Shown here piece by piece: positions 1 to 64,000 of a stretch of DNA of 64,000 nt; positions within the stretch are counted from its first letter, which is position 1, and each line of letters opens with the position of its first letter. The notes beneath the pieces were generated by a model. That model was given only the letters and a program-made list of their open reading frames with translations, made no database searches and was not told the DNA's origin. The position numbers were made by a program, and so were the translations under genes. Origin of the DNA: Patescibacteria group bacterium (lineage in GTDB: Bacteria; Patescibacteriota; Patescibacteriia; 2-12-FULL-57-11); assembly GCA_004297205.1 (NCBI GenBank), contig SCUL01000002.1, positions 530,893 through 594,892 of the forward strand, read 5' to 3'.

Positions 1-547
1 GAATCTTGAACTTGTCCAGGTCGACCCACAGCAGCCCGAGCGGCTTGCGGTCGCCGAGCGCGCGGTTCACTTCCCCGCGCAGCGCCGCGTCGAAGGCCCG
101 GCGGTTGCCGAGCCCGGTCAGCGGGTCCGCGTAGATCTTCTGGACGTACTTGGTGACGTCCCGGACCGTTCCGAGGTAGCCGGCGAGCCGCTTCCGGTCG
201 TCGACCACGCGCTGGACGTTCAGGGAGACGGCGAGGCGCATCCCGTCCGGACGCACCACGTAGGTCTCGTAGTCATCGAGCTCGCCGTGCTTCTCCAGCA
301 TCGCCGGGATCGTCCGGCGGTCCGGATCGCCCCTGCGGTTCGAAAAGAGCCGCAGCACGTTCTTTCCCTTCAGCTCTCCCTCCGGGAGGCCGAACAGCTT
401 CGACACCGCCGGATTCAGCACCTGGATGCGCGCTTTCGCGTCCGTGAAAATCTGCGCATCCGGGCTCTGCATCCAGAGCAGCTCATATACTTCCTGTAGC
501 TGAAGCACCGCAGCCTCCCCGGCACCCGTGAAACCACGGGGTGCCAT
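1..547 (-). CDS. PAS domain + GGDEF-type diguanylate cyclase (truncated by window edge)
   Basis: Not in the ORF track; hand translation from ATG 547 (GGAGG upstream) gives MAPRGF...NPAVSKLFGL...YLGTVRDVT (PAS/PAC), then DPLTGLGNRRAF...LLWVDLDKFK (GGDEF N-terminus). The GGDEF motif itself lies outside the window. Confidence 0.85.
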   Translation of the reverse strand, partial: MAPRGFTGAGEAAVLQLQEVYELLWMQSPDAQIFTDAKARIQVLNPAVSKLFGLPEGELKGKNVLRLFSNRRGDPDRRTIPAMLEKHGELDDYETYVVRPDGMRLAVSLNVQRVVDDRKRLAGYLGTVRDVTKYVQKIYADPLTGLGNRRAFDAALRGEVNRALGDRKPLGLLWVDLDKFKI

Positions 548-668
548 GCTCGGAGTATCCTCCACGCGTCCTCCTTGAAAATGTAGCGTGTGCCGTCCTT
601 CGTTACGGCGTGCGGAGGATATGCGAAAAGAGGCCTTCCGTCAAGGGAGCGTGCTAGACTTCCCCTAT

Positions 669-1139
669 ATGTACCGCTTCCGGATCCTGGCCGTCGGGCC
701 GCTCCACCACGACTATGCCAAAGAGGCCGCCGCAGAGTACGCCAAGCGGCTGCGCCCCTATGCCAAAATCGAGGTTGAAGAGGTCGAAAAACGCTCCTTC
801 CGGTCACTGAGCGAACGGGACCGGACGGTCGGCGTGGAAGGCGCGCACCTGGTGGCCCATCTGACCAACGACGAGTTCGTGGTGGCGCTCGATGAAACCG
901 GGAAAACCGTGGATTCCCAGAAGTTCGCCCAGCTCCTGAAACGGGAAGGCGAGACGGGGCGCATCGTGACCTTCCTTATAGGAGGGCCGCTGGGCCTGTC
1001 CGCCGAAACGAAAAGCGCAGCACATCTGACCCTGTCGCTTTCCCCCCTTACCTTCCCGCACGAGATGGCCCGCGTCGTACTTCTGGAGCAGCTTTACCGC
1101 GCCATGACGATTCTGTCCGGAAAGACGTACCATTATTAA
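669..1139 (+). CDS. rlmH: 23S rRNA (pseudouridine1915-N3)-methyltransferase RlmH
   Basis: SPOUT motifs FLIGGPLG, LSLSPLTFPHEMARVVLLEQLYRA and C-terminal YH; start placed at ATG 669. Confidence 0.95.
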   Translation: MYRFRILAVGPLHHDYAKEAAAEYAKRLRPYAKIEVEEVEKRSFRSLSERDRTVGVEGAHLVAHLTNDEFVVALDETGKTVDSQKFAQLLKREGETGRIVTFLIGGPLGLSAETKSAAHLTLSLSPLTFPHEMARVVLLEQLYRAMTILSGKTYHY

Positions 1140-1154
1140 ATAACCCACATATCT

Positions 1155-1397
1155 ATGTTGTTGAATTTCCCTGACGTCATAGCAACGATGATGACCCCGG
1201 ACAACGCCATGTCGTTCCTGGTGGCGATCATCCCATTTGTGCTCATCTGGTCGCTTACCTGGAAAGGGTTGGCGCTCTGGAAGGCGGCGCACGAAGAAAG
1301 CAAACCGTGGTTCGTGGCGCTGCTCCTTCTGAACACCGCCGGCATCCTCGAAATCCTCTACATCTACGTCTTCGCAAAAAAACGCGGGTTGAAGTAG
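1155..1397 (+). CDS. DUF5652-like small membrane protein
   Basis: WSLTWKGLALWKAA...WFVALLLLNTAGILEILY signature. Confidence 0.8.
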   Translation: MLLNFPDVIATMMTPDNAMSFLVAIIPFVLIWSLTWKGLALWKAAHEESKPWFVALLLLNTAGILEILYIYVFAKKRGLK

Positions 1398-1440
1398 AAG
1401 CAAAAGACGCCCAGCCGGGCGTCTTTTATTTTCGGAGGGC

Positions 1441-1524
1441 TGGTGCTCCCGGAGGGATTTGAACCCCCACGCCTTGCGGCATGCGCTCCTAAGGCGCACG
1501 TGTCTACCGTTCCACCACGGGAGC
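1441..1524 (-). tRNA. tRNA-Leu(TAG)
   Basis: Reverse strand GCTCCCGTGGTGGAACGG...TGCGC-CT-TAG-GA-GCGCA, long variable arm, GGTTCAAATCC, ends ACCA. Confidence 0.95.
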
Positions 1525-1644
1525 CTCTAGTAATGAAGTCATCATATCCACACGCCCCACCATTGACAAACCGAAAAAAGGGTTAGAGAGTGAAGATAAC
1601 AATTCTTGATCTCTCCGCGCCGTCGCACGCGCGGTACACGCACT

Positions 1645-3852
1645 ATGCGCTTTGTACCGTTTGTCGTTGCGGCGGCGTTTCTGCTCTTCGCCCCCGCGCT
1701 CGCCCGCGCCGCCTCCACGGTCGTTATTACGCGCGTCGCCGCCTACGAGGCGTCCGACCATGAATGGATCGAAATCAAAAACACGGGCGATGCGCCATTC
1801 GATCTCACCGGTTGGAAGTTCTGGGAGGACAACGTGAACCACGGGCTGACCGCCTTCCGCGGTGGCATGACGCTCGCACCCGGCGAGAGTGCCGTCATCG
1901 CCGACGTGGCCGCAACCTATACCACCGACCATCCGGAGTGGAGCGGGATGATCCTCGATTCCAGCTGGACATCGCTCGCGCTTGACGGCGAACCGATCGG
2001 CCTGCGCGACTCGGCCGGAGAGCTCCATCAGTTTACGGATGTGGTCTGGTTGAGCGAGCCGCCCGGAACGGCGGCACCCGCGCCGACAGCGGATGCGCCT
2101 CCAACATCGAGCGCGCCCGCCCCGCAGGGCGGCGAGCTCCTCCTCTCCGAAGTGCTCCCCGCGCCTACCGACGGCGGCGAATGGATCGAAGTGCAGAATG
2201 TCGCGAGTTCGACGATCCGTCTCGACGGCCAGGAGCTGCATGACGCGGTCGGCCGCATCGCGGTGCTGACCGGCGATCTCGCTCCCGGCGCGTACCTGCA
2301 GATCAGCCTGACCTCTGCGAAGCTCAACAACTCCGGCGACACGGTCACATTGCGTTCGGTCTCCGCGGTGCTCGACGAAGTCCGCTACGGCGACGACCTG
2401 CTTCCGGCTCCGGAATCGGGCATCGCGCTGGCCCGCGACGGTGCCGCCTGGACGCTGACCATGAGCGCGACGCCCGGCGCAGCCAACCGCATCACCGCGC
2501 TGCCGAGCGCGCCCAAGAAATCCGCGCCGGCGCGGGTTGGACCAGACACGACGCTGCATCCCGGAAGCATCCTCATCAATGAAATCGCGCCGCGCGAGGA
2601 AGACGGTGACGACTGGATCGAATTCGCCAACCGCACCGACCGCCGCCTCGACCTGCGCGGCTGGAAACTGCTCGTCGGCGCGGACGCAGAAATTCCGCTC
2701 TTCGGAAAAATCAGCGCGGGAAGCCGGATGCTGGTGCGCCTCGGCGGCGACCCGCTGCCAGACAAAGCGCTGCTCTTGCTTGCGGCCGCCGACGGCAGCA
2801 CGCAAGACCAGGTGACGTACGGCCCCTATAGCGACGGAAACGACGCCGACAACGCGCCCGCTCCTGAACTCGGAAAAACGGTTGCTCGTCACGAAGGGCA
2901 GAACACCGAAAGCGACGCGGAGGACTTCTATCTCCCGCGCGCGGCGACGCCCGGCAAGCAGAACATTGCGCCAGAAGATGAAGGGGAGGAGACCATGGTC
3001 ACGACGCGCGCGATCATCATTCCGAGCTGCATCCTCCCAGAAGAAAACGTCGCGGAAACCACGACCGTGCGCGCTGCAACAACTGCCACGCCAAAAAAGA
3101 CCGTCGCGAAAACAAAGACCGTTGCAAAAAAGAAGGGCAGCGCTCCGGCACCCCGATCCGCGTTGCTTGCGGAGATCGGCGAACTCCCGGACAAGTCCAA
3201 AGTGCGCGTCACCGCGACCGTCGTGGGTGCGCCGCCGGCGAGCAGCGGCCGCATCTGGTTCCTCGGTGACGGAGATGCCGGTGCCAAACTCCAGCTGACG
3301 GGAAAACCGCTCATGCTCGCCGCGGGAGAGCGCATCCGTCTCACCGCGACGACCGACTGGACGACCGGTCCGCTCCTGCGCGCGGCATCCGCCGCCGTGG
3401 AACGCATCGGCTCCGCAACCGCCACCGTTCCCGTCACACGCGGGCTGGCGGAGCTCACTTCAGACGACGGGCATCGCCTCGTCGCGGTCCGCGGAGAAGC
3501 CGTGAGCCGGCGTGGCGACGCGGTGACCATCGAAGACGGGACCGGGCGATTGAACATGACCTTGCCGCAAGGCGTTCCCGGACAGACCGGCGATACGTTC
3601 GACGCAACCGGCATCTACTTGGTCGGCGACCCGGGACGGCTGCTCGTCCTCACCACATCTTCTGCGGCAGTGAGCCGTCCCGCGGCTGCCATCCCTGGCC
3701 GTACCGCCTCGGGCGCGTCCGGCCCATCAAGCCGCGACTCTCCGTGGCCGCTCGTCGGCGCGGCAGCGTTGCTCGGCGCCGGAACGCTGCTCCTCGTCCG
3801 CCGTCCGTCGACCGGTGCCAAAGAAACGTCACTCATGCTTGATCACTCGTAA
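1645..3852 (+). CDS. Surface protein with three lamin-tail domains, probable OB-folds and a C-terminal TM anchor
   Basis: Signal peptide; three xxI(N/S)E...EWIE..N...DL.GW-type repeats; PGxxN ends; C-terminal hydrophobic helix followed by RR. Confidence 0.8.
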   Translation: MRFVPFVVAAAFLLFAPALARAASTVVITRVAAYEASDHEWIEIKNTGDAPFDLTGWKFWEDNVNHGLTAFRGGMTLAPGESAVIADVAATYTTDHPEWSGMILDSSWTSLALDGEPIGLRDSAGELHQFTDVVWLSEPPGTAAPAPTADAPPTSSAPAPQGGELLLSEVLPAPTDGGEWIEVQNVASSTIRLDGQELHDAVGRIAVLTGDLAPGAYLQISLTSAKLNNSGDTVTLRSVSAVLDEVRYGDDLLPAPESGIALARDGAAWTLTMSATPGAANRITALPSAPKKSAPARVGPDTTLHPGSILINEIAPREEDGDDWIEFANRTDRRLDLRGWKLLVGADAEIPLFGKISAGSRMLVRLGGDPLPDKALLLLAAADGSTQDQVTYGPYSDGNDADNAPAPELGKTVARHEGQNTESDAEDFYLPRAATPGKQNIAPEDEGEETMVTTRAIIIPSCILPEENVAETTTVRAATTATPKKTVAKTKTVAKKKGSAPAPRSALLAEIGELPDKSKVRVTATVVGAPPASSGRIWFLGDGDAGAKLQLTGKPLMLAAGERIRLTATTDWTTGPLLRAASAAVERIGSATATVPVTRGLAELTSDDGHRLVAVRGEAVSRRGDAVTIEDGTGRLNMTLPQGVPGQTGDTFDATGIYLVGDPGRLLVLTTSSAAVSRPAAAIPGRTASGASGPSSRDSPWPLVGAAALLGAGTLLLVRRPSTGAKETSLMLDHS

Positions 3853-3863
3853 CCGACACATGT

Positions 3864-4085
3864 ATGCAGACTGCTGAAACCCGCGTTGCCCCGGCCGAAG
3901 CCCTCCGCAATGACTTCCTGGCCTTCGCCGACACGCTCGGTCTGACCGCCGAGAGCCGCGAGGCCTGCCTGTCCTTCCTGATGGAAAAATCCCGTCAGGC
4001 CTGGATCAACGGCAAGGAGTTCGGCTGGAAGAAAGCCTGGAACTGGAAGCGCGGCCAGAAGGGTGGTGACCGCCCGGCGGCCTAG
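3864..4085 (+). CDS. small hypothetical protein
   Basis: 73-aa ORF with genome-like codon usage, followed by hairpin ACACACACCTCC-GA-GGAGGTGTGTGT-TTT. Confidence 0.65.
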   Translation: MQTAETRVAPAEALRNDFLAFADTLGLTAESREACLSFLMEKSRQAWINGKEFGWKKAWNWKRGQKGGDRPAA

Positions 4086-4139
4086 AACGCAACACACACC
4101 TCCGAGGAGGTGTGTGTTTTTACGGGCCTCTGACCTGCG

Positions 4140-4168
4140 TTGACACGGCAGGGCGCCATCCATATACT
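4140..4168 (+). promoter_or_regulatory. sigma70 promoter for tRNA-Gly
   Basis: TTGACA-17bp-TATACT. Confidence 0.8.
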
Positions 4169-4187
4169 GGCCCCACAAATCTGCCGC

Positions 4188-4262
4188 GCGGGTATCGTAT
4201 AGCGGCTATTATGCCACCTTGCCATGGTGGAGATGGGGGTTCGACTCCCCCTACCCGCTCCA
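4188..4262 (+). tRNA. tRNA-Gly(GCC)
   Basis: GCGGGTA/TACCCGC acceptor stem, CCACC-TT-GCC-AT-GGTGG anticodon arm, GTTCGACTC, CCA end. Confidence 0.95.
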
Positions 4263-4325
4263 AGAAGAGCGTCCCTCAAAAGAGGGGCGCTCTTCTTGTT
4301 TACGAGCATGTTATACTGCTCCCAT

Positions 4326-4616
4326 ATGAGACGAGTTCTTATCATAGCCATCTTGTTGGTCCTCGCGGCAGGGGGCGTCCTCTTTTTTGCCGTCCGACCA
4401 GACGCACCCGCATTGCCGGCGACGCAGCCGGACACCGCCTCCGGCGCCGCAGCGGAAGCGTTCGACGTCGACGTGGACGAGATCATCGCACAGGAGACGC
4501 TCAATGCGGAATCGGACGATGGTGCGGAACTGGACGACCTTCCCGACGACGGAACACTGCTCGCCGAAGAACAAGCATTCGGTTCTTTGGACCTCGGCAT
4601 GGTCGCCCCTCAATGA
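4326..4616 (+). CDS. small acidic membrane-anchored protein
   Basis: MRRVLIIAILLVLAAGGVLFF TM segment followed by a D/E-rich tail. Confidence 0.65.
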   Translation: MRRVLIIAILLVLAAGGVLFFAVRPDAPALPATQPDTASGAAAEAFDVDVDEIIAQETLNAESDDGAELDDLPDDGTLLAEEQAFGSLDLGMVAPQ

Positions 4617-4723
4617 CCTCGCAGACTTGATTCTTTTGGTCGGAGTTGTTATCGTCCGAGCCGTTCTTGGGTACGCGGTGAAAAACGAGGCCACCCCGGA
4701 TAAACCCAAAAAATAGCCTTTCT

Positions 4724-5218
4724 ATGAAGCACGCTCTCCTTCCCGTTTCGCTCGCCGCTCTCCTCTTGGTGGGCGCGGGTTGCGCGTCCGGGGAACCTGC
4801 CGCGAACGCGCCGTCGACGGAGGCGTCCGCGACAAGCACCTCGGAAGTCGTCGCCACCTCGACCCCGGAAACGACCAACACGAACGTGAATACCCCGGCG
4901 CCCAAGCCGACGAACGCGCCGAAGCCGACCACCTCGACCGGCGTGAAAAAGACGTTCTACGTCGAGCTCGACGACAACGGCGCCTATCCGGCCAGCGGCA
5001 CTGCCGCCAAGGGCAGCACCGTGACCGTGACTTTCAAGGTTCGTCCGACCAACGTTTTCTACAACGGCCTCGTCGTGACCAGCAACGCGAACAATCTTGG
5101 AAAAATCGACGCCGGGCAGAGCAAAACCATCACCTTCACGGCAGTCGAAGACGAGACCTTCGTCGCCCAATGGATCACCGGAACGACAAAAGCACGCTGG
5201 ACATTGGTCGTCCGCTGA
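4724..5218 (+). CDS. lipoprotein with Pro/Thr linker and cupredoxin-like/Ig-like C-terminal domain
   Basis: LLLVGAGC lipobox, T/P-rich linker, C-terminal beta-rich domain (G..V.VTF...AGQSKTITFTA). Confidence 0.7.
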   Translation: MKHALLPVSLAALLLVGAGCASGEPAANAPSTEASATSTSEVVATSTPETTNTNVNTPAPKPTNAPKPTTSTGVKKTFYVELDDNGAYPASGTAAKGSTVTVTFKVRPTNVFYNGLVVTSNANNLGKIDAGQSKTITFTAVEDETFVAQWITGTTKARWTLVVR

Positions 5219-5267
5219 TAAGAACCGAATCCGCCCCGCAAGGGGCGGTTTTTGGTACACTGGTGCC

Positions 5268-6377
5268 ATGCATCTGCCGGACATGCCCAAACGGCTCATC
5301 CCCTTCCCGCTCGTCCTCGTGGCCATAACGGGCGCGTTCATTCTGGTCGCCTTGTACGCCGACGTGCGCGGCCGGGAGCGGCGCGCCGCGGAGACGCCTG
5401 CTGCCCCGGTCGCATCGTCGGAAACTCCCGTGCAGACACCCGAACCCGCCGCTGCAACGTCCACCGAGGTGCAGCCGGAGGAGCAGACGCCCGAGCCGCT
5501 CGGCCTGCCGCCCGAATCGCCGACCTCGGACATCCCAGCCGTCGCCGTATTCGATTGTTTACGTTTTGAATATCGGGATAACCGACTCGTGGTAGGGGAT
5601 CGCTTCCTTCACGTGGCCACAAGAAAGCCTGCGCTCGTCGATGAAAAGACGCTCCATCTTCGCTGCAGAACGAATAACGACGTCGTCCGTGCGCCGAACG
5701 GAAAAACCTTCTTTGTTAGCTCTGCTCCGCCTTGGCCACGGGATAGCCGAAACACGCAGCAGCCCGAAACAATCGCCGTCTGGACGGTCTTTGAGGTCAA
5801 CTCGACGACCGGAATCCTTCGCGAAATCGCTCGCCTGCCCGATGCGCATCAGGAATCGGATGATCTGCGCGGGATAACTGTCAGTGACGACGGATCCTTC
5901 CTCGTCGGCGAACTCCACGTGAGGGGTCTCCCCTTGTCGCTGCTGCGCATTGACACGGCGACCGGGGAAATCAAACGCACGCCGGAACACGGCAGCCAGC
6001 AAACGATTCTCTTCACGGCAGATCGCCTCCGCGCGCTCGGCATCGAGTGGCGGTGCGGAGAGGGCGGCGACTGTTTTGAATCGCTCTTCCTGCACCGCTA
6101 CAACCTCGAAACTCAGCAGCGGGTCCGCGTGGGAGAACTCAAAGGGGCCGTAATGGGACAGCTGCCCGTGATGCTAGATGACGGACGCATCGTCGTCCCG
6201 GGAGAAGCGACGCCATTGTTCATCGTCAACAGCACAACCGGCCGGACGGCGCCTATCCGCATGGTCACGACGAAGGTCGACGTGCTCGGCGTCACGACGG
6301 ACGGCACCACACTCGTAGTTTCTGGCCCCGACCTTCCGCTCACCGCGATCCCCGTCGCGGAGTTGCCGAAACCGTGA
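5268..6377 (+). CDS. membrane-anchored extracellular protein, probable beta-propeller
   Basis: N-terminal TM, P/E linker, repeated APNGKT/SDDGSF/TTDGTT and IDTATGE-like blade motifs. Confidence 0.6.
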   Translation: MHLPDMPKRLIPFPLVLVAITGAFILVALYADVRGRERRAAETPAAPVASSETPVQTPEPAAATSTEVQPEEQTPEPLGLPPESPTSDIPAVAVFDCLRFEYRDNRLVVGDRFLHVATRKPALVDEKTLHLRCRTNNDVVRAPNGKTFFVSSAPPWPRDSRNTQQPETIAVWTVFEVNSTTGILREIARLPDAHQESDDLRGITVSDDGSFLVGELHVRGLPLSLLRIDTATGEIKRTPEHGSQQTILFTADRLRALGIEWRCGEGGDCFESLFLHRYNLETQQRVRVGELKGAVMGQLPVMLDDGRIVVPGEATPLFIVNSTTGRTAPIRMVTTKVDVLGVTTDGTTLVVSGPDLPLTAIPVAELPKP

Positions 6378-6400
6378 CCGCGATGTAGCTTCCTCTCCTC

Positions 6401-6487
6401 GCCTGGGTGGCGGAACTGGCATACGCAGGGGACTTAAAATCCCCAGCCCGAAAGGGATTGTGGGTTCGACTCCCACCTCAGGCACCA
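6401..6487 (+). tRNA. tRNA-Leu(TAA)
   Basis: GCCTGGG/CTCAGGC acceptor stem, GGGGA-CT-TAA-AA-TCCCC, variable arm, GGTTCGACTCC, ACCA end. Confidence 0.95.
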
Positions 6488-6552
6488 AAAAAACTCCATC
6501 AAAAAGGGGTTTTTCTTGTTTTTCACGGTCGCCGCGGCTACAATGACGCCGT

Positions 6553-7593
6553 ATGGAGGCCCTCGAAAACGCCGACAATCGCCTGGTGGCCGGGGACGTC
6601 CAACAGGAAGACGCCCAGATCGACGTCGGCTTGCGGCCGACGACGCTGGCCGAGTTCATCGGTCAGGAGAAGATCAAGGAGAACCTGGACATCTTCCTGT
6701 CCGCTGCCAAAAAACGCGGCGAACCCATTGAACACGTCCTGCTCTACGGCAACCCCGGGCTCGGCAAAACCACGCTGGCCCACGTCATCGCCCATGAGAT
6801 GGGCGCGAACATCAAGGTGACGAGTGGTCCGGCGTTGGAGCGCGTCGGCGACCTGGCCGCGATCCTGTCGTCGCTCGAGACGGGCGACATCCTGTTCATC
6901 GACGAAATCCACCGGCTCAACAAAACGATCGAGGAAGTGCTCTATCCGGCCATGGAGGATTTCGCGCTCGACGTGGTGATCGGCAAAGGGCCGTCGGCGC
7001 GCACCATCCGGCTGGCGCTCAACCGCTTCACCATCATCGGCGCGACGACGCGGCTTTCCCTGTTGTCCGCACCGCTGCGCGACCGCTTCGGCGTCACGCT
7101 GCACATCAGCTTCTACGAGGAAGGCGACATCCGGAACATTCTGGCGCGCAGTGCGCGTCTCCTTGAGGTGACCATCGACACCGACGCGCTCGGCCTGCTC
7201 GCCTCGCGCAGCCGCCGCACGCCGCGCGTCGCCAACCGCCTGCTGAAGCGGGTGCGCGACTACGTGGAAGTGAAGCATGCCGGCATCATCAGCGCGCCCT
7301 TGGCCGTCGAAGCCCTGGCCGCGCTCGACATCGACCCCATGGGCCTCGACGACGTCGACCGCCGTCTGCTCGGGACGATCATCGAAAAATTCAACGGCGG
7401 ACCGGTCGGTCTCTCGGCGCTGTCCGCCGCCACGGCCGAAGAGATCGCCACCATCGAAGAAGTCCACGAACCCTTCCTGATGCAGGTCGGCCTGATTGAA
7501 CGCACGCCGCGCGGCCGCATGGCTACGGTCCGCGCCTACCAACATCTTGGTTTCGCCGCGCCTGCCCGGCCGGCTTTGTTCCCCGCCGCATGA
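6553..7593 (+). CDS. ruvB: Holliday junction branch migration helicase RuvB
   Basis: LRP...[40 protein letters not shown]. Confidence 0.98.
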
Positions 7594-7835
7594 TCATTCC
7601 TCTGTACGTCCTTGCTCTCGTCTTTCTGGTGCCCGTCGCCGGGGTCGGCATCATGGGCGCGCTCAAAAGCAAACAGCTCTTCGCCTACGGCGGCGCCTTT
7701 TCCGCTTTCCTGGCCACGGCGGTCTTTTGGGGCGGGTTCGCGCTCATCCTCCTCACCACCTGGAGCATGCTCGCGGGCGTCGACTGGACGACGCCGCTCC
7801 TCGACCTCAGCGTCTTCCTGAGCCCGCCCGTGTAA
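7590..7835 (+). CDS. small two-TM membrane protein
   Basis: ATGA overlap with the ruvB stop; hydrophobic; VDW motif. Confidence 0.7.
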
Positions 7836-7845
7836 ACTCGTCCTT

Positions 7846-8403
7846 ATGCACTACCCGTTCCTCATCACCTGCCACGGCAAGCCGGAAACGCCGATTCTCA
7901 CCCTGCGCGCGCACCCGGTTGTCTTCCTCACCGGCGGCGCGGTTTTCCTGATCCTGTTCTTCGTCCCCTTCGCCGCGGCGGCGCTCCTTCCGGAGCTGAC
8001 TGCAACGCTCTTGGAGTCGACCGTGCTGGGGACGGGCACGGTGCTCCTCGTGTCGCTCTACATGCTCGTCGTGCTACTGCTCGGCTTCAACCATTTCTTC
8101 AACTGGTTTTTCGACATCTGGGTCGTGACCAATGAACGCATCGTCGACATCGACCAGGAGGGCGTCTTCTCCAAGAAGATCGGCGAATTGGAGCTCCACA
8201 AAGTCCAGGATGTGCTGGCCGAGAGCCACGGCGTCCTGGCCACCGTCTTCGGCTATGGCCGGATCAAAGTGGAGACGGCCGGATCGCATACCGAATTCGC
8301 CTTCGACGGCCTCCCCAAACCCTACGCCGTCGCCAAACACATCCTCGAACTCGCCAAAGCCGACGCGCCGCTCCACCAGGGCGAAGCCGCCGCCCAACAC
8401 TGA
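7846..8403 (+). CDS. membrane protein with bacterial PH (bPH_2/YdbS-like) domain
   Basis: Two TMs followed by WVVTNERIVDIDQEG...KVQDV...FGYGRIKVETAG. Confidence 0.85.
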   Translation: MHYPFLITCHGKPETPILTLRAHPVVFLTGGAVFLILFFVPFAAAALLPELTATLLESTVLGTGTVLLVSLYMLVVLLLGFNHFFNWFFDIWVVTNERIVDIDQEGVFSKKIGELELHKVQDVLAESHGVLATVFGYGRIKVETAGSHTEFAFDGLPKPYAVAKHILELAKADAPLHQGEAAAQH

Positions 8404-8452
8404 AAACACGGAAAACGCCCCCGCCGAGGCGGGGGCGTTTCGTTTTCGTGCA

Positions 8453-10342
8453 TCACCACTTCTTCATCAGCGTGATGCCGGTGTAGAAGTAGCGGAGGAT
8501 GTTGTCGAAGGTTTGCCCCTCGTTCGCCATGCAGAGCGCGCCCGAGGCCGACATGCCGACGCCGTGACCCCACAATTCTTTGCCGACGTCGCAGGGCACG
8601 GAGACGCCGCGCAGCCAGGGCACCGGATCCGAGCGCCAAACGTCCTCCCAGTTGCGGGTGCGGCCGTCGGAACGCGAGAAGTACGGGGTGATGGCCGTGC
8701 GGTTCTCGTACGTCACGATCTGGCCGCGCGTTTCCTCGACCGACTGTGTCAACCGCGGCGTGCGCTGCTCCTGGCCGTAGCCTTTGTAGACCTGATCGTA
8801 GTAGGCATCGACGTGATAGAACTCGGCGGCGTGCTTCGTGCCGCGCTCCCAATGGTAGTACGCGTAGGTGCGCGCCGCGGTGATGAGCGCCTTTTGGAAT
8901 TCGAGGTGCGAGATGTTCGAGGTTTCCGCGAGCCCGCGCAGGTAGCTCTCCATCGGCAGCTCGTTGATGAGCCAGGTGCGGTTTTCGCTGCCGTTCCAAT
9001 GCAATTCGAGGACATCGCGGAAGGCGTTGTCGGCGTAGCCGGCATTGCGCGTGACGCGGCGGTCGAAATTCGTGACCGTAAAAATGCTGTTGGACGATTT
9101 GGGGACGAATCGCAGGTACGAGCCGGACGGTTTGCGGCCGGCGCCTGCGTCGTACCAGTACGCGCCGTTCTCGTAGGCCGCGGTCACAGACGCGCCGCCT
9201 GCGATCGTCGCCACGACCGCGCCTCCGGTGACGACATCGAAGCCGGCGGGGTTCGCGAGCGTCACGCGCCAGTCCGTCTCCTCGTCGACGATCAGTACGC
9301 CGACGCGGAGTGTCGGCTCGCCGGCCGAGGTCGAAGGCGGCGTCGGCTGCGCGGAGGAACTCGGCACTGGCGGCGGCGCCACGGGGTTGGCATTCGGCCC
9401 GTCATTGGTGACGCTCACCGGAATATCGAAATCACTGCCCTCCACGACCTTCCCATCAACCTGGAGGTGGAAGGAGGCCTTGTAGCTGCCGCGCTTCTGC
9501 GGTGCGCGGACGATGAAATCGAGCACGACCGCGCCGCCCGGCGCGACGGAGTTGGCGGTCGACAGCGCCACGCGGTCGCTGGCCCAGCTCGCGGCGCGGA
9601 ACGAGGGATCCGTAGCGGCGATGGCCAGTCCCGAGCGGCCAGCGAGCACTTCGTAGCCGCCCCAGCCGGCCGTGCCGGCGTTCTTGAACATGATGCGGAA
9701 GCGGGTCTCTTCACCGCCACGAGAAAACGCCAATTCTTTGGCGCTCTGAATCAGTTTTTGGGCGCGCAGCGTGCCGTTGGACGAGGGTGCAGGGACGGAA
9801 GCCGGCGCGGACGAGCTGATCGGCGGCAGCGATACGGGCGCGGCGGCGCCGCCAGCCACACGAATGGTCACGGAAAACTGTCCGCCCGGAATCCAGCGCA
9901 GGTTCTCGACCGCGAGGTGATAGGTTTCCGTGTACGTGCCGGGTGTGCCCGGCGCACGCAGGGTGAAGCTCAAAAATCCAACGCCGCCCGGCGCCACGGT
10001 CTGCTCGGTGAGAATCGCCGGCTGCGTGGGGCCGCGCCACGAGGCATCGACAAAAGGACTGGTCCGATATTTCGGATTCCACGTGTAGAGTGAGATGAAA
10101 TTGCCGCCGGAGCGCGACCACGTTTCCGTGCCGACGTTTTTGAAGCCGACGCGGTACTGCCGCTTTTCCCCCGGCTGCATGTCGATCGTCGTCCCCGACG
10201 TGATCAAAAGCTTGGCGGCGTCCCCGGCGGCATGGATTCGAACGGCCGGAAACCCGCTGGAAACAAAAACGGCCAGCACCGCGAGAAAGGCACACGCCTC
10301 CCGCAGTCTGGCGGTCATTTTTGTCGTTTTTTTGTTTTTCAT
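8453..10342 (-). CDS. SpoIID/LytB domain protein with two N-terminal NBR1-like Ig domains
   Basis: FKNxGTxxW repeats; INELPMESYLRGLAE, KALITAARTY, DQVYKG, GHGVGMSASGA, ILRYFYTG. Confidence 0.9.
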   Translation of the reverse strand: MKNKKTTKMTARLREACAFLAVLAVFVSSGFPAVRIHAAGDAAKLLITSGTTIDMQPGEKRQYRVGFKNVGTETWSRSGGNFISLYTWNPKYRTSPFVDASWRGPTQPAILTEQTVAPGGVGFLSFTLRAPGTPGTYTETYHLAVENLRWIPGGQFSVTIRVAGGAAAPVSLPPISSSAPASVPAPSSNGTLRAQKLIQSAKELAFSRGGEETRFRIMFKNAGTAGWGGYEVLAGRSGLAIAATDPSFRAASWASDRVALSTANSVAPGGAVVLDFIVRAPQKRGSYKASFHLQVDGKVVEGSDFDIPVSVTNDGPNANPVAPPPVPSSSAQPTPPSTSAGEPTLRVGVLIVDEETDWRVTLANPAGFDVVTGGAVVATIAGGASVTAAYENGAYWYDAGAGRKPSGSYLRFVPKSSNSIFTVTNFDRRVTRNAGYADNAFRDVLELHWNGSENRTWLINELPMESYLRGLAETSNISHLEFQKALITAARTYAYYHWERGTKHAAEFYHVDAYYDQVYKGYGQEQRTPRLTQSVEETRGQIVTYENRTAITPYFSRSDGRTRNWEDVWRSDPVPWLRGVSVPCDVGKELWGHGVGMSASGALCMANEGQTFDNILRYFYTGITLMKKW

Positions 10343-10360
10343 CGTTTTTTCTACCGTCTA

Positions 10361-10389
10361 AATATAGCATTTTTTGGCCAAAATGTCAA
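10361..10389 (-). promoter_or_regulatory. sigma70 promoter for the SpoIID gene
   Basis: Reverse strand TTGACA-17bp-TATATT with TG extension. Confidence 0.8.
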
Positions 10390-10410
10390 CTTTTCCGTAG
10401 ACTATCTGTC

Positions 10411-11853
10411 ATGGCTGAACTCGCCAGAAACACCTACGTCCAGTTTGCCGCCCGGGGTATCGGCACCGCGCTTGGCGTGGTTGCCATTGCCCTCATCACC
10501 CGCACGCTGGGTCCGGAAGGATTCGGGGCCTACACCACCGTCACCTCGTTCCTCCAGATCTTCGGCGTGCTCGTGGACTTCGGCCTGACCATCGTCGGAC
10601 TCCAGCTGCTCTCCGAACCCGGTGCCGACGAGGGGCGCGTGCTCGGCAACGTGCTCGGGGTCAGGCTGGTCACGGCCGTGACCTTCCTGGGACTCGCGCC
10701 GCTGGCCGTACTGTTCTTCCCGTATCCGCAGGAGGTGAAGATCGGCGTGGCGTTCACGACGTTGTCGTTCCTGGCGCTGGCCGTCCATCAGATTATTACG
10801 ACTTTGTTCCAGAAACGGTTACAGATGCGGGCCGCGGCCGCGGCGGAGCTGGCCGGACGCGCCATCCTGGTTGCACTCGTCGCTCTGGCCGCCTGGTCCG
10901 GCTGGGGGCTGTACGGGATGCTCGCGGCAACCACGGCCGCGAACGTTTTGCAGCTTGCCGTGGCCTGGATTGCGGCCAATCGCATGGTGCCGATCCGTAT
11001 CCGCTACGAGCTGGCCTTCTGGAAACGCATCCTGACCTTGTCCTGGCCGATCGGCGTGTCCATCGCCTTCAATCTGATCTACCTGCGTGCCGACGCCGTC
11101 ATCTTGTCTTTAACCCGCAGCCAGGAAGAGCTTGGTCTCTACGGCGCCGCCTACCGCGTGATCGACGTGCTGACCGTGCTGCCGTTCCTGCTCATGGGGC
11201 TTGTCCTCCCTCGGCTCGTCACGGCGGTGAAGACGGGCGACGTGGCGCGGTTCGGTGCGCTCATGGCGCGCTCGGCGCGCTTCCTGTTGGCTTCAATACT
11301 CCCCGTCTGTTTCGGCGGACTAGTGCTCGCCGACCAGATCATGATCGCCGTATCCGGCGAAGCCTTCGCGCCCTCCGGCATGTTCCTGGCGGTGTTGCTC
11401 TTCGGCGTGGCCATGATTTTTTGGGGTACGGTCTACAGCCATGCCGTGGTGGCGCTCGAACTGCAGCGCACCATGCTGCCGTTCTACGCGCTGAACGCGG
11501 CACTGGCGCTCGCCCTTTATGTCTGGCTCATTCCGCGCTTGGGCGCGCCGGCTGCCGCCTGGATCACGGTGCTCTCCGAAACGACCATCGCGGTTGCCGC
11601 GGCGGTCGTGGTGCGCCGCAAGATGCCGGTACCACTCCCGCTCGGCAACGCCGCGCGCATCGTGCTTGCCGCCGCGCTCATGGCCGCCACGCTCTGGCTC
11701 GTCTTGCGCGCCGTGCCGCTGCCGCTCGTCGTCTCCCTTCCGCTCGGCGGGCTGCTGTACGCCGCTTTCCTGCGACTCTCCGGCGGTCTGACCGCAGACG
11801 ATTGGCGGGCGATCCTGGCACCGTTCAGCCGAAATAAACCGGTAGTTTCCTGA
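10411..11853 (+). CDS. Wzx-type polysaccharide flippase
   Basis: LARNT...ITRTLGPEGFGAY, DFGL, YLRAD, LGLYGAAYR; multi-TM MOP fold. Confidence 0.9.
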   Translation: MAELARNTYVQFAARGIGTALGVVAIALITRTLGPEGFGAYTTVTSFLQIFGVLVDFGLTIVGLQLLSEPGADEGRVLGNVLGVRLVTAVTFLGLAPLAVLFFPYPQEVKIGVAFTTLSFLALAVHQIITTLFQKRLQMRAAAAAELAGRAILVALVALAAWSGWGLYGMLAATTAANVLQLAVAWIAANRMVPIRIRYELAFWKRILTLSWPIGVSIAFNLIYLRADAVILSLTRSQEELGLYGAAYRVIDVLTVLPFLLMGLVLPRLVTAVKTGDVARFGALMARSARFLLASILPVCFGGLVLADQIMIAVSGEAFAPSGMFLAVLLFGVAMIFWGTVYSHAVVALELQRTMLPFYALNAALALALYVWLIPRLGAPAAAWITVLSETTIAVAAAVVVRRKMPVPLPLGNAARIVLAAALMAATLWLVLRAVPLPLVVSLPLGGLLYAAFLRLSGGLTADDWRAILAPFSRNKPVVS

Positions 11854-11857
11854 TCCC

Positions 11858-13036
11858 ATGGCCCGCATCGTGATCGTCCTGTTCGCGGCGGCGTTGCCGC
11901 TCTACCTGGTCCGGTTCCAGATCGGCCCGCTGCCGACGACCCTGCTCGAGGTGCTGTTCGTCATCCTGATCGTGGCGCTCTTCCTCGAACGCGCAGGCAT
12001 CGGTGGCGCGCGACCGCTGCGCATCGACCTAGAACGGTTGCGCCCGTGGCTCTGGCCCTGCGGACTGCTTCTTGCCGCCGGCGTCGTCAGCCTGGCCGTT
12101 GCGCCGGACCTGCGCGCCGCGCTCGGCCTGTTCAAGGCGTATCTCGTCGAACCGCTGCTCTTCTTCGGTCTGCTCGTTTCCATCACCGACGAATCCGTCC
12201 GTCGCAACGTCTGGCGCGCGCTCGCCGCCTCCGGCGCCGTGATTGCCGCGGTCGCCGTCCTGCAGCCGTTCGTCGCGCCGCAGACGCTCTGGGAAGGCGC
12301 GCGCTCCACGGCCTTCTATCCGTACCCGAACGCCGTCGGCCTGTTCCTCGCGCCGATCATGGTGCTCATCGCCGGGATGAGATTGAAGGGGCGGATGATG
12401 TGGCTGTCCGTCGTGGGCGTTGTCCTGCTCTTCGCCGCGCTCGTGGCCGCGCAAAGCGAAGGGGCGATCATCGGCGCCGTCGCGGGATTGCTGGCACTGT
12501 TCTGGCTTCAGCCGAAGGTGCGCGTGGTCGCCATCGTGATCGTGTTGCTCGACGGTGCCGCGCTCGTGCTCGCGCCCGATACGCTGCAGGCAACCCTGCA
12601 GCAAAAACTCACGCTGCGCGACTGGTCCGGCACGGTACGACGCATCACCTGGGGAGAGACGGTCGAGATGCTCAAAGACCATCCGCTCACCGGCGCAGGC
12701 CTTGCGGGCTATCCCATTGTGATGCGCGCCTACCACAAAGCCACGGCCATCGAAATCTTCCAGTACCCGCACCAAATCGTCCTGAACATCTGGAGCGAAC
12801 TCGGACTCCTCGGCCTCGTTGCCTTCGGCTGGGTCCTCCTCACGTTTTTCCGGCTGTCCTCGCGCCCGGAATCCCGCCTCGAACGGCAAGCAGCCATGGC
12901 AGCGATGATCGCGCTTCTCGTCCACGGCCTCGTCGACGTTCCCTACTTCAAGAACGACCTGGCCTTCCTCTTCTGGATTATCGTGGCGCTCGGCACGGCC
13001 GGGGCTTTACCAAAAACCAAATCTCCGCTACCTTAA
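11858..13036 (+). CDS. O-antigen ligase / Wzy_C family protein
   Basis: YPYPNAVGLF, SEGA, R..W...EMLKDHPLTGAG, YPHQIVLNIWSELG, HGLVDVPYFKND. Confidence 0.9.
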   Translation: MARIVIVLFAAALPLYLVRFQIGPLPTTLLEVLFVILIVALFLERAGIGGARPLRIDLERLRPWLWPCGLLLAAGVVSLAVAPDLRAALGLFKAYLVEPLLFFGLLVSITDESVRRNVWRALAASGAVIAAVAVLQPFVAPQTLWEGARSTAFYPYPNAVGLFLAPIMVLIAGMRLKGRMMWLSVVGVVLLFAALVAAQSEGAIIGAVAGLLALFWLQPKVRVVAIVIVLLDGAALVLAPDTLQATLQQKLTLRDWSGTVRRITWGETVEMLKDHPLTGAGLAGYPIVMRAYHKATAIEIFQYPHQIVLNIWSELGLLGLVAFGWVLLTFFRLSSRPESRLERQAAMAAMIALLVHGLVDVPYFKNDLAFLFWIIVALGTAGALPKTKSPLP

Positions 13037-13049
13037 GCGCGCTTCAACA

Positions 13050-13068
13050 TGGAGAGGTGGCCGAGCGG
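13050..13068 (+). repeat. 19-bp duplicate of the tRNA-Ser 5' end
   Basis: TGGAGAGGTGGCCGAGCGG at 13050-13068 is identical to 13196-13214. Confidence 0.9.
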
Positions 13069-13196
13069 GCCGAACGGCAGCGAGTCCCGAACTGCTTCGG
13101 GACGAACCCGTTCGGCGGGCCGCGCGATGTCCGCAGACCGCGCGGCCCGGGGCAACCGCTTCCAAAATCTTCGAAGTTGCGAAGCAACGAAAATCT

Positions 13197-13286
13197 GGAG
13201 AGGTGGCCGAGCGGTTGAAGGCGCCGGTCTCGAAAACCGGTAGGCCCGCAAGGGTCTCGTGAGTTCGAATCTCACCCTCTCCGCCA
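13197..13286 (+). tRNA. tRNA-Ser(CGA)
   Basis: GGAGAGG/CCTCTCC acceptor stem, CCGGT-CT-CGA-AA-ACCGG, long variable arm, GTTCGAATC, GCCA end. Confidence 0.95.
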
Positions 13287-13369
13287 GAGAAAAGGTCCCG
13301 AGCAATCGGGATCTTTTCTCTTTTTTTAGATTCTCACGCTCTCCGTCGGAATCCTAGTCGGTTCCCATT

Positions 13370-13408
13370 CCCGCCTCCCTCCGAGGCGGGAATTTTGGTA
13401 CACTTCGG
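13370..13408 (+). repeat. 39-bp direct repeat copy 1 (hairpin + TTTTGGTACACTTCGG)
   Basis: 37/39 identical to 14590-14628. Confidence 0.85.
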
Positions 13409-13426
13409 ACGATAACCATATCTCCT

Positions 13427-14575
13427 ATGTTCCGTAAAACACTTTTGCTCACGCTGGTCGGCACGCTGCTGCCGATGAGCGCGCTCGCCGCCACCTTCGC
13501 GGGCGGAGAAACCTACGCCCTCGGCTCGGGCATGCGGATCGACGGCGACTTGTACGCAGCCGGCGCGAGCGTTTCGGTCGGCGGCAACGTGACCGGCGAC
13601 CTGTACGCCGCGGGCGGCAGCGTCACCGTGACCGGCGCAGTCGGTCAGGACGTGGTCGTGGCCGGCGGCAATCTCACCTTGCTCGGCTCCGTCGGGGACG
13701 ACGTACGCGTCGCCGGCGGCCAGATAGCGATCGGCGACCGCATCGGCGGCGACCTGGTCGTGGCCGGCGGCATGGTGCATCTGCTCCCCGGCTCGGAAGT
13801 GGGCGGGGACCTGATCATCGCCGCGGGACAGGCCGTCGTCGAAGGCACCGTCAAAGGCAAACTCATCCTGCGCGGCGGCGCGGCGGTTCTGAACGGCGCG
13901 CTCACCGGTCCTGCAGACGTGGAGGTCGAGGAAACGCTGTCTATCGGAGACGCCGCGCGCTTTGGAAGCGCACTCGTCTACCGCGCGTCCCAGGAAGCAA
14001 GCGTCGCGGCCGGCGCCGTGCTCGGCGAAGTGCGCCGCGAACCGCTGCCCGAACGCATGCGCCCGGAAAAGATCGACGGCGGAGCCCTCGTGGGCCTCGC
14101 GGGTCTCATCGCCTTCGGCAAGCTCCTGGCCGCTCTCGGCGCAGCGCTCGTCGCCGTCTGGCTCTTCCGCAAAGGTACGCAGCAGCTCGTGACCGACGCG
14201 GTCGGCGACTTCTGGCCGATGCTCGGTCGCGGCTTCGCCACCGGCATCCTGATGCCGATCGCCGCCTTCCTACTGCTCATCACCGTCATCCTGTCGCCGA
14301 TCGGCGCGCTCACGGGCGCGGCCTTCGCGCTGCTCCTCGTCGCCGCGAAGATCCTCTCGGGCATCCTGTTCGGCGCCTGGCTCATCATGGCCGTGAAGAA
14401 GCAGAAGAAACCCGAAGCCACCTGGCAGGCCGCGCTTCTGGGCACCTTCCTCCTCCATCTCCTGTGGCTGATCCCGCTTCTCGGCTGGATCATTGCCGGC
14501 ATCTTCTGCACCGTCGCCTTCGGCGCGCTGGCCATCTGGGCCCGCGGCATTCTGAAGCCCCTGGCAAGCTCCTGA
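13427..14575 (+). CDS. membrane protein with bactofilin-like beta-helix (polymer-forming cytoskeletal-like) repeats
   Basis: Signal peptide, repeated GD(L/V)x(A/V)AGG motifs, about five C-terminal TMs ending LIPLLGW. Confidence 0.8.
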   Translation: MFRKTLLLTLVGTLLPMSALAATFAGGETYALGSGMRIDGDLYAAGASVSVGGNVTGDLYAAGGSVTVTGAVGQDVVVAGGNLTLLGSVGDDVRVAGGQIAIGDRIGGDLVVAGGMVHLLPGSEVGGDLIIAAGQAVVEGTVKGKLILRGGAAVLNGALTGPADVEVEETLSIGDAARFGSALVYRASQEASVAAGAVLGEVRREPLPERMRPEKIDGGALVGLAGLIAFGKLLAALGAALVAVWLFRKGTQQLVTDAVGDFWPMLGRGFATGILMPIAAFLLLITVILSPIGALTGAAFALLLVAAKILSGILFGAWLIMAVKKQKKPEATWQAALLGTFLLHLLWLIPLLGWIIAGIFCTVAFGALAIWARGILKPLASS

Positions 14576-14589
14576 GGCTCTCCGCCGTC

Positions 14590-14628
14590 CCCGCCTCCCT
14601 CGGAGGCGGGGATTTTGGTACACTTCGG
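14590..14628 (+). repeat. 39-bp direct repeat copy 2
   Basis: 37/39 identical to 13370-13408. Confidence 0.85.
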
Positions 14629-14636
14629 TCGTGCCT

Positions 14637-15521
14637 ATGTCGAAATCCTCCTCCATCCGCAAAGCCATCCTCCCCGTGGCAGGCCTCGGGACCCGGTTCC
14701 TGCCCGCGACCAAGGCCATGCCCAAGGAAATGCTGGCCGTCGTCGACAAGCCGGTCATCCAGTACATCGTGGAAGAAGTCGTGGCCAGCGGCATCGAAGA
14801 GATCATCTTCGTGACGGCGCTCGGCAAACGCGCCATCGAAGACCACTTCGACCGCAACTTTGAACTGGAGTACCGCCTCGAACAAAAGAAGAAGGAGAAG
14901 GAGCTGGGCGCGCTCAAGCAAATCGGCAAGATGGCCAGATTCGCCTTCGTCCGCCAGCAGAAGCCGCTCGGCGATGGCGACGCGATTCTCGCCGCGCTGC
15001 CGTTCATCGACCAGCACGAACCGGTCGCGGTGGTCTTCGGCGATGCCATCACGCGCTCCCGGAAGCCGGGCCTCGCCCAACTCATCGACGTCTACAACCG
15101 CTACCAGGATCCGGTCGTCGGCGTCACGGCCGTTTCCAAGAAGGACATCTCCAACTACGGCGTCATCGACGGACACAAGCTCGACGGCGCGGCCTACGAG
15201 ATCCATGGCTTCGTGGAAAAACCGTCGCCATCCGAAGCGCCGTCGAACCTGGCCGTGATGGGCGAGTACATCGTGACGCCGGACGTGCTCACACTTCTCA
15301 AAAAGCAAAAACCGGGCAAGGACGGCGAACTCAGGCTCGCCAACGCGCTGATCGCCCACCTCAAGGCCGGCCGCGCGCTCTACGGCTGCGCCGTGGAGGG
15401 CGAGTGGTTCGACTGCGGCTCCAAGCTCGGCTTCCTCCAAGCCCAGATCGCCTTCGGCCTGGCGCATCCGGAAACCGGCAAGGCGTTGCACAAACACCTG
15501 CGCTCGCTTCGGGCGTCATAA
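14637..15521 (+). CDS. galU: UTP--glucose-1-phosphate uridylyltransferase
   Basis: KAILPVAGLGTRFLPATKAMPKEML, IEDHFD, VEKP, DCGSKLG. Confidence 0.95.
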   Translation: MSKSSSIRKAILPVAGLGTRFLPATKAMPKEMLAVVDKPVIQYIVEEVVASGIEEIIFVTALGKRAIEDHFDRNFELEYRLEQKKKEKELGALKQIGKMARFAFVRQQKPLGDGDAILAALPFIDQHEPVAVVFGDAITRSRKPGLAQLIDVYNRYQDPVVGVTAVSKKDISNYGVIDGHKLDGAAYEIHGFVEKPSPSEAPSNLAVMGEYIVTPDVLTLLKKQKPGKDGELRLANALIAHLKAGRALYGCAVEGEWFDCGSKLGFLQAQIAFGLAHPETGKALHKHLRSLRAS

Positions 15522-15544
15522 ATGCCGCCCCTACACGCATTTCT

Positions 15545-16960
15545 ATGATCGGCTCTTTCTTCCGCCGCACCACCGCACTCGCCGCCATCGCCGCAGTCGT
15601 CCTTTCGGGCGTCGGCTGCACGCGCGGCGTCCCCGCCGACGTCGTTGAAGCGACGCGGCCGTTCACGCTCCAATTCTGGGGCGTGTTCGACGACTCCGAC
15701 GCCTTCGAACAGACCATCGCCCGCTACCGCGCGCTGCGCCCCCACATCACGGTCGAGTACCGCAAGCTGCGTCCGGAGGAATACGAGCGCGAGCTGATCA
15801 ACGCGCTGGCAGAAGACAAGGGGCCGGACATCTTCATGGTGCACAACACCCAGGTGGCCGAATACCAATCGAAGCTGCTCCCGCTCCCCGCATCGCTGAC
15901 CCTGCCCGTCCGCGAACAGCAGGGCACCATCCAAAAACAGGTCGTGACCGTGCTGCGCCAGGTGCCGTCGCTCTCCATCCGCCAGCTCCAGAGCCAGTTC
16001 GTGGACGTGGTAGCCGAGGACGTGGTGCTGCCGCGCGAAGAAACCACGACCGGCGGCGGCCGCCAGACCGTGAACCGCATCTACGGCCTGCCGCTCTCCG
16101 TGGACACGCTGGCGCTCTACTTCAACAAGACGCTCTTGAACCAGGCCGGCATTCCGGAGGCGCCGCGTTCCTGGGGCGAAGTACAGGCCGCCGCGCGCAA
16201 CAAGCGGCTGACCGTCTACGACGCCAGCCAGCGCATCACCCAGAGCGCCATTGCCATGGGCACGGCCGGAAACGTGGAGCGCGCCGTGGACGTGCTGCAG
16301 CTCCTGATGATGCAAAACCGCACCACCATGGCCGACGACGAGGGCACCGTTTCGTTCAACCGCCGCCCGGCCTCGGCCGTGGGCGAACTCAACCCCGGCG
16401 CCGAAGCATCCGTCTTCTATACCGACTTCGCCAACCCGGTGAAGGAGGTCTACACCTGGAACGACACCATGCCGAGCTCGCTCGAGGCCTTCGCCGGCGG
16501 ACGCACCGCCATGTTCCTGGGCTACTCCTACCACCTGGCCACCATCCGCGCCCGCGCGCCCAAGCTCGAAGTCGGCATCGCCCCGATCCCCCAGATCGGC
16601 GACGAGATCAACTTCGCCAACTACTGGGTGAACGGCGTCTCCACCAAGTCCGAACACGCGGACGAGGCCTGGGACTTCGTGCAGTTCATGGCCGCACAGG
16701 ACCAGGCCAAGACGTATCTGGACGCCACCAAGCGCCCGACGGCGCTGCGCGCGCTCGTCGGCGCGCAGCGGGAAGACCTCGATATCGGCGTGTTCGCGGC
16801 CCAGGCGCTGACCGCCAAGAGCTGGTACAAAGGGCATGACGCCGCGGCCATGGAAACAGCCTTCAAGGACCTGATCCGCGACGTCCTCGCCAACCCCTCC
16901 AATCCGCAGCAGTGGGTGGAAATCGCCGCCCAGAAAGTCGCCCAAACCTACAGCTTCTAA
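15545..16960 (+). CDS. extracellular solute-binding lipoprotein (sugar SBP family 1)
   Basis: LSGVGC lipobox, GPDIF, IYGLPLSVDTLALYFNK, FAGGRTAM, AWDFVQF. Confidence 0.85.
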   Translation: MIGSFFRRTTALAAIAAVVLSGVGCTRGVPADVVEATRPFTLQFWGVFDDSDAFEQTIARYRALRPHITVEYRKLRPEEYERELINALAEDKGPDIFMVHNTQVAEYQSKLLPLPASLTLPVREQQGTIQKQVVTVLRQVPSLSIRQLQSQFVDVVAEDVVLPREETTTGGGRQTVNRIYGLPLSVDTLALYFNKTLLNQAGIPEAPRSWGEVQAAARNKRLTVYDASQRITQSAIAMGTAGNVERAVDVLQLLMMQNRTTMADDEGTVSFNRRPASAVGELNPGAEASVFYTDFANPVKEVYTWNDTMPSSLEAFAGGRTAMFLGYSYHLATIRARAPKLEVGIAPIPQIGDEINFANYWVNGVSTKSEHADEAWDFVQFMAAQDQAKTYLDATKRPTALRALVGAQREDLDIGVFAAQALTAKSWYKGHDAAAMETAFKDLIRDVLANPSNPQQWVEIAAQKVAQTYSF

Positions 16961-16963
16961 ACT

Positions 16964-17779
16964 ATGCGCCGCCCCGCTCTCCTCGTCCTGCCGCTTCTCG
17001 TCGCCACCGGTTTCTTTGCGGCGCAACCGGCATTCGCACAGCTGCCGACGCTGGTTCCCGAGGCCTGCCGCGGCACGGCGGAGCTCGAGGAATGCGGCCT
17101 GAACGAAGCCGTGCAAGTATTCATCAACGTCGCCCAGTTCATCTTCGGCATTTCCGGCGCGGTGGCGCTCCTCATGTTCGTCTGGGGCGGCTTCTTGTGG
17201 CTGACCTCGGCCGGCAGTGCGGAAAAAGTGAAACAAGGACAGGCCGTGATCACCGGCGCCGTCATCGGCCTGCTCATCATCTTCGGGGCCTACGTCGGCG
17301 TGCAGTTCGTCGTCGGGGCGCTGCGCGGCACGGTCGCGCCGGGCGAGGTGATGATTCCGGGCGAGCGCTGCGGCAGCGGCGAGGCAGCAGGGCTCGCCGT
17401 CTATACCGGACGGGAAACCACGACGTCGACCGGCGGCCTGGAGTGCATTACGGATTGCGGGTCGCTCTCCGACCTGGGCTACGGACGGGAGGACCTCCGC
17501 GAAATCTCCGCGGCCGACTATGAATGCATCGACGGTCTGTTCCCGGACGAGGAAGAACCCATCAAATGCTGCCGGGCGCGCGCCGGCGGGTCCGGGTCCA
17601 CGGGAACCGGCGAAGGCCCGTCCTCGCCGCCCGAGGGCACCAGCGGCCGCAACAACTGCCGCTGTGCCAACACGACGGTTTCGGCACAAAGCACCTGCGC
17701 CCTGTGCGCCGCCTTCTGCGAATCGCGCGACAGCACCCTGTCCCAGTTCAACGGCGAACCGCTCACCCGTTGCCCCTGA
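16964..17779 (+). CDS. TrbC/VirB2-like (T4SS_pilin) pilin with C-terminal Cys-rich extension
   Basis: FVWGGFLWLTSAGSAEKVKQGQAVITGAVIGLLII core; 14 Cys, 12 of them after the core. Confidence 0.85.
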   Translation: MRRPALLVLPLLVATGFFAAQPAFAQLPTLVPEACRGTAELEECGLNEAVQVFINVAQFIFGISGAVALLMFVWGGFLWLTSAGSAEKVKQGQAVITGAVIGLLIIFGAYVGVQFVVGALRGTVAPGEVMIPGERCGSGEAAGLAVYTGRETTTSTGGLECITDCGSLSDLGYGREDLREISAADYECIDGLFPDEEEPIKCCRARAGGSGSTGTGEGPSSPPEGTSGRNNCRCANTTVSAQSTCALCAAFCESRDSTLSQFNGEPLTRCP

Positions 17780-17852
17780 GAGCCGCTCCGGAACCCCCGC
17801 CTTGGCGGGGGTTTTTCGTTCCTTCCCGGAAATGCGCTATACTGGGAGCCAT

Positions 17853-18731
17853 ATGCGCCGCACTCTCCTTCTGCTCGCTGCACTCGCCGTCCTGATCGCC
17901 CCCGTGCTGGCGGTCCCTTCATCCGCGGCCGCGGCCGACATCTGGCGTTGCACCTCCTGTGAATGCAACTGTGACGGAACGCCCGACTTCGAAAGTGGCG
18001 GCATTCCGGATCCCTCCCCGTTCGATGGGACCGATCCGCAGGGGACGTGCGACCGCTTCTGCTCCGGCGCCGACGGGTGCGACCGCGACGTCCCCCGCGA
18101 AGCCGCACGTGCCGTGAGCTGCACCAACCTCGGCCCTGCGGGCGGCGGCGCGGCGACCGGTTCCTGCTGGTGCATCAACGATGCAGGCACCTGCAGCCAC
18201 AACGCCGGCGTGACTGAAGGCAACTGCCGCGACCTCGCCGCCGGACCCTGCCGCGGCCAGCGCGTGGTGCGCTTTGAAGTCGAATACGACTGCTCGGTGT
18301 GTCTCGCCTCAAGCGGCTCGGGCTGCACGGCCGGCGCAGGCAGCTGTTCGGAGGAAACCATCGCCCGCTGCGAAGCGGGTGCGGGCGGCGGGCTTTCCCC
18401 GTCCGCGCCGGGCACCGGTACGACCGGTGACGTCGTCGGTCCCGGGGGCGGCCGCGGCGCACCGGCACCGACGTTGCCGAACCCGCTCGGCGGCACCACC
18501 GACATCCGTACCATCATCGGCCGCGTCATCAACGCCGCGCTCGGCATTTCCGGTTCCATCGCGCTTTTGATGTTCATCTGGGGTGGAATGCTTTGGTTGA
18601 CGTCGGGGGGCAGTCCTGAGAGAATACAGAAAGGAAAAAATACGATTGTCTGGGCCGTCTTGGGGCTCGTCCTCATCTTCGGCTCCTACGCGATCCTGAA
18701 CTTCGTGCTCGGAGCGATCCTCAGCGCGTAA
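17853..18731 (+). CDS. T4SS_pilin-like protein with N-terminal 18-Cys domain
   Basis: Signal peptide, 18-Cys region, LPNPLG...FIWGGMLWLTSGGSPERIQKGKNTIVWAVLGL. Confidence 0.85.
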   Translation: MRRTLLLLAALAVLIAPVLAVPSSAAAADIWRCTSCECNCDGTPDFESGGIPDPSPFDGTDPQGTCDRFCSGADGCDRDVPREAARAVSCTNLGPAGGGAATGSCWCINDAGTCSHNAGVTEGNCRDLAAGPCRGQRVVRFEVEYDCSVCLASSGSGCTAGAGSCSEETIARCEAGAGGGLSPSAPGTGTTGDVVGPGGGRGAPAPTLPNPLGGTTDIRTIIGRVINAALGISGSIALLMFIWGGMLWLTSGGSPERIQKGKNTIVWAVLGLVLIFGSYAILNFVLGAILSA

Positions 18732-18830
18732 AAGGGGACGCACTATCCGAAGCGCGGGCGTGCGACGATCCGAAAACATCGGAACGCCGCAGCACCCGCA
18801 CTTCACCAATGAAAGGGGGTGACAACCTGC

Positions 18831-19202
18831 ATGCAACACATCAAACGCTTCGCATCCGGCATCGTGCCGTTCCTGATGCTCTCGCTGCCGATGGCCGCTC
18901 AGGCGGCCGGCGTCAACCTGGGTCTCACGAGCGACGTCGAAGGCGCGCTCGGTCTCGGTACTCAAGACGTCCGCGTGACCATCGCCCGGATCATCAACGT
19001 GTTCATGGGGCTCCTCGGCATCATCGCCGTGGTGATCATCCTCTACGGTGGATTCATCTGGATGACCGCCGCCGGCAACGAGGAACGCGTCGACAAGGCC
19101 CGCAAGATGATCGTGGCCGGCGTCATCGGCCTGGCCATCATCCTCTCGGCCTACGCCATCGCCCGCTTCGTGGTCAACTCGCTGGTCAACGCCACGAGCT
19201 AA
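18831..19202 (+). CDS. T4SS_pilin-like protein
   Basis: ILYGGFIWMTAAGNEERVDKARKMIVAGVIGL. Confidence 0.9.
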   Translation: MQHIKRFASGIVPFLMLSLPMAAQAAGVNLGLTSDVEGALGLGTQDVRVTIARIINVFMGLLGIIAVVIILYGGFIWMTAAGNEERVDKARKMIVAGVIGLAIILSAYAIARFVVNSLVNATS

Positions 19203-19303
19203 CACCCGAAACACGGAACGGCCTCCCCAAACGGGGGGTCGTTTTGGTATACTGGGGGTGTCTGAATTAGGGCGATCGCAAGGCTCGCCCCTACGCCACA
19301 TCC

Positions 19304-19732
19304 ATGACTATGGTGCACCGTGCGCTTATCCGTATTTTCGGGGCTTCGGCAGGCGCTTCGCTCGTGCTCTGGAGCAGCCGCGCCGCGCTGGCTTTTTCGG
19401 TCGAAGACACCGGCCTTAAAACCACCGCCGGAGAAGCCGGCATCCCGACGAGTGAAGCCTCGCTGCCGGTGCTTGTGGGCACCATCCTGAACGGCGTGTT
19501 GTCGCTCGTCGGCGTCGTCTTTCTCGTGCTCATCGTCTGGGGCGGCTTCCTCTGGATGACGGCCCGCGGCAACGACCAGCAGGTGGAGAAGGCCAAAAAC
19601 CTGATCACCTCGGCCGTCATCGGGCTCATCATCATCGCCGGCGGTTACGCCATCACCAACTTCGTCCTGACGCAGATCATCGCCGCGACGACCGGCGCGG
19701 GCGAGGCGCCAGCTCCGGCCGACGGCGGCTAG
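19304..19732 (+). CDS. T4SS_pilin-like protein
   Basis: IVWGGFLWMTARGNDQQVEKAKNLITSAVIGL. Confidence 0.9.
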   Translation: MTMVHRALIRIFGASAGASLVLWSSRAALAFSVEDTGLKTTAGEAGIPTSEASLPVLVGTILNGVLSLVGVVFLVLIVWGGFLWMTARGNDQQVEKAKNLITSAVIGLIIIAGGYAITNFVLTQIIAATTGAGEAPAPADGG

Positions 19733-19736
19733 TCCT

Positions 19737-20171
19737 ATGCGCGCCTCTTTCCGCAGCATCGCCGCCGGAGCAGGTTTGGCTCTCGCGCTCTCGACCGCCG
19801 CGCTGCCCGCCTTTGCACAGGGACTCGGCGGCGCCCAGGGCGAACTGGAGAAAGCCGGAAAAAAAGCCTTCGGCGAACAGGTCGTCAATCGCCCGCTCGA
19901 AGTCGTGGCCGGCCAGATCATCAACGCGTTCCTGTCGCTCTTCGGCGTCCTGTTCCTGGCCCTGATGGTCTACGGCGGCTACCTCTGGATGAACGCCCGC
20001 GGCAACGAGCAGCAAGTGGAGAAAGCAAAAAGCCTGATTACCGCCGCGGTCATCGGGTTGGTCATCGCCTTAGCCGGCTACATCATCACGCGCTTCGTCG
20101 TGAGCGGCATCCTCACGGCAACAACCGGCGCGGGCGAAGCACCGGCTCCGGCCGAAGAATCCGCACCCTGA
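19737..20171 (+). CDS. T4SS_pilin-like protein
   Basis: MVYGGYLWMNARGNEQQVEKAKSLITAAVIGL. Confidence 0.9.
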   Translation: MRASFRSIAAGAGLALALSTAALPAFAQGLGGAQGELEKAGKKAFGEQVVNRPLEVVAGQIINAFLSLFGVLFLALMVYGGYLWMNARGNEQQVEKAKSLITAAVIGLVIALAGYIITRFVVSGILTATTGAGEAPAPAEESAP

Positions 20172-20172
20172 T

Positions 20173-20556
20173 ATGCACCGCTTCTTCACCGCCGCCGCCT
20201 CGGCCATATTCGGCATTGCCGCGCCGACGGTCGTCTTTGCGGCCAGCGCCCTGGAACGGCTGGACAAGGCCGCCAATGAAGCATTTCCCGGCCAGCGCGA
20301 GCGCCAGGCCCCGGAAGTCGCCGGTCAGGTCATCAACTTCTTCATCGGCGTCCTCGGCATCCTGTTCCTCGTGCTCATGGTCTACGGCGGCTACCTCTGG
20401 ATGAACGCCCGCGGCAACGAGCAGCAGGTGGATAAAGCCAAGAGCCTCATCACCCAGGCAGTGCTCGGACTGATCATCGTCCTCGCCGGCTACGCCATCA
20501 CCTACTTCGTTGTCACCAACCTCGTGAACGCCACCGGCGGCGTCACCACGCCCTGA
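20173..20556 (+). CDS. T4SS_pilin-like protein
   Basis: MVYGGYLWMNARGNEQQVDKAKSLITQAVLGL. Confidence 0.9.
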   Translation: MHRFFTAAASAIFGIAAPTVVFAASALERLDKAANEAFPGQRERQAPEVAGQVINFFIGVLGILFLVLMVYGGYLWMNARGNEQQVDKAKSLITQAVLGLIIVLAGYAITYFVVTNLVNATGGVTTP

Positions 20557-20559
20557 CCT

Positions 20560-20961
20560 ATGACGCGCCTCCGCACCTACGCCCGCCGATTCGCTGCCGC
20601 CGCGCCTCTCGCTGCCGCCTCGTTCTTTCTGACGGCCAACGCCATGGCCGCGTCGGGGCTCATCAACAACCTGCAGGACACGGGCGAAGCCGGATTCGGC
20701 GTCCGGGAACCGCGCTCGCTGCCGGTCACCGTCGGACGCATCATCAACGTCTTTCTCGGCATCCTCGGCATCTTCGCCGTGGTCCTCATCATCTACGCCG
20801 GCTACCTCTGGATGAACGCCCGCGGCAACGAGCAGCAGGTGGAGAAGGCCCGCAGCATCCTGACGCAGGCCGTGATCGGATTGATCATCATCCTGGCCAG
20901 CTACTCGATCGCCGGCTTCGTCGTCCGGAACCTCGTGAACGCCACGACCGGCACCCGCTAG
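20560..20961 (+). CDS. T4SS_pilin-like protein
   Basis: IIYAGYLWMNARGNEQQVEKARSILTQAVIGL; terminator AAAAGCCCCC-TTGC-GGGGGCTTTTT follows. Confidence 0.9.
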   Translation: MTRLRTYARRFAAAAPLAAASFFLTANAMAASGLINNLQDTGEAGFGVREPRSLPVTVGRIINVFLGILGIFAVVLIIYAGYLWMNARGNEQQVEKARSILTQAVIGLIIILASYSIAGFVVRNLVNATTGTR

Positions 20962-21070
20962 TGAAACCAAAAGCCCCCTTGCGGGGGCTTTTTTGATAAA
21001 AAAATACACGCGCCACGGAGGAGAACCTTTTGGGTCCATCACTCCGTGACGCGCTTGCGCCGTTGTGGCG

Positions 21071-21991
21071 CTAGGGTGCTCCGCACCTCCTGCCGCCGAG
21101 CTCGTCCCAGCGGAGACTGAGAAGGTCGCCGCCGGGACCACTCGGATCGAAGTCGAAACTGCCTCCGGCGAGCCGCATGGGAGTCATCCCGAGCGGCGCG
21201 TCGTAGATCGTCACTACGACGTTGTGATGTCCCGGACCGACCGGAATGTAGGTGTAGGAGCCGGACAGCCTGTCGCGCCCCGGAGGGAGCAAGTAGGCCG
21301 TGCTGCGCACGCCATGGCTGTCGATCACGGGGATCGCAGGCCAGGCGCTGCCCATCTCGACAGGGATCACCACGCGGCCGTCCACTCGGACTTCCGCGGC
21401 GATGGTGAAGTGCGCGACACCGCCGCTCCCGAGACAGAACAGCCCGTTCCAGAGCCGCAGGCCGCGTCGAGACGACCAGGGCACCGGACGCCGGTGGAGG
21501 AAGCCCGGGAGCGACGTGACGAGCGGCATGCCGCCCGACATGCTCGCCGCAGCCTCCCCGATGTAGGGCAGCCGCGGCGTCGTCGGCTCTACCGGCACCA
21601 CCGTGGGCGGCTCTGCGACGCGCTCCTCGCGGAGCGCCCGCAGATCCTCCTCGAGCAACCGAAGCCGCTCGAGCAGGGCCGCACGCTCGGCATCCGCGAC
21701 GACCGCTTCCGCACGCTCGGCCGCGTCGTCGAGCGTCACGGCGGCGGGCGGTGACACGGGCGCCACCACCGGCGCGGCGGCGACCGTCTCCTCCGCGAGA
21801 CCGCGAAGGATCCGGATGCGCCGCTCGCTGGCGTCGGCGAGCGCCTCCTCGCCGCAGGCCCGGAGGCCCGCGACGGTCGCCTCGGTGGGCAGATCGACCA
21901 CGGGCGGACAGGGCGGCCGCTCGGCCTCCTGCGCCAGCACCGTGACCGGGACGAAGAGCGCGAGCGCGCAGACGACGATCGTCCGGCTCAT
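21071..21991 (-). CDS. secreted hypothetical protein (coiled coil + beta-rich C-terminal domain)
   Basis: GGAGG RBS, ATGA coupling with the upstream gene, signal peptide MSRTIVVCALALFVPVTVLA. Confidence 0.65.
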   Translation of the reverse strand: MSRTIVVCALALFVPVTVLAQEAERPPCPPVVDLPTEATVAGLRACGEEALADASERRIRILRGLAEETVAAAPVVAPVSPPAAVTLDDAAERAEAVVADAERAALLERLRLLEEDLRALREERVAEPPTVVPVEPTTPRLPYIGEAAASMSGGMPLVTSLPGFLHRRPVPWSSRRGLRLWNGLFCLGSGGVAHFTIAAEVRVDGRVVIPVEMGSAWPAIPVIDSHGVRSTAYLLPPGRDRLSGSYTYIPVGPGHHNVVVTIYDAPLGMTPMRLAGGSFDFDPSGPGGDLLSLRWDELGGRRCGAP

Positions 21992-22596
21992 CGCGCACCT
22001 CCGTCCGTCGTTCCCTCGACCGTGTAGCCGTGGAACATGTCCACGGCCTCGCCGGTGGCCCGCTCGAGACGCTCGACGCGCCGCGAGAGGTCGGCCGAAC
22101 CGACCGCGCCGTAGCCCCCGACCGTGTCGGCGTAGGCCGAGGTCGGCCCCGTGTCGAACATCGGGAAGTAGTACCCGGGTCCGCCGACACCCCCGCCGCC
22201 GAAGTACGAGCCGAAGCTCGGGTCCTCGGAGAGCAGCGTCTGCAGCAGCCACGGGTACCGCCCGATGCAGGTCGAGAGGTCGCGCTCGCGCCCGTCGTCC
22301 GCGCCGTGCATGCACGCCGCGAGCTCCGGGGTGAGCGCCTCGATCAGCAGCGCGTGCGCGCGGCTGATGCCGGCGCGTGCCGTGATGCGGCCCGCCTCGG
22401 CCTCGGCCACCACGGTGGTGGCGCGAACCGAGCCGGCGGCCAGGATCGTCGACGACGGGGGCTCGGTGGAGCTCCCGCGGATCGACGCCCCGTGTCCGTC
22501 GTAGGACACGGGGTGCGAGAGGGAGATCCCTCCCGCGCAGCCCGCTCCCAGAAGGACGAGGGCCAGGATTCCACAGAAACAGTTGAGCTCGCGCAT
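21988..22596 (-). CDS. hypothetical lipoprotein
   Basis: AGGAGAG RBS; MRELN...LVLLGAGC lipobox. Confidence 0.7.
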   Translation of the reverse strand: MRELNCFCGILALVLLGAGCAGGISLSHPVSYDGHGASIRGSSTEPPSSTILAAGSVRATTVVAEAEAGRITARAGISRAHALLIEALTPELAACMHGADDGRERDLSTCIGRYPWLLQTLLSEDPSFGSYFGGGGVGGPGYYFPMFDTGPTSAYADTVGGYGAVGSADLSRRVERLERATGEAVDMFHGYTVEGTTDGGAR

Positions 22597-22730
22597 CGTC
22601 GTTCTCTCCTTGGGAGCGGGTTTACGTGCCTCCCAGCACGGTGCCTTCCAGCACATCCCGGCCGATTTCATGATAAACAGGCCAAAATGTGCTGGAAAAC
22701 ACGACTTGGGATTCAAAGAACGAACGGCTG

Positions 22731-22759
22731 AATATACCAGAAAAAGGCCTTTTTGTCAA
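22731..22759 (-). promoter_or_regulatory. sigma70 promoter
   Basis: Reverse strand TTGACA-17bp-TATATT with TG extension. Confidence 0.8.
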
Positions 22760-22847
22760 CCCCCACTTTAACACGGGCAAAAAGAAGCGGGTGCCTCGGT
22801 GAGCCCTTGTGGGACCCAACCGAGACACCCGTTCGCGACCGGGCGCG

Positions 22848-24464
22848 TTACCGCCCGTAGTCGCTGTACGCAACCCGCCACGACTCGCTCTGGCAGGCCC
22901 CCACCGCGTCGCGGTAGGCCTCCCAGCCGCTGCGGCCGGCAGCGTCGGGACACTCGTCCCCGTGCTCCGCGAAGTAGGCCCGGATGCGGCCTTCCTCCGC
23001 GCGTGCCGGCGCCCAGGGGTCGCTCCGCCGCGGTGGCGGGGGCGACTCTCTGGAGGCCGACGTGGCCGGCGGCGGATCGCTGCGCGGGGGTTCCGCGCTG
23101 CGCTCCATCGCGGCGATGCGGGTGCGGCAGATCCCGCCCACCTCGTCCCATCGCGCATGCGCCACGATGGCGATGCCGGCGATGAGACTCACGGTCGTGA
23201 GCCAGCCGATGACGTTCCCGGTTCGCGGGAAGTACCGTCGAAGGCCCCACAGCACGCCCCAGATGAGCCAGAGAACCAGAACGAACAGGAATCCGAACGG
23301 GTTCGTCTGACAGAGCGTCTGGTTCGTCGGCCAGATGAGATGCGCAATGAAGACCAGGGTAGCAATGGTGCTCGCCACGGCGAGGAGGAAGATCCAGGCG
23401 TTCGCCAGGATCCAACCACCGCCGTCTCCACCGCCGTCGCCGCGCCCGACCGTTCCGGACGCCGCGATGCCGGGAATGCCCGCCTTTGCGCCGAGGCGCG
23501 CCTCACCCTCCGGCGGCTCTCTCAGGAGTCGCACGATCACCGAGATGACGGCGACGTGGAACCCGATGAAGCCGAGGAGGAGGAGCGCGCCGACCACGAC
23601 GCCGAGGACGTCTCCGCTGTGCGGCCACTGGGCCGCCACGGCGTGCTGCGTCAGCAGATCGGTGTGCGCCGGCACGTACCAGGTGATCCAGTTGTGGAAC
23701 AGCCGGTACCAGACGTTCGCCAGCAGCCCGTCGAGACCGACGGGCGCGGGCACCGCCATGGTGCTACCGCTCACGCCGCCGGCGAGCACCCTCCACCACT
23801 GGCCGAACACGGCCCGGAAGAGGATGGTCGCCACACCCCCGAAGATGTAGTGCAGCATGACCCCCGCGAGGAAGTCGAAGCCGAGCCCTACCTTTCGGCC
23901 GCGCTGGCGAAGCCAGAACGCCGCGGCAAGCATGCCGACGCCGACCATGCCGAGAACGGCGAGGGTCAGCACGTGCGGGAAGGGCACCATCCATGCCCCC
24001 ATCGTGAGCACCCAGGCCGGCAGGCAGAACGCCCGCTTGCCCAGCGTCATGATGGCCGCGCTGTTGAACAGCCGGATGTTGCCCTCTCCGTCCCGGACCT
24101 TGGGGTCCTGGACGCGAGCGAGCTGCCCACCCTCCCGGAGCACCTCCGCGATCTCTCCTGCAGGGATCTGCAGGAGGTCGACGCCGATGCGCAGCCGGAC
24201 CACGTAGATCCAGATGAGCGCGGCGAGGAGAAGCGCGGGCGGGAAGGCGGCGGCGAGGCCGAGAAGGGCGAGGAGCCACGACTCGACGAAGGCGCTGCAG
24301 ACCATCAGCCCCATGCCACCCGCGAAGGCGAGCACGAGGAGCGGGATGATCAGCAGTGACCACGCCCGGATGAAGGTCAGAATCGCCACGAAGGGCGACC
24401 AGACCAGGGCGAGGGCGGCCGTGTAGCCGTTCCACGCCTGCAGAGCTACGGTTCTCCAGTTCAT
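22848..24464 (-). CDS. orphan multi-pass membrane protein
   Basis: GAGGAGG RBS; about 10 hydrophobic segments; C-terminal Cys-containing soluble tail. Confidence 0.7.
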   Translation of the reverse strand: MNWRTVALQAWNGYTAALALVWSPFVAILTFIRAWSLLIIPLLVLAFAGGMGLMVCSAFVESWLLALLGLAAAFPPALLLAALIWIYVVRLRIGVDLLQIPAGEIAEVLREGGQLARVQDPKVRDGEGNIRLFNSAAIMTLGKRAFCLPAWVLTMGAWMVPFPHVLTLAVLGMVGVGMLAAAFWLRQRGRKVGLGFDFLAGVMLHYIFGGVATILFRAVFGQWWRVLAGGVSGSTMAVPAPVGLDGLLANVWYRLFHNWITWYVPAHTDLLTQHAVAAQWPHSGDVLGVVVGALLLLGFIGFHVAVISVIVRLLREPPEGEARLGAKAGIPGIAASGTVGRGDGGGDGGGWILANAWIFLLAVASTIATLVFIAHLIWPTNQTLCQTNPFGFLFVLVLWLIWGVLWGLRRYFPRTGNVIGWLTTVSLIAGIAIVAHARWDEVGGICRTRIAAMERSAEPPRSDPPPATSASRESPPPPRRSDPWAPARAEEGRIRAYFAEHGDECPDAAGRSGWEAYRDAVGACQSESWRVAYSDYGR

Positions 24465-24474
24465 CTCTTCCTCC

Positions 24475-25989
24475 TCAGATCTTCAGGTTCCGAATGCCGT
24501 TGGTGATGTCGCCCGTGACCGTCCCGGCGATGTCCGCGCCGAGCTGGCTGAGCATCTTGCCGGTACGACCCGCGAAGGCCGCCACCGAGCGCGATGCGCC
24601 AGCGTCCTTGATGAGCTGCATCCGCTGCTTGAGCAGGTCGAGCGTGAGCTCGCCCTTGCGCTCCGGGATCGCCATCAGGCGCGCCCAGAAGTCGTCCCAG
24701 GTCAGCGCCGGCACCGAAGCCGTCGCCGCCGGATGCATCCGCTCGAGCGTCGTCAGACGACCCTCGAAGATCGGCTTGGTGAGCGCGACCGTCCGCTTGG
24801 GAAGCGACAGGACGCGCTGCTTGATGACAGCCAGGGTGAGCGGCGCGCCGCCGGCGGGCGGGGCGATGAGCCCCTGCGCCTGCGTGACGGTCGCGACCCG
24901 CGACTCTGCCTCGGCGATGAGCGCCGCGGCCTCGCCCGGAGCCACCGTCACGGCGGTTGCCGTGAACGTGCTCCAGGTCACGCTCGCGGCGACGACCGCC
25001 GGCAGACCCCCTGCGTCCGCCGGAGCGGAGAACAGGTAGACCATGCGGTCGGCGTGGCCGGCGTGCGGCGCGAGCCGCCGCAGGGTGTCCGTGAAGTCGT
25101 CCGGATCCGCGTACTCGACGCGGAGCCAGTCGACCTGGGCGGCGATCTGCGTGAAGGCGACCGCCGGAACGGCGGGCGCCGCCACGGCCGGCAGCGGTGC
25201 CAGCAGGCCGGTGAGCTGCCCGTCGCGCGTGATGCGCTTGCGCAGCTCCTCGTAGGCCGCCGGACGCTTGGTCGCCTCGCAGTTGGTCTCGACGAACTTC
25301 ACGACCTCGAGTCGGGCGTTGTTCCCGGCGAGATCCGTGTCGAACGGCGGGGGCGGCAGCGGCGTCGCACTCAGGGTCACCCCTTCGTGCGCGTAGTTGA
25401 GGTGCTGGTGGATGTCCGCCTGCACCTCCGCCGCGAGCTGTCTCTCCGTCGGGTCCAGTGACCTGAGGCCGCTGTCGAGCAGAGCGCCGATCTCCGGGTG
25501 CTTGTTGAGCACTTCGGAGGGCGACATCTCGCGCGGGCCGGCCGGAGCCGCCGGAGCGGTGCCCGCGGCCGGAGCCGCCGGGCCGGTGACGCCCTTGCCG
25601 TCCTGTTCCTCGCGGAGGCGGCGGGTGAAGCCCTCCGCGAACTCGCTGGACCAGGCACGCGGACGCTCGTGGTCGGTCCACTTCATCGCGACGAAGTTGG
25701 CCGCGGCCGGACCGACGTACTCGAGGATGCTCGCGGGCGCGACCAACAGGAGGGCGCGCGCCGCGGGCATCTTCAGGAAGTGCTCCGCGAACCGCACGCC
25801 GAGCTTGTCGGCCTGCTTGTTGACCGCCGAATCGGCGAGAACCTCGCCGAAGGTGTCGGTCGGACTGATGTCCAGCACCGCGTTGAGCAGGGCCTTGCCC
25901 CGCCCCACCTGCCGCCTGAGCGGGTCGGCGTTGTCGTCGTCCCCGCCCTTCCTACCGCCGCCCTTGCGGGCACCTCGATCGTCTGCCAT
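24475..25989 (-). CDS. orphan Ala/Pro-rich hypothetical protein
   Basis: GGAGG RBS; 504-aa ORF with coding-like composition; no recognisable motif. Confidence 0.7.
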   Translation of the reverse strand: MADDRGARKGGGRKGGDDDNADPLRRQVGRGKALLNAVLDISPTDTFGEVLADSAVNKQADKLGVRFAEHFLKMPAARALLLVAPASILEYVGPAAANFVAMKWTDHERPRAWSSEFAEGFTRRLREEQDGKGVTGPAAPAAGTAPAAPAGPREMSPSEVLNKHPEIGALLDSGLRSLDPTERQLAAEVQADIHQHLNYAHEGVTLSATPLPPPPFDTDLAGNNARLEVVKFVETNCEATKRPAAYEELRKRITRDGQLTGLLAPLPAVAAPAVPAVAFTQIAAQVDWLRVEYADPDDFTDTLRRLAPHAGHADRMVYLFSAPADAGGLPAVVAASVTWSTFTATAVTVAPGEAAALIAEAESRVATVTQAQGLIAPPAGGAPLTLAVIKQRVLSLPKRTVALTKPIFEGRLTTLERMHPAATASVPALTWDDFWARLMAIPERKGELTLDLLKQRMQLIKDAGASRSVAAFAGRTGKMLSQLGADIAGTVTGDITNGIRNLKI

Positions 25990-26103
25990 GGGCAGTTCCT
26001 CCGTGTTCTTTTGGTTTGTGGGTTAAGTTATCAACGAGCGACACTAAGCGTCGGTCAGATGACCCAAGCCATGTACACGGAGGTCCGCGCACAATGACGA
26101 GCC

Positions 26104-26132
26104 ACCATACCAAAAAAAGCCGATTTTGTCAA
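26104..26132 (-). promoter_or_regulatory. sigma70 promoter
   Basis: Reverse strand TTGACA-17bp-TATGGT with TG extension. Confidence 0.7.
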
Positions 26133-26175
26133 CCGTCATCTGAACACCCGTTCAACCCCATGTTACAATCCCGCC

Positions 26176-28071
26176 ATGCCCAAAAACCCCAAAATCATAC
26201 TTGCCTCCGGTGCCGCCGTTTTTGTCGTCCTGGTCATGGCCTTGGCCGGCTGGAAATGGGCCCACGGCGCCTACAACGGCATTGATTTGGCGTATTTCTC
26301 CCAGGCCGTCTGGAACACGGCACATCTGCGGCCGTTCGCCTTCACCATCCACCCCGGGCTCACCCTCGGCGACCACGCCGAGTGGGTCCTCGTCCTCTTG
26401 GCGCTTCCCTACGCCGTACTGCCCCACCCCTTGCTGCTTGTCTTCATCCAAGCCGGGGCGCTGGCCGCCGGGGCGCTGGCCGTGCATCGAATAGCGGCGC
26501 GCCCACTCCCGTCCGGCTGGGCGCTTGGCGCGGCGCTGGGGTATTTGTTCCTGCCGACCATCGGCGGCGCGGCGTTGTTTGAATTCCACGCTTTGGCGCT
26601 GGCCGTACCGTTGCTGCTTTTTGCTGCCGACGCCTTTCTTGAAAAACGTTTCTTCCGGTTCCTGATCTTCCTCGCGGCGGCGCTGCTCGTCCGCGAAGAC
26701 GTGGCCCTGGTCGCGGCCATGTTCGGCATCATCGCGGCAATGGAACGCCGGCCGCTGCGCTGGATCCTGGCCCCGCTCGTGCTCTCCGCCGGCTGGTTCG
26801 TGGCGATGCTGCTCGTCATCAAGCAATTCTCGGTCGGCGGCGGTTTCAAGTTCTTCGCCTACTACGGTTGGCTGTGGCCGTTCGACCTCGGCGTCTTCGT
26901 CCGACATCTCCTGCGCCTGACGCAGCTCGAATTCCTGCTGGCGCTGCTCATGCCCGTCCTCTTCTTGCCGCTGCTGCGGCCGAAGTGGCTGCTGCTCTCG
27001 TTGCCGGGCTGGCTGCTGCTGGCACTCTCCTCCTCCGGCGCCGGTGCGGGATTGCTTGGCACGCATTACGCGCTCTTACTGATCCCGGGCTTCGTGCTGG
27101 CGACGCTCGACGGGCTCGCATGGGCACGGCAAGCCGTGCCCCTACAGCGAATATTGCCTGGGACGCATCGTGAACGCGTGATCGCGCTCGTACTTGCCAC
27201 GGCCGTCATCTTCTCTGCGGTCGCGCTCGGACCGTTCGTGCGCGGCGCCGTGATCGTCGCGACAAGCCCGAAGAACGCGGCTCTCCCGCAGGCGCTGGCC
27301 CTGGTCCCGCCCGAGGCTTCGGTCGCGGCGAGCGCGCGTTTCCTGCCGCATCTCGCGCAGCGCAGCGAGTTGTACGCGCTCCATTATCTCATGCTCGGCA
27401 CGACGCAATTCGCCGAAGCGCCATATGACGTGCCCGCGCCGGAATTCTTGCTGTATGACGAGTCGGACCTCCTGGCTTGGCACGCCAACTTCCCGACGCT
27501 CGGTTGGACGCGCGACCGCTATCGCCCCGGCTTTGCCCGGCTGCGCGCGCTCATCGACCGTGGCGGCTACGGCGTCGTCTTCCGCGACGGCGGCATGACC
27601 CTCTGGCAGCGCGGCGCGCCACGCCCGCAGCTCACGGGCGCACCTGAAGGAAAACGGGAAGGAGCGCCGGGCATCCGCATCGTGGCGCTGCGAGAGCCGT
27701 CCTTCTGTCCGGGACGCGCCGGCATCTGTCCCCTCTTGGTGTTCACCTCGGACGACGTACGCGGCGACGACCTTCTCCTGCGCTTCTACGAAAACAAAAC
27801 GGCGCCGCGGCTCATGACCTTCGGCGTCGTTCCGACCTTCTCGTGGGCGGCGAACATTCCGATCACCGTTCCTGTCACCGTGCTGTCACCGGACGTCTCC
27901 GGCCCTGTTTCTTTGGAACTTGTTTCCGCGGAAGGTGATTTGATACTGGACCCGTTGGGCACGGCCGCCGTCTCCTGGCGCGAGGTGCGCGCGCAGGGTC
28001 CAGCCGTCACGTTCACCCCTTCGCAGCTGCCCGCGCCTTCCGCCGCGCCCGCTCCCGACGCAAATCCATGA
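26176..28071 (+). CDS. DUF2079 family membrane protein (GT-C-like)
   Basis: DLAYFSQAVWN, LGDH, FEFH, LLVRED, HY, PPEASVAAS...PHLAQR. Confidence 0.85.
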   Translation: MPKNPKIILASGAAVFVVLVMALAGWKWAHGAYNGIDLAYFSQAVWNTAHLRPFAFTIHPGLTLGDHAEWVLVLLALPYAVLPHPLLLVFIQAGALAAGALAVHRIAARPLPSGWALGAALGYLFLPTIGGAALFEFHALALAVPLLLFAADAFLEKRFFRFLIFLAAALLVREDVALVAAMFGIIAAMERRPLRWILAPLVLSAGWFVAMLLVIKQFSVGGGFKFFAYYGWLWPFDLGVFVRHLLRLTQLEFLLALLMPVLFLPLLRPKWLLLSLPGWLLLALSSSGAGAGLLGTHYALLLIPGFVLATLDGLAWARQAVPLQRILPGTHRERVIALVLATAVIFSAVALGPFVRGAVIVATSPKNAALPQALALVPPEASVAASARFLPHLAQRSELYALHYLMLGTTQFAEAPYDVPAPEFLLYDESDLLAWHANFPTLGWTRDRYRPGFARLRALIDRGGYGVVFRDGGMTLWQRGAPRPQLTGAPEGKREGAPGIRIVALREPSFCPGRAGICPLLVFTSDDVRGDDLLLRFYENKTAPRLMTFGVVPTFSWAANIPITVPVTVLSPDVSGPVSLELVSAEGDLILDPLGTAAVSWREVRAQGPAVTFTPSQLPAPSAAPAPDANP

Positions 28072-28759
28072 GGTAGTCGCGGATGGTGCGATACAGATTG
28101 ACCGTGCTCTTGCGCCGCTTGTCGCGCGCTTCGACCCAGGACACCGGAATTTCCGCCAGCCGCATGCCGGATTCTTCCGCGGCGAGCAGCAACTGCGTGT
28201 CGAAGAACCAGCCCGGGTGGTCGACCCGGGTTTTCAGTTTCTCCCAGGCCTCGCGCCGCACCGCCTTGAAGCCGCATTGCGCGTCGCGCGCCTTGAGTCC
28301 GGTCGTGAGCCGGGCCAGCAGGTTATAGCCGCGGGAGGTGATTTCCCGCAGCAACGAACGGTCGATTTCCGACATCGGCGCGAACCGCGAGCCGTAGGCC
28401 AGGTCGGCGCCGCGGCTGATTTCGCCAAGCAGGTGCAGGAGCGCCATCAGGTCCACGGAGAGATCGGCGTCCATGTAACAGAGCGTGTCCTCGGACGCCT
28501 CGTTCCAGGCGCGCTGCAGTGCCCGGCCGCGGCCGGACGCGTCCAGATGGAACCAGCGGATGCGCGGGTCCGCCGCGAGTGCAGCGGCAACGGCGGGTGT
28601 CGCGTCCGTCGAACCGTTGTCGGCGATGCAGATGCTCCAGCGGCCGAACGTCGGCATGCCTTCCAGAAAACGGACAAGCAGACGCACATTCTGCTCAAGG
28701 ACGAGCGCTTCGTTCTTGGTGGGCAAGACGATCAAAAACGAGCGGGCGGGCGCGGACAT
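28013..28759 (-). CDS. GT2 family polyprenol-phosphate glycosyltransferase
   Basis: PTKNE, ADNGSTD, GRGRA, YMDADLS, DAQCGFKA, WFFDTQLL. Confidence 0.9.
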   Translation of the reverse strand: MSAPARSFLIVLPTKNEALVLEQNVRLLVRFLEGMPTFGRWSICIADNGSTDATPAVAAALAADPRIRWFHLDASGRGRALQRAWNEASEDTLCYMDADLSVDLMALLHLLGEISRGADLAYGSRFAPMSEIDRSLLREITSRGYNLLARLTTGLKARDAQCGFKAVRREAWEKLKTRVDHPGWFFDTQLLLAAEESGMRLAEIPVSWVEARDKRRKSTVNLYRTIRDYLMDLRRERARRKARAAAKG

Positions 28760-28761
28760 AA

Positions 28762-30405
28762 TCAACGCGATCCAGCGTACTCCTCGACGGCGAAGATCGC
28801 CACTTGCCCCGCGCGGTAGATTTCATGGAATCCCGGGCCGGACGGCTCCCATTTCCAAACCTCGCGCTCCAAGGGACCGATGTAGACGTGGGTGACGCCG
28901 GCACGTCTCAAGAAACGGTGGCGCGCCGCGTCATCACGTGCCTGGCCCGCGAGCCAGACGAGCGCGTCGAGCTTGGACTCGATCGCCACCGTCTCCGCCC
29001 AGTGGCCGGCGTAGACGGTGCGCGCCGTCATGGCGGCGATGCCGTTGGCGCGCTCGGCCACGGCCACAATGACCGCGTCTTCCGGCAGCGTTTTGCGGAT
29101 CCACGACATGGCCGCGCGGTCTTCCGCGGAGATCCAGACCGGGAAGGGTTGGGTGAACCAGGCTGACGTGGACAACAGGTTCATGGCACCGCTCGCGGCG
29201 AAGAGCAGGAAGAAACTGGCTGTGGCAAAAACGCGTCGGACCGGACCGAGCGTCATTCCCGGGCGCGTCGCAGCAAAGGCCTCCCACAAACGCAGGAGCT
29301 CCGGCGCGACCAAAAGAGCGAGCGGCACCAGCAACCCCTCCGTCATTTTCCGTTGCCAGGGAATCGGTGCATAAACGAAGGCGGCGTGTACCAGAAGCCA
29401 AGCAGCAAGAAAGCGCCAGGTCGGCGTGCGCACCAGACGCCCGCGCCACAACGTGATGAGTGCAAGCGGCAGAAACGCGCCGGCGGCGACCAGCACCGCG
29501 GACAGCCCCGGCATCGGAGTCTGGTTCAGACTGTTGCGCAGAAGCGTCGTCACGTCGGTCAGCGACAGCCAGCCGTAGGGAAGCGCGCCGAGCAGACCGG
29601 CGGCGCACAACACGGCGATGCCGCCGAGCAGCGCCCAGAAGCGTTTCCCGGTCGGTGCCAGAGCGAGCCAGCCCGCGCCGGAGACGGCGAGGACGACCGG
29701 CACGTAGTACGGGTGGAATTGCCCAAGCAGCGCAAAGACCGCGGCGGCGAGGCCGAGCCAGCGCCAGGACCGCGTCCGTGCAAAGCGGTAGTCGGCGGAG
29801 ATGACGGTGACGAGCGCCGCGAGCGACAGGACGAAGTGCGGCGAGGATAGTGCGGACAGCAACAGCGTGGCTTCCGGTACCCACAGGTCGATCGGCAGAT
29901 CCATTCCCTCCGGCGGCAGGCCAAGGAGTGACCGGCCGACCACCCACCAGGCGCCCCAGCCCGCGCCGAACGCTGCGAGCAGCAGGAAGACGCGCCGGGT
30001 GCGCGCGTCATCAAGGAAGGTCCGACCGGCAAAGACGAGCGCCCCGACGGCAACGGGGATCGACAACAGGCGGCTGAACGGAAAAATCCACTCGGGACCG
30101 AGCTGCGTGACGCGGGCGATGAGTCCGACGGCCAGCCACGACAGGTTCAGGAAACGGTGCGGCTGCGGTTCTGTCGTGAAGACGTCGCGCAGCAACCAGT
30201 GTCCTTGGCGGACCTGTTCGATGTAGGCGTAGTAGACGCCGGTGTCGCTGCCGATGAAAGGCAGGGTGCCGGAAGGCGCGGCCAAGATGCGTCCGGCAAG
30301 CTCCGGCAGCGCGGCCAGCGCGACAAGCGCCAGCGCGACAAGCGCGGCAAAGCGCAGCTCACTGCGCCGTTCCGGAAGGAAGCGCATAGATGATGCCGTC
30401 GGCAT
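28762..30405 (-). CDS. GT-C-fold-like integral membrane glycosyltransferase
   Basis: DTGVYYAYIEQ, FTTEP, SPHF, FHPY, C-terminal YAGHWAET domain; start uncertain (30405 or 30387). Confidence 0.7.
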   Translation of the reverse strand: MPTASSMRFLPERRSELRFAALVALALVALAALPELAGRILAAPSGTLPFIGSDTGVYYAYIEQVRQGHWLLRDVFTTEPQPHRFLNLSWLAVGLIARVTQLGPEWIFPFSRLLSIPVAVGALVFAGRTFLDDARTRRVFLLLAAFGAGWGAWWVVGRSLLGLPPEGMDLPIDLWVPEATLLLSALSSPHFVLSLAALVTVISADYRFARTRSWRWLGLAAAVFALLGQFHPYYVPVVLAVSGAGWLALAPTGKRFWALLGGIAVLCAAGLLGALPYGWLSLTDVTTLLRNSLNQTPMPGLSAVLVAAGAFLPLALITLWRGRLVRTPTWRFLAAWLLVHAAFVYAPIPWQRKMTEGLLVPLALLVAPELLRLWEAFAATRPGMTLGPVRRVFATASFFLLFAASGAMNLLSTSAWFTQPFPVWISAEDRAAMSWIRKTLPEDAVIVAVAERANGIAAMTARTVYAGHWAETVAIESKLDALVWLAGQARDDAARHRFLRRAGVTHVYIGPLEREVWKWEPSGPGFHEIYRAGQVAIFAVEEYAGSR

Positions 30406-31951
30406 CGCGATAGACCTCGGTCATCTCATGATCGGCGGCGAAGCGCGCCGCCAATTCCTCATGATCGCTGTCGACGAAGGCGTAAGCGGCGCCGAAGTCG
30501 CGGGCCATCTCCCGACCGATGCGGTCTTCGCCCTCGCCGCGCGTCTCGCGCACCCACTGCCAGTACTTCTCCTTGTTCCGTACGTACATGAATGACGGGT
30601 CGAGGCCCACCAGGTACCGCACGCGGGTGGTGTGCAGGAAGAAATACGGAAAGTCGTCCCAGTCGTTGTGCCAGAGGATCGCCCCTTCCGGCGCGTTCGC
30701 CTCCAGCCAGGCGGCGGCACCGGAGTACTTGCTCGACGGAATGCCGGTGTCGAAGTCGTTTTTCAGCGAGCGCAGGTCGCGGAACAGGATGAGCGGAATG
30801 AGGAAGGCCAGGGCGACGAAGATGGGCACGCGCTGCCAGAGGCGCAGCCGCAGGAAAACGTCGAAGAACTTCCGCCAGTCTGCGGCCGAAACCAGGCGCG
30901 TCGCAAAGACCACGAGCGCGGCGGCGGCGAGCGTCGCGAACGGCACGAAGTACTCGACGTTGCGTCGAGAGCGGGCCGCGAGCACGAAGAAGCCGACCGC
31001 GAGCACCGTGAGCCAGAGCGCGCGCCGCCGTTCCCGCGCCGATGCCGCGTCGCGGAAGACGCGGCCCTGCGTGACGCCGGCAGCGACGACGAGGGCGACG
31101 ATGCCGGCAAGCAGGAAACCGAAGACGAAGGAGGATTGCGCGACAAGCGCCAGCGGATCCGTCGGGTACCACTCGCCGCCGACGCCGATCTTGTCCTTGA
31201 ACCCAATAATGCCGATCTGCACGATGTGCAACCACGAGAAACGTACGTTGTCCGGGAAGTACGGATTGGCGACAAGCGCCACGAGCGTACCCGTCGAGAT
31301 GGCAACGAGCGGCGAGAGCGCGGCGCGCCACGTCGCAAGACGGCGCAGGGCAGGCGGTCCCGCGGCGACGGCAGCCTCGATCAACGACGCCGCGGCGTAG
31401 GAGCCGGCAATGATGAAGAAGAGCGGCCAGCCGTTATAACTCCAGACATAGAGCGCCGCGAGCAGTGCCAGAACGAAAGGCTTCTTGCGGTCGATCGCGG
31501 CGATGGCCATGAGCACGAACAGCACGGAGAAGGCCGGCGCCTTGGCCAGGTTGATCCGGAACCCGAACGGGTTGTTCAAGAGGAGCAGCAGTCCGGCCAC
31601 CGCACCGACGCGCGTCGATCCCCACGATGCCACCAGGAGGAAGGCAGCCGCGGGCACCAGCGAAGCCAGGATCAGCGTCGCGAGCTGGATGCCTTCCACC
31701 GATCCGAGCGCCGCCACGAACGGAACGAGCAGGAGATGATAGCCCCAGTGATGGTCCACGTAGGCATCGGCGAAAACCGTTTCCGTGAGCCATGGGAAAT
31801 CACGCACCCCCGGGGTGCGCGTCATGAGCTCCGCCATTTTGGCATGATAAAAAGAGTCCGGATCGGGGAAATATCCGGAAGACGTCAGCACGGCATTGAG
31901 GACGAACGCGGCGGCGAAAATCGCAAGCGCGATGAGGAGCCGTTTGCGCAT
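30359..31951 (-). CDS. GT-C-like integral membrane protein
   Basis: DPDSFYHAKMA, FPWL, DHHWGYHLLL, GGEW, WDDFP, GLDP. Confidence 0.75.
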   Translation of the reverse strand: MRKRLLIALAIFAAAFVLNAVLTSSGYFPDPDSFYHAKMAELMTRTPGVRDFPWLTETVFADAYVDHHWGYHLLLVPFVAALGSVEGIQLATLILASLVPAAAFLLVASWGSTRVGAVAGLLLLLNNPFGFRINLAKAPAFSVLFVLMAIAAIDRKKPFVLALLAALYVWSYNGWPLFFIIAGSYAAASLIEAAVAAGPPALRRLATWRAALSPLVAISTGTLVALVANPYFPDNVRFSWLHIVQIGIIGFKDKIGVGGEWYPTDPLALVAQSSFVFGFLLAGIVALVVAAGVTQGRVFRDAASARERRRALWLTVLAVGFFVLAARSRRNVEYFVPFATLAAAALVVFATRLVSAADWRKFFDVFLRLRLWQRVPIFVALAFLIPLILFRDLRSLKNDFDTGIPSSKYSGAAAWLEANAPEGAILWHNDWDDFPYFFLHTTRVRYLVGLDPSFMYVRNKEKYWQWVRETRGEGEDRIGREMARDFGAAYAFVDSDHEELAARFAADHEMTEVYRDADGIIYALPSGTAQ

Positions 31952-32077
31952 GACACCAGTATATAGGACGACTGAAGAAAAGAGAGGCTTGAAACAAGCC
32001 CCTCCCCCTACGAATCTCTGCGGACCACGGGCCTTGCCGGTCCTCACCCAGCATGGATGTGAGGACCAGCAGGATCC

Positions 32078-33142
32078 TCAGGGAGGACCCAAGGCCTTTT
32101 TGAAGTGGTCTACCCAGGGATTCGGTGAAGGATTGACGCGGTGCGCCATAGCCAGGAAGTAGGCGGTGTGCCCGCCGAGCATCAACAGTTCCATGGCTTG
32201 CGCGAGCGGCGCGCGTTCGGTGAGTTTGAGTTCTTCGACGGTCACGCCGTTCTTGCGGAAGACGTCGGCCGTGAGCGGGAAGCGTGCGGCGACGCGCGGC
32301 GCGTAGAGGCCGGAGCGCACCAGAACCGCGGTGAGATGTTGAACGGAGGTCTTTGGGAAGCCGAGTCCTTCCATGAAGTGATGGTTGAGTTCCGGCACCG
32401 GCAGCCAGAACGCCAGGTGCTTGGCCGTCTCGTTCGTCATGTTGGTGACGGCGTGGACCGCGCCTTCCAGGTGCTCGGCGCCGCTCCAGAGGATCGCTTT
32501 GTTCACGAGCCGTGCGGCCAGGCGCTTGGCGACGTTCCTGAGCATCGGGACATCCGGCGAAACCGTGCGGACCGTAGCGCGCAAGGCGCGGATGGCGTCG
32601 GACGCTTCAGCCGCGGACAACGTGAGCGTCTTGGCGCGGCTCAAAAGCGCGGCGACGCCGAAGACGGAATAGCCCAAGCCCAGCCGCGGCCGGTTGCCCG
32701 GGTTGAAGCGTGAATCAAAAACCAAAGTCGGCGCTTTGAGGCGACTGAGCGCGGCAGCCAGCGGACCGCCGGCGCAAATGCCGACGAGTTTTGCCTTGCG
32801 TCTGCGAGCGACTGTAAGCGCGGCGAGCGTCTCCTCCGTGGTGCCGGAGTAACTGGAAAGGACGACCAGGGTGTTGCGGTCGACGTCGCCGGGCAGATCG
32901 TAGCCGTTCACGACGCGCACCGGCACGCGGAGCTTGGCGCCGAGCGCCGAGGTCACGATGTGCGGCCCGAGCGCCGAGCCGCCCATGCCGGCGATGACGA
33001 CCGAGCGTGCGCCCTGCGGGACGCGGGCGGCGAGTCCGCTCTTCCAGGCGGATGCGGCTTGTTCCGCAGTCAGCGCCAAGGCCTGGCCGATCCCGTCCGG
33101 GTCGAGCCGCGCGCGCAGTTTTGCGGAGTTCACGTCCTCCAT
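32078..33142 (-). CDS. bifunctional phosphoglucose/phosphomannose isomerase (SIS)
   Basis: GMGGSA, SSYSGTTEET, PR, NETAK, PELNHH. Confidence 0.9.
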   Translation of the reverse strand: MEDVNSAKLRARLDPDGIGQALALTAEQAASAWKSGLAARVPQGARSVVIAGMGGSALGPHIVTSALGAKLRVPVRVVNGYDLPGDVDRNTLVVLSSYSGTTEETLAALTVARRRKAKLVGICAGGPLAAALSRLKAPTLVFDSRFNPGNRPRLGLGYSVFGVAALLSRAKTLTLSAAEASDAIRALRATVRTVSPDVPMLRNVAKRLAARLVNKAILWSGAEHLEGAVHAVTNMTNETAKHLAFWLPVPELNHHFMEGLGFPKTSVQHLTAVLVRSGLYAPRVAARFPLTADVFRKNGVTVEELKLTERAPLAQAMELLMLGGHTAYFLAMAHRVNPSPNPWVDHFKKALGPP

Positions 33143-33143
33143 A

Positions 33144-34316
33144 TCAAAGGGGCGATTTTTGTTTGGTCTTGATGGCGGCGATGATGGCGGCGCGTTCGGC
33201 GGCCAGTCCGATCATGGTGGCGCCGATCAGGATGCCGTCGCGTTCGTAGAGTTCGACATGCTTTGTGCCGTCGGAGACGACGCGCGGCGTCGCAGTCTCG
33301 GGCCGGTCGCCGGCCATGGCGATGACCATGTCGAAAATGTGCGTCGAGTATTGTGACACGTTTTCAAAGGTGCGACGAGCGCCCGCCATGTTCTGCGCAG
33401 CGCAACGTCCCTGCTGGTCGGCGTTCAGCCAGTTGCCGAGCTGCCGGCGGCGTCCGGCGATCACATCGTCGAACTCCGCGCCGTCTCCCGCCGTCCAGAT
33501 GTCCTGTTGTTCCGTTTCCAGCTGCGCGTTGGCGCCGATGCCGTCGTTGTGCGGAACGCCGTCCGGTGCGGTCGAGTCGAGTCCGAGCCCCACACCGACC
33601 GCGGCGACCTCCAGGGAGGAAGCGTCGGAGAGCGCGAGCAGGAGACCGTTCGCCGTCTTCTCCGCACCCGTCACTTCAACGTTGCGGTGGATGACAACGC
33701 CATGCGACTCCAGCAGCTTTTCGATGACGGCCGATCCTTCCGGCGTCACGGTGCGGTGCCAGTAGCGCGGGCCGCGCAGCAGCAGATGCGTCTCAATGCC
33801 GTGTGGGGCGAAGAACGGCGGGAACTCCAGGGCGATGAATCCGCCGCCCACGACCGCAGCGCGTCGTGCTCCCTCGGGCAGCGCCGCCACCCGCGCAACT
33901 TCCTCCCGGATCCTGTCGGCATCATTGAGCGTGCGGAACGGCAGGACGTGCGGAAGCCCCGCAAACGGCGGCGGCACCGTGGCTTGTCCGCCCGTTGCGA
34001 CGAGCAATTTCTCATATTGCCACCGTGCGCCGTCGTCGAGGGCCAGCTGATGCGCCGCCGCGTCGACGGACACGACCGTGCGGCCGCGCAGAACCTCGAT
34101 GTTCTTCGTCGTGTACTGTTCCCAAGTGCGCAAGAACACTTTCTGGCGCGGCAATTTGCCTTTCACGTAATTCGGCAGGAGGACGCGGGAGTACAACGGG
34201 TAGTCCTCAGCCGAAACGATGACGATGCGCGTCTCCGCATCCAAGGTGCGAAGCGTCTCCGCGGCGACCGTGCCTGCCACGCCGCCGCCGACGATGAGAT
34301 AACGCGCATGATCCAT
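33144..34316 (-). CDS. FAD/NAD(P)-dependent oxidoreductase (ferredoxin-reductase/NirB-N-like)
   Basis: GGGVAG, YSRVLL, LLVATG, GGGFIALE, WTAGD, A..QG..AA.NM. Confidence 0.85.
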   Translation of the reverse strand: MDHARYLIVGGGVAGTVAAETLRTLDAETRIVIVSAEDYPLYSRVLLPNYVKGKLPRQKVFLRTWEQYTTKNIEVLRGRTVVSVDAAAHQLALDDGARWQYEKLLVATGGQATVPPPFAGLPHVLPFRTLNDADRIREEVARVAALPEGARRAAVVGGGFIALEFPPFFAPHGIETHLLLRGPRYWHRTVTPEGSAVIEKLLESHGVVIHRNVEVTGAEKTANGLLLALSDASSLEVAAVGVGLGLDSTAPDGVPHNDGIGANAQLETEQQDIWTAGDGAEFDDVIAGRRRQLGNWLNADQQGRCAAQNMAGARRTFENVSQYSTHIFDMVIAMAGDRPETATPRVVSDGTKHVELYERDGILIGATMIGLAAERAAIIAAIKTKQKSPL

Positions 34317-34417
34317 AGACCTGGCGGCATCTTACACGCAGTGACATCCGCAGCAAGGCTCCGCCTGTGCATATCTACAAACAAAAGAGCGGCCACGCGG
34401 TCGCTCTTCCACATTCG

Positions 34418-34678
34418 TTACGCGGGATACACTTGGTTGCCGGTCTCGTCGTAGATGAAAATCGCGAGTGTCGGGCACGACTGCGCCGCGAGGATGAGGG
34501 TGTCCTTCTGCTCCTCGCTGATTTCGACGACGCGCTCGTAGGCGTGGTCGTCCGGCGGTTCGCCGGGAACGTAGGCCTTGTTCTCGGCGTTCAGCTGGAA
34601 ATGCGTCGGATCGATGGTCACGCAGGACGCGGCACCGATACACAGGTCCGGATCGACTTTGATGGTGAACTTCGGCAT
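34418..34678 (-). CDS. single-cluster ferredoxin ([3Fe-4S]-type motif)
   Basis: CIGAASC...AAQSCP. Confidence 0.9.
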   Translation of the reverse strand: MPKFTIKVDPDLCIGAASCVTIDPTHFQLNAENKAYVPGEPPDDHAYERVVEISEEQKDTLILAAQSCPTLAIFIYDETGNQVYPA

Positions 34679-34693
34679 AACGCCGAGAATGTA

Positions 34694-34963
34694 TCACGCT
34701 GCCGTATCCTCGTAAACCACCTGCTCCACCTCGGGAACGCGCTCGCGGATCATGTCCTCGGCCATGATGCCAAAGGTCATGGCGCTCATCGGGCAGCCAT
34801 TGCAGGAGCCACTGAGTTTCAGGAGCACCTTTTTCCCGGAGACGCCCAAAAACGTGGCGCCACCACCGTGCATTTCCAAGGCCGGGCGGATCTCGTCCAA
34901 GACCGCCTCCACGTGTTCGCGCCAGGGATGCTCCATCTCGATCGGCTGCGTCATCTCATCCAT
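34694..34963 (-). CDS. Nfu/NifU C-terminal domain protein
   Basis: IRPALEMHGG...GSCNGCP. Confidence 0.9.
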   Translation of the reverse strand: MDEMTQPIEMEHPWREHVEAVLDEIRPALEMHGGGATFLGVSGKKVLLKLSGSCNGCPMSAMTFGIMAEDMIRERVPEVEQVVYEDTAA

Positions 34964-35600
34964 AGTACTTTTCCTTATAGAACCGGATGAGCTGTTCAAC
35001 CTCGGTGCGGACCTCTTCCGAGGCGCCCACGCCCGCCTTCAGTTTCTTCTGGACGTCTTCCAGCGTGACCGCGCCTTCCAGCACGGCTTCCTCGATGTCC
35101 TTGTCGGTAACGCCGGTGGCAGGATCAACGACGCGTGCGCCGTCCACCTGGATACGCTCCACCTGGCCGGTGGCGCGGAACCAGTCGTTGGCCGCCTTGC
35201 GGAAGGCTTTGTCGACCAAGACCGAACAATGGATCTTGCGGTTCGGCAGTCCGCCGAGCCGCTTCATGACGTCCTGCGGGCGCAGCTGCACGGCGTCGGC
35301 AAGCGGCATGCCGCCGTTCTCGGACACCATCACGGAAAACATGGAGGTCGCGGCGATGGCCGAGCCGCAGCCGAAGGTCTTCCACTTCATGTCGGAGACG
35401 CGCTCCGTGGCTTTGTCGATCTTGAGCCAGACGTGCATGACGTCGCCGCAGGCCGGCGAGCCGACCACGCCGGACGCGTCAAACGATCCTTCCGTCGGTT
35501 CATCGAGCAGGAGGTTGCGGGGATGGAAGAAATGGTCTCTCACCGTCGGGCTGTAGACCCAGCGTTCGCCGGTGCGTTCATTGCGGATGTCGTCGGACAT
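34956..35600 (-). CDS. iscU: IscU/NifU-N scaffold fused to a Cys-less BFD-like domain
   Basis: YSPTVRDHFFHPRN, GSPACGD, FGCGSAIA, KIHCS. Confidence 0.9.
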   Translation of the reverse strand: MSDDIRNERTGERWVYSPTVRDHFFHPRNLLLDEPTEGSFDASGVVGSPACGDVMHVWLKIDKATERVSDMKWKTFGCGSAIAATSMFSVMVSENGGMPLADAVQLRPQDVMKRLGGLPNRKIHCSVLVDKAFRKAANDWFRATGQVERIQVDGARVVDPATGVTDKDIEEAVLEGAVTLEDVQKKLKAGVGASEEVRTEVEQLIRFYKEKYYG

Positions 35601-35605
35601 ATGGT

Positions 35606-35695
35606 TGTCATCCTGAGCGCAGCGAAGGATCCTGCAAGTTTTTAGTAGGGCCCGTACCAACACTGGAATGATTCTTCACTTCGTTCAGAATGACA
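35606..35695. repeat. CGTC/TGTC-type REP-like palindromic element at the 3' end of iscS
   Basis: 26-bp imperfect inverted repeats TGTCATCCTGAGCGCAGCGAAGGATC ... GATTCTTCACTTCGTTCAGAATGACA. Confidence 0.8.
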
Positions 35696-36957
35696 TTCCG
35701 CTCCCAATGCGGACGGCCGTCGGAAACGAAGGCCGAGGCGTTGCCGACGATGGTGCCGTCGAGCTGCATTTTCACGGGCGAGATGGCCCGCAACTTCTCC
35801 ACGATCGGCGGGAGCTGGTCGAGGACGTAAGCCACGTCGGCTTCGGTCGAGGAACGGCCGAGCGTGAAGCGGATCGAAGCGTGCGCGAACTCATACGGCC
35901 GCCCGATGGCGAGAATCACGTGCGACGGATCCAGCGACGCGCTGTCGCAGGCCGAACCCGTGGCTGCGGAAATACCCACCGCGTCCAAGTACAGAAGCAC
36001 GGCTTCGCCTTCGACGTCGAGAATGGAAACGTTGACGTTGTTCGGGAGCCGCTCGGCCGGGTGGCCGTTCAGGACGACTTTGGGGATGCGCGCCTGAATG
36101 CCGCCGATCAGCATGTCGCGCAGCGCGGCAAGGCGGTTGCCTTCCGCTTCACGATCCGCCTGCGCCAGTTCAAAGGCTTTGGCGAAACCGACAATGCCGG
36201 CGACGTTCTCGGTGCCGGAGCGCAGGCGCATTTCCTGGCCGCCACCGAAGACGATGGGGCGGAGTTTGATGCCGCGACGGACATAGAGTACGCCGACGCC
36301 TTTGGGGCCGTAAATTTTGCCGCCGTTCACGGTCAGCAGGTCGACGCCGAGCTTCGCGACGTCGAGGCTGAGTGCGCCGGCCGCCTGACAGGCGTCGGTG
36401 TGCAAGAACGGCGCCTCAAGCGGTCCGCGGTTGTGCGCCTTCTTCCAGTCGCGGATGACTTTGGCGTACTCGCGCAGCGGCAGGACGGTGCCGATCTCGT
36501 TGTTGGCGAGCATGATCGAAACAACCGTGGTGTCTTCGGCGAGCGCGGCGGCAAGATCCTCCGGTTTCACGCGGCCGTATTCGTCGACCGGAAGCACCGT
36601 GGTGCGCCAACCCTCCTTGGCCAGCTGTTCGACGCAGCCGAGCACCGCATGATGTTCGACGGCCGAGGTGATGACGTGTTTGCCTTTGGCTTCGTGGGCG
36701 CGAGCGGCTCCGAGAATGGCGAGGTTGTCGGATTCCGTGCCGCTGGCAGTAAAAATGATTTCGTCGGCATGGGCGCCCAGAAGTTTCCCCACCGTCTCGC
36801 GGGAATCAACCAGGGCATCCTTGGCCGCGCGGCCGCGCTCGTAGAGCGCCGAGGGGTTGCCGTATTCCTCTTTCAGATACGGCAGCATGACCTGAAGCAC
36901 CCGCGGATCGAGCGGGGTGGTGGCGGCGTGGTCCATGTAGACCGTGCGCATTTCCAT
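35608..36957 (-). CDS. iscS: cysteine desulfurase IscS/NifS
   Basis: DHAATTP, YGNPS, SGTESDN, EHHAV, HTDACQ, GKIYGPKG, RSGTEN, TGSAC. Confidence 0.95.
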   Translation of the reverse strand: MEMRTVYMDHAATTPLDPRVLQVMLPYLKEEYGNPSALYERGRAAKDALVDSRETVGKLLGAHADEIIFTASGTESDNLAILGAARAHEAKGKHVITSAVEHHAVLGCVEQLAKEGWRTTVLPVDEYGRVKPEDLAAALAEDTTVVSIMLANNEIGTVLPLREYAKVIRDWKKAHNRGPLEAPFLHTDACQAAGALSLDVAKLGVDLLTVNGGKIYGPKGVGVLYVRRGIKLRPIVFGGGQEMRLRSGTENVAGIVGFAKAFELAQADREAEGNRLAALRDMLIGGIQARIPKVVLNGHPAERLPNNVNVSILDVEGEAVLLYLDAVGISAATGSACDSASLDPSHVILAIGRPYEFAHASIRFTLGRSSTEADVAYVLDQLPPIVEKLRAISPVKMQLDGTIVGNASAFVSDGRPHWERNVILNEVKNHSSVGTGPTKNLQDPSLRSG

Positions 36958-36958
36958 A

Positions 36959-37360
36959 TCAGCGGGCCAAGGAAGAAAGGGTGATCGAGGAAAGCGTTTC
37001 GTGGATGCGCGTCTGGAGCGTGCCCCAGACGGAGCGAGAGGCGCAGCCGCCGTGGGCGCTGCAGGCCTCGGCTTTATCGAGGCACGGCACGAGCGCCATC
37101 GAACCTTCGACAGCCACGACGACGTCGGCCACGGTGATCTTCGCGGCCGGACGCGCCAAGCGGTAGCCGCCGCCTGGACCGCGTTTGCCGACGATGAGTC
37201 CGCCCTCCTTCAACCTCAGGGCGACCTGCTCGAGGTAGCCGGCCGAAAGCGGGTGCGTCGCGGCCTGCTCCACGGTCAGCGCGTCGCTTGCAACCGCAAG
37301 CTTGCCCATGAAGACCAGGGCGTCGTGCACGCGCGTCGAGATGCGCAGGAAGGGCTGCAT
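36959..37360 (-). CDS. iscR: Rrf2 family regulator, IscR-like
   Basis: YLEQ, RGPGGGYRL, three Cys (C-x6-C-x5-C) before W. Confidence 0.85.
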   Translation of the reverse strand: MQPFLRISTRVHDALVFMGKLAVASDALTVEQAATHPLSAGYLEQVALRLKEGGLIVGKRGPGGGYRLARPAAKITVADVVVAVEGSMALVPCLDKAEACSAHGGCASRSVWGTLQTRIHETLSSITLSSLAR

Positions 37361-37361
37361 A

Positions 37362-37386
37362 ATTACCGAGCGGTATAGTCGGGTAT
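37362..37386 (-). promoter_or_regulatory. IscR type-1-like operator
   Basis: Reverse strand ATACCCGACTATACCGCTCGGTAAT resembles ATASYYGACTRwwwYAGTCRRSTAT and abuts the iscR start; TTGACA at 37403-37398. Confidence 0.7.
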
Positions 37387-37456
37387 TTCCGAGTTATTGT
37401 CAAGGACAAAAGCGACGAAAAACACCCCGCCATCCGGCGGGGTATTTTGATGCGGC

Positions 37457-41446
<3,990 letters not shown>

Positions 41447-41470
41447 ATGCGTGGGTGCGTGACGTCTGGG

Positions 41471-44740
<3,270 letters not shown>

Positions 44741-44754
44741 AGGCGTACGAACAC

Positions 44755-44923
44755 AAAAAATCCCCTCCCCCGCGCGGACGGGGGAAGGCCGGAGTATTTA
44801 GTTGTGGGTGCTCGCGGAGAGCGCGCGTTCCACGTGCATGGGCTGGCCAGCCCCGAAAGGTCGTCATCTCAGCGAAAAATGACGTGCCCCGGAGTCTGGC
44901 GTGGTCAGTTCCCTTTACAATCC
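44755..44923 (-). ncRNA. candidate ~170-nt structured RNA / attenuated leader upstream of rpoB
   Basis: Promoter at 44958-44930, no plausible ORF, rod-like pairings, GC hairpin + U6 ending 15 nt before the rpoB ATG. Confidence 0.55.
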
Positions 44924-44929
44924 AGGCGG

Positions 44930-44958
44930 AATGTATCAGCCGCGCCAGCCCCTGTCAA
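44930..44958 (-). promoter_or_regulatory. sigma70 promoter toward rpoB
   Basis: Reverse strand TTGACA-17bp-TACATT with TG extension. Confidence 0.8.
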
Positions 44959-45060
44959 GCGCTGCCCCAGATGAGAAGGGTTGTCAAGACGCCTTGTTTT
45001 CAAGGCTTTTTTGAGTCGTACGGCGAGTCATGCACACCGCGCCGCCGACAGTTATCCTAT

Positions 45061-45069
45061 TTATCCACA
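45061..45069 (+). promoter_or_regulatory. single consensus DnaA box
   Basis: TTATCCACA in an AT-rich divergent intergenic region. Confidence 0.4.
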
Positions 45070-45144
45070 TGTTTTCCCTTACAAGAATTTTCTCTCAATA
45101 CAGCCAAATAAAGAAACGGTGATCAAGCGATGCCTGACGGACGC

Positions 45145-45173
45145 TTGACAAAAACTCCTGGCTGTGATAGCCT
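45145..45173 (+). promoter_or_regulatory. sigma70 promoter
   Basis: TTGACA-17bp-TAGCCT with TG extension. Confidence 0.75.
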
Positions 45174-45179
45174 CTCCCG

Positions 45180-45850
45180 TTCTGCCCGAAAACCCTTCGG
45201 GTAGGAGGACCTCAAAAAACGTACGCCAGCCCGTTGTGGAGGAGAGAGTCCCGCCGTTCCCTTTTCCAAAAGGTAGGGCGGGATGGGATCCCCCGCGCCG
45301 CTGCGGCTTCGGCTGCACCCGGCCGCGCCAGGGAACCCGCACCCCGAGGAGTCTTCGGACACACCCGGGATTCGTCTCCACAACGGGACGGCGCACTTGC
45401 CCCGTCGCATGACGGGGCGCCATCTGCGTAAACGCATGGAGGAGAGAGTCCCGCCTTCCTTTCAAAAAAGGAGTGGCGGGAATACGCGGCACGAACGGTA
45501 CCACTTGGGCTTCGGCTCGACCGGTTCCGGGATGGCCGCGCGGACGGCCGCCCTTCGGGGCAACGTCGTCCATTCCCTCCAGTCGCTTCCGCAGATGTAA
45601 ACAGAGTGGCCGCACCGACCGGGGAGGGGCGCATTGCTGCGATCGCCCTTTCAAACATCACAAGACCGTTTCCCCTCCCCCGTCGGCGCGGTACACAGTT
45701 GCCCGATGTTCGAAGGACCGTCCGCGCGATCCTGTTCGTGCCGACCGTCCTTCGGAAACATCTGAAGGCTCTGGTGCCCCGCCTAAAGCGGGGATTTGCG
45801 TCTTAGCGGACGCGGGAGACGGAGCGATCCGGCTTCGTTTTGGAGGAGCA
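45180..45850 (+). ncRNA. candidate large (~670 nt) structured ncRNA / 5' leader with two similar domains
   Basis: Contiguous stems; TGGAGGAGAGAGTCCCGCC at 45237 and 45437; several TTCG loops. Confidence 0.65.
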
Positions 45851-45852
45851 GC

Positions 45853-47256
45853 ATGGTGACTACCAACAGCCACGAGTCGAGGCGACAGGCCATCCGGGCC
45901 ATGCTCGTCGACGGCGTAACGCAGTGCATGGGCGAGGCGGCCACCGGCAAGGTGTGCAGCCGGATCCACGGCACGGCCGTCCCGTCGTTCGACGGGCGGC
46001 ACTCGATTCCGATCCGCTTCGAGAAGGGCGCGCTCGTGCACGGGGAGATCGTCTTCCTGTGCTCGCTCTGCGCGATCTTCGCGAAGAAGGCGGGGCTCGA
46101 CGTCCTCCCGCTCGACGAGCTCGAGCGCCGCGTGCTGGACACGCTCGGTGAGGCACCCGCCGCACCGGCCGCATCCCCGCCCGTGGCGGCTCCGCCGCCC
46201 GTGATGCCCGCCGTCGGCCGCGTGCCGGCCGTCCGCAAGGACGCGCTGGAACAGCCGGATGTCGCGCGCCCGCAGGCTCCGGCTCCCCGCAAGGAAGAGC
46301 CGATGCTCCAGGCCAAGCGCGGACCGCACCCGCGGTCGGCCCGAGGCCACTTCGTGTGCCTCGAGTCGAGCCGGGTGTTCGAGGAGATCTTCGTCCTCAA
46401 GACGAACAACCTCTGCAGCTGCGGCGCGTGCGACGTGAAGGCCGGCAAGGGCTTCGCGACGCGCAACGGCGACTACACGGGCGCCCGGTTCCCGATCTGC
46501 CCCGTTGGCATCGAGGCCGCGCTGCGCGTCTGCAGCACGGTCCGGCGGGCCGGCGGCAAGCCGGTCTACCTCATCTTCCGGGACGAGGCCGACTGGCAGA
46601 GGTTCGACGAGCGGCGCAAGTACGACGTCGCGCGCGACGCAGCCCGCGGCCACGCCGTCCTCGACGGCGAGCTCGGGAACGATGCCAACGACGTCTGCGC
46701 GGTGTTCATCTGCCGGGCCCCGAAGCCGACGGATCGCGTGGCGACGTTCGATGCGGTGCACAACCTCTTCATCGAGCATCGCATCTGCGGCCGCTGCGCC
46801 CAGTCCGCGCGCAAGCTCAGCAACCAGCTGCGCGAAGGCGGACAGCGCTGGGCCTTCCAGCTGCTGCGCGAGGGTCAGAAGCTGACCCCCAAGCAGCAGG
46901 ACGACCTGCGCCGCGCCGCGAAGCAGCGCCGCAAGGCGACGCCCGCGGCGAAGCAGTCGACGATCTCGTCGTCCGCCCCCAAGGGTTCGGCGCCCCCGGC
47001 GCCGAGCGCGGGCAAACCCTCGTTCGGCGAACAAATCGCCAAGGCAGGCCGGAACATCAAGGCCAAGCAGGCCGAGGACGCCGCGCCGGCCGCAGTCGCG
47101 TCCGCAACGCCGGAGCCGGAGGCCGCCGAGGCCGCCGCACCGGATTCCTCGGAGCCCGCCGCCGAGCCGACGATCGCGTCGGTTTCGGAGGCGGCGCCCG
47201 AAGCACCCGCACCCGCATCGCCCCAGGAGGGACCGATGGGCGGCGGGGCGGGCTGA
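45853..47256 (+). CDS. orphan protein with three putative zinc-finger modules and a disordered Ala/Pro/Glu tail
   Basis: GGAGGAG RBS; QC..VC/FLCSLC, CSCGAC/ICPVG, CAVFIC/RICGRC. Confidence 0.75.
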   Translation: MVTTNSHESRRQAIRAMLVDGVTQCMGEAATGKVCSRIHGTAVPSFDGRHSIPIRFEKGALVHGEIVFLCSLCAIFAKKAGLDVLPLDELERRVLDTLGEAPAAPAASPPVAAPPPVMPAVGRVPAVRKDALEQPDVARPQAPAPRKEEPMLQAKRGPHPRSARGHFVCLESSRVFEEIFVLKTNNLCSCGACDVKAGKGFATRNGDYTGARFPICPVGIEAALRVCSTVRRAGGKPVYLIFRDEADWQRFDERRKYDVARDAARGHAVLDGELGNDANDVCAVFICRAPKPTDRVATFDAVHNLFIEHRICGRCAQSARKLSNQLREGGQRWAFQLLREGQKLTPKQQDDLRRAAKQRRKATPAAKQSTISSSAPKGSAPPAPSAGKPSFGEQIAKAGRNIKAKQAEDAAPAAVASATPEPEAAEAAAPDSSEPAAEPTIASVSEAAPEAPAPASPQEGPMGGGAG

Positions 47257-47408
47257 CGGAAACGTCACCAGTGGCACCGGGCAGCCCCGTCAAGGCGGGG
47301 CACCCGAACGGCAGACGGGATTCCCTCCCCCGTCTGCCGCTCTCTCTCGACAGCATCGCCCCGTAAGCGGTGCTGTGGAGTCAGAGCAGACTCCGAGGAG
47401 AAACAAAC

Positions 47409-47909
47409 ATGTCGGTGAAGAATACCCTCACGCTCACGGCTCAGGACGAGACGACCATCGCCAAGCTGCTCGGCTTCAAGTCCCTCAAGGGCTTCATGGT
47501 CGAGGCATGGACGGCGAAGGACGGCGTCCACGTCGTGCACATCCGCGGCGAGGAGCAGAACGGCAGCACGCCGCGCTTCGAGATCCGACTGGTCCGCGAC
47601 GGGGCCGAGGCGCCGTTCGCCCAGGCCCCGACGAACCAGAACGTCCGCGTGCTGCGCGACCTGATCGAGAAGCGCGGTCTCGCGGAGATCGACCTCGACG
47701 CCTTCGCGCAGGCGCGGCAGCACAAGGGGATCCCGCTCGCGATGGACAACTGGCGGGACGGCCTGCGCCGGGCGGTCGCGCAGCTGCGGGACATCTACCG
47801 CCAGCGCATGCTGCCGATGATGCAGGAGGTCGAGCGGCTCGAGGCCTTCCTCGCGTCCCAGGCGGCGTCGAAGCCGGCCGTCGAGGCCGAGCCCCTCGCC
47901 GCGGAGTAG
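47409..47909 (+). CDS. orphan protein with C-terminal helical/coiled-coil region
   Basis: GAGGAG RBS; 166 aa; strong coding-like codon bias. Confidence 0.75.
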   Translation: MSVKNTLTLTAQDETTIAKLLGFKSLKGFMVEAWTAKDGVHVVHIRGEEQNGSTPRFEIRLVRDGAEAPFAQAPTNQNVRVLRDLIEKRGLAEIDLDAFAQARQHKGIPLAMDNWRDGLRRAVAQLRDIYRQRMLPMMQEVERLEAFLASQAASKPAVEAEPLAAE

Positions 47910-47915
47910 CGGCCC

Positions 47916-47943
47916 CGCGCCTGCCTACCGGCAGGCAGGCGCG
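47916..47943. repeat. short palindromic REP-like element (CCTGCCTACCGGCAGGCAGG)
   Basis: CGCGCCTGCCT-ACCGGC-AGGCAGGCGCG, 11-bp stem. Confidence 0.65.
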
Positions 47944-47945
47944 AC

Positions 47946-47989
47946 GACGGCAGGTGTGGGTATAAACCCCGCCTGCCGTCTTCTTTTTG
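47946..47989 (+). terminator. intrinsic terminator
   Basis: GACGGCAGG...CCTGCCGTC followed by TTCTTTTT. Confidence 0.75.
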
Positions 47990-47991
47990 TA

Positions 47992-48020
47992 TTGACACGG
48001 AGGAAAGGCGCGCTTATATT
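47992..48020 (+). promoter_or_regulatory. sigma70 promoter
   Basis: TTGACA-17bp-TATATT. Confidence 0.8.
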
Positions 48021-48026
48021 CGAGAG

Positions 48027-48248
48027 TGCTTCGCGCGCGCCAGGCTGCGAAGCGGGGAAGGCCTCCACAGTCCCGTTCGACGAGCCCCCGCGTGCACCGC
48101 GCAAGCGGTCCGGCGGGTTTCTCTCTCCTCGTTCCTCGGTCCGACCGCGGACCAGGAACTGCTCCGACGACTGGGCATGGGGAGACGCTTGGCCCCGGTT
48201 TGCAGCCTCCCGCGGACGAAGAAGCCGCCGGATTTTCCGGCGGCTTTT
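48027..48248 (+). ncRNA. candidate ~220-nt stand-alone structured sRNA
   Basis: Own promoter and terminator (AAGCCGCCGG-ATTTT-CCGGCGGCTTTT); long stem 48042-48208; no plausible ORF. Confidence 0.7.
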
Positions 48249-48290
48249 GCATTGGCGGCGGCCGGAGAAATCAAGTACCATGCCGCTGTT

Positions 48291-50561
48291 ATGGCCAAGA
48301 AACGCAAGAAGAAAGAAGAGGAAGCCGACGCGCCTGAGATCACCGTCAGCCCAGAAACGCAGCGCGGCATCCTCGTGGTTTTTTTGTGCGCCGCGGCCGT
48401 CCTGGCCGGGCTGTCGTACTTCGGAGCGGCGGGTCCTTTGGGAAGCTGGGTGGACCGGATGCTCACGAGTCTCTTTGGTTGGGACCGGCTGATCTTCGTC
48501 GGGATCCTGCTCCTCCTCTCTTATAAGGCCATCTCCCCTGAGCGCTTCCGCCTCGGGATGGCCGGCGGCATCGGCTTCTCCCTGCTCGTCTTCTGCGTGA
48601 ACGGTTTGATCCAGCTCGTCACCATGGTGGCCGAACCCGCGGCCGTCCCGTGGATGCAGGGCGGCGGCCTGGTGGGGCTGTTCCTGGCATACCCGCTCTT
48701 GTCTGTGCTCGGCACGTGGGGCGCGGGCGTGGTGCTGCTCGCACTCTTGGCCGCCTCGTTCCTGCTGACCTTCAACCTGACCTTGCGTCAGATGGGATTC
48801 ATCGGCGCGCCGATCCGCTGGATCATGGCGCTGGTCGGCGCCAAGCCCGGACCGGCCGCGCCCAGGGTGCACGTCTTGGACGGCGGCGAACCGGCGGAGG
48901 ACGAGAGCGAGGAAGAATCCGAGGAGGAAGAAACGGAACCGGAAGACGAAGCCGAGCGTTTCAAGAGCCGCACGGTCGAAGTGACCGTCTCGAAGAGCGA
49001 GCAGGAGATGCCGGAACCGGCGCCGCGCAAGCACCGGCCGATGATTTCCGTGCCGCTGGAGCTCCTGAACGCGCGCACCACCAAACCACAATCCGGCGAC
49101 ATCCATCGGATCGCCGAACGCATCCGCGCCACGCTCGAACAGTTCGGCATTCCGGTCGAAATGGGCGATGTCTCGGTCGGTCCCACCGTCACGCAGTACA
49201 CCTTCAAGCCGCAGGAAGGCATCAAGCTCACCCGCATCACCGGCCTCTCCAACGATCTGGCGCTGGCGCTCGCCGCGCACCCCATCCGCATCGAAGCGCC
49301 GATTCCCGGGAAGTCCTTGGTCGGCGTCGAAGTCCCCAACCAGACCGTGGCCCTGGTGCCGCTGCGCGAAGTGCTCGAGGGCCGCGAGTTCCGTGAACGC
49401 ACCAGCCCGCTCACCATCGGACTCGGCAAAGACGTGGCCGGCAAAGGCTGGACCGCGGCCATCGACAAGATGCCACACCTGCTCGTGGCCGGTTCGACCG
49501 GCTCCGGCAAATCGGTCTGTCTCAACACCATCATCATCTCGCTGCTCTACGAGAACGGTCCGGACGACCTGCGCTTCATCATGGTCGACCCCAAGCGCGT
49601 CGAGCTGACCGTCTACAACGGCATTCCGCATCTCGTCACTCCGGTCATCACCGACGTGCCGAAGACCGTGAACGCGCTCAAGTGGTCGATCGGCGAAATG
49701 GAACGGCGCTTCGACCTGCTGTCGAAGGCCGGCAAACGCGACATCAAGGGATATAACGCCACGGCGCCGGAGAAACTTCCCTACCTCGTCATCATCATCG
49801 ACGAGTTGGCCGACCTGATGGTCGCAGCCGCGGCGGAAGTGGAAGGCTCGATCGTGCGCATCGCCCAGATGGCGCGCGCCGTGGGCATCCACCTGATTCT
49901 CGCCACCCAGCGCCCCTCGGTCGACGTCATCACCGGACTCATCAAGGCCAACGTCACGACGCGCATCGCTTTTGCCGTGGCCTCGCTCATCGACTCGCGC
50001 ACCATCCTCGACACCTCCGGCGCCGAAAAACTGCTCGGCCGCGGCGACATGCTGTTCACGAACGCCGAGCTGTCCAAGCCCAAGCGCATCCAGGGCTGTT
50101 TCGTCTCCGAAGACGAAATCAAGAAAGTCACCGACTACATCACGGACAAGTACGGCCGCGCCGAGTACACCGACGGCGTCACGGAAAAGAACGCCGGCGG
50201 TTCGACCACGATTTTCGGCGACAGCGACGCCGATCCGCTGCTTGAAGAAGCGCGCGTCACCGTGGTGCGCGCCGGCAAGGCCTCGGCCTCGCTCCTGCAG
50301 CGCCGCCTCAAGGTGGGCTACGCCCGCGCCGCGCGCCTGCTCGACCTCTTGGAGGAAGCCGGCATCATCGGGCCGGGCGACGGCGCCAAACCGCGCGAGA
50401 TCCTGGTCACGGATGTGGAACTCTCCGAAGGCATGACCGGCGGAGATGACGGCGAGGAGGTCGTCGATATGGCATCCGATGTCACTAAAGATGACATGGG
50501 CGACGATGACGACGGAGACGAGTCCGATGAAAAGGAGGAAGAAAGCACGACAGCGGCATGA
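48291..50561 (+). CDS. ftsK: DNA translocase FtsK (4TM + motor + gamma domain)
   Basis: PHLLVAGSTGSGKS, DPKRVEL, DELADLM, ATQRPSVDVITG, LQRRLKVGYARA. Confidence 0.97.
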   Translation: MAKKRKKKEEEADAPEITVSPETQRGILVVFLCAAAVLAGLSYFGAAGPLGSWVDRMLTSLFGWDRLIFVGILLLLSYKAISPERFRLGMAGGIGFSLLVFCVNGLIQLVTMVAEPAAVPWMQGGGLVGLFLAYPLLSVLGTWGAGVVLLALLAASFLLTFNLTLRQMGFIGAPIRWIMALVGAKPGPAAPRVHVLDGGEPAEDESEEESEEEETEPEDEAERFKSRTVEVTVSKSEQEMPEPAPRKHRPMISVPLELLNARTTKPQSGDIHRIAERIRATLEQFGIPVEMGDVSVGPTVTQYTFKPQEGIKLTRITGLSNDLALALAAHPIRIEAPIPGKSLVGVEVPNQTVALVPLREVLEGREFRERTSPLTIGLGKDVAGKGWTAAIDKMPHLLVAGSTGSGKSVCLNTIIISLLYENGPDDLRFIMVDPKRVELTVYNGIPHLVTPVITDVPKTVNALKWSIGEMERRFDLLSKAGKRDIKGYNATAPEKLPYLVIIIDELADLMVAAAAEVEGSIVRIAQMARAVGIHLILATQRPSVDVITGLIKANVTTRIAFAVASLIDSRTILDTSGAEKLLGRGDMLFTNAELSKPKRIQGCFVSEDEIKKVTDYITDKYGRAEYTDGVTEKNAGGSTTIFGDSDADPLLEEARVTVVRAGKASASLLQRRLKVGYARAARLLDLLEEAGIIGPGDGAKPREILVTDVELSEGMTGGDDGEEVVDMASDVTKDDMGDDDDGDESDEKEEESTTAA

Positions 50562-51247
50562 CGACTGACGCCACGCATCCCGAAGCCACGCTGGGCGCGC
50601 TCGTGCGTGAGCTGCGCGAAACGGCCAACATCTCGCTCGAGGAGCTGGCCGAAGCCACGCGCATCCAAAAAAAATATCTGGTGGCGCTCGAAGAAGACGC
50701 CCACAAAGAACTGCCGGACCCGACCTACGTCCGCCATTTTCTGCGCGCCGTGGCCACGGCGTTGAACGTGAGTCCCGAAACGCTCTTTGCTCGCTACCAG
50801 CCGCCCGGCGAGCCCGCGCCGGGCCGCATGGAACCGCCCGCGCCGACGAGCGCGCTGGCATTCCTCGTGCCGTCCCGCATCCTGGCACGCGCCGCGATCG
50901 CCGGATTCGTCGTCGTCGTGCTGGCGGTTCTCTTCTGGCAGGTACGCGCCCTGTTCACGCCACCGGAGCTCCTGGTGACCGCGCCGGCCGACGCCGCGCT
51001 CCTCAACGAGCCGGTCGCGACCGTCGTGGGGAGGGTGCGCGGACGAGGGGCCGAAGTGCGTATCAACAACGAGCTGGTCTACCCCGACGAACAGGGGGAT
51101 TTCCGCATCGAAATCGACTTGCAGCAGGGGGCCAACCTGATTAAGATAGCGGCCAAGAAGCCGCGCAGCGCCGAGCGCGTGCTCTGGCGGCAGGTGGTCG
51201 TCGAAACCGCCGCGCCCGCCACCAGCACGCCGCCGGCCCGGCCTTGA
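50558..51247 (+). CDS. RodZ-like HTH membrane protein with C-terminal Ig-like domain
   Basis: LG..VRELRE...TRIQKKYLVALEE...YVRHFL, TM, PPEL...LQQGAN. Confidence 0.8.
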   Translation: MTTDATHPEATLGALVRELRETANISLEELAEATRIQKKYLVALEEDAHKELPDPTYVRHFLRAVATALNVSPETLFARYQPPGEPAPGRMEPPAPTSALAFLVPSRILARAAIAGFVVVVLAVLFWQVRALFTPPELLVTAPADAALLNEPVATVVGRVRGRGAEVRINNELVYPDEQGDFRIEIDLQQGANLIKIAAKKPRSAERVLWRQVVVETAAPATSTPPARP

Positions 51248-51317
51248 CAGGACCGGCGCGGTACGCCGGGGGCGGAGGCTCCGGTAGGATGAGGATGAAA
51301 TTCTTGATGCCCTGCAT

Positions 51318-52430
51318 ATGGCCAAACCCGGAAGCAAAGAAGCTATGAGCGCCCGCTCCAAAGCGGCCGGTGAAGCCATCGACCAGATCAGGGAGAAATT
51401 CGGCGATGGCTCGATCATGAAGCTCGGCGACGCCCGCAAGATGACCGTCGAGTCCGTCCCCACCGGCTGCCTGTCGCTCGACTTGGCGCTGGGAGTCGGC
51501 GGCGTGCCGCGCGGCCGCATCGTCGAGATCTACGGCCCGGAATCGTCCGGAAAAACCACGGTCGCCCTGCATATCGTCTCCGAAGTGCAGAAGCTCGGAG
51601 GACTTGCCGCCTACGTCGATGCCGAACACGCCCTGGATCCGGACTACGCTCGCAAAATCGGGGTCAACATCGACGAACTCCTGATTTCCCAGCCGGACAC
51701 CGGCGAACAGGCGCTCGACATCGTGGAAACCCTGGTGCGCTCCAACGCCATCGACGTCATCGTCGTCGACTCGGTGGCCGCGCTCGTGCCGAAAGCGGAA
51801 ATCGAAGGCGAGATGGGCGACCAGCACATGGGTCTCCAGGCGCGCCTGATGTCCCAGGCCCTGCGCAAGTTGACCGCCATCATTTCCAAATCCAAGACCA
51901 TCCTCGTCTTCATCAACCAGACGCGCATGAAGATCGGCATCGTCTTCGGCAATCCGGAAACGACGACCGGCGGCATGGCCCTCAAGTTCTACAGCTCGGT
52001 GCGCGTGGAGATCCGCCGCGCCGCGCAGATCAAACAGGCCGAGAAGATCATCGGCAACCGCGTCAAAGCCAAAATCGTGAAGAACAAGGTGGCGGCGCCC
52101 TTCCGCACCACCGAGTTCGACATCATGTATAATGAAGGCATCTCGCTGTCCGGCGACCTGCTGGACGTCGCGGTGCTCGAGGGTGTGGTCGCGAAAAACG
52201 GCAACACCTATTCCTGGGGCGACTTGAAACTCGGCATCGGCCGCGAGGCGGCCAAGAGCTACCTGCGCGCCTCGGCCGAGACCATGGCCGCGATCCGCGC
52301 CGCGGTGCTGACGGCGGTCGAAAAGAAGGACCGCGCCGAACTCATCGCCGCGCGCCCCGAACTCGGCACCGCTGCGGACGAAGAACCGCCGCTCGACGAC
52401 GCGCTGGCGCCGGCGACGGCTGAAGCCTGA
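51318..52430 (+). CDS. recA: recombinase RecA
   Basis: [34 protein letters not shown]. Confidence 0.99.
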
Positions 52431-52435
52431 ACGCT

Positions 52436-52870
52436 ATGATCGTCGTTGTCGCCCGCCATGGCAGCCAAAATTTCGACACCGGTGCGCTGACCGCCGAAGG
52501 CCGCGCCCAAGTGGAAGCCTTGGCCGGACGTCTCAAGGCCGCATTGCCCGCGGGCGACATCTTCCTGGCGTACTCGGACGTCTCGCGCACCAAGGAAACC
52601 GCTGACATCCTGATCGGCGCGCTCACGCCGAAAAAAACATTGCCTCTTGCCTGGCTCCAGGACGGCGAACTGGCCGGTCGGCGCGCGCGCACCCTGGGAG
52701 AACATACGCCCGGCTTCTCGGTGGCGCTGCTTGTCACCCATCTGCCGGTCGCCAACGAAATCCTCGGTTCCTTCGCCAGGGAATTCCAGATGGACGATCC
52801 GCCAAAGGGTCCGGAGCTGGCCGAAGCGATCGTCGCCGATCCGGAAGCAAAGACGTTCACCCGCATCTGA
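52436..52870 (+). CDS. SixA-like histidine phosphatase superfamily protein
   Basis: RHG, LT.EG..Q, S...RT.ETA, VTH.P. Confidence 0.75.
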   Translation: MIVVVARHGSQNFDTGALTAEGRAQVEALAGRLKAALPAGDIFLAYSDVSRTKETADILIGALTPKKTLPLAWLQDGELAGRRARTLGEHTPGFSVALLVTHLPVANEILGSFAREFQMDDPPKGPELAEAIVADPEAKTFTRI

Positions 52871-52907
52871 TGCAGAACACCGCCCCTGTGGGCGGTGTTC
52901 TGCATCC

Positions 52908-53468
52908 ATGTTCATGCCACCGGCATCTTCTTCGGACATCACCGCCCTCGTTGCTTCCGATCCTTGGCGCATGCGCGTCCTTGCTGCGGTGCGCGATCTT
53001 GATCTCCCCGACTGCTGGGTCGGCGCCGGATTCGTCCGCAACCTGGTCTGGGACGAGCTGCACGGCTACGCGGAGCGCACGCCGCTCACCGACGTCGATG
53101 TCGTGTACTTCGATCCGTCGGACGTCCGCGAGGAAGCCGAGGCGACGATCGCCGCACGTCTGCACGAGCAGCTCCCCGACGTGCCTTGGGAGGTCGTGAA
53201 TCAGGCCCGCGCCCACCGCTTCCATGGCCACGCCCCGTACCGCTCGACGACCGAAGCGCTCTCGCACTGGGTGGAGACGGCCACGTGCATCGGGGCACGC
53301 TTGGGCCAGGATGGTCGAGTGGAGATCACGGCACCATACGGCGTAGCCGATCTTGTCACAGGAACGCTTCGGCCGGTGCCAGACCGAGACATATTCACGT
53401 TCAACGAACGAATTTCCAAAAAAGGCTGGTTGAAACGTTGGCCGAAGCTCACTGTCGCCGCAGATTGA
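52908..53468 (+). CDS. nucleotidyltransferase family protein (DUF925-like)
   Basis: AGFVRNLVWD, DVDVVYFD, VNQAR.H, ETATCIG, APYG, KGWLKRWP. Confidence 0.85.
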   Translation: MFMPPASSSDITALVASDPWRMRVLAAVRDLDLPDCWVGAGFVRNLVWDELHGYAERTPLTDVDVVYFDPSDVREEAEATIAARLHEQLPDVPWEVVNQARAHRFHGHAPYRSTTEALSHWVETATCIGARLGQDGRVEITAPYGVADLVTGTLRPVPDRDIFTFNERISKKGWLKRWPKLTVAAD

Positions 53469-53493
53469 AAACGCCGCCCTGAGGGCGGCGTTT

Positions 53494-53979
53494 TCATGTC
53501 CGGCGTTCGTACGTGTAGAAGGTGAAGGCGTGCGGATTGCGTTCGTCTGCGTTGTGATCTTCCCGGAAGGTCTCCTGCCATTCCGATTCCAGTAATTCCG
53601 GAAACGTCACGTCGCCCTCGATGGTGGCATGGACGCGCGTAAAGTACACACGGTCCGCCCGCGGCAAGGCCTCCCGATACATTTCCCCGCCGCCAATGAC
53701 AAAGATCTCGCCCTCTCCCGCCGCGGCAAGCGCCGCCTCGAGCGAGGCAAAGGCCTCGACCGGCTGCCCGGCGAGCTTTCCCGGATCGCGCGTCACCACA
53801 AGCATCCGTCGATCCGGCAACGGACGCCCGATCGACTCCCAGGTCTTGCGGCCCATGACGATGGCGTGACCCGTGGTGAGCTTCTTGAATTTCTTCAAGT
53901 CCGCAGGAAGATGCCAAGGCAACCCGTTCTTGCTGCCGATCACGCCATTCTCGGAAACTGCAACGACGAGCGAGATCAT
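53494..53979 (-). CDS. folA: dihydrofolate reductase
   Basis: NGVIG...[32 protein letters not shown]. Confidence 0.97.
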
Positions 53980-54773
53980 ACCGCGACCGGCGCCTTGATG
54001 GCCGGATGCGGGTCGTAGCCCTCGATGGCCACGTCCTCGAACTTGAAATCGAAGAGATTCTTTACGGCTGGATTCAGAACGAGTTTCGGCAGCGGCCGCG
54101 GTGCGCGGGACAGTTGTTCCTTCACCTGGTCCAGATGGTTCAGGTAGATGTGGACGTCACCGAAGGTGTGGATGAACTCGCCGGGCTGCAGTCCCGTGAC
54201 CTGGGCGATCATATGGGTGAGGAGCGCGTACGAGGCGACGTTGAACGGTACGCCCAGGAAGACGTCGGCCGAGCGTTGGTAAAGCTGGCAGGAAAGCTTG
54301 CCGTCCACGACGTAGAACTGGAACAGGCAGTGGCAGGGCGGCAGCGCCATCTGGTCGATGTAGGGGACGTTCCAAGCCGAGACGATCAGGCGGCGGGAAT
54401 GCGGCTTGGTCTTGATCTCGTTCACCAGCCAGGAAATCTGGTCGTACGTCTTGCCGTCGCCGTTCGGCCAGCGGCGCCACTGCGCGCCGTAGACCGGGCC
54501 GAGATCGCCGTTCTCCGCGTTGGCCCACTCATTCCAGATGCGCACGCCGTTATCCTGGAGATATTTCACGTTGGTGTCGCCGGCCAGGAACCACAGCAGC
54601 TCGTGGGTCACGGATTTGGGATGGACCTTCTTCGTCGTGAGGAGCGGAAAGCCGTCCGCCAAATTGTGGCGGTACTGATAACCGAAGGTGCTGATCGTCC
54701 CGGTGCCGGTGCGGTCTTCCTTCTTCACGCCGTGGTCCAGGATGTGCTGGAGAAGATCCAAATACTGTCGCAT
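53976..54773 (-). CDS. thyA: thymidylate synthase
   Basis: [34 protein letters not shown]. Confidence 0.98.
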
Positions 54774-54865
54774 ATGTGCGCATGGTATCCCCCTGAGCGC
54801 ACAGGGACAAACGCCTGGAAACAAAAGAAAACCGCCGTTGGTCGGCGGTTTTCCACAGCTTCTCC

Positions 54866-55423
54866 TCAGGCCCGTTCCACGTACTCGCCCGTGTCGGTGT
54901 TGATGATGATTTTTTCGCCCTGTTTGATGAACATCGGCACTTTCACTTTGATGCCGGTATCGAGCGTCACGTCCTTGGTGACGTTGCCGGAGGTGTCGCC
55001 GCGCACCGCGTCCTGCGCTTCAGTCACGGTGAAGGTGATCTTGCGCGGCAGTTGCACGGCCACGGCCGCGCCTTCGTACATCACCACGAGCGCTTCGATG
55101 CCTTCTTTAAGGTAGCCCTCTTTGCCCTCGAGCATGGCTTTCGGGACGAGCACCTGGTCGTAGGTGGCGCTGTCCATGAAGGTCGCGCCGTTGGCATCGG
55201 AGAACAAATACTGCATGGAGCGCCGCTCGACGTCGACAATGTCGACGTTCTCCCCGCTCTTCCAGGTGTTTTCGAGCGACTTCCCGCTGCCGATGGAGCG
55301 CATCTTCACGCGTGTGAAGGCCGCGCCCTTGCCCGGGTTCACGTGCTGGAACTCGGTCACCACGAACAAATCGTTCTTGAACCGCACCACCACGTCTTTG
55401 GAGATATCGCTTGTGTCTGGCAT
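54866..55423 (-). CDS. efp: elongation factor P (PGKG, Lys type)
   Basis: [23 protein letters not shown]. Confidence 0.97.
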
Positions 55424-55428
55424 AACGG

Positions 55429-56784
55429 CTAGTTTTTACCAGAGCCCCGGAAAAGTGTCGAGGCCGGCAGGAAACGGACCTGGTCGATGTCGGCAGCGTC
55501 CGTCATGAGCATCACGAGCCGGTCGACGCCCAGCGCGGTGCCGCCCGAGGGCGGCATGCCGACCTCGAGCGCGGCAAGGAGGTCCTCGTCGATCGGGAGC
55601 TGCGTCTTTTTCAGCTTCTTGCGCAAAACGCGCTCTTCCACGAGGCGGACGCGTTGCTCCACCGGGTCGTTCAACTCGGTGTAGCCGTTTGAAAGCTCGA
55701 GACCGCCGACATAGACCTCGAAGCGTTCGGCAAAGGCCGGATCGCCCTCTTTGAGCTTGGCGAGCGCGGACAAGGGCGCCGGGTAGTCGTAGACAATGGT
55801 CGGCCGGCGGCGGCCGAGGCAAGGTTCGACTTCGTTCAAGAAGACGCGGAAGAACAGGTCCTCGTAGCGCTCCTTCTCGTCCGGCCGGTAGCCTTTGGCG
55901 CGCACCGCGGCAAACAGCGCGTCGCGGTCGCGCAGCGCTTCCGGATCCATGCCCGCGTACTGGCGGAAAGCCTCGGACACGCTCATCCGCTCGACGCCGG
56001 TGAGATCGATCGTCGCGCCCTGGAACGGCAGTACCAGCTCGCCGACCACGTCCTTGGCGACGTAGCGCAGGAGCTCTTCGACGTCGTCCATGATCTCGCG
56101 GTACGAGGCGTAGGCCCGGTACCACTCGAGCATCAGGAATTCCGGATTGTGCGTCTTCCCCCATTCTTCGCCGTTCCGATAAACGCGCGCGACGTCGTAG
56201 ATGCGCTCGAATCCGGCAGTGAGCAGTTTCTTCAAGCTGTACTCCGGCGAGGTCACGAGGTAGCCGGGCGACTTCTTGCCGCGGACGTCGATGAGCGTGG
56301 TCTCGAACGGCGTGAGGTAGGGCTCCATGCCTGGTGCGGCCACAAGCGCCGGCGTGTCGCATTCCGTGAAGCCGCGTTTGGCAAAGAAGGCACGGATGGC
56401 GGCGAGCACTGCGGCGCGCTTCTGGAGCACGGCGCGCGCCTCAGGTGCGCGGACGAGCTGTTCCCACTGGCTCGCATCGGTCGGCGCGCGGCGGTTCGGC
56501 ACGAGCACGCGCAGGGCCTCCGCCTGGACGCGATGTGCCTGGACGAGTCCCGTGCACTCCACGATGTCGTTGACCTGCGCAGGCGTCTCCGGCGGCGCGA
56601 TGCAGGTGACGGTGCCGGTCTCATCGGCGACCACGAGCAACGCCTGCCCGTGGCGCTCCTCGCGCGACAAAACACGCCCGCAGACCGTCACTTTTTTGAC
56701 GACGGCGCGCTTCGCCTGCGCGGCCGTCGCGGTGCGCGCGGCGCGGGCGGGGTACGCGTATTGCTTGGGTTCCTGCTTCGGCAT
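55429..56784 (-). CDS. epmA: EF-P lysine aminoacylase EpmA/GenX with N-terminal OB-like extension
   Basis: EP.L..F, TSPEYSLKKLL, RNGE...HNPEF.MLEWYR, ERFE...ELSNGY.EL.D, GVDRL; adjacent to efp. Confidence 0.85.
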   Translation of the reverse strand: MPKQEPKQYAYPARAARTATAAQAKRAVVKKVTVCGRVLSREERHGQALLVVADETGTVTCIAPPETPAQVNDIVECTGLVQAHRVQAEALRVLVPNRRAPTDASQWEQLVRAPEARAVLQKRAAVLAAIRAFFAKRGFTECDTPALVAAPGMEPYLTPFETTLIDVRGKKSPGYLVTSPEYSLKKLLTAGFERIYDVARVYRNGEEWGKTHNPEFLMLEWYRAYASYREIMDDVEELLRYVAKDVVGELVLPFQGATIDLTGVERMSVSEAFRQYAGMDPEALRDRDALFAAVRAKGYRPDEKERYEDLFFRVFLNEVEPCLGRRRPTIVYDYPAPLSALAKLKEGDPAFAERFEVYVGGLELSNGYTELNDPVEQRVRLVEERVLRKKLKKTQLPIDEDLLAALEVGMPPSGGTALGVDRLVMLMTDAADIDQVRFLPASTLFRGSGKN

Positions 56785-56802
56785 TCACTCCTCCTTCTAT
56801 GC

Positions 56803-57030
56803 TTAGCGGGATTCGAACGGAATGAGCGCCATGACGCGCGCGCGTTTCGCGGCGGTCGCGAACTTCCGCTGGTGCATCGCGCACAGGCCGGAACGGCGGC
56901 GCGGCATGATCTTGCCATACGAGGACAGAAACTTGCGCAGGGCAGGCACGTCCTTGTAGTCGATCACTTCTTTGTTGTTGATGCACCAGTGGCAGCCCGT
57001 CGGGCGCGGTGCGGTTTTGCGGAGTGCCAT
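56803..57030 (-). CDS. rpsR: 30S ribosomal protein S18 (zinc-binding form)
   Basis: CHWC, IDYKD, GKI.PRR.SGLCAMHQR, KRAR. Confidence 0.97.
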   Translation of the reverse strand: MALRKTAPRPTGCHWCINNKEVIDYKDVPALRKFLSSYGKIMPRRRSGLCAMHQRKFATAAKRARVMALIPFESR

Positions 57031-57035
57031 AGAAT

Positions 57036-57485
57036 TCAAAAGGGAATGTCTTCGATCTTGATCTCGTCATCCGGGGCGGAGGCCGGCATGGGAGCCGGGG
57101 CCGGCATCGGGGCGGGCGCGGCGGCGGGTGCCGGGCGCGGCATCGAGCCGCCTTGCGGCGCGCGGTCGAGGAGGATCATGTTCTCTGCCACGATTTCCGT
57201 GCGGTTGCGCTTCACGCCGTCCTGGCCGTCCCACTCGCGGGTCTGGATGCGGCCCTCGACGTACACCTTGCGGCCGCGCGCCAGGTACTGCCCGCAAATT
57301 TCCGCGAGTTTGCCCCAGGCGACGACGTTGTGGAATTCGACCTTCTCCTGCTTCTGGCCCTGCGCGTCCTTCCAGACGTGGTTCGTGGCCACGCCGAAGG
57401 AGCAGACGTTCTGGCCAGTGGTCGTGGTGCGCGACTCCGGGTCGCGCGTCACGTTGCCGATGATCATTGCTCTGTTGAGGTTCAT
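57036..57485 (-). CDS. ssb: single-stranded DNA-binding protein
   Basis: MNLNRAMIIGN.TRDPE, VEGRIQTR.W, C-terminal DIPF. Confidence 0.97.
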   Translation of the reverse strand: MNLNRAMIIGNVTRDPESRTTTTGQNVCSFGVATNHVWKDAQGQKQEKVEFHNVVAWGKLAEICGQYLARGRKVYVEGRIQTREWDGQDGVKRNRTEIVAENMILLDRAPQGGSMPRPAPAAAPAPMPAPAPMPASAPDDEIKIEDIPF

Positions 57486-57618
57486 AGGATGTGGAACGAC
57501 GTTCGTGCGTGGATGCAGTGCGAGGAGAGCGTGAGGCGCGCAGGGAGCCGTACTACCACGTACGGTGACCGAGCACCGCAGCGCTCGACGACGCAATGCG
57601 CCGCGCGCGGACGTCGGT

Positions 57619-58062
57619 TCATTTGGAGGCTTCCGTCAGAAGCTCATCAATCTTCTTGTCGATGTCTTCTTGGGACAGCGGCGAGGCGGCAACCGGGGCG
57701 GCCATGACCGGCGCGACCGTCTCCGGCGCGCGCTCCTCGTCCGGACGGACGAACAGGTTGACCGTCGTCAGCATGACTTCGTCGGCGTTGACGATCATGT
57801 GGCGGATGACCCCGTTGTCGAGGCGGAGATCCGCGTCGAGCTTGGCGATCTGGGCCGGCTCGGCTGTGAAGCGCACCAGGATATAGTGGCCGTAGCGGTG
57901 CGCGCCGATCGGGTAGGCCAGCTTCACTTTGCCGGCATGCTCGTTCAACTTGATCGTGGCGCCGGCACCGGAAATCAGGCCGTCGATGCGGCTGCGGACG
58001 CCTTTGAGCTCGGCGTCGGTGAGCTCGCCCGACAGGGCGTAGAGAAGTTCGTACTGCTTCAT
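57619..58062 (-). CDS. rpsF: 30S ribosomal protein S6
   Basis: MKQYEL, GKVKLAYPI, G.Y, VIRHMI. Confidence 0.95.
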   Translation of the reverse strand: MKQYELLYALSGELTDAELKGVRSRIDGLISGAGATIKLNEHAGKVKLAYPIGAHRYGHYILVRFTAEPAQIAKLDADLRLDNGVIRHMIVNADEVMLTTVNLFVRPDEERAPETVAPVMAAPVAASPLSQEDIDKKIDELLTEASK

Positions 58063-58140
58063 AGATTCGCCCCCGGCGCCGGACTTATGTGCCCGGCCGC
58101 GTGGTCCCCGCCAGAGGCGGGGCGGGGGATTTGTTCGTCC
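58063..58140 (-). promoter_or_regulatory. possible S6:S18 autoregulatory leader
   Basis: C-rich segment with hairpin CCCCGCC-TCT-GGCGGGG and complementary G-run just before the rpsF start; expected position for this leader. Confidence 0.4.
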
Positions 58141-58203
58141 GGACACTACCAGACCCCTTTGCGCCTGACAAGGGTCGGCCACCCGGGTACACTGACAGGC
58201 GTT

Positions 58204-59427
58204 ATGCCGCTGTTTTTCGCCGAGCTCGGCCGCCACCCCGCCTTGTCCGCAACCGAATTGCTGATCCGCTCCCGGACCGACGGTACCCCGCTTGCGCTTG
58301 GCCCGTTCGGGCCGGATATCCTCCTGCTCGATGGACCGGAGCCGCCGTCCGGTTTCGCGGGCGCGCTCGGCGGCACCATCCGTTTCGGCCAGGTGTTGGA
58401 AACGTACAACGGCGCACCGACGGAGGCGCAGGTCATCGACGCCGTGGCCGCCGCAGTCGGCGCGCGCATCGCCGCCGGGAAAACGACCTTCGGCTTATCC
58501 GCCGCGGCGCTTGGCCCGAACATCCCCCTCCCCTCGCTGCCGAAGTTGCGCGCCTGGGGGCTCAGCGTAAAGAAAACGCTCAAGGAACGCGGTTCGGCTC
58601 GGCTCATCACCGGCACGGGACGCTTGCTTTCGCCGGTCGCCGTCGCCAAGAACGGCCTGCTCGCGACAGGCGGCGATTTTCTCATCCTGATCGAACGCAG
58701 CCGCTGGCACCTGGCACGCACCAGCTTCGTCCACGACTTCGAAGGCCAGGCCCACCGCGAATTCGACCGACCGGTGGCCAACCCCCAATCCGGCATGCTG
58801 CCGGTGCAGCTGGCCCGCGTCCTCGTAAATCTCTCCGGCAAAAGCGGCACGCTGCTCGACCCGTTCTGCGGCTCGGGCACGGTCCTCGGCGAAGCCATGC
58901 TCCTCGGCTGGCAGCGCGTCATCGGCAGCGACATTTCCATGCAGGAGGTGGATGCGGCGCGCGCCAACCTGGCCTGGCTTGCCAACCAGGCCGGCCGGCT
59001 GCGGCCGCCGGAGTTGCTCGTCTCATCCGCCGAAGGACTGGATCGGACCATTCCGCGCGGCACGATCGACGCCATCGTGACCGAGCCGACGCTCGGCCCG
59101 GCACTCCGTGGCCGCGTGGAGGTCAGCAAACTGATAAAAAACGCCGAAGATTTGAAAAAGCTCTATCGCCGCGCGCTGGCGGCGTTCCGGCAACCGCTCA
59201 AAGACGGCGGCCGCGTGGTCATGGTCTTCCCGCGTTTCAACGACGGCCGCATCCCCACCACCCTCCTCGACAAAGATTTCGCCGCCATCGGTTATAAGAG
59301 GATGGTGCCGGCCCGCGACCTGCCGGCGGCGCTGCGCACGGACACGACACCCGAGGGCAACCTGCGCTATGCCCGGGCCGACGCCCGGGTGATCCGTGAA
59401 ATCGTCATTCTGGTGAAGCAATCTTAG
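58204..59427 (+). CDS. Trm11/UPF0020-like SAM-dependent RNA methyltransferase
   Basis: RP...SGMLP..LA, LLDPFCGSGT, IGSDIS, IVTEP.LGP. Confidence 0.85.
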   Translation: MPLFFAELGRHPALSATELLIRSRTDGTPLALGPFGPDILLLDGPEPPSGFAGALGGTIRFGQVLETYNGAPTEAQVIDAVAAAVGARIAAGKTTFGLSAAALGPNIPLPSLPKLRAWGLSVKKTLKERGSARLITGTGRLLSPVAVAKNGLLATGGDFLILIERSRWHLARTSFVHDFEGQAHREFDRPVANPQSGMLPVQLARVLVNLSGKSGTLLDPFCGSGTVLGEAMLLGWQRVIGSDISMQEVDAARANLAWLANQAGRLRPPELLVSSAEGLDRTIPRGTIDAIVTEPTLGPALRGRVEVSKLIKNAEDLKKLYRRALAAFRQPLKDGGRVVMVFPRFNDGRIPTTLLDKDFAAIGYKRMVPARDLPAALRTDTTPEGNLRYARADARVIREIVILVKQS

Positions 59428-59472
59428 GCGGGGATATGCGTAGTAGTGTATCGGCGGGACTGATAGTCAGGC

Positions 59473-59501
59473 TTGACAAAAGCCTGAAAAACCACTAGTC
59501 T
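59473..59501 (+). promoter_or_regulatory. sigma70 promoter with overlapping inverted repeat
   Basis: TTGACA-17bp-TAGTCT; TCAGGCTT/AAGCCTGA spans the -35 element. Confidence 0.65.
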
Positions 59502-59557
59502 CCGCTGTTTTGAAGACACCTGATTTCGCAGGTTTTCCCTTCAAAACGAGGAGTTCC

Positions 59558-60724
59558 ATGACAACCGATCGCAAGCCCTCGCCGCTGCCCGCAGCTGGCG
59601 GGCTCGCGGGCATCTCCACAAAGACGGTCTTCACGCCGAAGATGATCGAGCGAATGCGGCTCGACGGCAAGACCCAGGTCCTCCTTCCCGGAGCCACGCT
59701 CTGGGAGGTCGGCCAGAAGGCCGCCCGCACCTACCACCTCGTGCACGGGACGCTGGCGGTGATCGTCGACAACACGCCGGTCGCCGAGATCAACGAAGGC
59801 CAGCTCGTCGGTGAGCTCGAGATGCTCTTCAACGAGCCGTACGCCTCCACGGTACGTTCCGTGACTGACGCGGAACTCATCGTCTTCTCGAAGGCGGAGT
59901 TCCAGCTCATGCTGCGGAACACCGAGGCGGGCTACACGGTCATCCGGCTCTTCGCCGAGCGGGTGAGGGCGGCTCACCGCGCCCTGGCCGGACGCACCGC
60001 GCGCGTCGTCTCTCTCGAGCAGGACATCCGGGACCTGGCCACGCGCCAGCACCAGGAGCTTGAGGAGAAGAAGCGTGAATTCGACGATCTCGGCGAGCGG
60101 CTGTTGGTTGCCGAAAAGCAGGTCGAGGAGGCCGAGCGCATGCGGCAGGCCTACGACATGAACCTGCAGGTCGCCGACGCGCGGATCCTCCTGCTCGAAC
60201 AAGCACTCCGCGCTGCCAATCTCGAGGTCACGCGGGACGGTGTCACCAGCCGCATCTTCCCGCGCCCGATCGACGCCTCGCTCGAGGCCGAGATCAGCGC
60301 GGAACTCGATGCGTTGACACCGCCGCCGCTGCCCCCACCTCTGCCGGTCGCAAGGATCGGTCTGACGCGGGTCGCCGTGCCTCGGCCGAACACCCCGGTG
60401 TTCACGGAGGAAGGTCCGCCGACCGACGTGACGCCGGTCGCTCCCGACAGCGAGATGCTCGCGGCGGTCGAAGGACCGCTCGAGTCCGACACCGGGAAGG
60501 TGGCCGTGCCGCCGCCGATCCGGCGCCGGGAGCCGGTCCCCGTGGGCGCACGCACCCAGAACATGGTGGCGTTCGACCCGGACGCACCCCGGATGGAGAT
60601 CACCATCGACGAGAATGGCGCGCGCGTCACCTCGCCGCCCGCCGTGCCGGATCTCGACAGGGAGACGGATAGTCTCATCGCGGAAATCCTCCACATCACG
60701 CCGGACACCACGCCCAAGAAGTAG
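59558..60724 (+). CDS. cyclic-nucleotide-binding-like domain + coiled coil + Pro-rich tail
   Basis: GAGGAG RBS; PG..L..G....Y.LV.G...GQLVGE...STVRS.TD..L; heptad region. Confidence 0.75.
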   Translation: MTTDRKPSPLPAAGGLAGISTKTVFTPKMIERMRLDGKTQVLLPGATLWEVGQKAARTYHLVHGTLAVIVDNTPVAEINEGQLVGELEMLFNEPYASTVRSVTDAELIVFSKAEFQLMLRNTEAGYTVIRLFAERVRAAHRALAGRTARVVSLEQDIRDLATRQHQELEEKKREFDDLGERLLVAEKQVEEAERMRQAYDMNLQVADARILLLEQALRAANLEVTRDGVTSRIFPRPIDASLEAEISAELDALTPPPLPPPLPVARIGLTRVAVPRPNTPVFTEEGPPTDVTPVAPDSEMLAAVEGPLESDTGKVAVPPPIRRREPVPVGARTQNMVAFDPDAPRMEITIDENGARVTSPPAVPDLDRETDSLIAEILHITPDTTPKK

Positions 60725-60749
60725 GGCGAGGCGCTCCGGCGCTCTTTTT

Positions 60750-61832
60750 TTATGCCCCGACGCGGAAATGGACGACGTCGCCGTCCTGCATGACGTAATC
60801 CTTGCCCTCGACGCGCAGCAAGCCCTTGTCGCGAACCCCGGCTTCGCCGCCCTGGGTCACGAAATCTTTCCAATTGGAAATCTCCGCGCGGATAAACGTC
60901 TTTTCAAAATCGGTATGGATGACGCCGGCGGCCTGCGGCGCTTTCGTCCCCACCGGGATGGTCCAGGCACGCGTTTCCATTTCGCCCGTCGTCAGGAACG
61001 AGATGAGCCCGAGCTTGGCGTAGGCGGCGCGGATCAACGCGTCGAGCCCGGACTCCGGAATCTCGAGTGCGGTGAGCATCTCTTTGGCCTCGGTCGGCGA
61101 CATGTCGGCAAGTTCCGCCTCGATCTTGGCGTTCAGAGCGATCTGCGGCGCCAGCGTATTCGACAACGGGCCGACATAGGCCTTCTCTTTGAGTGTCTTC
61201 TCATCAACGTTCAGCACGTACAGAAACGGCTTCATCGTCAGCAAATGCAGTTCGGCAAGGGGGGGCTTCTCGTCATCAGCCAGCGCGACCGAGCTGGCCA
61301 GGTTCCCCTGCTGCAGGGCGTCGCGCACGCGCTCCACCGCGGCCAGCTCCTTTTCCAGGAGCGGCGTGACTCCCCCTTTGGCCTTGCTCTTCAGTGTGTC
61401 GACGCGACGGTTGGCGGTCTCCAAGTCGGCAATGACGAGTTCGGCATGAATGACGTCAACGTCGCTCTTGGGGTCGACCTGGCCGTGGACGTGGACGATG
61501 TCGTTGTCCACGAAGACGCGCACCACCATGACAATGGCGTCGACCTCACGGATGTGCGACAAAAATTTGTTGCCGAGACCTTCGCCCTGCGCGGCGCCGC
61601 GCACCAATCCCGCGATATCCACGAAATTGATGGTCGTCGGGACGATGCGGCCGCTCTTCGAGATCGCGGCGAGCTGCGCCAAGCGCTCGTCCGGCACCTC
61701 AACAATGCCGACGTTCGGTTCGATGGTCGCGAAGGGATAATTAGCGATGAGCGCCTGTTTGCGCGTCAGCGCTTTGAAGAGGGTCGACTTGCCGACGTTG
61801 GGCAGGCCGACGATACCGATGGCAAACGACAT
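60750..61832 (-). CDS. ychF: ribosome-binding ATPase YchF
   Basis: GIVGLPNVGKST, ANYPFATIEPN, DIAGLV, IHTDF, EGKDY. Confidence 0.98.
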   Translation of the reverse strand: MSFAIGIVGLPNVGKSTLFKALTRKQALIANYPFATIEPNVGIVEVPDERLAQLAAISKSGRIVPTTINFVDIAGLVRGAAQGEGLGNKFLSHIREVDAIVMVVRVFVDNDIVHVHGQVDPKSDVDVIHAELVIADLETANRRVDTLKSKAKGGVTPLLEKELAAVERVRDALQQGNLASSVALADDEKPPLAELHLLTMKPFLYVLNVDEKTLKEKAYVGPLSNTLAPQIALNAKIEAELADMSPTEAKEMLTALEIPESGLDALIRAAYAKLGLISFLTTGEMETRAWTIPVGTKAPQAAGVIHTDFEKTFIRAEISNWKDFVTQGGEAGVRDKGLLRVEGKDYVMQDGDVVHFRVGA

Positions 61833-61907
61833 AGACGGCCGCAGGATGCCAAGATTCCATGACCCTGTCCAGCCGTGCTATACTGTCGGCGACTAACCGC
61901 ACCATCT

Positions 61908-62306
61908 ATGTCGGAGGGAAAAAAGAAGAAGGGGTCATTCAAGTCGCTGGCCGAGGGCTTGGCCGTCGGCGCGGCGCTCGGCGCCCTCATCGGCATCCTG
62001 TTCGCGCCCAAGAAGGGCAGCGAAACGCGCAAGGACATCGAAGAGGGGTTCTACCGCGCCAAGGCCGATGTGGCGCGCAAGCTCGTCAAAGCCAAGAAGG
62101 TCACGGCCGTGCAGTACAAGAAAGCCGTCGAGGAAGCGGTGAAGATGCAGGCCAAGACCATGAAGACGCTGAAGAAGGCCGATCTGAACGACATCAAAGA
62201 TCGGCTGATGGACGGCTGGGACACCATGGCCGGCAAGATGGCCTCGTCCAAACCCGTCAAAGCGATCAAGAAAGCAGTCAAAGCGACCAAGAAGAAAAAG
62301 GCCTGA
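61908..62306 (+). CDS. YtxH domain protein with Lys-rich tail
   Basis: GAALGALIGILFAPKKGSETR. Confidence 0.85.
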   Translation: MSEGKKKKGSFKSLAEGLAVGAALGALIGILFAPKKGSETRKDIEEGFYRAKADVARKLVKAKKVTAVQYKKAVEEAVKMQAKTMKTLKKADLNDIKDRLMDGWDTMAGKMASSKPVKAIKKAVKATKKKKA

Positions 62307-62348
62307 GCGCAAAAGCAAACACCCCCGCCGAGGCGGGGGTGTTTTATT

Positions 62349-62591
62349 TCAGCCGAGGATGCGGATGAGTCCGATCAACGCCACGATCGCCCAGACGATA
62401 TTCAAAGCGGCTGCCGGATACGCGCGACGATTCCAGGCTTGCGCGGCGATGCCGGCTGCACCCAGGAGATTCATGATGTGATAGTACGGATGGTTGGTCG
62501 ATAGATAACCATTGCTGTTTGCGACGAAAGCGGCGAGCAGCAATGCCGCACCGACCCAGGCGACCGCGGACAACATCTTCTTCATGTTCAT
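62349..62591 (-). CDS. CBU_0592-like small three-TM membrane protein
   Basis: WVGA.LLL.A, Y..MNLLGA, AYPAAALN.VW. Confidence 0.75.
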   Translation of the reverse strand: MNMKKMLSAVAWVGAALLLAAFVANSNGYLSTNHPYYHIMNLLGAAGIAAQAWNRRAYPAAALNIVWAIVALIGLIRILG

Positions 62592-63043
62592 ACCGTGAGC
62601 GGTTCATGGCGAATCAAACGGACGTTATCATCGAAGTACAGGCGAAAGGCGACGGTTTCCCCTGCCAACAGCTGCGGAAACCACACACCGTCCGATTCCC
62701 ACATTTCTTGATACGGAACCGCGTCAAGCGCAAACCATTGCGGCCGCATTTCTTCCGATTCTGCGGGTTCACCCTCGAAGTCTGCGCTTGAAAAAATTCG
62801 ACAGCGCGTCGTCCAGTCCGGTTTCCCTTCGTAGATGAACTCGATCACGCCGCGTTCATTCGGGGACTTCACAGTCACGCCGATCTCTTCCTGTACTTCG
62901 CGGACCAGCGCCTCAACCGGCGTTTCTCCTGGATTGGCTTTGCCGCCCGGTCCATTCCACTTGCCCGCGCCAAAACCGCGCTTCTTCATGGCGAGCAGCA
63001 CCTGACCGGGGCGGAAGAGGTAGCAGAGATTCGTTTCTTTCAT
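62588..63043 (-). CDS. NUDIX hydrolase, 8-oxo-dGTPase (MTH1-like)
   Basis: KKRGFGAGKWNGPGGK, REVQEEIG, SEEMRPQWF, MWESD. Confidence 0.9.
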   Translation of the reverse strand: MKETNLCYLFRPGQVLLAMKKRGFGAGKWNGPGGKANPGETPVEALVREVQEEIGVTVKSPNERGVIEFIYEGKPDWTTRCRIFSSADFEGEPAESEEMRPQWFALDAVPYQEMWESDGVWFPQLLAGETVAFRLYFDDNVRLIRHEPLTV

Positions 63044-63045
63044 AC

Positions 63046-64000
63046 TCAGCCCGCCCAACCGTTGCTGACAAAGAGCGCGATGTTCACGGCCAGCAGCAAC
63101 GTGGAGCCAAACAGCCAGGCGGTCCGGACGCTTTGCGACTTCAGGCCGGCGAGTAGCAGGAACAGCGGAAAAAGCACGAGCGTATATCGACCGATGCTTG
63201 CCAGCGACCCCGTGCTGACAGCCGCAGCAATCGCTGCCAGCATGTAGGCGCCGTACGACGGCCGCAGTTTCCGCCAGGCAAGAACGGCCGCAATGACCGC
63301 GATGACCAGGAACGTCACGTCCATGGCCAGGTTCACCGTTGCCGGTGCGGTCCAGACGTCAAAATGTTCCGGATTGAAACGGAACGATCTGCCCCAACTT
63401 TTTTGCACATCGAAAAAGAGCAACGCATTCCCGAATGCCAGGCCGTGGAAAGAAAAGAATGCGGCGAGTCCAGCCGGAATCAACAGAAGCGGCGGCAACT
63501 TACGCAGTGCCTGCTGCGGCCCGACGGCCCGCAGCAACTCGAACACGGCAGGAATGAACAGCAGGACTCCGGTCACCCGGGTCAGTGCCGCGAGCCCTCC
63601 AACGATGCCGGCGGCCCACCAACGTTTCTCGAACAGGAAGTAAAAGGTGAGTATGGAGAGAAACAGGAAAAGCGATTCGGTATAGACGGCGTTCAAGAAA
63701 AACGCCGTGGGGAAGACCAACAGAAAAAGGAGCACCTGCTCCGGATCGATGTGGGGATGATGCCGCCGGACAAGCCTCGTCAGCGCCAGTGCGGCAAGCG
63801 CCAGAAAAAGACTGGCGATCAACCACCCCGCCAGCGCCACGTGGCCGAAAAGAATCGGCGTCAGCACGGCGACGAGCGTCGGATACAAGGGAAAGAAGAC
63901 GATGTTCGAAAGCTGACCGGATCCGGCATAGCGATACCCTTCCCGGGCGATGTCCAGGTACCACTCCCCGTCCCAGCGAGCATGCAGCCCGATCAGGTCG
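63046..64000 (-). CDS. PIG-V-like mannosyltransferase (GT-C), 5' end outside the window
   Basis: Frame open to the window edge: RWDGEWY..IA.EGY, FFPLYP, YTESLF, TRVTG, Q..WGR, S.GRY. Confidence 0.85.
   Translation of the reverse strand, partial: DLIGLHARWDGEWYLDIAREGYRYAGSGQLSNIVFFPLYPTLVAVLTPILFGHVALAGWLIASLFLALAALALTRLVRRHHPHIDPEQVLLFLLVFPTAFFLNAVYTESLFLFLSILTFYFLFEKRWWAAGIVGGLAALTRVTGVLLFIPAVFELLRAVGPQQALRKLPPLLLIPAGLAAFFSFHGLAFGNALLFFDVQKSWGRSFRFNPEHFDVWTAPATVNLAMDVTFLVIAVIAAVLAWRKLRPSYGAYMLAAIAAAVSTGSLASIGRYTLVLFPLFLLLAGLKSQSVRTAWLFGSTLLLAVNIALFVSNGWAG

Follow-up and report, generated by a model that had tools for sequence, protein, structure and literature searches.

A Rod-Shaped Small RNA and a Leader RNA with Covarying Complementary Sites in Patescibacteria Suggest RNA-Triggered Transcription Attenuation

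Introduction

What purpose could be served by two structured non-coding elements that carry complementary sequences and stand on either side of a pair of orphan genes? The question is raised by a block of a Patescibacteria group bacterium (genome G000 here), located in a stretch of 64,000 nt that was analysed as a whole and is called the window, with rpoB, ftsK, and murJ as the chromosomal neighbours of the block. Gene control in Patescibacteria is barely described; in G000, which is 99% complete, neither Hfq (PF17209) nor Rho was found. A first-pass annotation of the window had read the block as an RNA–RNA switch or a multi-RNA ribonucleoprotein with a Cys-rich protein as partner, or alternatively as a repeated DNA site. 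The block was followed up by RNA family searches, folding, and comparison of homologous loci.

Results

Layout of the block

The block and all its coordinates were confirmed, with GAGGAGAGAGTCCCGCC at 45239-45255 and 45439-45455 and the complementary small-RNA segment GGCGGGTTTCTCTCTCCTC at 48112-48130. All features are on the forward strand unless stated otherwise. The leader promoter (45145..45173; TTGACA-17-TAGCCT with an extended -10 TG) is divergent from rpoB and was picked up solely by a relaxed scan; a like promoter lies at the equivalent place in G001, G002, and G003. It is followed by a structured RNA of about 670 nt (45180..45852, the start inferred from the promoter), which has a folding z-score of -9.5 and homologous leaders in relatives. 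With no terminator separating it from ORF1, this "large RNA" is best interpreted as the 5' leader of the transcript that carries the orphan genes. Its domain d1 (45221..45396; z-score -6.1) is a four-way junction closed by P1 (UGGAG/CUCCA), domain d2 (45421..45597; z-score -5.1) is a paralogue of d1, and a third leader stem is at 45608..45696. ORF1 (45853..47256, 467 aa) has a ribosome-binding site GGAGGAG at 45842-45848. A structured intergenic segment (47257..47408) kept in G000, G001, and G002 ends in the ribosome-binding site of ORF2 (47409..47909), a 166-aa orphan.

A terminator-like hairpin with U tract (47946..47988) closes the cargo transcript, and the small-RNA promoter (47992..48020; TTGACA-17-TATATT) matches 11 of 12 consensus positions and is one of two sites found, versus 0.2 expected from shuffles. 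The predicted rod-shaped small RNA itself (48027..48224; z-score -5.8), recognized by its fold and covariation, is coded on the same strand as its putative target leader, 2.7 kb downstream, and ends in a terminator hairpin with TTTT (48220..48252) before ftsK. Both terminators are hairpins with a U tract, and both are absent from the terminator-scan output. A 28-nt palindromic repeat (47916..47943, no strand assigned) also occurs elsewhere in G000 and in other genomes of the class; it is not part of the RNA pair.

The cargo genes differ among lineages. ORF1 encodes three Cys-rich units, probably Zn-binding, and is a genus-level orphan; a set of 1.84 billion proteins contains six clusters of it. 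It matched no family of Pfam, PHROG, or PADLOC, and the Atlas gave no usable lead. Among 33 blocks, cargo proteins are common only to G000/G001/G002 and to one other pair, and no protein is shared across blocks. As a genus-level orphan without a family that is not shared across blocks, the Cys-rich protein is not supported as an RNA partner.

Two RNAs outside known families

The architecture had been thought to lie outside known families, and the Infernal/Rfam check agrees, with no match above threshold on either RNA. Rfam 15 gave four tRNAs in the window and nothing else at gathering threshold. Over the block, 11 weak matches at E<=10 were far below the cut-off, and on 15 homologous loci there were four weak matches at E<=0.5, none of them on rods. 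Literature searches, with most subscription papers outside reach, found no description of the rod/leader pair, and the accessible passages of preprint 10.64898/2026.10.21.760802 contain nothing on it. The block in the window is one case of a widespread RNA pair absent from Rfam.

The rod is supported by covariation, with two-sided changes in 33 of 50 pairs and a covariation of 0.391 vs. 0.167 when shuffled. It carries an unpaired pyrimidine stretch of 11 nt, the seed UCUCUCUCCUC (48120..48130), which is single-stranded between two terminal hairpins, near-invariant among homologues, and free of pairing, entirely or nearly so, in 11 of 12 of them. All three covariance models built were of the rod. 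With training sequences included, the rod model matched in 41/151 genomes of the class and 14/151 of the phylum, and in 22/41, 2/9, and 10/42 genomes of further sets; matches near E 0.01 may be false. A complementary purine site was present upstream at 48 of 64 seed-bearing loci versus 13 in the antisense control by a looser pattern, and a sense site that departs from the 10-mer by at most one transition was present at 22/27 loci (antisense control 3/27). The 16 loci of the 64 where no site was found include several on short or incomplete stretches. The rod remains with the block in G004, where ftsK is inverted. Comparison among genomes thereby brings out two candidate RNA families, their linkage, the predicted exposure of the seed, and its covariation with the leader sites described below.

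In the leader of the window, both GAGGAGAGAGTCCCGCC copies lie within a perfect 19-nt direct repeat. Target site 1, GAGGAGAGAG at 45239..45248, forms the 5' strand of P1 and the first junction and has a net energy of -10.2 kcal/mol with the seed; target site 2 (the same GAGGAGAGAG at 45439..45448) has -7.1 kcal/mol. A degenerate, wobble-compatible site GGGGAGGGG at 45621-45629 in the third stem (duplex -16.3) is identical in G002. The window thus has two perfect sites and one degenerate, and other loci have one to six. Counting both strands, the 1.09-Mb genome has five copies of the 10-mer, three of them inside the block. In the domains, UGGAGGAGAG is invariant across 10/10 aligned copies, and 11 of 42 predicted pairs of d1 have two-sided changes (6 sequences). 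Exact-pattern scans for d1 recovered only close relatives among 42 genome, 24 metagenome, and one viral stretches, the remainder being chance matches.

The duplex of 10 plus 6 bp originally proposed did not hold. Only a core of 9–10 nt is conserved in relatives, the CCCGCC/GGCGGG extension of 6 bp is not and sits in intramolecular stems of both RNAs, and the extended duplex has net energies of -6.4/-3.5 kcal/mol versus -10.2/-7.1 for the 10 bp alone. Once the domains are complete, the sites are in part base-paired and would cost 9.3 and 12.4 kcal/mol to open; in the nascent RNA the costs are 3.9 and 2.8 kcal/mol. RNAcofold, which cannot model loop–loop contacts, predicted zero intermolecular pairs between leader and rod.

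Seed–site covariation

The seed-site count covered 64 loci, as five blocks out of 69 had no seed match and were excluded (G158, G230, G260, G268, and G317); G268 was then studied alone. With related genomes counted separately, a seed C is accompanied by a site G in 35/35 genomes (five of them ties scored as G) and a seed U by a site A in 13/13. The U/A state occurs in three lineages, namely the G009 clade, G205 of another class, and G331 of a third class, and G330, of the same family as G331, has the C/G state. G268 has a swap of several bases, with seed UCUCUCUUACG and sites UAAGAGAGA and CGUAAGAGA, and in G132 a C-to-U change at the seed end goes with AAGGAGAGAG sites. When seeds and leaders of eight hand-picked genomes were combined, cognate pairs had 9–11 perfect bp and non-cognate pairs 6–8. 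The asymmetry of A-to-G versus G-to-A changes is not clean (9 vs. 8; 20 vs. 53 in a second count, mostly at terminal positions). The site has a second partner, an internal complement with which it also pairs and which changes alongside, and the covariation is therefore three-way. These patterns support the view that complementarity of two non-coding RNAs is maintained via compensatory changes in several lineages, as the annotation would predict for homologous loci.

Proposed mechanism

The rod and leader rather probably form a control unit of Patescibacteria that consists of two RNAs and works independently of protein, in which the rod seed would pair with sites of the nascent leader, a terminator would form, and the orphan genes would be turned off. 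A strong promoter would drive the structured leader and then the variable array of orphan genes, at the end of which the rod is coded, in the window under its own putative promoter. The rod would present its seed to one to several purine sites of the leader as it is transcribed. The first site of the most frequent leader type could act as an antiterminator strand; when free, it would pair with an intrinsic terminator further downstream, in its 5' arm or its loop, and allow read-through, and when bound by the rod it could not, so that the terminator would form and the orphan genes would be off.

From the folding models we infer such a terminator/antiterminator switch and its OFF direction. A terminator was found in 26 of 32 leaders with promoter and site, and in 18 of the 32 the nascent fold has 6 nt or more of the site paired into it, a count from folding only, taken without a shuffled control; the same pairing is found in G268 and G331. 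No terminator was found downstream of the site in G000, G001, G002, G051, G161, and G317, and the antiterminator geometry was found nowhere in the genus of the window. In this genus, binding at d1/d2 may open the junction and change translation or stability, or it may titrate the rod. The idea of a domino relay running from d1 to the ribosome-binding site was rejected; blocking of the target sites changed the accessibility of the ribosome-binding site from 0.31 to 0.00 in G000 only among five leaders and left it unchanged in G001, G002, G003, and G150. The switch appears not to be ribosome-driven, because few first sites (4/32) have a start codon after GGAG, which is absent from 11, and because the 16S 3' end of G205 is canonical. 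The low number of such start codons also argues against a leader-peptide attenuator with a GGAG-led uORF behind the purine site.

Alternative explanations

The most serious rival, held to be improbable but worth weighing, is that the pairing is real and acts in cis or structurally. Either the array transcript would have the rod as its 3' end or the rod would be a piece split off from one large RNA; in both cases it would dock on the 5' sites, with junctions of the d1/d2 type as docking modules and not switches, and the RNA would thereby be closed into a loop or several RNAs assembled into a complex. As 39 of 64 rods have no promoter detected, pairing may occur in cis, and many rods run directly into a U tract and could be operon terminators. 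Site and rod lie inside one 120-nt unit in G080; G051, G072, and G097 have leader and rod without a long ORF between them, and the leader of the window has repeated sites and no terminator. Against docking in cis speak the promoters found by the same scan on 25 of the 64 rods (4 in the control), including the window rod behind its terminator, the antiterminator geometry of 18/32 leaders, and extra rod copies on other contigs of G072 and G179.

An anti-Shine-Dalgarno small RNA that silences many GGAG-led orphan genes, with the leader sites as decoys or incidental, is unlikely. It would fit GAGGAGAGA before ATG at four other loci of G000, and also the viral contigs, where 73 loci with promoter and site are mostly ordinary ribosome-binding sites and no rod was found (best match E 0.09). 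The scarcity of start codons and of GGAG at first sites argues against it, and the U/A lineages and G268 lose the Shine-Dalgarno core and retain complementarity. Covariation with an altered 16S 3' end is ruled out for G205, whose end is canonical despite the U/A change; 16S was unassembled in the four genomes of the G009 family that were tried. Still less probable, and indeed very doubtful, is the DNA site, for protein binding or recombination, that the first-pass annotation had offered as its alternative. Covariation of inverted copies would be equally expected of it, and the orientation, direct in the leader and reversed at the end of the array, is compatible with an inverted repeat; the seed, however, lies in a bubble left unpaired by an RNA structure that covaries and has its own promoter upstream, G002, G003, G072, and G150 have G.U-compatible changes on one side only, the internal complement lies within terminator hairpins, and the blocks encode no shared protein. 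Of the original RNA–RNA switch or ribonucleoprotein, the two structured non-coding elements with conserved pairing stand, and the protein partner and the extended duplex do not.

A divergent housekeeping RNA of 6S type with a coincidental match is equally doubtful and largely refuted. The rod shape, the size of about 190 nt, the single copy, and the own promoter would suit it, and no 6S RNA was found elsewhere in G000. RF00013, however, has no match at the locus at E<=10 and scores at best 10.9 bits in the genome versus 46.4. In 6S RNA a central two-sided bubble lies between two long helices, whereas the bubble of the rod is near the tip and one-sided, and coincidence cannot explain the compensatory changes between rod and leader. 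Nor is the rod the genome's copy of tmRNA, RNase P RNA, or SRP RNA: tmRNA is at C2:325040 beside smpB, RNase P motifs at C2:673300-673623 mark what we take to be an RNase P-like locus, and SRP54 in G000 scores below the cut-off.

Discussion

The rod/leader pair suggests RNA-triggered transcription attenuation. By flanking orphan genes that change fast beside core genes, a conserved RNA pair marks these orphan genes as a co-regulated set and gives a testable handle on the timing of their expression. PMC3753616 calls natural transcription attenuators of the antisense type scarce. The family offers dozens of candidates with at least three natural seed codes that favour cognate over non-cognate pairing, and these codes can be tested in vitro without host culture. 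More speculatively, the pair could belong to a phylum-wide class of leaders that sense a dedicated RNA ligand by orthogonal seed codes and serve as master switch or feedback counter of orphan arrays, set apart from leaders that sense a metabolite, a tRNA, or a cis-antisense RNA; in lineages like that of the window, repeated four-way junctions might dock several rods in a protein-free multi-RNA complex.

Several known systems share single properties with the pair. The glycine riboswitch is tandem and has a GGAGA junction that resembles the leader domains; its model is not among the block matches at E<=10. A T-box riboswitch leader also reads a trans RNA by base pairing and sets termination, and tandem modules occur there, but the ligand of the present leaders would be a dedicated RNA and not tRNA, and its binding is predicted to favour termination; Rfam gave no T-box match, and ARAGORN did not call the rod a tRNA. 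The Rsa RNAs of Staphylococcus aureus are small RNAs with CU-rich seeds. The rod likewise exposes a pyrimidine seed and would be Hfq-independent, since PF17209 was not found in G000 and the rod is thus not an Hfq-dependent trans small RNA; its targets, unlike theirs, mostly lie outside ribosome-binding sites, and they evolve together with the seed in a leader that is a fixed neighbour.

According to PMC4825925, the CI RNA of satellite phage P4 pairs with the nascent leader at two or more complementary sequences, which leads to premature termination with the downstream genes off, and it is processed from the transcript under its control, between the targets seqA and seqC. Like P4 CI and P1 c4, the rod of the window is complementary to at least two sites in the nascent leader. 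Unlike P4 CI, it follows the gene array, often has its own promoter, and is chromosomal, with no Rfam match and no rod in the 73 viral loci. Binding of RNA decides between antiterminator and intrinsic terminator also for RnaG and icsA, where RnaG is cis-encoded on the opposite strand (PMC2879508), and in attenuators of the pT181 type, where pairing starts by hairpin kissing (PMC3753616). The choice between an antiterminator and an intrinsic terminator upon RNA binding is what we propose for the rod. RnaG and RNAI of pT181 are fully complementary to their targets because they are encoded on the opposite strand; the rod, in contrast, is a separate gene on the same strand, and the seed of 9–11 nt in its bubble is its only complementarity to the leader.

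Structure of the locus and its two RNAs

The leader RNA (45180..45852, + strand) and the rod-like small RNA (48027..48224, + strand) of the block at 45145..48250 form a pair that is real and widespread, and of which the sources searched gave no description. The block is flanked on one side by rpoB, coded on the minus strand with its start at 44740, and on the other by ftsK. The fold of the leader comprises two four-way junctions that are paralogues, d1 (45221..45396) and d2 (45421..45597), each of which opens with UGGAGGAGAGAG and closes with CUCCA, and a third stem (45608..45696) bearing a degenerate copy of the purine site. The small RNA forms an extended rod in which 13 nt of pyrimidines, including the seed (48120..48130), stay unpaired between two terminal hairpins. 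The two repeats (45239-45255 and 45439-45455) and their complement (48112-48130) lie where the first-pass annotation placed them, and Rfam has a family for neither RNA. Of the 10+6 bp duplex proposed there, a core of 9–10 nt is kept on both sides in relatives; the 6-bp extension was dropped, as it varies freely in relatives, is tied up in stems within each RNA and makes net binding less favourable.

The genome of the window (G000) also has an RNase P-like locus away from the block, while 6S RNA was not found in it and SRP54 was below cut-off. Its tmRNA (L132, G000:C2:325040-325422; 94.9 bits in Rfam) was overlooked by ARAGORN and is therefore probably atypical. ARAGORN predicted a tRNA with anticodon TCA (G000:C2:466556-466630) and tRNA-Ile with anticodon TAT (G000:C2:656866-656940).

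Conservation and cargo genes

The leader, the variable genes and the small RNA are all present again in five other members of the family (G001–G004 and G006, the first two from the genus of the window); neither RNA was found in the stretches read of G005. In G004, ftsK is inverted and the small RNA remains with the block. The leader of this genome (L036:790-3200) is 2.4 kb long and poor in ORFs; a distance of 1.3 kb separates its two domains, and it has more seed-complementary sites. A structured intergenic element at 47257-47408 is kept in G000–G002, and within it, positions 47313-47337 are similar to the 3' strand of the third stem of the leader. The 28-nt palindrome at 47916-47943 is a REP-like repeat, recurring in G000 and several genomes of the class, and also within the leader of G063.

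ORF1 (45853..47256) encodes three Cys-rich units and has five close homologues, and six clusters in the 50% library. The Cys-rich protein had been proposed as partner of the RNAs, a role that is not supported, as array genes such as ORF1 and ORF2 (47409..47909) are cargo: in a set of 33 blocks with 100 SD-led ORFs, the only similarity was that joining G000, G001 and G002 and that within one other pair. Small Cys-rich cargo proteins occur in unrelated blocks (L122, L121, L038, L170, L172, L173) with no detectable homology, and CxxC is present in 15 of the 100 ORFs, in some cases spuriously.

Spread of the rod family

Covariance models of the rod were built in three rounds and searched against the same 151 class genomes, with matches in 10, 26 and 41 of them. 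The last model also matched 14/151 genomes of the phylum, 22/41 relatives of G009, and 2/9 and 10/42 genomes of two other classes. All these counts take in training sequences and some weak matches. As a limited number of candidates was scored per genome, a miss does not mean absence. Covariation in the rod is strong. Two-sided changes were present in 33 of 50 pairs in 12 MAFFT-aligned sequences, with a covariation score of 0.391 versus 0.167 after shuffling and no more than 0.132 after sliding. A model-fitted set of 24 sequences had them in 43 of 44 pairs, although fitting leans towards the structure. The seed is nearly invariant and unpaired in 11 of 12 rods, and the flanking hairpins were gained or lost among them. 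An own promoter was predicted for 25 of 64 rods versus 4 in the control.

Extra rod copies occur in G072 (L228, G072:C2:38557-38720), where a rod with a variant seed adjoins the leader and one with the canonical seed is on another contig, and in G179, which has three matches (L196, L200, L239), and in L190 and L158 (G038 and G147) the seed ends with UCUCCCA. On the minus strand of G000, outside the window (G000:C2:627740-628030), a consensus promoter precedes a structured leader of ~440 nt and a dksA/traR-like gene (named from ORF reading). This leader contains TTTCTCTCTCCTC, which agrees with the rod seed region at 13/13 positions, and was not matched by the rod models.

Seed–site pairing

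Usually, a strong promoter and then a purine site within about 120 nt are located 5' of the rod. A sense-strand site at most one transition from GAGGAGAGAG was present in 22 of 27 loci (opposite strand, 3/27), and a looser pattern in 48 of 64 loci versus 13 in the control, five of 69 blocks being left out as having no seed match. Complementarity was kept in several lineages, with matched seed and site changes. Position 8 of the seed and position 4 of the site were concordant in 48/48, C with G in 35 (including five ties entered as G) and U with A in 13. Of the U/A pairs, twelve come from a single clade around G009 and one from G205 of another class; the swap is also seen in G331, from a third class, but not in its family-mate G330. 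G268 has several changed seed bases and matching leader sites (UAAGAGAGA, CGUAAGAGA), and G132 an additional one-base swap on both sides. In eight genomes hand-picked for three seed types, cognate combinations gave 9–11 perfect base pairs and non-cognate ones 6–8. Independence of the changes was judged by kinship labels rather than a tree, and a test for substitution asymmetry gave no clean result. The ribosome does not account for the pattern, because the 16S 3' end of G205 is canonical and a start codon follows the site in 4/32 cases only. Base pairing of some kind between rod and leader is highly probable.

Predicted role of the pairing

A hairpin and U tract lie 3' of the site in 26 of the 32 leaders in which both a promoter and a first site are present. 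In 18 of the 32, at least 6 nt of the site pair into the 5' arm or loop of the terminator when the transcript is cut just before the terminator 3' arm, and blocking the site lets the terminator form in folding, a nascent-leader test run without shuffled control. These 18 leaders show predicted antiterminator geometry, in which a site-bound rod would force termination; G268 and G331 have the same arrangement. A free site would pair into the terminator and prevent termination, whereas a rod on the site would let the terminator form and stop transcription. A rod with its own promoter would hold the array off constitutively until lost or titrated, and one forming the 3' end of the array transcript would give negative feedback. 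It is moderately probable that the pair represents RNA-triggered transcription attenuation, as a new variant.

The leader of the window fits this scheme poorly. No terminator element was found in the leaders of G000–G002, and neither Rho nor Hfq was detectable in G000. The predicted net binding energy is favourable, at −10.2 kcal/mol for d1 and −7.1 kcal/mol for d2, with site opening costs dropping to 3.9 and 2.8 kcal/mol, respectively, in nascent RNA; RNAcofold gave zero intermolecular pairs between the rod and this leader. Blocking of the site altered the RBS in one of five leaders only. At this locus, the pairing of rod and leader is thus well supported, but its output is not. A cis or structural role of the pairing is kept alive by G080, where a promoter, a purine site and a rod with its seed make up a minimal unit, a single ~120-nt transcript (L236, G080:C17:~6740-6900) that could pseudoknot or dimerise, and by G051, G072 and G097, with leader and rod but no long ORF between.

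Comparison with known systems

The available part of PMC6582626 contains nothing specific. In P4, according to the part of PMC4825925 available, CI RNA terminates transcription by pairing with seqA and seqC; the likeness to the proposed mechanism is that RNA pairing with a leader causes termination, but the rod/leader pair is outside the P4 CI family. Attenuators of the pT181 type, as far as described in the available part of PMC3753616, resemble the proposed mechanism too, and the rod/leader pair is outside that family as well.

Follow-up and report, generated by a model that had tools for sequence, protein, structure and literature searches.

Bacteria have small RNAs that sequester proteins by mimicry, such as CsrB/RsmZ, 6S and GlmY. 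To our knowledge, few regulators are known in Patescibacteria. A different kind of mimicry concerns the ribosomal protein uS15. According to the available parts of the papers cited here, its binding site consists of a three-way junction and a GU/GC motif about 10 base pairs away (Slinger et al. 2015, PMC4684408), and the GU/GC motif is read by uS15 residues His41, Asp48 and Ser51 (PMC8470358). The rpsO mRNA operators copy only part of the uS15 site in rRNA (PMC4684408; likewise Eckert and Weinberg 2020, PMC7247131), and in the accessible part of a 2024 review rpsO autorepression is given as the sole known extraribosomal activity of uS15 (PMC10931766). Here we describe a modular RNA, one arm of which resembles the rRNA site of uS15, at a place far from rpsO. 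A literature search that covered titles and the opening lines of abstracts returned no description of such an ncRNA family.

The window, i.e. the whole stretch of 64,000 nt that was analysed, comes from a genome of 1.09 Mb with 64% G+C. A folded RNA fills the intergenic gap between a divergent gene, which we take to be rpoB from its translation, and an orphan gene (Table 1). A sequence-only reading of this gap had described two multibranch domains, and every one of the helices it listed was found again. The closing arms of the first domain (45230-45241 and 45376-45387) can be extended to 45221-45241 and 45376-45396, those of the second are 45421-45442 and 45576-45597, and both domains contain the same exact 19-mer (at 45237 and 45437). 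Also present are two further long stems, one at 45610-45691 and one at 45711-45754, and the row of three short hairpins ahead of the RBS. The region 45170-45860 folds at −367.9 kcal/mol (z −9.57), a value equalled by none of 20 dinucleotide shuffles, and the folded structure is real. The minus strand of this 691-nt stretch also folds strongly (z −8.45); because of this the strand was assigned from the promoter and from the UUCG loops and G·U pairs, not from energy.

Table 1. Features of the rpoB-orphan gene interval (positions in the window).
Feature	Position	Strand	Basis or remark
rpoB, divergent neighbour	41471..44740	-	own promoter at 44958-44930
sigma70-like promoter: TTGACA, 17 nt, TG + TAGCCT	45145..45173	+	seen in sequence
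5' hairpin	45180..45206	+	sequence varies in relatives
Module 1 (D1), four-way junction P1-P4	45230..45387	+	covariance model R2, 145.7 bits
D1 arm P3, predicted uS15 site	45295..45324	+	same register as 16S helix 22
linker palindrome, short	45399..45418	.	inserted; absent in G001-G003
Module 2 (D2), four-way junction, extended outer stem	45421..45597	+	D1-only model R1, E 1.3e-6
D2 arm P3, predicted uS15 site	45498..45527	+	G45508·U45517, G45509-C45516, G45498-C45527
long stem D3, A/C-rich loop	45606..45696	+	loop kept in four closest genomes
stem D4	45706..45761	+	sequence/fold
three short hairpins before RBS	45777..45841	+	fold
RBS	45841..45848	+	8-mer identical to P1 5' strand
orphan gene, 467 aa	45853..47256	+	three Cys/His clusters, low-complexity tail

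The promoter ahead of the RNA falls under the cut-off of the consensus promoter scan and is thus unlisted there. Its −35 element, spacer and the TA...T of the −10 element are kept in genomes G001, G002 and G003, and we infer transcription from this site with a start expected near 45180. None of the six overlapping ORFs is conserved: relatives show frame-shifted or stop-containing pieces, and their alignments contain 12, 14 and 15 gaps not divisible by three (terminal ones included). Two details of the initial description hold only for this genome. The exact 200-nt spacing of the domains is found here and not elsewhere, e.g. it is 175 nt in G002, where the linker is without the 23-nt palindrome; the spacing is incidental, a local accident. 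The P2 hairpin with its CCTTT-N4-AAAGG cap is present in both domains here, but in G001, G002 and G003 the two domains do not have it in common. The two P2 hairpins (45249-45283 and 45449-45481) are alike only in this genome and that of D1 resembles the P2 of G003; recent conversion of the D2 hairpin by D1 is suggested by these sequences. The RBS 8-mer is only partly kept in G001-G003.

Some features near the modules deserve a record of their own. Stem D3 is outside the class-wide module; four genomes conserve its A/C-rich loop (45644-45672), and L034 and L051 contain similar words. A near copy of the linker palindrome is found elsewhere in this genome and in other genomes of the class. Similar GC-rich palindromes are located in linkers or loops of other loci (L002 1819-1845, L004 about 1635-1650, L005-L014), even inside tRNA-like sequence, and such short inserted palindromes may be REP- or MITE-like. 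The leader of rpoB (window 44763-44870) has conserved hairpins, one of them followed by a run of T directly ahead of the start codon. Elsewhere in this genome (C2 466556-466630 and 656866-656940) ARAGORN reports a tRNA with the anticodon UCA and an isoleucine tRNA with the anticodon UAU.

The orphan protein has four homologues at 45-56% with conserved cysteines, and its three Cys/His clusters are likely to bind zinc. A Pfam scan of the protein gave no match and an atlas search gave nothing above 0.78; the predicted model is poor (pLDDT 52.7), too weak for a fold search. It evolves fast; the genes at the same position in G004 and G006 also have Cys-x4-Cys...Cys-x2-His motifs and little other likeness. 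The terminator scan found no terminator-like site between the folded RNA and the orphan gene.

Searches with known RNA models did not assign the RNA to a family. Rfam 15, run over the whole window and also in E-value mode, returned only tRNAs and three weak chance matches on the minus strand, and it matched none of 18 further loci, of which 6 carry modules and 12 carry rpsO leaders. Curated models of GOLLD, ROOL and OLE did not match at the locus, RNase P RNA and tmRNA models match elsewhere in the genome and not at the locus, and 6S and small SRP RNA models have no match in this genome. Of 60 relatives searched with a BLAST-type method, 3 contain the element; the remaining matches were to the short palindrome or to tiny pieces. 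More was gained with covariance models. The model R1, made from D1 alone, retrieved D2 as well as new copies; the two domains are copies of one module. The sensitivity of the searches rests on R2, a model of 10 sequences of which nine are from the family of the window. R2 matched in 15 of 150 genomes (one of them doubtful; this match in G029, L046, was left out), in 13 of an overlapping set of 150 genomes and in 5 of 80 further genomes of the class. It had no match in 80 genomes of other Patescibacteria classes, a scan that included no positive genome. When the upstream regions of 40 other rpoB genes were scanned without filtering, two clear loci and one weak one came to light, and the idea that the element is always beside rpoB was rejected on this count. 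The same scan caught G041 and G085, both overlooked in the genome scans, so the prevalence given here is a lower bound.

Scanning the genomes of all species with a pattern returned 112 matches. Of the 80 that were examined 25 passed the model, five of them duplicates of known loci. The module-bearing records are labelled Patescibacteria, Parcubacteria or Candidatus Uhrbacteria, and 9 of the 25 passing loci are labelled Gammaproteobacteria. Five of these nine have an rpoB 54-76% identical to that of this genome and the remaining ones are like Patescibacteria loci in their module or their neighbours; the Gammaproteobacteria labels were taken as loose for these reasons. The exact linker pattern occurs in 4 of 401 class genomes, all from the window's family, and not at all in viral sequences; its three metagenome matches comprise two chance ones inside a coding gene and one true copy without new sequence. 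A relaxed pattern had at least 120 viral matches, and none of the 80 that were examined passed the model. The total is 44 loci from at least 13 families of one Patescibacteria class, presumably ABY1, with a unit of ~155 nt in 1-3 copies per locus. At least two copies were scored at 22 of the 44 loci, and the searches run found one module locus per genome.

In 31 of the 44 loci (41 have that much upstream DNA) a promoter-like site lies no more than 400 nt from the first module. Terminator-like hairpins follow the last module within 110 nt at 6 loci and directly precede the first scored module at 9 loci. There are stand-alone copies with promoter- and terminator-like flanks, e.g. L222 and L292, the terminator of L292 being unlisted by the consensus scan and found by a custom script. 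The flanking ORFs of 35 loci (68 ORFs scanned) are housekeeping genes and unrelated orphans. Several loci have an arrangement of their own. At five of them (L040 1310-1495, L041 1370-1495, L043, L042 and L092) a variant unit is found just after the promoter, upstream of a standard module; in this unit GGAGAGAG can pair with CTCTCTCC, and CTCTCTCC overlaps a terminator-like hairpin, which makes the arrangement attenuator-like. At L037 5985-7700 (G004) and L038 1-1283 (G006) the leaders are non-coding and heavily folded, with lengths of ~1.7 and ~1.3 kb, and their modules are widely separated. At L045 1766-2782 (G037) the module is followed by two ORFs, one NTPase-like and the other Csx3-like (Pfam PF09620, E 1.9e-5).

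Two explanations bear directly on this distribution. Type III toxin-antitoxin systems have the order promoter, repeated structured RNA, gene. The order at our locus is similar, and the modules could be an RNA antitoxin array with the orphan protein as the toxin. This is highly improbable given that the downstream proteins are not one family and have no Pfam match, that stand-alone copies exist, and that the units are divergent and ~155 nt long instead of short near-identical repeats. The other explanation is a small mobile or selfish element of the MITE kind, or an rRNA-fragment relic, spreading from one hot spot beside an orphan gene to another and having no regulatory job. The variety of contexts (rpoB, frr, TrmB-holB, valS, leuS, rpsO and murB), the patchy presence in the class (15/150 and 5/80 genomes) and the inverted ends with palindromic inserts inside would fit such an element. 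A MITE would be expected in many dispersed copies, not at the one locus per genome that these searches found, and the modules have compensatory changes throughout, the outer stem included. Their invariant G·U pair, UUCG loops and fixed promoter orientation indicate selection on the RNA, and the same place beside rpoB is occupied in several families. We therefore regard a mobile element as unlikely.

Covariation in the modules is strong. When 24 modules were aligned to the model, 88.9% of the cells pair and 41 of the 50 pairs have changes on both sides, values that lean towards the structure since the alignment was fitted to it. None of 500 shuffles reached any of the five measures, and slid controls gave 39-46%. 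Selection at the RNA level had been expected from outer stems that differ in sequence and still pair; the compensatory changes, which include the outer stem, the conserved promoter and the lack of a coding signal bear this out. Nearly all invariant bases are helical and belong to P1 (pairs U-A, G-C, G-C, A-U and G-C) or to the tip of P3 (G·U and G-C), P1 being as invariant as P3. The junction strands vary, P2 is freely variable and sometimes missing, and P4 has a short asymmetric loop. In most four-way modules 69-78 nt separate the P3 apex from the 3' end; the apical loop of P3 varies and tolerates a 20-nt insert. A G·U pair followed by a G-C pair at the P3 apex, 64-90 nt from the 3' end, is found in 65 of 67 distinct modules (probability ≥0.5), as compared to 5 of 67 in the reverse-complement control. 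This near invariance is partly circular because the step was built into R1, R2 and the search pattern, and only the flanks of the core step count as independent evidence. Downstream copies at L266, L273, L277 and L280 have a G·A mismatch in P1 (CUACA for CUCCA).

The lack of a conserved unpaired pocket and of a common gene class suggests that the module is a binding surface made of helices, which looks like a protein-binding one. The locus had initially been read as a tandem-aptamer riboswitch-like leader or a large ncRNA. A leader or large non-coding RNA agrees with the covariation, the promoter and the missing coding signal; the tandem-aptamer riboswitch part does not agree with invariant bases that are paired. 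A tandem riboswitch that senses a metabolite or ion for the downstream gene would account for the leader position, the tandem units and the absence of a terminator before the ORF at our locus, and terminator-like hairpins just before the first scored module are found at 9 of the 44 loci. It would need a conserved unpaired ligand pocket, and the junction strands, where one would lie, are variable. Rfam has no match, its glycine riboswitch model (RF00504) included, which gave nothing at the locus at E ≤ 10. The downstream genes are unrelated orphans, or there is none and a terminator follows directly, and the terminator scan of this genome shows no platform 3' of the modules; the 3' strand of P1 could pair with the RBS, which relatives keep only in part. 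The RNA is probably not a metabolite riboswitch; we consider a ligand-sensing switch of any kind very unlikely.

What the P3 arm resembles is a site in 16S rRNA. Helix 22 in the 16S rRNA of this genome, the uS15 site, has the same GG/CU step as P3, followed by GGAAC and by CC at +9/+10. In all 25 class 16S rRNAs helix 22 contains the GG/CU step together with G(−10), Y(+9) and C(+10), whereas positions +6 to +8 vary; the pair that comes next is Y-R in 24 of them. In P3 of the modules position +9 is a pyrimidine in 63/65, a G-C pair is formed at +10 in 51/65 and positions +5 to +8 vary. The modules that combine G(−10) with Y(+9) and C(+10) number 45 of 65, or 18.7 of 36 clusters, as compared to 63 of 981 similar hairpins in this genome. 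In D1 the key pairs are G45305·U45314 and G45306-C45313; position −10 is G45295 and position +10 is C45324.

When a cluster-weighted profile was made from positions +1 to +12 of the modules, helix 22 came out first of the 227 CU sites in the 16S and 23S rRNA of this genome (7.7 bits; the next site has 4.6), a rank obtained after the fact, as the likeness was first seen by eye. rRNA was never used in finding the modules. Helix 22 remains first with the 28 singleton clusters, with the window's family removed and in 192 of 200 random halves; 7 of 1000 column-permuted profiles reached rank 1, and a profile from the window's family alone (12 modules) put helix 22 only eighth. The P3 5' strand beside the G·U pair ranks 196/403 against 16S rRNA, which is no match, and its distal part 23/403; the modules have Watson-Crick pairs where 16S rRNA has a purine-rich loop. 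A three-way junction was not found one turn from the P3 motif: at this distance there is the G-C pair at −10/+10 (51/65) and then an internal loop of 3-5 nt. The pair at −10/+10 is presumably touched by uS15.

The uS15 of this genome keeps H41, D48 and S51. Its gene, rpsO, is far from the RNA locus (C2:633887-634144) and has its own leader hairpin. As a positive control, GGY/RCU pairs were looked for in rpsO leaders of the class and found in 13 of 29, as compared to 17 of 290 shuffles and 0 of 39 rpoB leaders; 16 of the 29 leaders failed the motif test. In the rpsO leader of this genome the motif is visible by eye, but it fails the probability test. Two class rpsO leaders carry the apex decamers of the module itself, and a variable apical loop is common to the modules, helix 22 and rpsO leaders. 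Under the module profile the rpsO-leader sites score −1.8, barely above the background of −3.5 ± 4.0. Among the loci with flanks read no module was found to precede rpsO, and one module locus, L273 (1495-1649 and 2081-2338), is divergent from it. A separate observation is that the rpsO upstream regions L331-L360 (in this genome C2 about 634150-634220) have a class-wide hairpin with GGY/RCU, often as CTT-GGY...RCT-CGG, that ends 17-37 nt before the rpsO start and has no Rfam match. By its sequence it is a candidate uS15 leader of the class, a by-product of this work that is absent from Rfam.

P1 has no such counterpart in rRNA: a comparison with rRNA gave no good match (best 7-8 bits). Mimicry of 16S helix 20 was rejected as this helix varies among the 16S rRNAs of the class, and helix 23 was rejected on rRNA comparison. 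The 3' strand of P1 ranks 10/4770 against the anti-Shine-Dalgarno tail. Likeness to the G3·U70 minihelix of tRNA-Ala was also considered and dropped, since the module has no free 3' end there and the flanking pairs differ.

The invariance of P1 is the reason to weigh a scaffold. Helix packing through G·U pairs is a general feature of RNA and large RNAs that form multimers are known. The invariant pairs could thus serve RNA-RNA packing, the P3 G·U pair docking on G-C pairs of P1 within or between modules, or they could be bound by a protein other than uS15. Such a scaffold would explain two invariant helical patches at a fixed distance (69-78 nt from apex to 3' end) and tandem copies at half of the loci (22/44), and it gives a reason for P1, a part that the uS15 reading leaves unexplained. 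It leaves unexplained why the P3 3' strand ranks helix 22 first of 227 sites and why the G·U/G-C step recurs in rpsO leaders, and the 68 flanking ORFs include no shared neighbour gene that could be the partner of another protein. We regard the scaffold as possible and somewhat doubtful.

By sequence comparison, this RNA is a conserved non-coding, promoter-associated modular RNA with a helix-22-like arm. The explanation that we favour, with a probability of about 0.5, is a multi-site uS15-binding RNA that would act as a sink or sensor outside the rpsO operon; for uS15 binding by the modules as such the odds are about even. P3 of each module would copy helix 22 of 16S rRNA and thereby bind free uS15. 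Once uS15 exceeds 16S rRNA, the modules would become loaded with the protein. Stand-alone copies such as L222 and L292 would titrate uS15, ease the repression of rpsO and in this way buffer its autorepression in trans. If the modules run into a gene, which is the case here, they could couple this gene to the uS15 signal. When a module is unfolded, the anti-Shine-Dalgarno-like 3' strand of its P1 might swap onto the RBS at 45841-45848. This swap is the weakest step of the explanation, and a cis switch of the downstream gene is much less probable than uS15 binding.

A more speculative extension can be put forward tentatively: the modules may be class-wide rRNA-mimic decoys in which a helix-22 site is combined with an SD/anti-SD-like helix, and arrays of them may count free uS15 and then either sponge it or switch fast-evolving orphan genes. 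If this is true, the uS15 count would report on stalled rRNA synthesis in a cell that depends on a host, and there would be a uS15 regulon together with a ribosomal-protein sponge outside any ribosomal operon. Binding of uS15 would in itself extend rRNA mimicry from the autoregulation of a ribosomal gene to a sensor, either free-standing or coupled to a gene, for the balance of ribosome assembly. An RNA with such strong covariation that is retained by at least 13 families with small genomes is probably functional. The RNA is real and forms a new family, which most likely puts a known kind of rRNA mimicry to a new use; in the titles and abstract openings searched, a uS15-catching role away from rpsO is not described.

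The known systems differ in how much they have in common with the module. Tandem glycine riboswitches likewise have tandem units, and the succession of P1, a GAGAG strand and a variable P2 recalls, as we see it, the glycine aptamer; unlike the riboswitch, the module has an extra arm, no conserved ligand core and no common gene context. CsrB/RsmZ, 6S and GlmY are similar, as far as the available parts of their descriptions go, in that repeated or mimic sites are placed on a small RNA that has a promoter and a terminator of its own. In contrast to CsrB/RsmZ, the GGA of the module is paired in P1 and not exposed in hairpin loops, and unlike in these sponge RNAs the proposed target is a ribosomal protein and the mimicked model an rRNA helix. 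GOLLD, ROOL and OLE resemble the RNA in a length of several hundred nucleotides, a multibranch fold and strong covariation, judging from the accessible part of their description (PMC12286853). In contrast to them our RNA is a repeated ~155-nt unit in variable copy number, and the 80 viral pattern matches contained no true copy. The uS15 r-leaders, i.e. the rpsO operators of E. coli, Geobacillus, Rhizobium and Thermus and the archaeal S15 leaders, share with the module a copy of the helix-22 GU/GC motif and have a second conserved site about one turn away, according to the available parts of PMC4684408 and PMC7247131. Unlike an r-leader, the module does not precede rpsO, occurs in 1-3 copies, is sometimes free-standing and has a four-way junction closed by an SD/anti-SD-like helix. 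The stacked G·U/G-C of the uS15 r-leaders is present in 65 of 67 modules, a count partly circular through the models, and in both copies of the window.

Follow-up and report, generated by a model that had tools for sequence, protein, structure and literature searches.

The stretch of DNA analysed here (the window, 64,000 nucleotides from a Patescibacteria genome, G000, of 1.09 Mb and rated 99% complete) carries at 47992-48250 a gene for a small non-coding RNA, followed by ftsK (48291-50561, + strand; Pfam FtsK domains and synteny). The gene opens with a sigma70-type promoter, TTGACA-17-TATATT (47992-48020, +), which has 11/12 matches and a predicted +1 near 48026-48027. The promoter scan calls no other in 47000-49500, where shuffled sequences give 0.1 ± 0.4. 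The hexamers are identical in the relatives G001 and G002, and promoters of 10-12/12 lie ahead of many homologues of the RNA.

The minimum free energy (MFE) fold of 48020-48260 (-135.1 kcal/mol, z = -4.58; none of 200 shuffles equally stable) is a long imperfect rod that ends in a junction with two hairpins. The 5' strand of the rod (48029-48085, +) ends in GAGC (48082-48085) and the 3' strand (48161-48221, +) starts with GCUC; both are placed by the fold and by covariation, that of the 5' strand in its basal part. Near the base, AGGCTGCGAAGCGGGG (48042-48057) and CCCCGGTTTGCAGCCT (48193-48208) contain the two sides of a conserved helix, CUGCG (48045-48049, +) and UGCAG (48201-48205). The left (48087-48117, +) and right (48131-48159, +) apical hairpins, defined by fold and alignment, are variable and are missing in many homologues. 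Between them lies a single-stranded loop of 13 nt, UUUCUCUCUCCUC (TTTCTCTCTCCTC at 48118-48130, +), with a conserved core, UCUCUCUCCUC, at 48120-48130; its mean unpaired probability in G000 is 0.99. An intrinsic-terminator-like hairpin (48222-48244) with a 4-U tail closes the gene (48222-48248, +), and the predicted 3' end at the tail gives an RNA of about 222 nt. The hairpin was seen directly in sequence and fold; the terminator scan did not call it because the tail has only four U.

The locus lacks a credible ORF: a 103-aa GTG frame at 48026 shifts frame in G002 and meets indels in G001. Since the frames crossing it shift among G000, G001 and G002, the locus is non-coding. A hexamer upstream of ftsK, TACCAT (48276-48281, +), recurs at the same place in G001-G003 and is likely to serve as the -10 box of an ftsK promoter that is separate and gives a short leader. 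The original prediction of a stand-alone RNA with a near-consensus promoter, a terminator, no ORF, a long rod and an unpaired loop between two hairpins was thus borne out. That the RNA is more than a 5' UTR of ftsK is supported by the separate -10 box and by relatives in which the RNA sits next to other genes or faces convergent ones. The Y shape given there as the defining feature did not survive, as the arms vary among homologues. At the level of sequence the RNA has its own transcription unit, as do small RNAs (sRNAs) with C/U-rich loops. As a separate observation, the 3' strand of the rod contains an ATG that shares the ftsK reading frame, and this stretch (48177-48290) stays open in all three of G000, G001 and G002 although indels occur. 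The ATG was not seen in G003, and it may be a chance occurrence or may provide an N-terminal extension on read-through transcripts.

Spread and anatomy of the family

The RNA belongs to a real, widespread and undescribed small-RNA family of Patescibacteria. It is found in 42 genomes, 35 in the class of G000 and 7 in other classes; about 154 genomes of the class and 284 of other classes were searched, and the member counts are lower bounds. Five of the 42 are tentative: in G021 a contig end cuts the RNA, the fold of G025 has z = -1.3, the motif of G046 is predicted to be paired, and the loops of G031 and G060 are less open. At least 12 metagenome contigs also carry the RNA (12 loci, two of them near-duplicates, kept from 80 listed among at least 117 found). 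One copy per genome is the rule. Apart from G025, the homologues that were tested against shuffles (10 of 11) have z values of -5.4 to -11.4.

Sequence similarity alone reaches only close kin: a BLAST-type DNA search gave two strong matches in 60 other genomes, both of the same genus. The 11-mer UCUCUCUCCUC is present in 34 of 60 class genomes, and an RNA model, R1, matches 9 of 151. Members were gathered by folding of matches, by R1 and a second model, R2, and by further patterns. R2 is a sequence-only model whose E-values near 0.01-0.05 are mostly chance; of its new matches 35 were folded and 13 retained, and 37 weaker class matches lie outside the folded set, four of which were examined through other searches. 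Among 40 regions around the 11-mer, 10 were kept and 30 dropped as coding matches, reverse-strand ribosome-binding sites (RBSs) or leaders. Of 30 loci from across the phylum seven were kept (six new, and G051 again), and a single match in a viral contig proved to be a non-member. Most members were located via the loop motif, so the invariance of the loop is partly built in. When regions upstream of ftsK were inspected blind to the motif, exact UCUCUCUCCUC was present in 5 of 35 (G003, G006, G044, G018 and G046), and one further region, in G055, held a loop variant.

Two elements are conserved in sequence: the CUG(CG)/(YG)CAG helix near the base and the CU loop, usually with A's before it. In an alignment of 21 members, the basal rod has changes on both sides at 20 of 26 pairs, and 86.9% of its cells are paired, as against 38-45% with slid partners. 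Ten of these rows were picked by both elements (nine metagenome rows, plus the pattern that cut all rows), and the invariance of helix and loop in this alignment is partly built in by that selection. Independent support comes from the family-level alignment, the murJ-linked members and a family of another class, f99; the last two were found by the loop alone, and the helix is nonetheless present. CUGCG is invariant in the 7 rows of the family-level alignment, which were not chosen by the helix, and CUG is kept at 90% or more in the 23 rows of a further alignment.

The rest of the molecule is plastic. The RNAs range from 90 to 220 nt and the rods from about 22 to more than 55 pairs; internal loops are small and asymmetric (about 0-5 by 2-10 nt), and no large bubble is seen. 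The distance from helix to junction varies from about 5 bp in f99 to about 30 bp in family f1. A left arm only, a right arm only, both or none may be present, and the loop lies 5' of the sole arm in some members, 3' in others and is terminal in G025. Whatever the arm layout, the mean unpaired probability of the loop is 0.8-1.0 in 24 of 28 members and 0.66-0.74 in four, the exception being G046, where the motif is predicted to be paired (unpaired probability 0.25). The constant design, as modelled, is a stable rod with paired ends presenting one single-stranded CU segment, and a conserved unpaired C/U loop on covarying stems is what the C/U-rich-loop class of sRNAs also has.

Natural variants locate the best-kept part of the loop. 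G074 (UCUCUCUCUUU), G205 (UCUCUCUUCUC) and G055, whose loop is UCUC only, lack the core complementary to the Shine-Dalgarno (SD) sequence; their 16S tails are unchanged. The loop changes in G002, G074 and G205 are C-to-U, and across members a pyrimidine is retained in all changes but one. The part that survives the loss of CUCC is the (UC)n run. The G055 variant (L032, 3715-3879, minus strand) lies upstream of ftsK and keeps the CUGCG/UGCAG helix. Between its two arms stands UCUC only, and its internal loops are more symmetric and rich in A; it is in effect a natural loop mutant.

Complementarity to ribosome-binding sites

The original prediction held that the loop could pair with purine-rich RBSs of orphan genes and act as a repressor or a translation adaptor. 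The RBSs that it quoted are present before 45853, 47409, 59558 and 22596; the gene at 59558 encodes a cNMP-binding domain and is not a pure orphan. The 3' half of the loop, CUCCUC, complements GAGGAG, and the loop complement, GAGGAGAGAGA, amounts to an SD sequence followed by an AG spacer. GGAG peaks 5-6 nt before starts in G000. SD-led genes are few in this genome: among 1024 genes from our own simple caller, which is not a curated annotation, 110 called starts have a strong SD and 103 are AGGAG-led. The genes rpoB, rpoC, ftsK and recA (rpoB, rpoC and recA named from translations) have no SD before the start. Orphan genes stand behind the best complementary sites, and in the window SD-like sites precede 6 of 17 genes without a Pfam match vs 4 of 39 with one (p = 0.05). 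The called starts of genes without an SD have T at -1 in 55% of cases, and in many of these genes a -10-like box lies 6-15 nt ahead of the ATG; this sequence pattern suggests that core genes have very short leaders.

The evidence for pairing with these sites is divided. AGGAG followed by AGA occurs in 7 of the 103 SD-led genes vs 2.4 expected (p = 0.011), a mild enrichment. If CUCCUC is kept constant and the 5' half is varied over the 32 pyrimidine 5-mers, the native UCUCU comes 27th in mean pairing with the SD regions of these 103 genes; the loop is therefore not tuned to SD sequences as such. The GAGGAG hexamer by itself shows no targeting, since it occurs 975 times in the genome. The exact 10-nt complement, GAGGAGAGAG, has four sites in G000 outside the RNA, all intergenic; two are in the leader of the adjoining orphan operon and two on the antisense strand of other leaders. 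The leader sites are candidate targets at 45239-45248 (+; kept in G001 and G002) and 45439-45448 (+; kept in G001), with predicted loop hybrids of -23 to -35 kcal/mol. In the leader fold as predicted, most of both sites is paired, and the pairing in G000 extends over 6 further bp that are not conserved at the site in G002. The complement before 47409 is likewise not kept in the G002 orthologue.

Sites of the form RGGAGAGA-N1-7-ATG occur in 40 of 41 carrier genomes, a count for which the reversed-pattern control does not tell targeting by the loop apart from plain SD usage. From 150 matches listed, with 135 more beyond the list, 60 sites were fetched, and they include 35 open frames of at least 45 aa; 31 of these frames have no Pfam match, and two of the four that do have one start at internal methionines. 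No recurring target family was seen, there being no BLASTP pair among the 35 candidate proteins from the matches listed. Such turnover of targets is hard to square with a loop that is kept across classes, and counts against pairing. Of the two roles proposed for the loop, that of translation adaptor was dropped: G000 and four relatives share a normal anti-SD tail of 16S rRNA, CACCUCCUUUCU, so an adaptor is not needed. The rRNA operon of G000 has no 10-nt loop complement, even when G-U pairs are allowed, and the best duplex of the loop with 16S rRNA is -15.2 kcal/mol.

Several leaders carry related sequences and deserve mention in their own right. About 680 nt separate a TTGACA promoter-like site from the 467-aa orphan at 45853 (window 45145-45853). 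This stretch has no Rfam match and forms a structured leader of its own; it contains two repeats, TGGAGGAGAGAG followed by a hairpin, which are kept in G001 and partly in G002. Ahead of clpP in G059 stands GAGGAGAGAGA (L068, G059:C18, 846-870), which complements the loop exactly over 11 nt and can itself pair with an upstream CTCTCCCC; clpP of G000 lacks GAGGAGAGAGA. At G000:C2:684300-688400 (minus), about seven small orphan genes are separated by repeated elements of 60-110 nt, in which CUCUCCUC can pair in cis with a downstream GAGGAG SD and alternative upstream pairings exist. The array shares its 8-mer with the loop of the RNA, and its layout suggests gene cassettes governed by translational switches. 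The long structured leader of a 124-aa gene (G000:C2:627559-628160, minus; L096 in G001) holds the same 11-mer as the loop of the RNA, TCTCTCTCCTC, which can pair in cis with AGAGAGA and is kept in G001. The product of this gene may be DksA/TraR-like.

Mechanism and relation to known loop RNAs

Our tentative reading, to which we give somewhat less than even chances, is that the RNA acts in trans as an sRNA that base-pairs, independently of Hfq, with AGGAGAGA-type RBSs of lineage-specific genes and lowers their translation. The stable rod would present the exposed UCUCUCUCCUC loop, which would pair, without Hfq, with these sites and so damp translation of SD-led, mostly orphan genes; the core genes rpoB, rpoC, ftsK and recA, starting without an SD, would be immune. 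The paired 5' and 3' ends may protect the RNA, and the CUG/CAG helix may bind a protein partner. The RNA would have to be expressed, pair in trans and repress rather than activate. Pairing is supported by the loop being single-stranded whatever the arm layout, on covarying stems, as in the cuckoo and RepG RNAs. The loop variants of G002, G074 and G205 are compatible with it, since G-U pairs tolerate C-to-U changes. Neither Hfq nor Rho was found in five carriers tested. The loop is only partly 'anti-SD', given its rank among pyrimidine 5-mers, the lack of a conserved target among those compared, the three losses of CUCC and the pairing of the leader sites. That the UC run is best kept fits a protein ligand equally well.

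A scaffold or decoy, whose helix and (UC)n loop would each dock conserved RNA-binding proteins (ribosomal protein S1, KhpA or a nuclease, for example) so as to titrate or tether them, is somewhat unlikely in our judgement. It would account for two sequence-invariant modules at variable spacing, for a helix whose sequence is invariant amid covarying pairs, which suggests protein recognition, for the retention of pyrimidines and of the UC run, and for the failure of the searches to find a conserved RNA target. KhpA-type KH proteins and S1-domain proteins are present in all of five carriers, a set overlapping that tested for Hfq and Rho, but this co-occurrence is weak because both are near-universal (KH in 10 and S1 in 14 of 14 control genomes). 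RRM and TROVE proteins are each present in only one of five carriers tested, and no protein gene travels with the RNA in the member neighbourhoods compared. Decoy RNAs usually repeat their motif, whereas the loop motif occurs once in this RNA.

If the base-pairing reading holds, the RNA works like the cuckoo RNAs and RepG, and is a member of neither, since motif, fold and phylum differ and it has no Rfam match. The cuckoo (alpha-r14) sRNAs of Alphaproteobacteria (RF02344) have an invariant C/U-rich, partly anti-SD loop on stems with compensatory changes, consist of 2-4 adjacent hairpins each with CCUCCUCCC, and are Hfq-bound (PMC4615179). The likeness extends to stand-alone genes and to families with which covariance models struggle. 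The Patescibacteria RNA differs in having one UCUCUCUCCUC loop at the tip of an end-to-end rod rather than adjacent CCUCCUCCC hairpins, in the CUG/CAG helix, and in residing in genomes in which Hfq was not found. RepG of Helicobacter pylori pairs through its terminator loop with a G homopolymer of one known operon (PMC8295292). It too has a conserved C/U-rich loop and purine-rich partners in mRNA leaders, the latter here only proposed; in our RNA the loop lies in the apical junction and complements GA repeats, and the targets are candidates. RNAIII and other UCCC-loop sRNAs of Staphylococcus expose a C-rich loop, proposed to be a seed for RBS pairing (PMC4615179); motif, fold and phylum are different, and no sequence relation to them was found. 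From sequence and fold, the RNA is likely to be, in mechanism, a variant of this C/U-loop kind of regulator.

No description of the RNA was found in the mostly openly accessible literature on Patescibacteria/CPR non-coding RNA, 6S RNA, translation initiation and Shine-Dalgarno sequences. A 2026 preprint on prokaryotic non-coding space does not mention Patescibacteria, CPR, ftsK, murJ or mraZ in its main text, and its supplements could list the RNA as an unnamed cluster (10.64898/2026.10.21.760802).

Patescibacteria have genomes of about 1 Mb and few regulators, with neither Hfq nor Rho in those tested. Retention of the RNA and of its two invariant elements across several classes of such reduced genomes implies a function that is not easily lost. 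Gating of SD-led orphan genes by the RNA, if real, would account for the ability of these bacteria to live with a large, fast-changing pool of such genes; if the RNA binds protein instead, it would be part of a new ribonucleoprotein. An extension of the pairing reading, which we regard as distinctly unlikely, is that of a class-level silencer: one invariant seed would hold down newly gained genes with AG-rich SDs, and the CUG/CAG helix would recruit a substitute for Hfq. This presumes that the RNA is ancient and that Patescibacteria genes are split into a non-SD core and SD-led orphans. If true, it would be a post-transcriptional counterpart of foreign-DNA silencing. The family offers a testable handle on RNA regulation in the phylum, with a defined loop and helix, natural variants and candidate reporters.

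Genomic setting and comparison with housekeeping RNAs

The tie of the family to division and wall genes is notable. Of the 42 genome members, 29 lie upstream of such a gene on the same strand (ftsK in 15, murJ in 10, mraZ in three and ftsW/rodA in one), although these amount to four placements among kin and are not independent. Such positions are what one would expect of a leader or attenuator acting in cis on cell-division and cell-wall genes, and in G000 the terminator, with only four U, could allow read-through. However, four members face a convergent gene (recA in G004, efp in G118, ftsK in G150 and a methyltransferase gene in G351), which argues that the RNA is not a cis leader, and three metagenome members precede rpoB. 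The placement is thus not always on the same strand upstream of one functional class of genes. Downstream genes also have a separate -10 box, situated a few bases ahead of the ATG. We therefore consider a cis role highly improbable. In G046 the RNA is divergent from clpP, and the remaining members precede a DsbA-like gene, a polyA-polymerase/CCA-family gene or genes without identification.

With Rfam 15 at the gathering score only four tRNAs were matched in the 64-kb window, and at E <= 10 the window and 10 homologue loci gave chance matches only, in keeping with the original view that the RNA is neither SRP RNA nor a typical 6S RNA. The small SRP RNA (RF00169) has no match at E <= 10 anywhere in G000, and 13 of 14 controls match. 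It is improbable, if less so than a cis role, that the RNA binds sigma70 RNA polymerase as a strongly diverged 6S RNA or the remnant of one. The size range, the long rod, the strong promoter of its own and the usual single copy resemble 6S (RF00013; E. coli ssrS), the closing stem of the RF00013 consensus shows CUgcg toward its 5' end, as here, its other blocks not being recognisable in our alignments, and the class has no recognised 6S, RF00013 passing the cut-off in none of 61 class genomes. In G000 no other clear candidate emerged from a promoter-plus-rod scan, the upstream regions of three tRNA-Pro genes or short consensus motifs; ndk was not located in the course of this search, and a weak RF00013 match at C2:497255 (E 9.8) was rejected as lying inside a coding region. 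Against 6S, RF00013, which matches its controls in E. coli and B. subtilis, finds neither the RNA nor the 10 homologue loci at E <= 10, and model R1 does not match ssrS. None of the 28 folded members has long arms on both sides of a large central bubble; past the junction their arms are short or missing. 6S in turn lacks the invariant CU loop. The variable position of this loop fits no single promoter-mimic geometry.

The present RNA recalls Y RNAs in that its ends pair, its basal helix is conserved and its loop is rich in pyrimidines, and G000 has a TROVE gene (Rsr/Ro60; C2:517652-518488, minus, near the rRNA operon). That the RNA is a Y RNA bound by Rsr, the Ro60 orthologue, is nonetheless very improbable: TROVE is absent from four of five carriers tested, three of those four being at least 90% complete, the TROVE gene of G000 is about 60 kb from the RNA, and neither the RNA nor its homologue loci match an Rfam model. 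A Y RNA may lie beside the TROVE gene itself. ARAGORN called no tmRNA in G000; the intergenic region C2:325026-325544 may contain a tmRNA end. Elsewhere in G000, from C2:620649 on the plus strand, a promoter precedes another rod, about 190 nt long and branched at its tip, where no gene is called.
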